Source: Monosiga brevicollis MX1 (taxonomy: Eukaryota). From it: a DNA stretch of 64,000 nucleotides. The notes under the pieces were generated by a model. It did no database searches. It was not told where the DNA came from and saw nothing but the letters and a program-made list of their open reading frames with translations. Made by a program: the position numbers and the translations under genes. The stretch lies in the NCBI RefSeq assembly GCF_000002865.3, contig NW_001865056.1, positions 294,455-358,454 on the forward strand, in the 5' to 3' direction. Positions 1 through 64,000 of the stretch are shown one piece after another (the stretch's first letter is position 1; every line of letters starts with the position of its first letter).

Positions 1-11460: not shown

Positions 11461-13320
11461 TTAAGAGTAAAGCTTCTCTTCCTCCGCATCATCGTCAATG
11501 TCGCTATCGTCATCGTCAATCTCGAGGCCCGTGGAGTAGATTTTCTGCTCACGTCGAAGCGAGAGTGAGGTATGAGGAGAGATGCAACAGGCAACGCGCC
11601 GGGGCGAAAGTGGTGCACATACGTTGTAGGAAACGGGGCGATCGACGGGGGCCCGCTTGCCGCAAGTGGCCATGAACATGCAACCGTCCTAGGACCGTGG
11701 GAAGGCAGTGAGGTGTGGGGTGCGGAATCAGAACAAGGGCACAAGTAGTTCTTTTTTCTCCTAAGCGCAAGGCAAAGGTGGAGCAGCGTGTTCAACCAAC
11801 CAACCTTGATAGCACTGAAGAGGGTGCCCCAAAAGTTGTGGTTGGGGATCATCTCCAAGCCGGTCTTGCCGGCCACAAATCGGTTGAAGAGAATGCCCAC
11901 AATCAGGTAGAAAAGGAAGACGACGATGAAGATGATCAAAAGGATCGTGCCCGTGCTCAAGCCGGTATTGCCGCCAATAAAGCTGCACTTTTCCACGGGC
12001 TTTGGGCCACACTTCTTGTACAGCTCTGAATCGGTGGGGCAAGCCGCACACGTGTTCCACACAAAGCTAAGGAGAGGCCACAACACCAGATTAGTAAGGA
12101 AAAATACACACATATGTCCTGAATGCCACGCGCGTGATGACTGCCGTGGGCGGAAGGGTAAGACGTACAGGTACTGGAGATGTGAGATCTCATCAGCAAA
12201 GGTGGGCGTCCCCTGTGAGATCAGCAGGCAGTGAAGAAGAAGAACGAAAAAAGGGGGTGAGCACAGAGCAAAACGCAAAATGAGTGCACTCAGATACGCT
12301 GACCACAGTTCCAACACGATCCATGGAGGTGTGCGCGTTTCAGGGCTCAAGCAAAGACCATGGGGCAGTAACAGGTATAAACGTACGTAGCCAACGTCAG
12401 CACAAAAAAAGATGATGATGGTTTTGCGACCCTCGCAGTCCGAACTGCCAGAATTGACGCAGGATTGAGACTTTTGGCCTGGGCCGTAGGTGTATCGCAA
12501 ATCACCATCTGGTTGACAGACACGCGACATCAGGCGGGTAAGGTACCATGGCCTTTGCGGGAAGATGTGTGCGTGCGCGCCAGAAGAACACGTGCAAGGT
12601 GGATGTAAAAAGTCTATGCATTGGCATTGGGGCAAGGAAGCACACATACCACGAAGGCTGAAGAGGCGGGCGTTGTCGATGGTGCCACCAATGTACGAGC
12701 CGTTCTTGCCGGGCTCAGTCTGCGATGACATCCGATCATCAATGCCCAACAACATACATGAGCGAGGTGGGGGATATACGCGACGCAGGCGGCTGGAAAC
12801 ATGAGATGTACACACGCGCGCGCGCGCATTTGCACTGACCTGCAGCATGCCAGCTCCCGATGCAACGTCATCGGCTTCAGCGTTGATCTCACCACACACG
12901 TTGATGTAAAAGTCGTAGTCAGTCTAAGATGACATCAAGCCAGGTGAAGATCAGAAAGGTTCAGGTCGAAAAATAAGGCTGCAGGGCGAAGCGGTTCATA
13001 CATACCAGTTGCTGGTTGGTGGCATCATCGTAGCCACCATATTGTACGGTTTTGTAGTTGTCCGACTCCAAGGTTGAGCCTGTGCGGGGCCTACGGTCGG
13101 CGCGGAAGCCACAGCAAAAGGGACGTGAATCGGACAAACTGATGTGCAGGATGCAAACAAGTTATGAGACGAACATTTTGCGCAGAACGTTGATGTCATA
13201 GGTGGTACCGTCATCGTCCGTGTACTTGCAGGACGGTGAACCGCTGCTGTCTGACTGGGCCACGGTAAGACCGGCGAGCAGAAGCACTGCCGCGGTGCCC
13301 AATACAAGCCAGCGAGCCAT
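11461..13320 (-). CDS. M6PR: Cation-dependent mannose-6-phosphate receptor-like (single MRH domain, type I membrane protein)
   Basis: Signal peptide MARWLVLGTAAVLLLAGLTVAQ; YDFYINVCG, FVWNTCAAC; TM LSTGTILLIIFIVVFLFYLIVGILFNRFV followed by GKTGLEMIPNHNFW..IKDGCMF and an acidic tail. An ATG27-like assignment is not excluded. Confidence 0.8.
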
Positions 13321-14080
13321 GCTGGGAGGGGACTGAACGCAAGAGGAAATGGGAACCAAAAGATACCAGACGCGCGCGTGCTATGATATATCTACGGCCC
13401 AGGAGGAGCAGTGAGAGGGACCGACATGAGGCAGGGGCATGAACCAGGGGCGAAGCAAGTGGATGGGGCACCCCAAGCCAGCGCAACACATCCACGTGAT
13501 TGTGCTTTCCATTGACTCCAAATAACATTGAAGGCCGACCACCCACACCCAACCTGCCACCCTATTCCTGCCTTTCGCATCATCCTGCCATGCCAAAGGT
13601 GTGCTCCACACCGCGAGCTTGTTGGCAGTCCGAGCGCACGCCGGCATGGCCCTCCAAAAAGAGAAGCGAAAAGTCGTGTTGGTCGTTTTTGCCAGCTCAA
13701 CACACACACACACACACACACACAAAAGCAACTTTGGCAGCATCGATCGCAAGGGACGATCGAGTCTGTTCACGCCTTGTCCCGTGAATAGCACTGCCAG
13801 GACCATGCCCGAAAGATCAAAAATCCCCAGCACCGTACACTAACCACAACCCGCCCAGAGATCGCCAAGACTCGACCCCCAGCTCGTTCACTGCACCTGC
13901 GCTACAAAAATGAAAAAAATTGAAAAAGCCACGAGTGACTGACTGACACGTTTCATCTCTCTTTTGAACCTCCTCTCTCACTCGAAGAACTTTGTTGAAC
14001 TTTGTTGTTGAAGCTCTCTCTCTCTCTCTCTCTCTCTAAATCTCTCTCTTCAGAATTTCCGATATCGTGACTGCATTCGC

Positions 14081-17038
14081 ATGTATATTACTGGGTCAGA
14101 AATGGTGGCACGAGATGCGTACGGCGGCGGCGTGCTGTTGTTGGCCTTGATCTGCAGCGTGAGCTCGGCGCTCTCTCATGGTTATTCTGTGGGTGGTGTT
14201 GCTACTGCACGGCCGCATCAAGGCCTGTATCAACTCCCGCCGTTGCTCGAGTTTGCCAACGGCACTCATGTCACCGACGCAGCGGCCCTTGCAGCGCGAC
14301 GCGCGGAAGCTCGTCAGCTGCTCGCCGACACCTTTTACGGCCACTTCCCCAAAGACGTGCCTGTCATCGCGCACGTGGAATGGCACCACAGCACTGTTGC
14401 GCGTCAAGTGAATGACTCCTTTGTCAACATTACCTATCGCACGGCACAGAACATCTCAATCACTATCCAGATCGAGCTTCTCATCCCCAGCCAGTGCACG
14501 GCCGCCCACCCCTGCCCGCTCTTTTTGACACAGGGCAATCACCGCCGTTGGGCGCTTGCTGGTGTGGGCCGTGGGTATGTGGGACTTGTATACCCCGGAG
14601 CCGACAGCTTGGATCAGACCGATGGCTTTCGCCTGGCCTATCCAGACGCCACTTGGGGGCTCATTGCCCGCCGCGCTTGGCTCGGCATGCGTGTCCTGGA
14701 CTACGCCATTGAGTTGCCCTTTATCCAACCGGACCAGGTCTGCATCACTGGCCATTCCCGCAACGGCAAGCAAAGCATGATTTTTGCCGCCTGGGACGAA
14801 CGCATCAGCGCTGTCATCTCCTCCAGCTCCGGAGCCCCAGCCATGTCCCCATACCGCATGACCTCCAGTTTCACGCTCTCCGAGTCTCCCTATGGCACCT
14901 GGCCCAATGCTCCGCCCGAACTCAACTGCAGCTGTACCCGCAACCCGACGGATCCTCGCCCCCTGGATTCACGGTGCTGCTGGTGGCTGCCTTCGGTGGT
15001 TGACTACGATGGCCGGGAGAACGAGATGCCCATTGACAGCCATGCCTTGCTCCTGCTCATCGCCCCACGCCCATTCCTCAGGTTTGAGCAGCCTCATTTC
15101 CGATCGTTGCCTCGTAAACGCTTCGAGTGTTGTCAACTCTTTGCCCCTCACCGGCACGGGTTTTTGGTCACATTGATAACGCCTCTATAGCGAATGCGCC
15201 CTGAACGATCCCTGCGATCCCACCTTTGCTGTCGAGAGCAGCTATCAAGCGGCGCGGCCCGTATATGCACTCGACAATGCCACGGACCGTCTGCGCATTC
15301 ACTACCGCGATGGTCAGCACCACGGTTTTGAAGAAATTCAGGTTTGTCCGGGCGTGTCGAGGCTGCCAACGCACACCACAAACGCAAGGACGCCCGCCGA
15401 CACGCAGCTGTCGTTTGTTTTGACCGCACGTCTATCCTCCCTGGTTAGAACTACTTTGACTTTTTCGACGCGGCTTTCCAGCGCTCATCGTTAAATGCCA
15501 GTATTGCCACTGCTTTTCCCGAGGTAAAGTTCATCCGCCGCCATGAAAATTCGTGCATGGCTGCCATTCACCCATCCTTTTCCTTGCGACCTGACGTTGC
15601 CATACGGGCTGACATGCCGGACAGCTCCTCTTTCATAACTTCTCTTGGGCGAGCTGGAGCGTTGGGCGAAAGCCCCTCGCCTTTCCTAGCCATGGCTCCA
15701 CTACAACCCAGATTCGATGGCTTTTGGGTGAAACTGAGGAGCACCCGCTGCCCTGGTCCCCAGGTGGTGGCTATGGCCTGGATAGTCTTGAGTACATTGA
15801 GCAAATGTTTGGCACTGGTACGCCTGTCGGTGCTGGGCGAGTGTGCTGGGCTTTTGCTTTGTTTTGTTTTGTTTTGTTTCAAATTACTGTTTTGGTTTGA
15901 AAGCCTTTGTGGTGTGACACTCCCTTTGATCCTGATCTGTGCCCCATCAATACATGTTGCCAGGCGATGAATTGGTGCAGACGGAAGGCAACGTCACAAA
16001 GATGGCCGTGAATTTTGGCCCCTACCTCCAGGGCAACCTGTATTACCCCAAAGGCGCCGATCAAGACAATACGCCACGCCCGGCCATCATTTGGTTGCAC
16101 CCCTATTCCTATCAGGTAGGTTGCCTTATTGTCCTGCGCCTGTTCGACCACTCGACCCTTGCCCAGCAAGTTGACATCAGGGGAAAAAAAAAAATATTAA
16201 TTGCATGTCGCAACCAGCCTCACACGCCTGTGTTGGGATGCATCTTGTTTCGTTCGTCGTGCTGGGTCAAATGTGGTTGTGATACGACTGGGCGATGTGG
16301 TAGCGTGGCTATACCGAAGACTATCCGCGAGACTCGGAGCGCGCGTACAGTCAGCTAGCACAGGCTGGCTACGTTGTGCTAACATACCACCAGGCAGGAT
16401 TTGGTCATCGCCTGCAAGAAAAGCGCAGCTTTTACCACCGCTTTCCCGAGTGGTCGTTGCTTGGCAAGCTGGTACAGGACGTATCTTCTGCGTTTGACTT
16501 TCTCGCTGCGCCCTTCAATGGGAGTCATCCAGATGGCCTGGACATTCATGACCAACTGGGCCAATGGTATCCACCCATCCAGCCTGAGCACATGTACGTG
16601 GTGGGGTATGCCATGGGTGGCATTGTGGGCACCTACGCCTGCGCCTTGGACGCCCGGTGTGCGGGTATGGCAGCCCTGGCAGCGCTCTCGCCACTGCGCA
16701 ACGACACACTGGCCTCGACCACGGGGGGTCTTTGGACACTATATGAGCAGCACGCCTTGCAGCCCGAGCTTGGATGGTACCGAGAGGATGCTGAAGCTTT
16801 GCCCCTGGATTATGATGCGGTGCTAGCAGCGCTGGGCCGTCGCCCGGCTTTGGTTGTGGATCAGGTGGAGGATCGCACGGTCAACCATCCTGCACTGGCG
16901 GCTCTCATGCACAACGTGACGCAAACGCAGCCCAACGTGCAGTTTCAAACATTGTCAGGCCCGAGTCAACTCAATGATGCGCTCATTCAAGCTGCCCTGG
17001 ATTTTGTGGGCTCAAAAACGCTTGCCGCTGCGCAGTAA
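14081..17038 (+). CDS. Secreted tandem alpha/beta-hydrolase; N-terminal CE15 (glucuronoyl esterase)-like domain plus a second hydrolase domain
   Basis: Signal peptide; ITGHSRNGKQSMIFAAWDERISAVISSSSG, LLLIAPRP, RIHYRDGQHHG; second domain PAIIWLHPYSY..AGYVVLTYHQAGFG..WSLLGKLVQDV..VVGYAMGG. Confidence 0.82.
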
Positions 17039-18082
17039 GCGACGGAGGCGCTCGAGTTCTCTATTTTGCGTGGCCAGTTTCTGTGCGCGAGATTCACGAA
17101 GTGTGAGCCTCGGGAAAGTCAGGCTGGGGATGGTACTTTTAGGTTCGGGCCTTGAATGAACGTCATTAAGAATTGATCTCATAGCGTGAGCGTTTTACCT
17201 TGCGATACCAGTCTGGGGTGCGATCTTCGGTTGGAGGCCGACGCTCTGGATGATGATTTTGAAACGCAATTCTGTTGTCATTGACGAGCCAAAAGCAGGT
17301 GGTGAGTGAGGGCGTTTGCCAAAGAGCGGAGGATCAGGAAGGCAAGGGGGAGGGCGGGCGCACTGGGCTCGGGCCGTCAGCTGCTCAATCTCAACACGAA
17401 GCGCGGCTTCGCGTTGCGCCCAATCGTTCTGCGCTGTCTGCTGCTCCTATCGCACATGGAGGTTTGTGCTTAATCCGCATGCGTGGCCCACGAGCACAAG
17501 CGGGGGCAAGCCCGGGAACGTGTCGTGGTCAGAAGGGGGGGCGGGTTCAAGTCGTACCTGGCGAAGAGCAGCGAGCTCAGCGGCGTGTTCCTCTTCCCGT
17601 TGCGTCAGTGAAGCCAGAGTTTCGTCGAGTGTGGCGCTGAGACGATGTCGTTCCTCACTCACGTGGAGCAGGCGCTCTTGTATGGTTGCTTCCAGGCGAG
17701 CCTGATCGACTCGCAAAATCTCTTCACGGCCTAACCCCAAGCGAAACACAGATGACAAAGTCTTGAGGCTGCAACCGTCATCCAAAGTTGTGCCAGTGGG
17801 ACGGCGGAATGCTGCTTATGGAAACCGTCTTGTACCTCGAAGGGAGGCACAGGCAGGGCAGGTTGTTGATGCAGGCAGCACATGCGTTTCAAGCCGTGCA
17901 CGGGCTTGCGCAGCAGCATACTGAAGCCCGGACAGGCAAGTCTGGTTGTCCCTGTGCGCGGCGAGTAAGCGACCGAGGCTTCGGCCAAATTCAACGGCAC
18001 TGGGCATGAGTGCGATGGCTTGGCCCTCGAGGCCGGTGTCGGCCTGCGGCAACTGGGCCCGATCCATCTGGGCCCGATCCAT
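17012..18082 (-). CDS. Coiled-coil protein (tentatively CCDC152-like), 5 predicted exons
   Basis: Phase-consistent GT-AG exons: MDRAQMDRAQ...ASLR/GREEILRVDQARLEATIQERL..ELAALRQ/EQQTAQNDWAQREAALRVEIEQL../..PDWYRK/KLATQNRELERLRRLLRSGKRF*. Confidence 0.55.
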
Positions 18083-18635
18083 CTCGGCAAACAAAAGGAA
18101 ACACCGATTGTTCTTTTGAGCTGACATGCGACATGTGAAGATGCACATTTGTCGACAATATTCTCCACTTTCCCGCCAAAACAGAAAGAGGGGTGCCTGA
18201 TTTGAGCGGACATTGCCGAGTCATGCATATGCCTCTAAGTTTTGACCCCGAAACCGACTCGGAAATCCAAGAATGTCGTTTGCACCCATTTTCACCGATA
18301 AAACTATACCCAAAATTCCTGACAAAGAAAGCAAGGGGGACAAAGCCTTCCCCTCTTTGTTCAGCCGTAAGCATCAGCCGTTCAGGCGAAGAACCACTAC
18401 CACCAAACCTCTCATGCCATGCCAGCTCGAGTCCATCTGGTCATCTCTGGACTTTTTTATCTCTCTACATTCTTTTGTTCGGCCTGCTCGCATGGCCTCA
18501 TCTCTGAATCGTGCTTGCTCCACAACGCAGGCCATCCCCCCTATCTGAACATTCTCTCGTCTCTACCATTTCTCCCCTCTTTAACCACCCATCGCAAGAA
18601 AACAAAGGGGATCCGCCCCCCTCTCCTTTTCTTTT

Positions 18636-18637
<2 letters not shown>

Positions 18638-18677
<40 letters not shown>

Positions 18678-18730
18678 GTCTCTCTCTCTCTCTCTTCTCT
18701 CTTCTGTCTCTCTCTCTTTCTCTCTCTCTC
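18638..18730. repeat. (CT)n microsatellite upstream of CDC42 (probable 5' UTR/intron region)
   Basis: Imperfect CT run, followed by a CA run at about 18808-18826. Confidence 0.9.
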
Positions 18731-19611
18731 TTTCTTTGTTCCACCCTTTTTGACGCTCTGCCTTGTAAGAGAGAGGTACTGTTGTGTCGCTGCCATTGCC
18801 CTCCGAGCCACACACACACACACACATCTCGCGCCAGAGCCAGAGTCAAGAGGTCATCTCTCCTGCTTCACGGTGTGCCTTTGGTCGGCACAGACTTGGC
18901 CTTCGCCTTGCTCTTGCTCTTGCCCTTGCTCGTCGTTTCGGGCTACTTGGTGGCCGGACAAACTCACCTCCATTTGTTTGCCCTTGCTTGGGTGATCCAT
19001 CCCTCTGCCACATACTTTATCTGGGTGCTGCCACGCCCCGTCATCACCTTGTCGCTGCAGCTCATCTATCGACGCAGTTTCGCCAGCCCTTGCTGGTCAT
19101 TCCCCCCCTTCCCAGTGAGTAGCAGTGCTTCCCTTGACTTTCTGTTTGTTGCTCTGGCACTGCCGCGCTCCCAAAAACGACCTTGGGCTCCCCCGGCCCC
19201 TTTGTTTGTCTGGCTTGCTCTTCTTTGTTGTGCGTTGTTCCAGTTGCTCGTTTTATACTTCCTTTCTTGGTTCCAACCGACCCATCAGTCCAGATCGTGC
19301 GCCTTCGTGCTGAAAGTGCCTGTCTTGGCCATCAGCACGACCACTTGCCTCGACCTCGCTCCTCCTCGCTTTTCGTTCTTCTTCACTTTGTGACTTTTGT
19401 TGTTTCTGCCTCGGTTGTTGTCAACCTGCTTTTCATTCTTCGACTGCCATTTTTTTTTTTTCCGGCTCGAAAAAAAAAACTTGCCCGCCCTTCTCTGTTT
19501 CCTTTTTTTTTTCCAGGCGTCTTTCTCACTTGATGCCCGCGCTTGCCCGACTACCCCTGTCCTGACTTTTCTGGTGCTACATCGGTGGACTTTACAGAAG
19601 CGTTGCTTTGA

Positions 19612-20886
<1,275 letters not shown>

Positions 20887-21897
20887 ATCGGGAGACCGTA
20901 CCATCATGTTTCCCTTTTTTTAGTTGCTAAAAGTGTCTTGTGTGATTGACAACAAACTATTTGTTCTCCCCTTTCCCTCTTTTGCTTCCTTCACCTACTT
21001 GTTTGTTGATTGCCTCTCCCCTGCTCGACCCTACGACATATTCCTTTGCATTTCTGCGCTGTCTTTCCTCCTCTTCTTTCTTGCCCATGTTGTTCTCCTT
21101 TACACCCCCACCTCGCTGTCTGTGGTGTCGATGCTTTTGTGGATCACCCGCCTTTGTGTGGCATTTTTGCCCTCCCACCTCCCACCTCCAGTGTGTTGTT
21201 GCGTCTCGCGTTCTCGTGTTGATTTGATGTGGTCTCTTTCCTTTTTCTCTTTTTGATTGTTTGGTGTGTTTATGCACAGTCGCGCCTCTCCAACGGCGCG
21301 CACGTTGACTGATTTCTCCTGTTGACAAAAGGTGGGGGGATGACATGTGTGACTGGCGCTTGCATGCACCGAGCATATGTTCCCACCACGCTTCAATGAC
21401 GGGCACTCGCCGTGCGGAAGCCCGCTTGCCCAACGATCAAAATGAATTCAGCGTTAATGGCGCGCAACTCCTTTCTAATGCTTCACGTCTTCCCTCGTGC
21501 CAACTTCAACGTGAGTCACCCTCTTCAAGTCCAAACTTATGTTGGTGGGAATGGTTCACCGTGGCGGAGATTGAGCAGTGAAGTCGTTGGTCAAAGTGGG
21601 GGTTCAGCGATTGCGTTGTTCGATTTACGCCCAACTGGGGCTAAGGAAGAGTGTTATAGTTAAAATAGAGCTCAGCTCATGACCGTCTGCATACTTGCAC
21701 ACATGAAAGGGGGGGTGGGCAGGAGAAAGAAGGCAAGTCTCGTGTGGCAAGGGCAGAGGGGGCTGACACTGGAATAGAGTGAAGAAAAAAAATAATCATG
21801 CATGATCACCAAGAACAAAAGGAGACAAAACAGTCCACACACATCAATCGAGGAATAGAGATGAAGGCAAGGCGGCACGGGAATGTGGCGGTGTGAG

Positions 21898-23303
21898 CTA
21901 GACCTCAGACGTGACGATGGTTCCCAGAAAATCATCGCCCTGTTGCATGGGAAGAGGTGGACTGGCTCGTTGATCGCTGGGAGATGCTGGCTTTGTGTCA
22001 GTCGCGTGCTTGAAGCTTGAAGCAGATGATTGAAAAGGAGACTGAAAAGGGGTGGCTCCAAAGGCATTGGTTCCCTGGGGGCGGGAAAGAAAGGCATTGG
22101 GCATGCTGGTATTGAAAGCCGAAGGTATTTGGGACGGTTGAGCGGCTGACTGAGCTGTGGGGGCTGAAAAGGCCGAGTGAAAGCCCCCTTGGCTGCTTTG
22201 AGCACCCGATGGCTCAGTCGCACTTTGGTGTGAGGTGCTTTTGGGCATCAGGTGTGCAAAGCTGTTTGAGGGGGCACCAAAAGGACCATCAAACTGTTTG
22301 GCGTCCGTTGAGGAGGCGTCCAAGCTCAGTCTCTCAAGCGAAGCGGCATAGTGTTGGGTCTCATCCTGGGTGCTGTGGGACCTGGCCTGCAAGCTGGAAG
22401 GGATGGCGTGCGCACTTGGGGCTTGAGGCGTGTAGTTGCTCGCCTGCGCGGCCACGACGGGCGACGGGCGTTTCTTTTTCAAATGTTGTTGAAGACGAGA
22501 GTTCCGAACCTCTGCGTCGGGAAAGGCTGCGGATGACACGAGCAAAGGATGGGTTAGTCGTTGAGCTGATGAAATCTAGACTTAATAGGGTTTCAAGGCA
22601 AGGGTGGGATTGACGTACGCTCAAGGCCCCGGGCACTGTCGAGCCGGATGGAGTAGGGCGGGGAAGAAAAGAGGGGGTTGGTGCGAAAGTGATCGACCAG
22701 TTGCTGAACCGTGTGAAAGTTCTGATCGTTCATGGTGTAGACCAAGGTTGGAGGAGCGCCGTGGCTGGGCTGAATGATGTGGGGTTTGATGGATATGTGG
22801 CGGACACCGAGGCTAAACTTGACGCTGAGGGAGAAGGCATGGCCATCGCTGGCGGGTCGAACGAGAAAGGCGCCCACTGTCTCATGGTTGAGATGGGAGC
22901 CAGCGATGGAGGCATCACAATCGGGTCTGTAGTAATCGTTGTCGGACTTGCGGTGACTGACGGGCGGGGGGATGCGCACGTTTTTATCAGAGAGTTGACT
23001 CGAGACTTCGACGTATTGATGGGCCTCGTCACCTGTGCGTGCCGAGGCTTGTTGCCAACGCCGCTGCCGAGAGGCTCTGTGAGACTACGTGGCACGAAGG
23101 GGGTGTTGTGGTGGGTCAGTGGAGTGAGCCATGCACGGCAAACGGCAAGAGAGAGAGAGAGGGAGAGAGAGGGAGAATGGCAGCATTGTCTGGTGGGCAA
23201 GGTGGCAGGTGCAAGCTTGTACCGGGTCATCGGCGTCGACGCTATTGGCCACGACATAATCGCCGCCGGCTCTACCCGATGCCGAAGCGCGCGATGGGGC
23301 CAT
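21898..23303 (-). CDS. SH2-domain adaptor protein with disordered tail (3 exons)
   Basis: SH2 core VGAFLVRPASDGHAFSLSVK..VRHISI..FHTVQQLVDHFRTNPL; phase-consistent introns; low-complexity S/Q/P/F tail ending ..TIVTSEV*. Confidence 0.8.
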
Positions 23304-23862
23304 ACTGTGCTACAGGCGCAGTGTTGGGTTGGGAGACGCGCCAACAGCGGCGAGCAGCGCGAGGTCCTTCAACTTGAGGCAGACAGCAAAGGCAGTCGCG
23401 ATGTTGAAGGCGAGACGCCGAGGCTTGCACTCGTCTTGATTTTGTTTGGTGTGACCGCTACTCACACACACGGGGGCAACACGCAAGGAGCAGCAGCAAC
23501 AGCAGCGCGCGCGCGTGGAAATGGACCAACAACATTCAACCAACTGGCGCTGATTCAGGAGAAGTGCGCCAACAAACGCTGTGCCCCTCTCTCCTGCACG
23601 AAAAGGATAGCCGCCGGTGGGCAAGAAGGCGGCGGCGGTGGCGGCGGCGGTGTTCAGGTTCTTGCTGCGGACTGGCGCGTCATCGATTGGGACAGGAAAA
23701 GCCCAAGTCCGAGAAAAAGCCAGACACATGCACGGACAACAAGGCGAGGAGACAGGGAGGGATGGGGTGGTGGGCAACAGAGGGGAAAGGGGAGAGGGGG
23801 AGCCAAAAAGAGGTGGGGAAGGGGTTGCGAAGGTAAGAATGCGGACTCGGAACAGTGTCCCT

Positions 23863-23868
23863 CTGTGT

Positions 23869-23929
<61 letters not shown>
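23863..23929. repeat. (GT/CA)n microsatellite upstream of the SH2 gene
   Basis: Near-perfect dinucleotide run. Confidence 0.95.
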
Positions 23930-23933
<4 letters not shown>

Positions 23934-26334
23934 CGTCCTCTCGCATATGTGCGCGCGTGTTGTGTTAGCTTGTGTCTGTGGTTGTTTGCCGGCTGCGCAT
24001 GTCCTTGTCCCTCCTTTTCGTGAGCTTTTGCGAGTGTGCCAGCCCCAAAGCACCCCACAGGCCAAAATGTCTGACAATATCTTGCTCGCTCTCGCTCTCT
24101 CTCTTACCTCTCCTTCCTGCACAGGGGGGGGATTCGTGTAGGGTATCGTGTTGGGAGCGGGAAGGACTTGTGAGTGTGGTGCGCGTTACCCTGAGGGTTG
24201 GTTGTTGGGTTGGTTGGTGTTTGTTTTCCTTCTTGACCCCCCCCGGCTCTTGCTTGCAATCGCCCCAAACCTCGGAACGGAACGGACGCCGAGGTCCGCG
24301 TTGGCTGGCGCCGATGCTCGAATTGCTGCCGACGTACGCTAGGCGCCCCCCCCCCACTGACTGTTGCGACGCCGTGCTCTTCATTCTTGATCCTCAAGCG
24401 TCTCTATGCGTTTGAGCGTCGTATCGGCCACCCCAAACCCCGTTGAGAAACTCGCTCGTCAATAAAACTTATTTGAATTGACTTATCACTTGCTGCCGAG
24501 TGTCAAAAGCGCTGACTGCCAGTCGCACACCAGTGGGACACTCCGACGCGCCAACATGCCATGAGTAGAGGAGAGACACACGCGCACTCGAGAGCGGCGG
24601 CATTGCACGCTGACCGGGATCCCGTATTTGCGATGCTCGGGCGCGTTACTGCAACGGTGTGTGACGTCATGATGGGGAGTTGATTCCGAGTTGGATTGTT
24701 TCTGGACCTACTTGGTATGTTGCACTTCACTTGATGCTCTCTCTCTCTCTCAAACTCTCTCTCTCGCAAACTCTCTCTTTGTTGGACTGTTACAGCAGCA
24801 ACGGCGGCAAGGGCTTTGTCCATTCTGCGGACGCCCTCACGTCACCCTGCCTCTCACACCGCATAGGCAATCGGAGCATAGCACGCCTTCACAAACTGCC
24901 GTCGCCCATATGGCCCACGGGTGCCAGCATGCCTGCCGTCATCGCCGCCCGACAAGACTGATCCCGGTCACGTTGTAGTCCCCCGCCTTCCCGGCGAAGC
25001 GCACCCCAACTCAAAGGACTTGACTGGGCGTGGAATGTCCTGACACAACGACCGCACCGCACGCAGGCGCTCGTGCCCGTCCCGTCTTCCTTTCCTCAAA
25101 GCTGAACACTTGAATTTGCCTGCAGTAGAAAAGGAATTCAACGCCAAAAGAGGACAGGGCCTCACCACAGCACCCCAACAGGATGACCGGCCCAATTCAT
25201 CAAAGCCAAGTAGACGGCATATCTGGCGAAACAGACTCCCCTCCCAATTCACCAGTCGTCACCCACCCGCTCCTGTTTCTCACCCCTTCTCTTGGTTCTT
25301 CGGACCTCTCTTCACTCAGTCCCAAACCTGAACTGCCAACTTCTCACCCTCCCTCACCCCCCTCTTCCATGCTTGTGAGTTGCTCATTGCTTGTGTGCTT
25401 CTCTCTCTTTCTCTTTGTTTGCTTCCTTTGTTCCTGAGGTTCTTTGTTTCCGCTTGCAGGCTTAATGTTGGTTCTGTTCCTATTCATGTCGTTTCGGCTC
25501 CAGTCCCTAACCCTTTTCCTTAACCCATTACCCCCCAGTTTTTGCAGAGGATATAGCCATTCATGTATGCAGCTCCCACCGGCTGCTTTCCACACACACT
25601 CTCTCTCTCCTTTGCCCTGAGCCCAGACACATAGTCGTACGCACATTTGCGTGTACAAGTGCTAGCTTGGTGAGGGGACTCATTTTTCAACCGGATCGCG
25701 GCGGCGCGAGCATCGCGCGTTTCGTTTCGTTTCGTTTCGTTTGTGGCTATATTTCCCCAACCTCCTTGATTCGTTTCAGCCCCTTCTTGGTCTTTTGCAT
25801 AAACGCACCTGCAAGTGAAGGCCAAGACGCGTTTTGCAGAAACCGATCAACGCCTTTTCTCGAGAGAGTGTGAGTCCTCGCCAACAGCCGCGCACATGCC
25901 TCTTCCTGTGCTTGAATCCCCGAGACTTTCTTTGGCCTCTGCCATCGCTGTACCGTCCTCTTTATTCGGGTGCTGCTGCTCTCCTTTGAGTCATGGTTGC
26001 ACACCACACCACACCACACACACACACACGCACCATCGCTTTACCACCTGCTTTGATTCATGCATGCGTACCGTGAGTGGCTGCCCTTTGGCCTCGATGC
26101 TTGGCTTTGCTTCAACTTCCAACCTTTGCCAATTTGAGCGAGATCATGCATCGCACCATACTCTGCATTCTCTTGGTGTTTCTGAGTGTTGCATCGCCTC
26201 GCATGGCCAGCCTTTGTGTATGCCATGCCCCTGGCCGCCCATTCTCAAAGGAAGCCTCGTACCATTGTCTCTTGGCTACCCGCCTCGGCTGCTGTTGTTG
26301 ATGCGGGCCCTGATGGCATGTCAATCAATCACCT

Positions 26335-26352
26335 CACACACACACACACACA

Positions 26353-26405
<53 letters not shown>

Positions 26406-26445
26406 GCGCACACACGCACAAACACACACTCACTCACGCACGCGC
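26335..26445. repeat. Compound (CA)n(CT)n(CA)n microsatellite
   Basis: Visible directly, about 70 bp upstream of the assembly gap. Confidence 0.9.
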
Positions 26446-26512
26446 GCATGCAGCCAACCGTGTCAAGATTCTTGCTGCGCACTTTGGTGTTGCTTCTGCA
26501 TTAAACTCTTTG

Positions 26513-27056
26513 NNNNNNNNNNNNNNNNNNNNNNNNNNNNNNNNNNNNNNNNNNNNNNNNNNNNNNNNNNNNNNNNNNNNNNNNNNNNNNNNNNNNNNNN
26601 NNNNNNNNNNNNNNNNNNNNNNNNNNNNNNNNNNNNNNNNNNNNNNNNNNNNNNNNNNNNNNNNNNNNNNNNNNNNNNNNNNNNNNNNNNNNNNNNNNNN
26701 NNNNNNNNNNNNNNNNNNNNNNNNNNNNNNNNNNNNNNNNNNNNNNNNNNNNNNNNNNNNNNNNNNNNNNNNNNNNNNNNNNNNNNNNNNNNNNNNNNNN
26801 NNNNNNNNNNNNNNNNNNNNNNNNNNNNNNNNNNNNNNNNNNNNNNNNNNNNNNNNNNNNNNNNNNNNNNNNNNNNNNNNNNNNNNNNNNNNNNNNNNNN
26901 NNNNNNNNNNNNNNNNNNNNNNNNNNNNNNNNNNNNNNNNNNNNNNNNNNNNNNNNNNNNNNNNNNNNNNNNNNNNNNNNNNNNNNNNNNNNNNNNNNNN
27001 NNNNNNNNNNNNNNNNNNNNNNNNNNNNNNNNNNNNNNNNNNNNNNNNNNNNNNNN
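26513..27056. other. Assembly gap (N run)
   Basis: Run of N; followed by (CT)n. Confidence 1.
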
Positions 27057-27187
<131 letters not shown>

Positions 27188-27308
27188 CCTCAACTCACAA
27201 TCTTCAACTTTTTTCTTGAATTTAGGGGATTTGTGTGGCTCGGCTGTCTCAGCATGACCGCACAGCTCGGGTAGATCAAGATCCACCTGGGTAGTCCTTG
27301 CCCTTGAA

Positions 27309-28580
27309 TTGTCGCTCAAACGCGACGCTTCCCTTCATTCCCTCGGCCCGGCTCGTCGACACGGCGCTCCGCCCACCATGGCGGCCCCTGAGACCATTTT
27401 GCCTCAAGCCGGTCTGGGTCAGGCAGTGGTGATTGCCCGCCCGTACAGCTCCAACCAGCTTCCCGGCCCTGCAAAACACATCGAGCTCGGCAACTTTGGT
27501 CGCCTCGCTGCTCTTGCCTTTGAGGTTGGCCCCCCGCTCTTTGTGGATATGGCTAGCAAGGATGTTCTACACCGTCTCCCAAACTGCCATGCTGCCGATA
27601 ATACCCGGGTCCGCGTCACCGCCGACGGCCTCATCTCACTCAGCTGCGACCAAAACGGTGACGCATGTGTTGTCTATGTGCCCACACCGGAGCTCTTGGG
27701 CCACATCACCCTGGCGCCTGGCTGCTGCGCTTTTGCCATGACCAAGAGCGGGGAGTTTGCGTGGGCCATCGATCACCAAGCCCACCTCCATGCTTGGCAC
27801 CTCCCCACCTTTGCCAAGATTGCCTCTGTCCCCATGGATCCCCATGGGCAGTTTGGGACCGTAGTGGACGTAGCCTGTGCTGAATCACACAGCACTCTGC
27901 TCGTTGCCTGGACCCAGGCCGTCGAACTGTTCTCCCTCGCTTCAGCCACAGACCTTACCAAGCGCGTCAGCCTTACCGCCACACACGCCATTACCTCAGC
28001 CCTTGCGATCAATACCAACAATACCCTCTTTGCCTTTGGTGACGCACATGCCCGTATTGCCCTCCACACCATCGCCGATGGTGCCCTTCTCAAAATCTTC
28101 CAGCACTTTGACTCTAGCCGACCCATCATTGCGCTCGATCTCAACGCCACCGGAAGTAAGGCCGTCTACGCCATTGAACAAGACCCCTCTTTCTACCTTG
28201 CCAGCATCACCAGTTCTAGCCTCCTGGCTGCCTATCATCACCTATCCAAACCCGTTAATGACGTCAAGTTTCTACACACCATTGACTGCATCATGAGCGT
28301 GGGTCAGGATGGGTTTCTCAAAACCTGGCCCGCCGACGTTTCGGGCTACGTGCGAGCAACACCCGGTCGCACACACGTTCCGGCTCAACCTCAGGCCCCC
28401 GTTGAAGAACTACCCGTGGCGACCGAGCTTCCCGAACACATGCCCGCCCACGCGGCTTCTGCAAACAAACCTCAAGCACCCATCGCCTCGAATGACGTGC
28501 CCCCTCTGCTAGCGCGGCCTCGCTTTCTGGCCTCGGGCCCAAACCCCAACCAAGAGGACAATCTTCCAGACCTGTTTTGA
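27309..28580 (+). CDS. WD40/beta-propeller protein (long terminal exon; true start probably upstream)
   Basis: 423-aa open frame with WD-like blades (AHLHAWHL, AITSALAINTNNTLFAFGDAHARIALH, HLSKPVNDVKF..IMSVGQDGFLKTWP) and a Pro-rich tail. Confidence 0.72.
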   Translation: MSLKRDASLHSLGPARRHGAPPTMAAPETILPQAGLGQAVVIARPYSSNQLPGPAKHIELGNFGRLAALAFEVGPPLFVDMASKDVLHRLPNCHAADNTRVRVTADGLISLSCDQNGDACVVYVPTPELLGHITLAPGCCAFAMTKSGEFAWAIDHQAHLHAWHLPTFAKIASVPMDPHGQFGTVVDVACAESHSTLLVAWTQAVELFSLASATDLTKRVSLTATHAITSALAINTNNTLFAFGDAHARIALHTIADGALLKIFQHFDSSRPIIALDLNATGSKAVYAIEQDPSFYLASITSSSLLAAYHHLSKPVNDVKFLHTIDCIMSVGQDGFLKTWPADVSGYVRATPGRTHVPAQPQAPVEELPVATELPEHMPAHAASANKPQAPIASNDVPPLLARPRFLASGPNPNQEDNLPDLF

Positions 28581-29280
28581 TTCAGGCCCCTCGTCAGCTT
28601 GAGACCGGAACACAACAACAACAACACGCGTTGTTTCCACCACCCTCCGCCATCAACCGGGCATGGTCGTTGTCTGTCTTGCCACCTGCCGTTTGGGACC
28701 CGATGTGTTCGTCGCACTAGGGCTCGCTACGTGCTGGTGGCATTGTGTGTGTTGTCAAGGGTATCGGAGTGACCTACGAGTTTGGTCGCAATTATTGTTT
28801 GTGAACCCTACCCATGCACCAAGTCCTGTCTCCTGTTTTCCGTTCCATGCGCAAAGCAAAGAACAGCTTTGCGGTAAGAAAATGCCGTCGTACATTTGGA
28901 TGTACGTGTAATTCTTCCTTCGCCAGGAAATTAAATTTTACGCTCCCTCTTTGATCTCTCCTTGACCCGTGTCACGCCAGCTCTTGCCAGACACAAACTG
29001 TTTTGTGCCGCAACACACCCAACTGGCCCGCCATCAGAGACACACTCACACACGCAAGTCGATACCCTATCTACATTCATAACATCACTGTCAACGCGAT
29101 TTAACACAAGCAGTCACATATAATCTGCATCAAGCACATGTTTTGCTTCAATAACTCGTGTGCGTGCTGACAACAGCATTTTGATGGCGGGCGACTCGAG
29201 ATGATCATGGTCCTGTGACGCTGTGGCAGGGGGAGCAGAGCGGGAAAGGAGATGTTGGTGAGCAGGGTGGGCATGTCAAG

Positions 29281-31079
29281 ATGAGCGAGCCACGAGATGA
29301 CCGGGCTGTGCCACAGCCAGTGCTGGTCTCGGATCGAATGGCGACCGTGCTGGGCGCGCCGACGGGTGCGCTTCGTATCCTTGAACTGACGGACTCAGCC
29401 CCGTCGAGCGCACGGCGTTTGACCATTGACCCAACCGCCGTGACCCACTGGGCGCAATGCTGGCAGTCGCTCTGCACCGCATTGGGCAAACAGCACAACG
29501 CAGCATCGCCACAACGCCAGCCAACTGTTGGTTTTTATGCTGAACACGGCACTGTCACAACTCTCCTCCTGCACAGGTACCACCCGCCTGCCGAGATCAC
29601 GACCTCAGTTGCCGAACCGACTTGACACGTGCCTCTGGCTTTCAACCGTCGCCTTTCCGTAGCCTGCGACAAGCCAACTGCATTGCGCTCCCTTTGTCCG
29701 TGTCAGAGCATGGACTCGCTCTGGCCCGCGACCATTGCGATCTGCTGGTCGCGCCTTTAACGCTGACTCTCACCGAGTCGACGCTAACTGTGCTACAGCC
29801 GTGGTGCTGTCTGCAAATACTATCATACCAGCTCGTCATCTACAGCCGCCCAAGGCATGAAGACGACCCGGCAGGAAGTGGCCCGCTTTGCCCATGGCCT
29901 GCCGATGAGACTTGGGCCTACGTGCTCTCCACGAGCGGCAGCACGGGCCGCCCCAAGCTGGTCGCAGTCAGCCCAGCCAGCTACGAGCCCAACGTGCGGG
30001 ACGTACAAGACTGGCTACAGCTCTCACATACTGATGTTGTGGCCCACACTACCCTACCCACGTTTGATCCAGCTGTTCTGGAAATTGGCCTCGCCAGCCA
30101 TGCTGGTGCCACGCTCGCCACCTGCCCCTACATTTGGCGTGTATGTCTGCCCGCACTCACCGGCTGCCCACTGGCAAATTCCCATTTTGGTTCGGCAGCC
30201 AATCTCACTTGGCATCTTTGCCTCACTCAACGTTCTCTCAGAGTCATGCCGTGCAGCTGATTGCTGCTTTGTCCCAGACTGGTGTCACCGTTTTACAGGT
30301 TGTTCCCAGCTTTTTCAGCCAGTGCGTTCTCTTGTGGGCTGCCGTGACGACATGCCCCCCACCCCCTGCATCCCCAAAATCGCCAGTCACGTCCGACCTC
30401 ATATTGATCTAGGCTCTTACAAGCGGGTCTGCTGACCATGGTTCCAACCCTGCGCGCCGTACTCCTGGGCGGGGAGCCGCTTCGAGCCGCAGACGTGGCC
30501 ACAAGCCTAGCCGCTGGCCTTCGCGTCTGGGGCCTTTACGGCTTGACAGGCGAGTTGCCCTCTGCTGCGCCGGTCCCGAGTTGATATCCCATTGACAACA
30601 ATATTTATCTCGCGCGTTCGCTTCCTACGCCCTCTCTTGCCTTCACCTTCTCTCTTGCTTTTTTCTATCAATCATTGTTCTCAATGCTGCTCTGCTTCCC
30701 CGCTGTAGAAATGTCTATTTGGCAATGCGGACAGGAATTGACGGCAGCCAACCAAGTTGCTGGTCTGGGCCAACCCATGACTGATACGTCTCTGTCTTTG
30801 GCCCCGGGGGCCGCTGATTTGGGTGATGGCATCGTCTGCGGTGAGCTTGTGCTTCACACTACGCGGCGGCTCACCTGGACCAGCCTCGATGTCGCCGAGC
30901 CGCAAGCTGGAGCGTGCACTCCCCGTTCGGCAGTATCGTGGCAGTGTCGTTCTACGGGTGACCTGGTGCACGTGGCGGCATCACAATTACACCACCTCGA
31001 TAAAGCCAACCCGGTCTTTGCTGGCCGAGCAGACTGGCAGGTAGGCGAGGGCTCGGTCACCATACCTTGCACCGTCCCT

Positions 31080-31114
<35 letters not shown>

Positions 31115-33544
31115 ATCACCCACAGTGTCCCACTCCTCAGTTACTCATTTTACACTCAGGTGAAAATACATGGGCAGCGCATCAACTTGGAGAGCGCTGT
31201 GCCCGTGGAGCACCAGCACCGGGCTATAGTGGTGCCTGTTGCGTTGGCAGGTAGACGTTGGCCACCCTTGCTCTCCGCCTTTTGCTTGCTGGTTGCCACT
31301 CTGCTGCCCGTGTGTCTTGGCATGTACGCTTAAGGCAGCTGGTTTTGTGTCTTTGATAGCGACAACGCACTTGGTACTCGTTCAAGTACAGACGCCAAGC
31401 ACACCACACGATACAGTCCAGGGAGTCGACCTGATGAAATGGCCGACTACGCTGCAAGCAGTGGGTACCGCATCACACTTGGTGCGACCGCACGTTCCAC
31501 TCCTTGCCGCGCTGCTGGTGCATCATGCTTGCTTTCCCGTGACCCAAAATGGCAAGGTACAGGCCATGTCCCCGCTCCCACCCGCACCTCCACCGCTCGC
31601 CATCGCCATGCCCCAATCTCACATATTCCGATTTGAATGTCTGCCGATTGACCACGCTACTGACGCCAGGTTGATCGAGAGGGTTTGGCACGACTCGCAC
31701 AGCAACAAGTAGACAGGGTCCCGCCGAAAACACTCATGGGCTGGGCCATTGCGGCCCATTTACCTGCTCATCTTCGAGCAACCGACTTTTGGCATGCCCC
31801 TCTGCGGTCCTTGGCGTTGCCTTCCCTCCTGCGTGTGGAGTTGGCCGCGCTATGGCAGCAATTTTATCCTCAAACGCAGTTGGCTGAGCTTTTCTCGGCC
31901 CTCGAAAGTGCAAGCACTTTATCAGAGTTGGTTGAAGCCGCTGGCCGGCCTCTGGCTAACCCCGCAACACCCTCACCGGAACGCATGCTGTTGCTGCAAT
32001 CATTTCGCCAAGAAAAGACCGTTACCCCAGCCCCAGAGTTGGAGGTCATGATTGCAGCGCGCATGCACCACTTGTCTTATCGAAGCGCGCTCTACAACTG
32101 GAACCGCAGCCAGGCCACAACAACCGCCCACTGGAACCCTGGGGCCATCCAGCTCTTTGCGGCTTTGGAGTGCATACGGCATGATCGACCGGCTTTACTC
32201 ACACCCAAGGCGTCCTGGACGACTCCATTCGAGGCTTGCGTGGATTGTGACGTTGGTGTCATTGAATGCAGCCTTGACGAGCCTGTGCGTGCAGCAACAG
32301 CGATGAACGGCTCGCCGCCTGCGCAACGGGAACGCCGGGCAGGCGCCGCGCGGTCGCTGGTGCTGGCTGCCGGTCATGATGGCTATGTCAAGTGCATGGA
32401 AGCCGCTTCCGGCTATACATTGTGGGCAACGTGTTTGCCCGAGCGTTGCGGTACGGCTGTCATTCCCTCACCGTAGGTAACCTGCCTTCTTGGGCATTCG
32501 CTTTTTGCCCGCTCGTCAAGCCGCCCTGGCCAGCACAGCCAGCCGGGGTGGTGCTTTCGATGTTTTCCACTCAAATCCTGCTGCTAATGGTCGGCATTTG
32601 ACAGGACTGTGAACCGACTCTTAGTGGGCTGCTATGACGGATGTGTATACGGGCTCGATTGGTTGGGCGGTTTTCAGTTTTCTGTGCGGTGTGGTGATGC
32701 AGTGCGAAGCTCTGCGCGCTTTTGGCACGAATGGGCTATCTTTGGTAGCCATGATGGACACGCGTATGCCCTGCATCTGAGCGCCCTGGGGCAACCCAAA
32801 GACCTTTGGCGTGCCGATGGCGCCGATGGCGTTTGTGTCGCCCTGGAACCTTCCGTCTCCCGCCACATCGTCCCAGTCAAGACGGGTCGCCATGGCAGTC
32901 TGTTAGCCCCACCCACGGTGGCACTGCTTCATGATCTGGCACTGGTCTCTACCCTGGGTGGGCACTTATTCACATTTGCACTTGCTGACAAGCCGGGATG
33001 TCCCGCCCTGCGGCGGCGGCACCATGTTCGCCTTGAAGCGCCCATCTTTGGAGGCGTGGGCCTACGCACCGATGAATATGTGGCGGCCGTGGCTACGGTC
33101 GCCGGGCGTGTGCACTTGCTGCGTGTGCCAGATATGCAGCCGCTGCATGAGGTATCTGCAGATGCACACATTTTTGCAAGACCAGTCTTTGCGTCAAGTC
33201 TCGACAGTTGGCTCGTGCCCACCCATGCACCGGCGCTGCTTGTGATGTGGGAAGACCCGGTGGCGGGAACGGAACCTGGCACCCAGATTCTCAAGACACG
33301 ACAGTGCCCTTTGCCAGGCGTGAGCAGCACCGCATGCTTTGTGTGTGCGAGTGAAGCTCCTGACGTATGGATCTCTTGCGCTGATGGCCAATTGGTATGT
33401 GTGCAAGAACCCTTGGGCGCCGGTCATGTGGTGGCTACGGATACTGGGCATGCGCTCTTTTCCGCACCTGTCGGGGTGGGTGAGCAGGTTATCTTTGGCA
33501 CACGTGGCAACTTGGTGATGGCTCAACCCCGACATCAGCCATGA
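29281..33544 (+). CDS. AASDH: NRPS-like AASDH/ACSF4 (beta-alanine-activating enzyme family): adenylation + carrier + PQQ-type beta-propeller domains
   Basis: A-domain motifs YVLSTSGSTGRPK, TFDPAVLEI, LLGGEP, YGLTE, STGDLV, GRADWQVKIHGQRINLE, PVTQNGK; carrier-like LRSLALPSLLRVEL; propeller repeats LLVGCYDGCVYGLD, IFGSHDGHAYAL, LFSAP, VIFGTRGN. Confidence 0.85.
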
Positions 33545-33711
33545 GCGTCAGCTGGCGAGACTGGCATTGTCATGAGGGTCATTTCTGTTTAATAAGATGA
33601 TATTTAATAGAATATCCGCCATTGGAGACCCATCGGAGAGGCGAAGCTCTGCGCTTTCGCTAAAACTCGGATCTTCTGATTTTTAATAAATCCGTTTCTT
33701 CTTTTTTAATT

Positions 33712-34126
33712 NNNNNNNNNNNNNNNNNNNNNNNNNNNNNNNNNNNNNNNNNNNNNNNNNNNNNNNNNNNNNNNNNNNNNNNNNNNNNNNNNNNNNNNNN
33801 NNNNNNNNNNNNNNNNNNNNNNNNNNNNNNNNNNNNNNNNNNNNNNNNNNNNNNNNNNNNNNNNNNNNNNNNNNNNNNNNNNNNNNNNNNNNNNNNNNNN
33901 NNNNNNNNNNNNNNNNNNNNNNNNNNNNNNNNNNNNNNNNNNNNNNNNNNNNNNNNNNNNNNNNNNNNNNNNNNNNNNNNNNNNNNNNNNNNNNNNNNNN
34001 NNNNNNNNNNNNNNNNNNNNNNNNNNNNNNNNNNNNNNNNNNNNNNNNNNNNNNNNNNNNNNNNNNNNNNNNNNNNNNNNNNNNNNNNNNNNNNNNNNNN
34101 NNNNNNNNNNNNNNNNNNNNNNNNNN
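33712..34126. other. Assembly gap (N run)
   Basis: Run of N; followed by (CT)n. Confidence 1.
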
Positions 34127-34312
<186 letters not shown>

Positions 34313-34331
34313 GGCAGCACACCCCACCGAC

Positions 34332-35533
34332 ATGAATGTGTGGGCGCAAGATCGGGCGGCTGGCGCTGATCATGAGCCGCACATGCAGGGACTGGGGCAG
34401 TTAGGACTTGCCTTTCAGAACCAATACCCGGGTCTTGCACTGCACATGGGGCCCCAGCAGCAGGATGCTGTTGCTCAAGTGTCAAAAGCCAACGCCGAGC
34501 TGCTGCAAGAAACGGCCGCACACGCTCGACTTCTTGAGGTTGGTGGGGCTCCGACCCCTCGGGAAGAACGCAGAAGCAGAAAACCATGCTCACCGCCTGC
34601 TCTTACTCCCATCGCGCTTGCCCTGCCCCCCGTGCGCAAATGCTGCCGCGTGATATGCGCGCGCGATCTAACAGGCACAACGTCAGTTGGAGCTAATGCA
34701 GCTGTTGGACTCGAGTGCTGACTGGCTCTTGACATCAACCTTGGGTGCGTGATGATTATTGGCTCCTCTCCATGATTCCTTTTCAGCTCGGTTCCCTTCT
34801 TCCTTCTTGTCCTTGCCCATCCATTCGTTGACTGAAACTTCTCCATGCGCCTTGATGGTTTTCATGGTGATGGGTTTCGATGAGATAGAGCACAAGCTTG
34901 TGTTGGCCACAGAGCTAAACCACGATTTAACCATGTTACAAGCCAATGTGCAAAAACTGCTCGACTACTTGCACCCTGAACGCCGATCCAGCCCCCACAA
35001 GCAAGCACAACGTCAAGTTTTGCCCATCCACCGCCAACATCAGCAGTACGATCGTGTCGTCCAACGCCCCGGTGCCTGGTGTCGGCTCAGTTCCATGTGG
35101 ACTTGAGGCGCTCAAGTCAATTTGTGCGGGTGATTCGTATCGATTTCCCCTTTCATTGATGTGGCTACACCCTGCTGTGCCGCGATGGGGTCTTGGTTAT
35201 AAAACTAGAACTTTTTTACACTTGGTTCAAGGCGCATGCGATGCGTACCAGCAGCTGAGCCACGTTTTCCACGCGTGTCTCGCTGCCACGGACATCTATG
35301 AGCATCAGGTGCGTGCGCAGGCACCAGTGCTACCCAGCATTGGCGTGGTGTATGCGTGTGCAAAGAAGTGACAAACTCACGCGCCCACATTTGACCCAAC
35401 GGAACTGGACTAGGTTCGTGAGCATATGGGAGCCCTGCAAATTGAGGAGCAGCTCGCTGCTGGCGAACAACAGCTGCATCGTCTTGTCCAAGCCTTTGGT
35501 CAGACCCTGCAGGCTTCAAACCCCCTTCGCTAA
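34332..35533 (+). CDS. Helical protein resembling augmin subunit HAUS2 (multi-exon)
   Basis: Spliced: MNVWAQ..ARLLE/AQRQLELMQLLD../IEHKLVLATELNHDLTMLQANVQKLLDYL..VLPIHRQHQ/..TFLHLVQGACDAYQQL../VREHMGALQIEEQL..NPLR*; the pattern recalls HAUS2 (NPW..QKNLEIELL..NNHL..LPIEAVYH..MVHLL). Confidence 0.5.
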
Positions 35534-35805
35534 CATGAGGTGGACTGACATATCACCAGCGCCTGCCCCCCACGACTGCTCCTGCTTTTCCGACTGGAAT
35601 GGACATGACGGCGAGAAGCTGAGCTTCCGCTTAAATTGAATTGCACTCACTCCCATTTTTTTTTCTACCACTCGAGCTGAGGGCTGAGCGATTGCGCTCT
35701 TGGCTGCTGTTGCAACCCTCACTCATACACGTCGCACATGCATTCCCCCACGACACATTGAACAAGCTTTGAGCAAGCTTCTTCCAATAAACCTCCCCCA
35801 AGTCA

Positions 35806-35852
<47 letters not shown>
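35806..35852. repeat. (CA)n microsatellite upstream of NUBPL
   Basis: Perfect run ending about 45 bp before the ATG. Confidence 0.95.
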
Positions 35853-35856
<4 letters not shown>

Positions 35857-35895
35857 AGTTTTTGGACTTTTCTCTCTCTCTCTTAAATTGTCAGC

Positions 35896-37657
35896 ATGAC
35901 GAGCACGATGCTGCGCCGGGTGGTGGCAGGAGGAGGAGGCGGTGTGGTTCAGCGGTGGCTGGATGGAGCTTCCAGGAGGGGGGGGTTGCTGATGGCGCTG
36001 GGGGGCGGGAGTGATCGGCCGCAGCTGCGATGGTATGCGCGAACTGAAGAGGAAATGCGGGCTTTTGAGAAGCGGCGGACCGAGCGACAGCAGCGCGGTG
36101 AGGGCTACTAGCGCGCCGTCATCCTGCTGTCACATCACGCCCTTGTGACTTGAAGTGCCTAATGCCTCTCTTGGTTCCATAGGTTTGCCCACCAAGCAAG
36201 CCCTTCCCTCCGTCAAGCACGTGGTCTTGGTCTCCTCGGCCAAGGGCGGTGTGGGCAAGTCCACGACCGCCGTCAACCTCGCCGTGGCCCTGACCCAGCT
36301 TCCTGAGGTCGGTGAATGAGCGCCGAGCGCACGCCCCTCCCTTCCCTCCTCTCCTCATCAAGTCCCGCCTGCCCTTCTTGACTCACTTCACCACTTGTTG
36401 GTGTATCGCAAAGGAAGTCGCCGGGCGGCAGCTGCGTATCGGCCTGCTGGATGCGGACGTCTTTGGCCCCAGCTTACCCATTATGATGAATCTGGAAGGT
36501 GAACAACCTGCCGTGGATGAGCAAAAGTTGATACTGCCCATTGAAAACTACGGCCTCCAGTGGTTGGTGCACTCTCTCGAGCCTGCGCGTCTTCTTGAGG
36601 CTTTCCCATGCCCCCACACAGCTCGTCCACAAGACCCACTCATGTAACAAACCTCTGTGCGCTGCCAGCATGTCCATGGGCTTCCTGGTCAACAAGGAAG
36701 ACGCCATGATCTGGCGAGGCCTGATGGTCATTAGCGCCATGAAACGTCTCCTGCATGGGGTCCGCTGGCAGGATCTCGACGTCCTCGTCGTGGACATGCC
36801 CCCTGGCACAGGCGACACCCAGCTCTCCATCTCACAGGAAATCCCAGTCTCTGGGGCCGTAATCGTCTCAACCCCTCAAGACGTGGCTTTGGCTGACGCA
36901 CGCCGGTCAGCAAGGCACTTGACCATGTTACGCTAAGCGCCCTGATAAAACGTTCCCACCTCCTCGTGCCTCACGTCCGGTCATCCGTTTGTACTCGGTA
37001 GAGGTGTGACCATGTTCCGCAAGGTTGGTGTACCCGTGCTTGGAATGGTACAAAACATGTCCTACTTTACTTGCCCCAACTGCGAAGTAAGCGCTCGTCC
37101 CAGCCGAGTAAATCAAGAAGAGGCACAGGTCTGACCAGGTGGCTGCATGGCCCCGGCGTACCTGAGCAAGCTCTTCAACACCTGGCTTTGTCATCGGGTG
37201 TGGAAAGCATTTATGGCTGACCCGGTTCCGATGTGTCATTAGGAAAAGCACTGGTTATTTGGGGACGATGGCGCCGCGCGCCTGGCCAAAGAACTCGACG
37301 TTGATGTACTTGGTAGGCATCTTTAAGGAGCTGGCCACAGCTCGCCTTTTGGGCTGCTCACTGATCACCCGGTTTTACCTGCCCTAGCCAACGTCCCCAT
37401 CCTGCCCGCGCTACGACAGGCCTGCGATACAGGCCGGCCCGTCGCACTTGATTCTTCGAGTCCATTGGTGAGCCTCTGCGCTCCCTTCGGTTTGGCCTTT
37501 GATCCTTCCTGTGCAATCGTGATCGTTGTTTCACCTGCCCATGCTTGGCCGACGCGTCTGTGTCCAGCGAACTGAGTACATCAACTTGGCGCAACACGTC
37601 TGGACTCGCCTTCAAGATGCAGCTCTGCATGACCTGGGAGAGGAGGAGAAAAATTAA
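35896..37657 (+). CDS. NUBPL: Mitochondrial Fe-S carrier P-loop NTPase Ind1/NUBPL (Mrp/NBP35 family)
   Basis: Arg-rich presequence; [86 protein letters not shown]. Confidence 0.95.
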
Positions 37658-37888
37658 CGTAGATTGACCCGGGCATCCTGATGACCTCGCTGCTTTTCTC
37701 CCGCTCTCCGTCTTCCCGATCCTTGCTCAGTCCCGTCCGGTTGCCATGCTTGTGCTTGGCGATGTCCTTCTTTTTTTTTCTTTCTTTTTTTTGGCGTCTT
37801 TGATTGCTTAGCCTTGATTGGTGCCGTCGATTTTTATTTTTATTTTTTTATTTTTTTTTTTGGTTTTGCTATGACTCTCTACAAACCT

Positions 37889-40830
37889 TCAGTCGTGGCT
37901 ACGCCATCGGAGGCTTGATGGGTTCTACACACAGTTGGCCCGAGATCAACGGCACGCATGCTTGGCGTTGTTGGTGGCGCTGACCAATGGCATGAACTGG
38001 GGAGTCGGAACGTACATGGGGATGCCAAGATCACTCAGCACTTCGTCCAAATCGTCTTGGCGCTCTTGTCGACGCAGCTCAGCCTCTTCCTCACGCCGCC
38101 GGCGTTGGTCTTCAAGATTTTTCAGACGGCTTTGTCCCTTGCGGGTGTGGGAGAGTGTGGAGGCCGCAGCGTCCGTTGCCGGCTGCATCTCCATCTGATC
38201 AACCTCCTCGTCTTCGTCGTCGCTGTCGTCCTACAGGGTTGACACCATGAAAATCTGTGATATACAAGCAAAAGGGACGGTCCCAGGAGGGTGGCGCCAA
38301 CTCTACCTTGGACAAGCGCACATATTCGTTTTGGGCGCTTGGCGAGAAGGTCATGCTACCGATTAAGACACAAGGGAACCGATGAGAGCTAGCGGACGTG
38401 CCATGTGTTTTTGATTCTCTTGGTCGTGTCCGGTTCCAAAACAGATTGCGGAGAATGGGTAGCAAAACGGACCCCGTCATGATGTAAAAGACCAGCGTCG
38501 TCAACTCCTCGATCAGAGCCGCAAGCCAAATGAGGCGGAAGGGTAACATGCGCTCCACAAGATACGCCAAGACCCGAGTCACTGACAAAAGGGGACATGA
38601 CAACAGCGTGAGAAAGCGGGTCCAGAAGAACTGAGTTTTGATGACTGCGCGCATGCAATCGCCAGCCGTACCGTAGATGTAAAGCAGGACAAGGATGTAG
38701 TAGCGGCGGAAAAGGTGCAGCTTGCGCAGCGACAGTGCTGCTTTGCCATCCACTGCAGCCGAGTCGCGCAGATGACGGATGGACCACAAAACAGGTACCA
38801 AAACGGCTACGCAGCACACCAGGTCAAGAAGCAGGCCCAGTCCACGCCAAAAGCTATACACAACACACATTGGTTTAGCAGGGGCATGCGTGATTTTTTA
38901 AGCCGCAGGTCAGTCGGTGTTAGGAATGCACAGCTGGCAGAAAGAAGCTTGACATACTCGCGAGCAGAGGAACCAATGTCAGCCTCTTCGAGTACAATCT
39001 GCGCCGTGTTGACCAAAACTTGAATGGCTAGCACGCCAACGATGAAATACTTTTCATAGGTCACGAGAACGTGCTTGATGAGACCGTAGCCCGCGCCAAC
39101 CAGCAACACGGTCAAGAACAACAGCATGCCCTACGTCGATAATCGTAGCAAAGACCAAATTTCAGATCAGTGGGATGTCAGGGTGAGTGAGAGGGAAAGC
39201 AGCGCAGTAGAAAGCGAGCACCAATGCCCGACCTTGGCAAAATTTAGGATATAATAGGTGATGGCCCAGCCCTCCTCAGGCGTGCCGTGTTTAGAGATGA
39301 CGCTGTAGTCGATGGCCCGAAACATGTCAGCCATGAACTGGAGAAGCATCGTGGAATGGAAAATGGGAGAGGTGACAGGCAGATGAGAAGACAATCGGGG
39401 ACAGGGACAGCGATGTGTAAGCAAAAGAGGCGCAAGAGCGTGGCGAGCTCGCATGCAAGGCAGACCTTGAAAAAGACCAGTGCCAACATGAGATAGTGGA
39501 TCTTGAAAAGATATTGCGAATCGCGATGATGATACAGCACTGAAGCCCACGCAATGGTGGCGAAGCCGAAGATGATGGCCCCGGAAATGAAAACAGCCGG
39601 GAGTCCGCTGCGGCCAGCCCCGAGATACTCATTGCCATGATTCACCTCTACAATCTCAAGCTGAACCCAACATGCTATTACCGTGAGGAGCCCTCACCAC
39701 CAGACATCGGGTGCATCAAACCATGGGAGCTGCCTCATGCCATGTCCCACTGGTGGGTTTGTCTTACGTCCAAATCAAAACCTGGGGCAAGGATGCCGCA
39801 CCCCACAAAGCTGATGCTGTAAAAGTCCTCGGCAGCGGCACTTGACAGCGTAATCGAGACCTTGAACATGATGAAAACCGAACATGAATGATGCAGGGTG
39901 AGCAACCGAGGGAAGGACACCCGCACAGCATGCCAAAACAGAAAGCGTGGGCGAAAACTCTGTTTGGTACCTGTGACCAGGACCGGTTCGAAGTGTCCAG
40001 GTACTCGTTAATAAACGTCGTGTTGACACCCGTGAGTCCAAAGTCCCCTTCTTCAAGCAGCCTGTCCAAGACATGAACAAGTGCGGTCAGTGAAGCTTGA
40101 GGGCCAAGCAAGTTTGTGATGAGGAGCGCGAGCAGGCGGCAGACTTGCGTGTGAGAGGAAGTGTTGGTTGGATGAACCAGGATACGATAATTGTTGTCCC
40201 CCGGGTCATCCTGCGTCAAGAAACAGCCTCCAAAGGCATCGAGGTTCTGTGCAACAGTGACACGTGAGTGGAGAGAGTCTCAGAAGAACTTGGGACGCCA
40301 GCTTGAACGGGACTGCAAAAAAACCGACCACATCATATTGAATGGATTCTTGATTGGCACGGTGGACCACAAATCCAATTTGCGTGCCTTGCGGATGAGC
40401 AATCTTGAGCTAAGAATGCGTATTGAGATGTTACACACCAAACGTGAGACCCTCCAATGCTCAAAAACGGTATGACCAGGCGAATAAATGGATAGGAGTA
40501 CAGGTTTCGCACATTTCGAACACGAAGGTCGATGCGGCCATCCTGGAGCAGGCCGAAGGAGGAGATGACAAAATGCGAGCGCACTTCGTGACGCAGTTTC
40601 AACTGATGGCGTCGACCCGTGCCTGTCCACAGATGCCACCGCCCAGGGCGCAGTGTGAGGGCGATCCACGCGCAATGCAGCAAGGCTCGGCTGAGAGAGA
40701 GAGAGAGAGAGAGAGGTCACCCTTCAGCAAAGATGCGGGAATAGAACAAACATTCTGAAGTAAGGGTCAGCAAGACGAGGGCCAGAAGCGCAAGCCGTGA
40801 TAGCCGGCCGGGAAAACGAGGCGCTGTCAT
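37889..40830 (-). CDS. GPR107/108: GPR107/GPR108 (lung seven-transmembrane, GOST family) protein
   Basis: Signal peptide; EYLGAGRSGLP, KIHYLMLALVFFK, HGTPEEGWAITYYI, LLVGAGYGLIKHVL..EK, DLVCCVAVLVPVLWSIRHLRDSAAVDGKAALSLRKLHLFRRYYI. The last exon is uncertain (stop at 37889 or 37946). Confidence 0.9.
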
Positions 40831-41113
40831 GACGCCGGTCACTCAAAGCCTGCCACAGCAGCCGATCAGGCGTGAGCACGAACGACAAGCGGTCTTTTTC
40901 CCCAACGAGGGGATCTGTTCACTGCCACCCATTGCCCTAGGCTGTCCCTCCCTTTCTCCAGCAGAACACATGGATATCCTACACAAGGCAGGTGTACGTG
41001 CATGCCACGGCACGGCACGTCGCAAGCGTGTCCTTGACCACAGACACATACCAAGCCCTTGTCGTAACCTGCTGCCACTTTGCATGCAACCACCTGACAA
41101 GAAAAAAAATAAC

Positions 41114-41339
<226 letters not shown>

Positions 41340-41714
41340 CGGTGTCATTCCAAGGTCTTTGACGAGTAAGTGTGATGCCGATTGCACTTTTGAAGGAGAG
41401 AGGGAAATCCAAAAGTGTGTTCGTTATGGGCAAACGGGTGCGACTGCACCACGCAACAGCAGCACCACACCACCGGCACGCCATCACCACACGCCATCAA
41501 CATATCACACACCACCAGCGCCACCGACAAGCGACCAGCGCCTGACAGATGTAGGCAGTAGGTAAAAGGAGGTTGACCAGTATGGCGCTCTCTTTTAAGT
41601 TCGGGAAATTTTTCGGATGTCGGCAGATGGACGTGAGAAGACCCGCTTCCCGCCGTATTTTTTTCCGCCAACTTTTAAGCCCACCAATGGGTTTCAACCT
41701 TTGAGATGGAGCTA

Positions 41715-44700
41715 TCAGCAGATGACAAGGTCGTGAAAAAACTGCTTCACATCTTCGACAGCCAAAATACTGTTGGTTGCCAGCTCAAAATAGTTGGCGA
41801 GCTCGATCACCATACGATCGAAACCCCCCAGCCTATGAAACCATCACACGCCCCGCCCAGAAGATCAGGACCTATCCATGAGTGTCGCTGCAGGGCAGCA
41901 CATAAGAACCTGGCGGCTGGTGACGTACCGGCGCACGTTTTGAAAAACGCGCAGCAATGAACGCACATGAGCGCGAAACAGTTCCTCCTCTGCATCAAAA
42001 CAGTTTTATATGCCACGATCAGCACTCATCAAACCGTTCCAAGCATCGACCACACCCCGATTGGCTTGCTGCCTCTGATCAAACCATTCTCCCTTTGATT
42101 CAGAGGACAGTTTATCCCTTGCTTCAGCACCACATACCTTCTAAAAGCAGATCACTGGTCAAGTCAGGCTGCTCACAAAATCGTCCTGGAGAGCAATGCA
42201 CAACCACAGAGTGAGCTCGTCCTTGGAGTTAGCTGACGCCGATGAAGATGCATTTCACTGCTTCCCATGCCTTTTTCCCATTCAGAAGAAACAAGAGATT
42301 CGTCAGCACGCACCTTCAGGCTCAGTCACTGAGCCGACATGAAGGTAACGATTCTGCAACAGCGTCCAGTCGACAAACTCGGCCGTGGTCATGTCCAACT
42401 GCAAGGACTGTGCGTCACAAATGCAAACAAAGCACACACAAAAATGAGAGACCCCTGCCCTTCAGCATAGGCCTGCCTCCATGCAAAACCTACCGCAATT
42501 AAAGACTGCAGCGAGAGACGAAGTGCGGCCAGTTGTTGATCGCGCGACCACGCACGCTTGATGGGCAGCGGCAGCTGTTCAAATGCCTAATGTACCGACC
42601 AGGCGTGCAACCTTGAAGCTTGATACCGGCGCTTTCAGTGTTTCATTCCTGGTCTCTGCGAGTTGTTCGGTGCAGCATACCTGAGCTGCCGTCTCAATGG
42701 CCGGGTTTTGTGTCCACACGGACACGGAGATGCTGGCCTCGAGAGAGGTCACGTGATGAATCCACAGCGGTGGAATATAAAGCACTGGCACCCCCATTCA
42801 TCAAGCGTGAGCCAGTTGCTCTTAAAGCTCAGCTGACAGGGGCTACCGGCCCTGTTGCACCATTATCAACTCACCATCTCCCGGCCCAACAACGACCTCG
42901 AGCGCCTCGGCACGGCGCCGAAAGTTGGGGAATCGCCGTTGTTGATCCTCATAATCACCGTTTAAATCCACCTGCCCACGCACAGTGTGAACCGGACGCA
43001 AACAGCGAGCAGGCGGCGGATGGCACCGCATAAGCCTTGGAGCGCACCTGCATAGAGCGTCCAGCTGGATGAAGAATGGGCCACATGTATAGCTGTTGCC
43101 AACGTGCTGGTGGATACAGCAGAAAGCGCTTGTGTCCGTGCACTTGAATGAAGAAATTGTGAAAGAGGTCAAAATGGGCGGGCGTCGTGGTGCGTGCTCC
43201 TGCGCCCAACCAAGTCGTGGCCAAGCAAGAAGCCCGCAACAACAACAATAACAAGAACCGAAAAAAAAGATGGAAATGCATTTGTGGGTGAGCTAGAGAT
43301 ACAAAAATGGTCACGGTTATCACCCGACCAGGCCACATACCGCTGAACCAAACGCGTGTCTGACGATGGAGATGGTTATCCTCCGGGCTGACACCGGGCT
43401 GTACCACCACAAAAGGCTCGACGGGCTGGAACTCGCGGCTGAGCGCGGACGGCAGCTCATGCAAAAAGCAGCTGTGGCTAACGGCTGTGGATTGAGTGGT
43501 ATCGTTCCAACGCTGGAAAAATTCGGCCGCACTCATGTTGACGCGGGTGTACGCGGTGGGCACGTAGTTCCCCACCAGCGTATTCACACTGCTCATCGGG
43601 CTACCATGATTGTAGAAGAACGGCGTGTCCTGATCCGTGGCTGGAACAGATACGGTTTCAGGCAACGACGAGTATGCGTCGAAGGGTGATTAGACAAGGG
43701 GCAGCGTGGGTGCACAGAGGGCCCCTCCATCCAGCAGACGATGCTCGGGATCAATCATACCTCGACGCGTGATGATCTTGACGCCTTCGAGTTGATCCAT
43801 ATGCTTGATAATGTGCTCCACCGTCCACAGCTTCATGGCGGGGAGTTGGGTGGCAAACGTGTTTTGAAGGACGAGCGGCTCATCAATCGCTGCAACCTGC
43901 CCCGGTTCGTTGGTGGCACTCCCGTGAGTGCTACCTCTTGCAGCAATACCATACCTGCAAGCAACAAGAAACGAATACATGACGCTTGCACCCACCTGCT
44001 CGGCAAAATAATGGTGGAGTTCAGGACGCCATTGTAAGCGGTGTGGGTGTGCCTCGTAGGCCGCACAGGGCAGAAGCTGATCATACACTGGCTGCGCATC
44101 AAGAAAGTCGGGGCAAGTTCATGGCATCAGAAGACTAGAATAGAAACCATCCCACGCCTGTTCAGTCTGGTAAGCAGAAGCGAGGGCTGACCATGATATC
44201 AATGCCTGCACCCCCGTAATGACGCTCCCCGCGCAATCCACTGTCAAGGAGCGTGAACTTGTTAAAAACCATCAAGCGCTGAAAGCTCGAACAAAGGCTG
44301 TATCTATGGCACCTACTCGTCCCATTCGACAGCAAAGAGGCCCTCGCCTGCCAGTGCCTTGACAGTCCCGAGGCGCTCGTGCTCAGCACGTAGGCAGCGC
44401 ACGCGGTCACCTGAGCACATATTGATACCACTGGTCAGCTTGCTGCCCCATGCCTTGCCCTTCGTTCCCAAGTGTGGCGGTCTACACTACGCACCAATAG
44501 CCAGCGGATTGCCTGCGGTAAACGTTGAGGCGTTGAGAACAATGGGTTCACCAAGCTGTGGGGTGCGGGACGTCGGGTCCGCGCGCTCTTTTGCCTGCGC
44601 GTCAAGTTCATCGGGCCCTGGCTCGTCTACACGCATCGATCAGTCGGATTGATGGTTGAGGTTGCGCAGGCACGGTCGGACCTGGGGCTAGTGCAGGTGC

Positions 44701-45117
44701 GTGACATACAGTGAGCGTGAAAACCAATAATGTCCGAGGTCGTTTGGAGTGAGCGAATGAGCTCCACGCGCTGGCGAAATTGCTCCGAGGGAGGCATTAC
44801 GCCAGCGTGACTCGCGCGCCGGTGCTGCTCCTCTTCTGGCAAAGGATCACCCCCAGACCGTTCCCAGTCTACAAAGGCTTTCGAGTAAGTTGGAGGCAGA
44901 TACAGCACCATCCTGCGGCGAGCTAACAATCAAATCGGCCCAAGACGTCAACGCTTTGCTCACCCGTATCCAGGTACTCATAGGCATGGATCGAGGCCTG
45001 GGACATGAACGAAACAGCCATCAAGGCGCACGCAAGGCACCCGACCATGCTTGATGGACCCGCCATCTCCCACGGCCTTTCACCTACAGCACGCAACGCC
45101 TCTTGGATGAGCCCCAT
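41715..45117 (-). CDS. JmjC (cupin-8, FIH/JMJD-hydroxylase type) 2OG-Fe(II) oxygenase with N-terminal signal anchor and MIB/HERC2-like segment (many exons)
   Basis: EPLVLQNTFATQLPAMKLWT; TTPAHFDLFHNFFIQVHGHKRFLLYPP; EVVVGPGD/VLYIPPLWIHHVTSLEASISVSVW; phase-consistent exons from MGLIQEAL.. to ..LANYFEL..FFHDLVIC*. Confidence 0.82.
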
Positions 45118-45262
45118 GGACCTACACTTTCCAAGTCTACCCCCAAACCCCCCCCCCCCCCCCTCCCCTCCTCCCGCCCCTTCAGCACACATTCACTCAC
45201 TCACTCACGCTCACTCGCGCTCACTCGCACAGAGAGAAAGAGAAAATTGAGGCTTCTCTCTC

Positions 45263-45295
<33 letters not shown>

Positions 45296-45374
45296 CACAC
45301 AACACACACAAAACCAAAAAAAAGAAAGAGATGCTCGAAAGACAAAAATAAATTCGGCATTTTACATCGAATGA

Positions 45375-45377
<3 letters not shown>

Positions 45378-45447
<70 letters not shown>
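45378..45447. repeat. (GT/CA)n microsatellite in the divergent JmjC/ValRS promoter region
   Basis: Perfect run of about 70 bp; poly-T at about 45264-45291. Confidence 0.96.
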
Positions 45448-45448
<1 letters not shown>

Positions 45449-45632
45449 CAAGGCGCGGGGGGATCGGGGTGGTCATGCGCTGACTCGGACTGGACCGCCA
45501 AGCATCATGGCTCATGTTATTTTGAGGTGTCATCTGACTCACAGCTTTTGTTAGTTAGGAGAGCGAGAGGGCACATCCGAGATGTGCATGGCCTGAGCCT
45601 TTGCCTGCGCCCCTTTTTGCCGCACCAACCCC

Positions 45633-47750
45633 ATGTGGCCGGTGATACGCCTCCAGCAGGCGCCCTCCCTGTCGCTGGTTCGGATGAGTGTGGTCAGGCA
45701 ACAATGGCGGGCCGCCAGCCAAGGCCTCGAGCCGCTGGCTCGGGCCTATGAACCCGCACACGTGGAACCTGCTGCACGCGAAGTTGAAGCTGGACGCTCC
45801 TTTGCTCCCGAAAATGCCCCCATCAGGCAGCCCCTTGCCGGGAGCCGCATGGTGAGCCAACGCGTGCACGTGACAGACTTTGGCTCTTTGCTAAAATCTG
45901 ATTTTTCTACACCTCCTCTCACCCCACCTGTCTGCCCGCCGCTTCTGGTTACCCCAATGACCGTGGTCTTCTTCCTTAGCCTTCACGCCCGAGCGAGCCG
46001 TTTGTCATGATGCTGCCACCCCCCAACGTTACGGGCACGCTTCATTTGGGTCATGCTTTGACAATTGCTGTGCAGGATGCCCTTGCCCGCTGGCATCGCA
46101 TGCTCGGCCACGAAGTAAGGCGACACCTTTCTCACCACTTCCCATGTGGTGTTGCTGCTGTGGCCTTTGCCATCCTCAAAATCCCATTCTGGGCGAGTGT
46201 GTGCCATCATTCTCACATCTGCCCACTTCTACCGGGCCCATGCAGGTGCTTTGGCTCCCAGGTGCTGACCATGCTGGCATTGCTACCCAGACTGTCGTTG
46301 AAAAGCACCTTTGGAAAACTCAAGAGGTTGGTTTGGCTCAGAAAGGCCTGAGGCTGCTGTCCCCATCCTTTGCTCAACGGCCCCAAGAAGCACCCCCACT
46401 CATGTCAACCCATTCTGACGCAGACCACCCGCCACCAGCTTGGGCGTGACGCTTTTATCCAAGAGGTCTTCAAGTGGAGAGATGAAAAGGCTGGCCGGAT
46501 ATTTCACCAGGTATGCCGTCCCAAGTGTAGAGAGAGCGTGGCGGGAAAGGAGGCCCACTTTTAATTGACCCATTGCCCAGCTGCGCCCAACACGCCCAGC
46601 ACCTTTCTCAAGAATTCACCCGCTGTACCTTGAGCTGCACCACTCCTCATGACTCCGCGCTTCACCGTGATGGCCTCTGCAGATGCGCATGCTCGGTGCA
46701 TCGCTCGATTGGTCTCGAGAAGTGTTTACCATGGACCAACGTTTCACCAAGGCCGTGCGCTCCGCTTTTATTCGCTTGCACCGCCAAGGTCTTATTTATC
46801 GAGCGCACCGCATTGTCAATTGGTCTCCTGCACTGCAATCAGCCATCTCTGATATCGAGGTAGACATGCACAGCGTAACTGGACCTGCACGATTAAACGT
46901 TCCTCGACAAGATCGCCAGGGTCGCCCGCTTTCCGTCGACGTGGGTCGCATGTATGCCATTCGAATGGACCTTTGTGATGGATCGGGCGCCGTGACTGTC
47001 CAAACCACACGCCCGGAAACATTGCCAGGCGATGTAGCCGTGGCCGTAAATCCAGATGACACCCGCTACCGTCATTTGATTGGCCGCCGCATTCAACATC
47101 CCGTGTCTGGCGCCGAGCTCCCAATCGTCGGTGACGCCAGCGTGGATGCCGACTTTGGATCGGGCGTTGTCAAGATCACTCCCGCCCACGACGAGTTTGA
47201 CTTTGAGCTGGCCCAGCGACATCAGTTGCCTGCACCTCGTGTCATTGACTGGAACGGCACCATGCGATCTGGTCAGGCTCTTGATTTCCTGTGACGTCGT
47301 GCTTGACCCCGGTCGCAAACAAAGCGTCTGCAACATTCGACGCGTCAAGTCCGTGCATTCTGTTCTGACTTTTGTTTATCATCACCCCGATGCCGTACGT
47401 TTCTCTTCTTCTCTTCTTCTTTAGTATCAGGCGTGCCGATCGATTTGCAAGGCATGGATCGTCTCGAGGCTCGTGCCGCCATTGTACAGCAGCTCACGGA
47501 TTCGGGCCACCTGGAGAACGTGTTTGACCATGCCATGGTTAGGAAGTGATGATGGCGCCACTCTCCTGGCGGGGTCGGCAGCGTTAAAAACGGTCCTCTT
47601 TTCCTCGGCTCGCAACACTCACCCGAACAACATTGTGGCAAATTCGTTGACCAGGCGGTGCCCATCTGCTCGCGCAGTGGCGATGTCGTCGAGCCCATGC
47701 TCTGCCCACAATGGTACATGGACTGCTCTGATCTGGCACAGGTTTGCTTT

Positions 47751-47790
<40 letters not shown>

Positions 47791-50700
47791 GTTGCCCGCT
47801 GATAAGAAAGGATATAACTCGGCCCTTGATAGATTCACCATGTGGCAAACAGCTCATTGAACCCCATCTGCCAATAGCGCGCGCTGGAACGAGTGGAGAA
47901 TGGGCACTTGAGCATTGAACCGGCTCTTCACGCCAAAGAATGGCAACGGTGGCTTGGTGAAATTAAGCCATGGTGCCTGTCGAGGCAACTCTGGTGGGGG
48001 CATCAGATTCCGGCCTTTGGCTTCACCGCACCTTGCGGAAAGCAGGAATATGTTGTTGCCGATGATGAGGGCACAGCTCGCGATGAGGTGCTGCAACAAT
48101 ATGGCGCTGATTTTGCAGCTTCCGTCACGCTCACGCCAGAGGAAGACGTCCTAGACACGTGGTTTTCGTCGGGCCTCTACCCCTTTGCCGCCCTTGGCTG
48201 GCCCGAGTCTACACCAGACTTTGCCAAGTTCTTCCCAAACACTCTCCTGGAAACGGGCTCCGACATTCTTTTTTTCTGGGTAGCTCGCATGGTCATGCTC
48301 TCCCTCGCTCTCACGGACCAAGTGCCTTTTCGCCAAGTAAGCGAGGCGCTTCAGCCCCAGCGTGCATAGCCCAATGGCCTGAAATGCCAAGCCTCCTCCG
48401 GTCACAAGCGGGCTTTCAATTATTACACGCTTTTGCTCGGCTTTGCTCATCACTTCTTTACCCGATTGCTTTTCCTTCATGATCTGCTTGTATGAACCTA
48501 GGTACTCCTGCACCCGCTGGTGCGCGATGGCCAGGGCCGCAAGATGAGCAAGTCGGTCGGCAACGTCATTGATCCCTTGGATGTCATACATGGCAAGCCG
48601 TTGAATGACATGCTGGCCGAGAATCCAGAGAATCTGGACAAAGCTGCTTTAGCTGCCCGTGAAAAGCACATGCGCCGCAATTTTCCCAAGGGCATCCCAG
48701 AGTGTGGTGCAGATGCCCTTCGCCTGACACTCCTCAACCAGCTAAATCGTGGTAGGCCCCCTACCGCCAGCTCAGCCGACCCTTTCTTGTGTCGTCTGAT
48801 TCATTCTCATTCCTGACACGATGGATTTTGTGAATCAGGTCAAGCTTGCAATGTTGATGTCCCAGCCCTGCAAGCGACACGCAAGTATTGCAACAAGCTG
48901 TGGCAGGCGGCCCGCTTTGTGCAGGGTTTCAGCGATCCAGAAGCCGAACAGCCCGCTGTTCTGCCATGTCCGTTAAGCTGGGTGCCTGCCGTGTTGCCCG
49001 CAAACAAATTGGGCAAAGATATCCAAAACAAGGGTACATACTTGCGCGTGGCTCAATCTTGGGTGCAGTGGCTACAACCTTAGGTCAAGCGGCATCATAC
49101 GTACAGCACGCGGTGCCAGAAACGCAGCAGAGCCTGTTGTCGCGCTGGCTTTTGCTCCGCCTGACGGAGACGCGTGACAAATATGCCGCCGCTCTTGAGT
49201 CATTTGCCTTCCGTGAAGCCACGGAAACGTTACAGCGTTTTGTTCAAGCGGATTTATGTGACACCTACCTGGAGTACATGAAGCTGCACAAGACGGTTGG
49301 TGCAGGGGAAGCGAAACAAGCCAGCTCAAGTTGACCAAAGGCTTTCCCCTCTGCGTACACGTGTGTCTTGCTCATGTGGTGTCGCTTCTTGATGTCGACC
49401 CGCCAGATAACACCCGAGTTGGCCGCCTTTCGGGAACAGGATCATGCATGTATGGTCCTGGCCTTGCGCACAATACTGGCCTTGTATTACCCCCTGGCCC
49501 CATATATCAGCGAGCACATTTATACACGCCTACCCCGGTGAGATGCCCAGGGCTTTGAGCGGCCCATTCATTCGCGCCTCAACCGTGCCTTGTCATTATT
49601 ATAAATCTTGTTTTTTCGCTTGTTTTGGGGGGTCTTATCTCTTGTACACACCACACTCGTCAAAGTCTCAATCTCTCACCGAACCTTTGCAGGCATGCGG
49701 AGGATCCTCTCTCACTATCCGAAGTTCTGGTGGATCGGGCAGCATCATATGGTCGAACGGTGCCGGCTGAACTGGACCGTGTCCTCGAGGCGGCTCGCGC
49801 CTTGCGTCAATCCTCCTTTGTTGCCGATGCTCGTGGTGATCGCGCGTCTCGCGTATGTGGCTGTGCGCACATGGGCATTGCAAAATCTCTGATGACTCCC
49901 GCTTTGGTCATCCGACCAAGATCGCGGCCTCATCGCAATAATAGTCTCACTTGTGCATCGGCATGTGCTGTTGTGAATGATTATAGCCCGTAGGCATTGT
50001 CGCCGTGAGCAGCGCGGCCGAGCGAAAAACGGAGCTACAACATATACTCAAGTCTGTTGTCACAGTGTTCGCCTTTCTCAAGATTGGTCTGACTGGGATC
50101 AGTTTCAGCCAATGCCAATGTTTACACCAAAGCTTACCGACGTATATCTCCTTGCACTGCAATCCGCGTTTTCAGAGCCGTGTGTCCTATCAGCGATGCT
50201 GTTGTCGTTGATCCCGCAAGCCTGAAGGAGACTATCCGGTCCTATGAGACGCAGCCGGGGCTCGTCGTGCGCACCAGCGTGCGTCCACCGACATCCGAGG
50301 TCTGCTTTGCAGCTGCCCATCTTCATCTGGCCTTGACTTGCAAGCACCCGACGTTTGTCTGTTTGTCATTGATTGTGGGAAAACGCTGCGGAAATTTCCA
50401 CAGGTTTTCGTGTATGTGCAGCAACAGCCCAGCGTGGCGGAGCTGCAACAGTCTCTTCAGCAGTACGAGAAACGCATGGTAAGACCTCCCTGCCTCATGC
50501 TGAGCAGCTCAAAGCACCGCTACTCATGCTCGAATTGATTTTGTGTGCTCAGGCAAATGTGCAGAAGAGCCACGGTGTGCTAACAGCGCAGCTTGCCAAC
50601 CCCGACTACCTGGCGCGTTGTGACGCTGAGGTATGAGTGTGCTCCTCGAGGTGTCGATTGTGAATTTTCATGCCGCTCTATTCTTCCTTTGGCCCTTTCT

Positions 50701-50910
50701 TGTCAAATGTGGCACTTTTTGGATCATGATGTTCAAGTCGAGAGTTGACTGTCTGGCGAACCCTTGATTTGCTGCCACCCTTGCCCGTTCTAGATTGTGG
50801 CTGCGACGCGACAGCAGGCCAAGCAGGAAACCGAGGCCTTGGACATGTTAATGGCCACGGTGGAAACTTATCGAACTTTGCTGAGCAGCTCAAGCAACCG
50901 AGCAGATTGA
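45633..50910 (+). CDS. VARS2: Valyl-tRNA synthetase, probably mitochondrial (multi-exon)
   Basis: [111 protein letters not shown]; presequence-like N-terminus. Confidence 0.93.
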
Positions 50911-51165
50911 GCTTGTGTTGCAGTATGGGAGGTGTCCCACCCGCCAGGACCGCGGCCAAAATAATTGATAGGGTCATTCTTTCACGACTCTTTGATTGGC
51001 GACGCACGAAGAATACCGATTTCAATGCGCACGGAAGCAACCTGGCCACTGAAAAGAGAAGGCGAAAGAAGAAACCGCAATTTAAACAACAAGCACGACG
51101 CAATTTTCAACAGCAACCTAAGGGCTCAGCCCCGAAAGCAATGATCTGCTTCCAATCGAGATAGT

Positions 51166-52100
51166 CTACAGATGTCGCCGGGTCGCCTGAAAGACCTTTT
51201 GCTCAAACGCAACGCCAGCGATCGGGGTACCAGGTGCTCGAAGCGGGTTGAGCATGACCTAAATTATACCAGACAGAGCGGCAGCACACGTACGGTCAAA
51301 GGTGAATTGTGGCTCAGAGAGGGAACACATGCTAGGAAGACTGGCATCCTGGGTGTGGGCCGGCCAAACGAAGCAGCATCGAGCCAAACCTTGACATAAA
51401 GCTCGTGAATCTCTTGCAAAAAGGCCTTGACGCCTTCATCGGAGCGGCTGTCGTACAGAAGCACAATGCGAATCTACAGCACACGTGATTGGAGTTGTGA
51501 GACAGCGGCGATTGGCTCAATCTTGCCCTTTGGCCTTCGGTCGCCATGGGTGTTGGGCCAGTCCAGCGTTCCGCGGTCCGGTTTCGGCTCTTACATTGGT
51601 CGCAGTGACGCAAGCGGCCACTTGCATGGACCATTCATCAAAGCGGTGGTCTACCTTGATGAACCTAAGCGTGGAATGTTACCGCCACGCGACGGGCGGG
51701 CGGTCAAGGCACGACAAAAAAAGGGGGGGCGAGGCGGCCATTCGTAAATCTGTGAGCAGGACTCACGTGCTTGGATTTCGTCCGGCCTCATCATCGATAC
51801 TGTCAAGCGCAGCAAACGCTACTTGCTGATAAGACAGGACCCGTTCCGCCTGGTCAGGGGAGTTGAGGCAAACAAGGTGCAAGGGGGCCGCGAAGGGATG
51901 AGCGTAGAAGCCCGCGCCCATGCTTGACAAGTCAATCCTGCGGAGGTCCGCAAGCAACAAGGCTGCTTGCGGAGCCGATCGGTTGTTCGTACCCTCTTCT
52001 CAGGATCCTCATTGGATTCATTCAGAATGCCAAAACTCGACTCATACAGCGGCTTATCATCGGCGCCAATGATGGCCAGGTAGTAGTTGCCGGCGCCCAT
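51166..52100 (-). CDS. TRAPPC2: TRAPP complex subunit 2 (sedlin)
   Basis: YYLAIIGADDKPLYE, QVAFAALDSID, RFDEWSMQVAACVTATN/IRIVLLYD..EGVKAFLQEIHELYVK/VMLNP..AFEQKV..RRHL*. Confidence 0.85.
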
Positions 52101-52516
52101 CGCTCCAGTGAAGTCACACACACATCAAACACACACAGAGAGAAAATGGAAAAAAAAATGAAAGAGCAAAACCTCTGCTTTAAGATTCACATCAGGAATT
52201 TACTACATGTAAGAACAACTTTTGCCGCTGCGTTTCGGCGTAGGAGAGGTGATGGCTGCAGTTATGACGCTTGCTATTGGTGTTCAGAATGGATGAGCCT
52301 TCATGTTGGGGCATGCGGTGGACACGATGCTCCGCTTTTGGTGTGGATTGTGTGATGAGAGCACGATTCAAATTGATATCCATGCTAACAAGCTAGGGCA
52401 CATGAATGGCAGCGCACAGCGCCCGCACAAGTACAACGTGCATTTTCTAACGACCTCAGAGCCATGCTGTGCCTCGAAGAGCATGGTCACGGGCACAGCT
52501 GGAAAAGAAGCTTGTT

Positions 52517-53874
52517 TCAGACCTTCTTGTTCTTGGGGGCCGACTGAAGGGCCGCCCTGGGTGTTGAAGCTCCCGAGCCAGCACCCAGAGGATTTTGCCG
52601 TTGGTTGGCTTGCTCTGATTCAGCCCGCTCACTAAAGCGCAACAGAAAATACAACTCGGCACCCACGGCCACGACACTACACAAAACACCAAACAAGACG
52701 CGCTGGAATGGGTTGACCGGAGCGAGCGGGACAGGCCTGCTCGTGAGCTTGAACGATCAAAGGTAGAGAGTTATACGGCTACTGGCGTGTCAAAAAGGCC
52801 TGCGCCAAGGAGTAAACAAACGCAAAACATACCCAGGCGACGTTTGGAAAGGCATATTGTGAGGCGAAAAACCCAAAGAAGAAGCAGGCCACGAGCGTCA
52901 GCAGGATGTTAAAGATGACGCCCAGCTGACGGCCAATCTCCTTGACTGCAGGTCACAGCAAGCCAGCCATGGTCGTTCAACGTAAGGAAGGCACAAGAGA
53001 ATGCTGGGGCATGAATCAGCAAGGTTGACATCCCAGCTCGCTGAATCCAGGCAGCGAGGTGAATTTAGGTGGGATACTCCTCGGGGAGACTGCACATACC
53101 TTCCAAGGGACTGCTGGTATAGTCGGCCTGCACGGACATGCATCACATTGGCGTAGAAGGCCGTGATGCCACAAGCGGGATGAGTGCTGATGTCCCGCAG
53201 ACCCGGTTCAAGAGGTGTGTGGCAAAAAGGGGTCACATACGCTGCTGCCCTCGACGCGGCGCACCATCCGCTGATACTCGCGCTCAGCTACAATGGCCTT
53301 GAGACGCTCACGTCGAGCCACGAGATCCGGATGCTGGTGCGCAGGTCATGCGAAGATAAAATACCCCAGGTCCGGTGAGCTGGGATGGATGGATGGCGTG
53401 TCCGAGGCTGAGGCTGAGCGGAAACGGAGCCAGCGATAAGTACCGGCTCGGGTGCTTGGTAGCCTTTCTCCACAATCTCCGAGTTGACCATCAATCGATG
53501 CAAGTAAACGGGAGGCGATACGCCTGCAAGTGTGGTCAGGCGCCACGCACGGTATGTGCACGTGTTAGAATTGAGAACCAAGGCCATGCTGCCTTGAAGT
53601 GGTCAACAAGAGCTTGAGCACACACGCACCTTGCTTTTGAGCTCGCGCCTTGAGGTCGAGGACCTCCGACCACGCCACCGTGTCATCTACCAGTCGCCCC
53701 CAAATCAGCCCCAAATCAGCCCCCACTGGCCCGGGTCAAGCAAGGAGAGACAGCCAGCAACCGTGTAACGCCCCCACCTGCAAAGACGGATTGGCATTTG
53801 AGCTGGTCGGCGACCTCGCGCATGGCCGGGGTCACCTTGACCATCACCGGAGGAAGGAGCTTGGTCTCCTCCAT
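52517..53874 (-). CDS. TMEM199: V-ATPase assembly factor Vma12/TMEM199
   Basis: VYLHRLM..; HPDLVARRERLKAIVAEREYQRMVRRV; VKEIGRQLGVIFNILLTLVACFFFGFFASQY; RVLFGVLCSVVAVGAELYFLLR; C-terminal KNKKV*. Confidence 0.88.
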
Positions 53875-53878
53875 CTTC

Positions 53879-53881
<3 letters not shown>

Positions 53882-53916
<35 letters not shown>
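53882..53916. repeat. (CA)n (sense strand) abutting the TMEM199 start codon
   Basis: Run ends about 7 bp from ATG 53874. Confidence 0.95.
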
Positions 53917-53917
<1 letters not shown>

Positions 53918-54446
53918 AAAAGTGCAGAGTGTGCTCGTATTGTAAACTTGATCCCTGGGAAGTTGAAAAGGTGCTAAAAAGTCTAGGAAATTCGATGGAA
54001 ATTAGATGACGGCTTGGTGGGCGTCCCGCGTATCCAACTGGCTGCAATACAGGTGAGGTCACCCGGCTGGCTGCCCGATTCTTCTTCGACATGCCCTTCC
54101 ATCGGTGCAAAGGCGAAGAAGACTGCAAGTCGTGCTTCCATGGTTCGTTCCACGCAAGCACGCGGAAAAAAAAAAAAAAGAGTGCAGGTGATGGGTTAAC
54201 GCGTCGATGCTCCGGTTGCTGGAGCTTGAGGTTTGAATTGTTTTTCAAGGCGCATCTCAATGCGACTCTTCACCATAGTGCATCGCGACATCCATCTTGA
54301 TTTCGATTTCAATTGCAAAGCAAAGCAAAGAATGAATCGAACTGCTTGACCCAGCAAGTGGTAGCAGACCCCCATAACTTCCATGTGAATAATAATTATC
54401 AAATTGATGTGGCCTCTATTGATGACCAGTCTGACTCCTGAAGTCT

Positions 54447-57400
54447 TCACCAAAGGTCATCAACGGCCAAGTGCTGACTCTCATTCACCAGGCTGATCGA
54501 GCCCGAGAGATCCGAGTCGTCGCCTTCGCTATTTGCTGTTGCAAAGTAGCCCGTAACCGAGACGGCAGAAGCAGCGTTCCCAGACGGGACGCCATACAAG
54601 TCCTCGTGTGGTTCCAACTGCAGATCTCGCTGTCCGGCGCCAGACAAACTCGCGGCTGGCCAGCTGCCGTGAGCTTCTGCTGCACCAGCTTGGTCCACAT
54701 ACTCGAGCACAGTAGCTGGCGATGGCGAACGTGGGGTGCTACAGCTGCTTGTGGAGGCTGAGTTCTGGGGGGCGCTCTCATACACACCCAACTCACCGCT
54801 CTCCGTGTCACTGACCTATGATCAGGCAAAAAGCACAAGGAGAAAAGAAACGAGAGAAGGTGGGGGGTTCAGTATTTCACTTCAAACAAAAAAGAACACT
54901 TGAGAGGGTCCGGCATGGAATTGACTCACCGTCAGGTCAGTGTCGTCAAGGTTTTGCGCCGAGTCATTCCGGTCTGGGCGCCGCCCACCAGGTGCGAGAG
55001 CATCTTGAGTACGAGCATGCACAGGAGGCCGCGCCTCAAGCCGCAGGTGCATGCGCCCCAGTGATCGCTGGTAGGCAAGCTCATTGTCGGCAATTGACAA
55101 CTAGAGGTGGGACGCAGACAAGAATCACGGCCGCGACGGTGACACTTTGAATTGAATCTCATTATCTGACAGTGAATCAACACCGCTCAGGTCGGACACG
55201 CAACCCACCTCAAGCTGACGCTTGCGAATACGTGACTGCGCAGTGCGCTGGTCAAAATCCTCGGCCTCCTGCCGCATCTACACATGTCCATCGGTCAGTG
55301 CAGGAGAGGTGGAGAAAAATAACTACGGCGGGATACCTGCAACAGCAACGGCCAGCGCCGTCATGGCATAGGCTGGTAGCCCCAGCAGCGTTGCTCGATT
55401 CGGAATGAGGCCATTCAAGCTTACCTGAGCGCGAAGCCGACGGGCTCGTTGCTGCAAGCCTCGAGCACGAAGCGAGTGCTCGGCTTCCGCTGTCATTTGC
55501 TCGGCCTCACGAGCTTCCAGCCGCGCCAGATTCTATCACGACATGGCGAAGAGCGGCGTCAGGGGCGGCAAAATAGCTTTGCCGAACACATCGAGCCAGC
55601 AGCAACGCACAGCTTTGGTCCGCAGCTGAGCAGCCCGTGTCATGCGGCACTCTGGTTCCTGCCCTGCGCGGGCCAGCGCCAAAACGGCTTTGATCTTGGC
55701 GTCTTCTGAGGGCAGGCCGGTTGCATCGTGAGGCGCACCATAAACCTGCGTTTGACTCGTTCCTTCCCACAGAAACTGGTCAAGGACACAGAACAGAGTT
55801 AACTGACCCGAGCGCGTAGCTGGCTTTGTCTGCGCTTCTTTCTCCTTGCGTCGGGCCTCCGCAATCACATCAGCCTTTGCCCGGGCTGCTGTAAGATGAA
55901 ATGGCACGGGCCGCGTCGGAGCCTACCAGGATGCGAGGTGAAGAACGCATCATACCGTCACTGCATCAGACTCAATCACCTCCGGTTGATGAGGCAAGCA
56001 CTTATGGCCCGCACCTTCTTTTGCGTCGAGGCGGGAGTAGTGGGGTGTGCAGGCACTGGATTGACAGGCTCAGACTTTCGGCGCAATGCCTGTCGCTCCG
56101 CCCAGACCCAGGCGCGTTCTTCCATGGCTCCTGGGGCTTTGGCTGCCTTGAGCTTTTCTTCGGCCCGGATGCGCAGTCTGTAAGCAGCGTTGCCTGGTAT
56201 GAGATAGAGCATAGAAACCGAGCAAGTGCCGGGCAAGGCCGTTGCACGGGCACACGAGTCAATCCAAGATGGGTCTGACTTGATTTTTCGATAAAAGTCC
56301 TGTTCCTGTAACTGGGCGTATTTGTCCGAGCGAAGAATCTGGCGTGGAGGCGGCGCAGCCTTGAAGTTTGCGTGTTGAGCTTCCCGCTCCTCTCTATGAG
56401 ACAGTCGATTGAGTTGAGTCAAGGGTGGAGCAGATGCAACGTCCTGCATTGGCAGATGGCAACGAGTACAAGCATACTTGAGACGCTCGTGGCGGGCTTG
56501 GGCATGTTGATGAGCCTTTTGCTTCTCGCGCCACGTTTGACGCAATGTCGTAAACTGCCATGGGCAAAGGAATCGAAGATGGGTCAAGCGGAATCACAGT
56601 CAAGAATGGTCAAGGGCGCACAGCGCTAAAGATTGAGTTCTTCGATTGCACGACCAACCTTTTCTGCTTGGCGCAAGCGTTGGTCAAGCATATGGGGCAT
56701 TCGCTCTTGCAATGTTGAGGCTGACAAATGGATTTAGCAGCGGCGAGCCACCGTGAGGGTCACCTTGAGACTCGTCACAATGATGCAGATTGGTTCGTGG
56801 CCCACTGACCTGGCATGGTTGTTGGCTGCGGTGCGTTCTGGCATTCAGCTTCACTAGCGGCAGCACGACCCGATTTTTCTTGCATGTAGGCGATCATGCC
56901 TTTAGTGATCACTGGAGCCGTGCAGCTGGCCACACGAGGAGGCGGGCGCACGGGTCGAGCCTTGGGTGGTGGCGGGGGTGGTGCCTTTCGCACTTGTTCT
57001 GGTGGGAAGTAGTCGTTGGGATCAAAGCCTGCAGCAGAGGTCATATGAACGTGAGAAGCTGCGGCGCACAGGTATGCGCGGGGGCGGAAAAGGAAGGCAT
57101 GGCAAGAGTGTGACATGGAAGATGGACTAAAAGCGCGGAACGAGAAGAAAGACGCAGACACACGCTACAAACGGGCAGATGGGTGAATCATTTTTCTTGC
57201 AAAAGCACGGCCTGTTGCTCACACCAACCTTGCCACATGTTCGCAATGGGGTCCGGGGCTGGAGCACGGGGTCTCACATCCTCGTCCGGGATGCTGAAAT
57301 GAATGTCAGCCAGACGGTGATGCAGATCAGACGCGCGGGCCAACGGAGCAGTTGGGAGCTCAAAGGGGTAGTCGGGTGCCGTTGCAAAGCCGTCCGGGCG

Positions 57401-57832
57401 CTGCTGAGCTGCATCCGCATGCATTTCTCGGTGTAGCTCGTAGGCATCCTCAGCAAATGCCTCGCGTCCATCCAAGACTCTCTCCATGATGGCTGTCGTA
57501 CGCGTCACCTCCTCTCGTGCCTGCACCAACTGCAAGTCGGGTTCAGAACAAGAAGATGAGGACGGGCAAGGGGGGCCGTTCTGCATCAGCGCCCGATTCA
57601 CGAATCGCCTTTTGTCACTTTTCCATACCTTGGCATAATATTGGCGTTGCTCGTGAGGGAGCGTCTCCAGCAACTCTGCCAGGTCCATGTTGTCATCAGC
57701 TTCAACTGCTTCAGGATCGCCTTGACCCGAGCGCTGTGCACCCAAGGGCCCCCGGCGTCCAACATCATATCGATCGCTCCGTCTGGCCTGCCATGGCGGC
57801 AAAGGACCCTGTCCCGCCAGCAATCCCGCCAT
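54447..57832 (-). CDS. FAM161 (UPF0564)-like centriole/ciliary protein (multi-exon; boundaries approximate)
   Basis: FKAAPPPRQILRSDKYAQLQEQDFYRKIK/..IRAEEKLKAAKAP resembles the FAM161 motif FKA.P.P...L.E.E.YR......RA.E.L; also MTRAAQLRTKAVR and charged helices. Confidence 0.55.
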
Positions 57833-58566
57833 CCTTCCACGTCCGCCTCTTGCCGCCTGCGCTGCCGTCGGCCCTCAAACAAGCCGTCACCCGCTCAGAG
57901 CTGGCGTGTAACGGATGTGCGACCGTTGGAAATGGAAAAAATCCGAAATTTTCATGAATTGTCTGACATAACATGCTATTTGGTGTCTCTGCATTCTTCA
58001 TGTGTTTCACTCTCATCTCTGCTTTCTGCTTCGAATTCGCATCGTTGTGTTACATCTGGCCAACTCTTTCTCTGGATGCAGCAAGCACCACCTCTTCATC
58101 TCTCTTCAAATCATCATTGATCAAAGCGTGATATAATTCACACTATCGCTTGAGCAGCACTACCAAATGTACTAATTCTCCCGCGGCCTTAGTGACCCAG
58201 TTTTGCCGATCGAATGCCATCAAAGTTCGCACTTCTGTGCTCGACTCAAGCTGCGAAGGAAACGGCACCCAGGGAGCAGCCGCGGCAAGGAGCGGTAGCT
58301 TCGGCAAGCATACCGTGTGTCGTTGTGGCTCTGCTTAGCACGCTTTATTTTTCGAACTGGTCGCTTGTAGGACCCTGCAGGGGCCCACGGTTGCTCAGTG
58401 CGAGGTGTCAATAGCGAGGTGCCATATTGACCGGCATCAAGCCCGTCCCCCGCAATTGCTACCAGCGACGTTGCAAGCATCTTTGGCGTGACCGCAAACG
58501 GCAAACCCGATCTGTCCTGAAGAAGCCCCGGCACACCGAGTTGAAAGCCGACAAAGATCGTGAGCC

Positions 58567-60365
58567 ATGTCGAGTCAACTAGCCGAGGACGTGCGCGAAG
58601 AAGAATTCGAGGAGGATGTAGCGGACGAGGCTGAGGGTGAAGAGGAGGACGCGCCCACCAGCGACGCAGGCGCTGCCGATGGCGATCAAGACGAGAAGGA
58701 AGAGGATGCAGAGGAAGAGGAAGAAGAGGAAGAAGAGGAAGAGGTATGCTCACGTGAACCCACTCACACAGCCCACGTGCTCCCGTGTCGCATGCATGCT
58801 GATCATTCTCTTCCCTGCGTCAGGCTGAGGAAGTGGTGGCTACTCGGGACGATGTGGCTGGCACCTTGGACCTTTTGGGTCGAACAGCCGATGCCCTTGA
58901 ATTTGCTTTCATTCGTTGCCGTCTGCTTGATCGGTGCGTATGGGCGTGCATGTGTGTCGAAGGGGAAGGGGGTACCGCTTCCTCACGACGCTGCCTGCTT
59001 GGATGTTGTCTCGTCATTATGCGTCGTCACAGCGCGGTGACCGACGTGGCCGTACTGGCCGAATTTAAGCATCTTCAAATTCTGGTAAGAAAGTTGCCGT
59101 CGGCGCTTTTCAGGGGCTCTCTTCGAGTGCGCCAGCTTGAACTTTATCGCCATAGAGATGATTGACGAGGTCTGTTTGCTTTTTTTCTTGATTACAGGAG
59201 CTGAATGGCAACGATCTGACAACTTTGCAGCCCTTGGCGTCACTCAAGTACCTTACCAGTGTCACAGTTCGCAATAATCGTCTCAAGCAGCTGCAGCTAG
59301 GCGAGATGAAATATCTGCAACGCCTGGACATCAGTGGTGCGACATGGAATGCTCATCCGCCTGGCCCCGCTCACACCGAAAGCCACCTTGGCTCACATTT
59401 ATTGTTTCACCCTGACTCTGGCAGGTAATCACATCAAGAACCTGGATGAGCTCAACACACCAAGTTTGCGCTACCTGGATGCGAGTACCAACAGCATCAG
59501 GGCGCTGGGATTTGCCACGCAATTGCCTGCCCTCGAACACCTCAACATATCAGAAAACAAGTCGGTTCCTACTCGCACATCACCCACGGCTGGCTAAACT
59601 TGTTGAAAGCCCCTTTGGCCTGATGAGATTGTTCGTGTTGGTGCATCGTGACGAGCGAGCACCCGAGCCTCACCCCAGCCACCATCCCACTGTTGCAGGC
59701 TGCGGGCATTAGACACCCTTGATCACCCGCGGTTGGCTGAACTCGAGCTGTCCGGGAACGAAGTGGGTAGCCTGCAGTTTCTGGGTGATCTTCCAGCTTT
59801 GACCACTCTGAGTGCCATGGGCAGTCATCTCGAGGTGAGTATATCTGCACCCGACGCCTATGTTTGAACCGACGTGTAAATCAGAGTGTGGCTTGTCCGT
59901 TCATCTCGTCCGCGTGTTTGTGGTGCTGGTGACGTTCATAGTCCATCGAGCTGGACACGACACTGCCCAACCTGACAACACTGCATCTGGATGACAACAA
60001 CTTTGCCGACCTGAACATTCTCAAGGAGCTCAGTGTGCTGTCCAGCCTGGCACACCTGTCAATGAGCGGCAACTCGTGCGCGGAGGAGGGCGATTATCGT
60101 GTGGAAGCCTTGGTCGCTATCCAGGGCCTCAAGACATTGGACGGCGAGGGTTACGATTCAGAGGATCGCGATGAAGCGCGCAACGTAAGATGTCGGGTTT
60201 TTTTCTTGTTGTCACTTGATTCTGTGTCATTTGTGCCAGCCCTCTTTTGAATACGCGATCGTGTTGAGCTGTGACTTGTTTATGCGCATGAATTCTTCTC
60301 ACATGAACCTTGCACCGCCTGGGCAATTCTTGTAGCTGCGGCAATCACGGCTCGAGCAGGCATAG
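58567..60365 (+). CDS. LRRC23: Leucine-rich repeat protein 23 (axonemal radial-spoke-associated)
   Basis: Acidic N-terminus, then LDLLGRTADALEFAFIR, LRRs (HLQILELNGNDLTTLQPLASLKYL; EMKYLQRLDISGNHI; LPNLTTLHLDDNNF) and LRR cap GNSCAEEGDYRVEALVAIQGLKTLDGEGYDSEDRDEA; same layout as animal LRRC23. Confidence 0.8.
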
Positions 60366-60414
60366 TGGCAGCCGCAGCAGCTACAGGTACTTGTGCGTGG
60401 CCAATGTACCCTCC

Positions 60415-62897
60415 TCAGGCTTGACGATGGAAGGCAAACAGCAGCTGCGAAGGGCGGATAAGAGAATTGAGAGAACACGCAGTTGTCAGTGAAACGCTTC
60501 GTCCACATCTGCGGTGCCCTGCATGATCTGCGGCCCCACATTCACGTGCAATGGGAAAAAAAAACCCCCTGCTCCTTCACTCGAGCCGCGCCAACCCCTC
60601 TTCCCGTTGCCCTGAGTTACCAACTTGGTTGTTGTCAAATAATTCATTAAAATGCAGTTCAAGCTCCGCTTCTGTTTTGCCCACCTGCATGGTCAAGCGT
60701 CAGCAAAGAAGTCAGACAGAGATAGACATTGGCGAGCAAGTGGGGCGGAAAAAAAAACCCCAAACAGCCGTTTGCCCATCGCTGGCGTACCAAGGGATTG
60801 CTCTTGTACGAATCTGGCCGCTGATGCATCTCGCACGTCAAGCCTGGGGTGGTGCGGAGCTCTTGCACGAGTTCCCGGGCACCTTGGCTGCAGAATTGGG
60901 CAAGCATATGTCCGGCGCATTGAGCAGATGAGGAAGGATAGGCAGACCAAATGAGCGTGATATCAGGTGCCCCGCCAACCCCTCAAAAAAAAAAAAAGAA
61001 AAAAAAAAAAGGTTGCTCGCAATGAGGAACATTAGATGAAGACGAACCGCTTGCCCCCAGAAACATAGTAGAAAGTACCACCAACGGGTAGAAGGGCCCG
61101 GATGGTGTTGATAAGCGGCTGGACAAGCGCGTTGTCATAGATCAGGTCACAGCCGAGGAGAACGTCAAACTGTTGGTCGACGGCAACGTCGGGGTCAATG
61201 CGATATGTCTCAGGCTTGGTCCAGTCCAAGCAATGAACGGCGGCACGGCTGGCCATGCTATTGTTGTCTCCGTTGCGTTTGACATTGGCCCGCAAGTTTT
61301 CAAGCGTAGGCTCAAACACGTCGGTCATCACCACCTGGTGTAGACAAGGGCCAACGTCATGAGAACATAACGTCGAACGAATGCTCAAAAGGCGATCCAA
61401 GAGCGACACGCGGCTTCGTGACATACCTGTTTAGCGTCTGAATAAGCCAGGGTGGCTAGCGCAGGGAGACCGCATCCTGCACCCAGCTCACACACCCGCT
61501 TGCCATCAAGTTCAGGGGCCAGGTCAACGATCCAGTATGCCATGACCAAGGATGCTGCCCAGATTTGAATGCCCGTCGTGTCATCTTCAGCTCGCTTGTC
61601 AAACACCTGTGCAAAAAGAGGCCAGACAATCCAGACCGGAGTGGGGGACACAGGCAGCAGAGGGAGGAGGAAGAGGAAGAAAAGCGTCAGTTGATTAGTT
61701 GGTGACATGGTGTGTACACTCTGCGTGGCTTCAAAACAACCCACCTTGCCGAACCAGGAGGTGGCAATCTCGTCAACGTGAAGGGGGGGCGTGTCCGGTT
61801 TGAAGCACATGACGTGTTCGTATTTTTGCACCACGTTGGGGTCGACACTCAGTCTCAGTTCCCTCACCACTTGCCCCCTGGACCGCAGCATCCGGTTGAC
61901 CACCCTTCTTTTCTAGCTGCTTGGCACTGGGGTGCTCAAGAACCATCTGCAAAACATCTTTGTCCTCAACGTTGAAGGCCTCGGACACACAGCTCTTGCC
62001 TAAAGCGGCCGCGGGAAGGTGGCGTTGTGAGATCGATCCACGGGATGACTCTACAAAAACGAAAAAGTTATTAACACACCAAAACTGTTGGTGGCCAAGA
62101 CGTCTACTTGCTCAAACCCATCCAGCAGCAGCCGAACCATGTCCACGGCCTAGCGTTTGGAAAAAATAAAGTAACATTTAGATGACCGGTAAGAACAGGC
62201 TTGGTGGAAGAGTTGATATCACGTTGGGTCGGAACGGGGCCTCGGTACGGCCAGAGCGCCGGGCAGGAGGATTAACCTTGTTGGTAATGGCCCAGTGCAG
62301 AGGGGTGTTGCCACTATCATTGGCTTTGAAATGGGCGCCGCGCTCCATGAGTGCTTGAACGCAATCCAGATGCCCATTGGCGGCAGCCAGATGCAGGGCT
62401 ACAATTACAAGACGACACGGGCCCGAGGGGGGGGGGCGCAGCCAAGAGGCGCGGTGAGTGAGCAGGCAAGCTGAGCAGGAGGGCAGTGGAGGTGATGACC
62501 ATGCTTCTTGAACAGGCTACCAAGCAGCAGGCGCTCTAGATGCAGACGACAAGACGACAGGAAGGGGGTGGGAGTGGGGGGTAAGACCCCCCAAAAAGCC
62601 TTTTGCAGGCTGATATCACGAACCAGAGTTGCCAAGGTCGTCAGCAGCATTAACGTCCACGCCATGTTGATCTAGCCAAGCCACCAAGTCCTCAAGTTCA
62701 CCATAACTAGAGGATAATCACAGCAGGCCACAGTGACAGGTCGTGAGACACATCCAGGACAAGAAGGTTGACAAGCTGACTGCCCATGGTGCTCAAAAGC
62801 TGGGTTGAACCTACCGTGCACACAACTGCATCTCGAGCACCGGATCAAGAGGCTCCTCCTCCTCCTGCAGGGGGGCCTGTTCTTCGGGTGCCGCCAT
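60415..62897 (-). CDS. Ankyrin-repeat (Yar1-like) plus class I SAM-dependent lysine methyltransferase (Methyltransf_16) fusion protein
   Basis: N-terminal MQLCAR..ELEDL..VDVNAADDLGN/.LHLA.ANGHLDCVQALM..NDSGNTPLHWAITN..FGKSCVSEAF; C-terminal TGIQIWAASLVMA, VCELGAGCGLP, VVMTD, LRANVKRN, LDW, LGCDLIYD. Confidence 0.83.
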
Positions 62898-63393
62898 TGC
62901 TCCAGGCACCTTGTTCTCTTATAACCTTGACCCAACCGTCCACTGAAGCACGTATTATGTCGAACAAACGCCTCACGATCCGCCTTCAAACTATATCGTC
63001 GCCTCACGAGTCCAGGGAAAAGGCACACCCAAAAGGAGTCCGAGTACGCGCGCGCGCTCAGCGAGAGCAGAAAAAAAAAAACGCGCTCAATCTCAATCAG
63101 CCCATGTGCCAGTCCCCAAAAGTCTGACAATCACATTATGTCAGACGATCCACCTGACGCAACGCCTGACAAACTGCCATCGGCTTTCAAGCCGTTTGCT
63201 CAAAGGCCACACCTCGTCAGAAACTTCCGAGTGCGCGAGAACAAAAGAAAAAAAAGTATAAGACAGAGAGAGAGAGAGAGAGAAGAGAGAGAAGCTCATG
63301 TGCTCTCATTTTATATTGTTACAGTGAGTAACTAACAAAAGAATGAGAGAGAGAAACGAGAGAGAGAGAGACAGAGACTGAGCGAGGCTTCAA

Positions 63394-63410
63394 ATGGCAG
63401 CGCCTGCGAA

Positions 63411-63441
<31 letters not shown>

Positions 63442-63852
63442 GCCTTCTGTTGTATCGAGCTGCCTTTTGCTCTTTGTGCCGTTGCATTTGTCTTGGTGTT
63501 TGGGAGATTGGTTGGAACGGGGAGGGGCTCGGCTTGGTCTACTGGCTGCAAGTGAGAGGCGGTTTCTTGCAGCCCGTTCTCGAAACCGCGTACCGTTGGG
63601 TCTCTCCGTGATGGGATGGGCTCGTCTTGTTGACGTGCTGGGCTGGGTGGGGCCTTGTTGCATGTCTTGCAAGTCCAGGGAACACGCCACACAGTGTGCA
63701 TGCTTCATCGGTTCATTTTCAAGCTGCCTCAGACTCACCGCCATTTCAACCAACTCTTCGTTGCATGTGGTGTCTGCTCTTGCTTTACAGTTTGTGCGTT
63801 TGACCACCACCATGGCCATGGCGCTGCGCACTCTCCGCTCTGCCTCGATGAA
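63394..63852 (+). CDS. 5' end of a probable secreted protein (continues beyond the window)
   Basis: ATG after a (GA)n tract: MAAPAK-L10-AFC with (CTG)9 encoding the signal peptide; phase-compatible exon FCAFDHHHGHGAAHSPLCLDE ending at a gtaagc donor. Confidence 0.4.
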
Positions 63853-64000
63853 GGTAAGCTTGTGCATGCAGCCCGGCTCGGATTGGAAAAGCACGGCAAG
63901 AGCAGTGATGGCGATGGCCCGACCACCTGCTGGAGCTGGATTCATCGGGGCGAGAAACGAAGGAATGGGTTGAGCTTTTTTTGGGAAGGCAAAGGCCCAC

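Follow-up and report, generated by a model that had tools for sequence, protein, structure and literature searches.

A single gene on the minus strand of the window analysed here, a 64,000-nucleotide stretch of the Monosiga brevicollis MX1 genome, encodes a protein that joins a four-repeat ankyrin domain to a family-16 seven-beta-strand methyltransferase. An earlier note on this DNA, written from the sequence alone, had read the gene as a Yar1-like ribosomal-protein chaperone domain joined to a protein lysine methyltransferase and had treated the fusion as a one-off. It is instead one member of a wide, ancient, and apparently uncharacterised protist family, which already sits in databases as ankyrin plus Methyltransf_16. 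Both domains are known, as is the architecture under automatic database names; the fusion is real and conserved, and uS3 is an attractive candidate client for it. No description of this ankyrin–methyltransferase family or of a Yar1–methyltransferase fusion was found in searches of the openly readable literature, and the family is not described in the available portions of PMC3547847, PMC10238732, PMC3153492, PMC9118731, and PMC13518913.

Splice signals and reading frames resolve the locus into a spliced eukaryotic gene of ten exons running from 62897 to 60415 on the minus strand, with a start codon at 62897 and a stop codon at 60417-60415, limits that match the earlier coordinates exactly. The nine introns all have GT-AG borders and measure 80-225 nt. 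The coding part of exon 1 (62815..62897, minus strand, like all the exons) holds the start codon, an acidic leader, and the first helix of ankyrin repeat 1; its joint to the next exon (62706/62815) is seen in RNA runs X4 and X8, and RNA contigs reach upstream to 63081 and 63035. Exon 2 (62624..62706), with RNA joints at both ends, supplies the remainder of repeat 1. Exon 3 (62277..62398; Pfam Ank_2, E 4.2e-10) encodes repeat 2 and the beginning of repeat 3, and exon 4 (62080..62149) encodes the end of repeat 3, both again with RNA joints. Repeat 4, the entire linker, and the first methyltransferase strands all lie in exon 5 (61745..61999), which holds the domain junction and is covered by a single RNA piece, 61742-61998, with one gap. 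Exon 6 (61427..61606), identified by its profile match (Methyltransf_16, E 4.4e-6) and by conservation, carries the DTTGxxxW motif and SAM-binding motif I (ELGAGCG), and exon 7 (61048..61334; E 1.7e-9) carries the post-I TD, the DW, and the post-II DLIY motifs. The C-terminal part of the methyltransferase follows in exon 8 (60791..60887), which is missing from the public gene model and is supported by RNA joints and by alignment with homologs. A helix conserved in the family occupies exon 9 (60625..60684), on the same two kinds of evidence, and the last strand and stop codon occupy exon 10 (60415..60444), whose joint 60444/60625 is present in X4 and X8. All of the ankyrin and methyltransferase motifs quoted earlier are present.

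The reading frame as assembled is broken. With its introns removed, the assembled coding sequence is 1267 nt long (3n+1); the ankyrin frame passes the EHPSAKQLEKK stretch and then meets a stop at 61775-61773 in exon 5, while the next frame is the one that encodes the methyltransferase. The earlier statement that the ankyrin region continues into the enzyme without a stop is thus false for the sequence as given, where a frameshift had been crossed unnoticed. The frameshift is an assembly error, and the product is one 421-residue protein. Four of 24 listed RNA runs (X1, X3, X4, and X8) were examined, X1 and X8 coming from one study and X4 from another. One base at 61847 (61847..61847, a feature with no strand assigned) is missing from all three runs that cover it, X1 as a continuous, unspliced sequence and X4 and X8 as spliced ones; X3 lacks coverage of 61847 and the domain junction and is uninformative there. 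In every other letter X1, X4, and X8 are identical to the assembly. Without the extra base, the coding sequence is 1266 nt and a single open frame. All nine predicted introns are seen as spliced joints in both X4 and X8, and in each of these runs a single record (1432 and 1374 nt; both are assembled contigs rather than long reads) carries exon 1 together with methyltransferase exons. Eight of the nine joints are supported at the depth of that one record per run, and exon 1 and exons 5-7 are among the pieces listed for it. The single transcript and single protein assumed by the earlier note are in this way borne out, on the corrected frame.

Taken at face value, the assembled sequence suggests two separate genes, a pseudogene, or a programmed frameshift: The coding length is 3n+1, a stop stands in exon 5, and the public model consists of the methyltransferase alone. 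This reading is hardly credible now, and the RNA already refutes it, given that base 61847 is missing from every covering run, including the unspliced one. The location of the domain junction inside a single exon argues against two genes, and full-length orthologs align over the entire protein (Salpingoeca rosetta, 47% over 453 columns). Two narrower candidates were rejected on the same material. A hidden intron in exon 5 can be drawn on paper, where many GT/GC-AG pairs restore the frame, but the RNA is one piece with a one-base gap; for programmed frameshifting or RNA editing, the base is missing from the unspliced run too. The sole database protein from the locus, MONBRDRAFT_10114 of Monosiga brevicollis (232 residues), skips from exon 1 to late exon 5 and stops in intron 7. 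It lacks the ankyrin repeats and the C terminus because of the one wrong base, and the fusion is scored as absent in surveys built on that public model.

Several features of the neighbouring DNA accompany the gene. A convergent gene at 58567-60365 on the plus strand has an acidic N terminus and exons that look by eye like leucine-rich repeats, and its stop lies 50 nt from that of the fusion gene. Its spliced contig reaches at least 60444, over the last exon of the fusion gene, so the 3' ends overlap. An unspliced contig of 240 nt (60415-60654) runs across the last intron in both X4 and X8 and is either the 3' UTR of the neighbour or a product of intron 9 retention with a different C terminus. 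At 63319-63999 on the minus strand, a 226-codon open frame that contains Cys/His pairs and a run of glutamines enters from the end of the window and is probably the last exon of an upstream gene. The window also contains two assembly gaps (N runs), at 26513-27056 and 33712-34126, of 959 bases in all.

The methyltransferase domain (60415..61828, minus strand; residues about 177-421) belongs to the Methyltransf_16 family, as the earlier note had recognised. The Pfam profile matches exons 6 and 7 (E of about 4e-6 and 2e-9) with 27 and 38.1 bits, where the curated cut-off is 21, and all seven full-length homologs scanned score 78-100. Structural comparison used a model of the homolog P0013 (420 aa, 40% identical to the Monosiga protein) built from a 50-row alignment. 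In the model (mean pLDDT 91.7, pTM 0.66), four pairs of helices are followed by a linker of low confidence and then by a methyltransferase of seven strands. The first 10 Foldseek rows for it are family-16 enzymes or are listed under such entries, and the best matches in the structure search are FAM86A/EEF2KMT (Z 23.2), METTL21A (21.6), and METTL21D (21.5), with CaM-KMT similar. Profile searching gave a similar order (CaM-KMT 100 bits, EEF2KMT 96, METTL21B 77). Identity to the solved family-16 enzymes is 15-23% over the Foldseek and structure-search matches of P0013 taken together and 18-23% in the structure search, and automatic database names for the family disagree, "EEF1A lysine methyltransferase 3" in some cases and "Calmodulin-lysine N-methyltransferase" in others. 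The protein is a family-16 enzyme without a clear orthologue among the single human members.

The catalytic motifs are intact. Across 151 homologs D213, T215, G216, W220, E244, G246, G248, D269, W302, D327, and Y330 are 95-100% conserved; within this set, E244, G246, G248, D269, D327, and Y330 are 99-100% conserved and are present in the Monosiga protein. The last two of these belong to the post-II motif (DxxY); the role of this motif is treated in the available part of PMC10238732. Family membership makes it very likely that the enzyme is active on protein lysines. The opposing reading, that the fold, in the whole family or just in Monosiga, is inactive and acts as a scaffold that binds SAM, draws on residue 195. 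This position (exon 5, corrected protein) is Asp in Monosiga in place of a 97%-conserved Arg (146 of 151 homologs), with letters that the reads confirm. Set against the SAM-binding and post-II residues, all kept in the Monosiga protein and in 95-100% of the 151 homologs, an inactive fold is very unlikely.

The four-repeat ankyrin domain (61920..62840, minus strand; residues about 20-146) was delimited by the homolog model, the structure search, and conservation, and it is the less diverged half of the protein: Median identity among homologs is 43% for the ankyrin domain versus 36% for the methyltransferase, and the ankyrin distances are smaller. Several of its residues are near-invariant across 151 homologs (E22 87%, R28 99%, Y29 85%, N63 96%, W91 97%, N95 79%, E126 79%, F128 94%). 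By the general ankyrin consensus, these positions vary in generic ankyrins and form the partner-binding face. A face this constant points to one conserved partner. The domain is acidic, with a calculated pI of 4.39 for residues 1-152 and 4.56 for the whole protein, a feature not specific to Yar1. The linker that follows (61829..61919, minus strand; residues about 147-176) is variable and likely flexible. Only 3-7 of its 26-30 residues are identical to each of five homologs, it has low pLDDT in the P0013 model, and the span from A145 to H181 ranges from 15 to 125 residues in the 151 homologs.

The survey of the fusion across eukaryotes that the earlier note had called for shows that it is conserved. 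Searched against 1.8 billion representatives, the methyltransferase half had 5565 matches, of which the best 150 (149 non-self) were examined. In 82 of these 149, 130 residues or more precede the enzyme, and 79 of the 82 carry the same ankyrin domain; 90 of the 149 carry at least part of it. The other 59 mostly begin where the enzyme begins or within it, or else are more distantly related enzymes; these ankyrin-less matches may be fragments or true single-domain forms. Of 7994 candidates scored in a profile search, 429 reached E 1e-30 or lower, and the Pfam families Ank and Methyltransf_16 are both present in every one of the best 120 of the 429. The named carriers belong to choanoflagellates (Salpingoeca rosetta), oomycetes (Pythium, Lagenidium, Aphanomyces, Saprolegnia), diatoms (Seminavis, Cyclotella), Parmales (Tetraparma), and a chrysophyte, and two Atlas clusters with the same architecture have Apicomplexa as their commonest phylum. 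Animal, fungal, and land-plant names are absent from the best 120 of the 429 matches, most of which are unnamed.

The two halves have diverged together. Ankyrin and methyltransferase distances correlate over 140 of 152 aligned proteins with a Spearman coefficient of 0.46, a value inflated by near-copies among the 140, and the highest of 500 permutations reached 0.11. For 97 of the 140, the nearest methyltransferase neighbour lies within the three nearest ankyrin neighbours. Domain trees were built from 48 fused proteins chosen by the authors, to which the ankyrin tree adds 17 of 23 stand-alone forms. Oomycete, chrysophyte-containing, and Tetraparma groups recur in both trees. The Monosiga protein groups with Salpingoeca in the methyltransferase tree and not in the ankyrin tree, which has 128 columns, 25 of 62 forks left open, and poorly supported deep branches. 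The spread of the fusion, the correlated distances, and the recurring tree groups together argue that it is old and mostly inherited as a unit. The separate phylogenies proposed earlier are in line with joint divergence, and the ankyrin tree contains no labelled Yar1.

Stand-alone ankyrin forms also exist. In a search of short proteins, 23 of 48 matches are a complete ankyrin domain without the start of the enzyme, and most have acidic tails. Of the 17 placed in the tree, eight are interspersed with fused proteins and the other nine cluster together with weak support. Some stand-alone forms may be cut gene models; two of them end in tails that match by eye. The repeated occurrence of such forms shows that the two domains can part, which counts against a model in which they work together.

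Whether the ankyrin domain is Yar1 was approached from several sides. Its motifs in the Monosiga protein appear to resemble those of the yeast protein, as the earlier note had it. The P0013 model superposes end to end on Yar1 (4bsz_B) over 137 residues (rmsd 2.1, Z 18.9, 31% identity). Within the best 50 rows, Yar1 has the most identical residues of about 27 natural ankyrins (about 42 versus at most about 39), a ranking by the author's own count with a small margin and with P0013, 40% identical to the Monosiga protein, as the query. It comes second to myotrophin V-1 (32%) in percent identity among the same natural rows, and by Z it ranks 42, below many designed and natural ankyrins. A stand-alone relative matches Yar1 residues 100-149 in register, weakly (E 0.06). 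Other searches did not single Yar1 out. It is not among the best 50 Foldseek rows for the P0013 model, and the repeat 3-4 stretch of a close fused choanoflagellate-like homolog has no PDB match at E up to 10, Yar1 included. The name Yar1 is attached to none of the 48 matches in the short-protein search and to none of the other sequences returned. PDB sequence searches order their rows by the sum over repeats, and designed or long ankyrins take up the best 60; Yar1 is not among these, which is uninformative. An Atlas search with the ankyrin part returned generic clusters; plant (148 aa) and basidiomycete (203 aa) clusters, not named Yar1, are among the structural neighbours. A single-sequence model of the stand-alone P0274 (mean pLDDT 57.5) matched Yar1 out of register (Z 7.5) and was discarded. 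As Yar1-like features, the four repeats, the acidity, and the acidic-tailed stand-alone relatives hold up; the structural match leaves Yar1 not clearly ahead of other ankyrins.

Yar1 has four repeats with unstructured extensions, and its concave surface binds residues 14-29 of Rps3 (uS3), according to the available text of PMC4740875. The site adjoins the import signal, and importin competes for it, as set out in the portion seen of PMC5425276. Eukaryotic uS3 was collected from 116 loci, and in the 29 sequences aligned the N-terminal helix and the basic stretch are nearly invariant; no match to uS3 was found in the viral collections scanned. Acidity is common in this class of proteins, with a mean pI of 4.26 for dedicated chaperones (PMC13034042, in part). 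On balance, the ankyrin domain is somewhat more likely than not a Yar1 orthologue, which would bind uS3.

These elements suggest a fused chaperone-methylase, in which the ankyrin domain docks uS3 and the tethered enzyme methylates that same client, a model that is plausible though short of probable. The client docked by the four-repeat domain would be a conserved one, and the N-terminal helix of freshly synthesised uS3, which yeast Yar1 binds, is the most likely candidate; the tethered family-16 enzyme would methylate a lysine on the held client before it enters the ribosome. If the client is bound, it would in fair likelihood also be the substrate of the enzyme. Candidate lysines, inferred from uS3 alignments, would be those of the invariant basic N-terminal stretch by the Yar1 site and two invariant lysines of the N-domain. 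In favour of the model are the single spliced frame, the conserved fusion, the correlated divergence, the intact motifs, the near-invariant ankyrin face, and the end-to-end match to Yar1. The methylation record is less favourable. Counting against uS3 lysine methylation, the portion seen of a yeast methylation table lists Rps3 only with Arg146, modified by a SPOUT enzyme (PMC10265986). As a weak point in the same direction, uS3 is absent from the ribosomal proteins in the available part (six places) of a Plasmodium lysine-methylome table (PMC5071865). The accessible text of a Toxoplasma ribosome preprint makes no mention of uS3 methylation (PMC13419753).

Two further readings keep the protein intact and change what it does. 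The ankyrin domain might dock some other conserved client (a translation factor, calmodulin, a chaperone, or a ribosomal protein other than uS3, for example), with the likeness to Yar1 being generic or due to old paralogy. Yar1 does not stand out structurally, the nearest solved enzymes (EEF2KMT, CaM-KMT, and METTL21A-D) have similar scores, and the automatic names disagree. Fungal Acl1 combines a Yar1-like fold with another client, so the anatomy does not name the client. Against this stand the end-to-end four-repeat match with the highest identical-residue count among natural rows for Yar1 and the stand-alone acidic-tailed forms, which resemble a chaperone rather than part of an enzyme, and a different client is possible but somewhat doubtful. 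Alternatively, the ankyrin domain could be a uS3 chaperone while the enzyme acts elsewhere, the fusion ensuring co-expression or co-location in ribosome biogenesis, not channelling. The linker length (15-125 residues), the loose relative placement of the domains in the P0013 model (its pTM being 0.66 with a mean pLDDT of 91.7), the eight of 17 stand-alone forms among fused ones in the tree, and the 59 of 149 methyltransferase matches (best of 5565) without ankyrin, some perhaps truly so, would all fit such uncoupled domains. However, both opisthokont and SAR lineages have kept the fusion, its halves diverging in correlation, and this speaks for a functional link; many of the partial forms may also be cut gene models. 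This arrangement is judged unlikely.

The dock-and-methylate model has counterparts among known systems. On the ankyrin side stands Yar1 (PDB 4BSZ), the dedicated uS3 chaperone of yeast, which is likewise acidic, shares four ankyrin repeats end to end with P0013, and has its counterpart in the stand-alone acidic-tailed relatives of the family; it lacks an enzyme domain, however, and its Z against P0013 is no higher than that of other ankyrins. On the enzyme side, EEF2KMT/FAM86A, CaM-KMT, METTL21A-D, and METTL18 are family-16 seven-beta-strand methyltransferases, a family to which the fusion protein is assigned by Pfam scores above cut-off and intact motifs. The fusion protein differs from them in adding an N-terminal ankyrin domain, as well as, in oomycete members, a MYND finger. 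The FAM86 domain of EEF2KMT is an N-terminal substrate-docking domain that confers substrate specificity (PMC10285254, in the part available), and it is to this domain and to the Bcp1–uL14–Rkm1 system that the model is likened. In the latter, one nascent ribosomal protein is protected jointly by its dedicated chaperone and by a lysine methyltransferase, as described in the portion seen of PMC11248248. The parallel is with the fusion as a proposed model, whereas Bcp1–uL14–Rkm1 is experimentally shown and consists of separate proteins with a SET-domain enzyme and a large-subunit client. The earlier view that a coupled chaperone and methylation system had no characterised example therefore needs amending, since this one exists, though not in a single chain.

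Other likenesses are more partial. Rmt2-type arginine methyltransferases also combine ankyrin repeats and a class I methyltransferase in one chain (Atlas clusters), and yeast Rmt2 methylates the ribosomal protein Rpl12 (PMC10265986, in part), but they use a GAMT-like domain (PF27704) outside family 16 and have an arginine target. Fungal Acl1 is acidic with four N-terminal ankyrin repeats but is a uL1 chaperone, reported as fungi-specific, without an enzyme domain (PMC13034042 and its preprint, in the sections available). Toxoplasma PCKMT is an apicomplexan protein with ankyrin and methyltransferase domains, but it has a SET domain, TPR, and a mass of about 175 kDa, and its architecture is unrelated (PMC13518913, in the part seen).

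A wider reading can be offered tentatively. In choanoflagellates, stramenopiles, and alveolates, Yar1 would be chaperone and methyltransferase in one chain: It would capture uS3 as it is made and place on it a lysine methylation not yet described, for example within the import signal that adjoins the chaperone site, and so set the time at which uS3 passes to importin or to the 40S precursor. The stand-alone Yar1 of fungi and plants would then be a reduced or unfused form. If true, this would assign a substrate and a pathway to an orphan methyltransferase family that occurs in apicomplexans, oomycetes, diatoms, and the closest relatives of animals, and would predict a new ribosomal-protein modification. 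The protection that chaperone and methylase give uL14 as separate proteins would here have its single-chain counterpart. Even if the client is not uS3, the near-invariant ankyrin face can serve as bait to find the right one.

The searches also turned up other domain arrangements around the same modules. P0255, P0261, and their relatives form a stand-alone ankyrin group with a common N-terminal extension. In the oomycete members P0164, P0166, P0168, P0176, P0180, and P0223, the MYND zinc finger is inserted inside the methyltransferase domain. An arthropod Atlas cluster of 61 members combines ACBP, ankyrin, and Methyltransf_16, and Rmt2-type proteins of plants, diatoms, and fungi are found with ankyrin repeats in the Atlas as well. 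P0131 is a SelR–Methyltransf_16 fusion, and P0020 contains six tandem Methyltransf_16 domains in 1923 aa.
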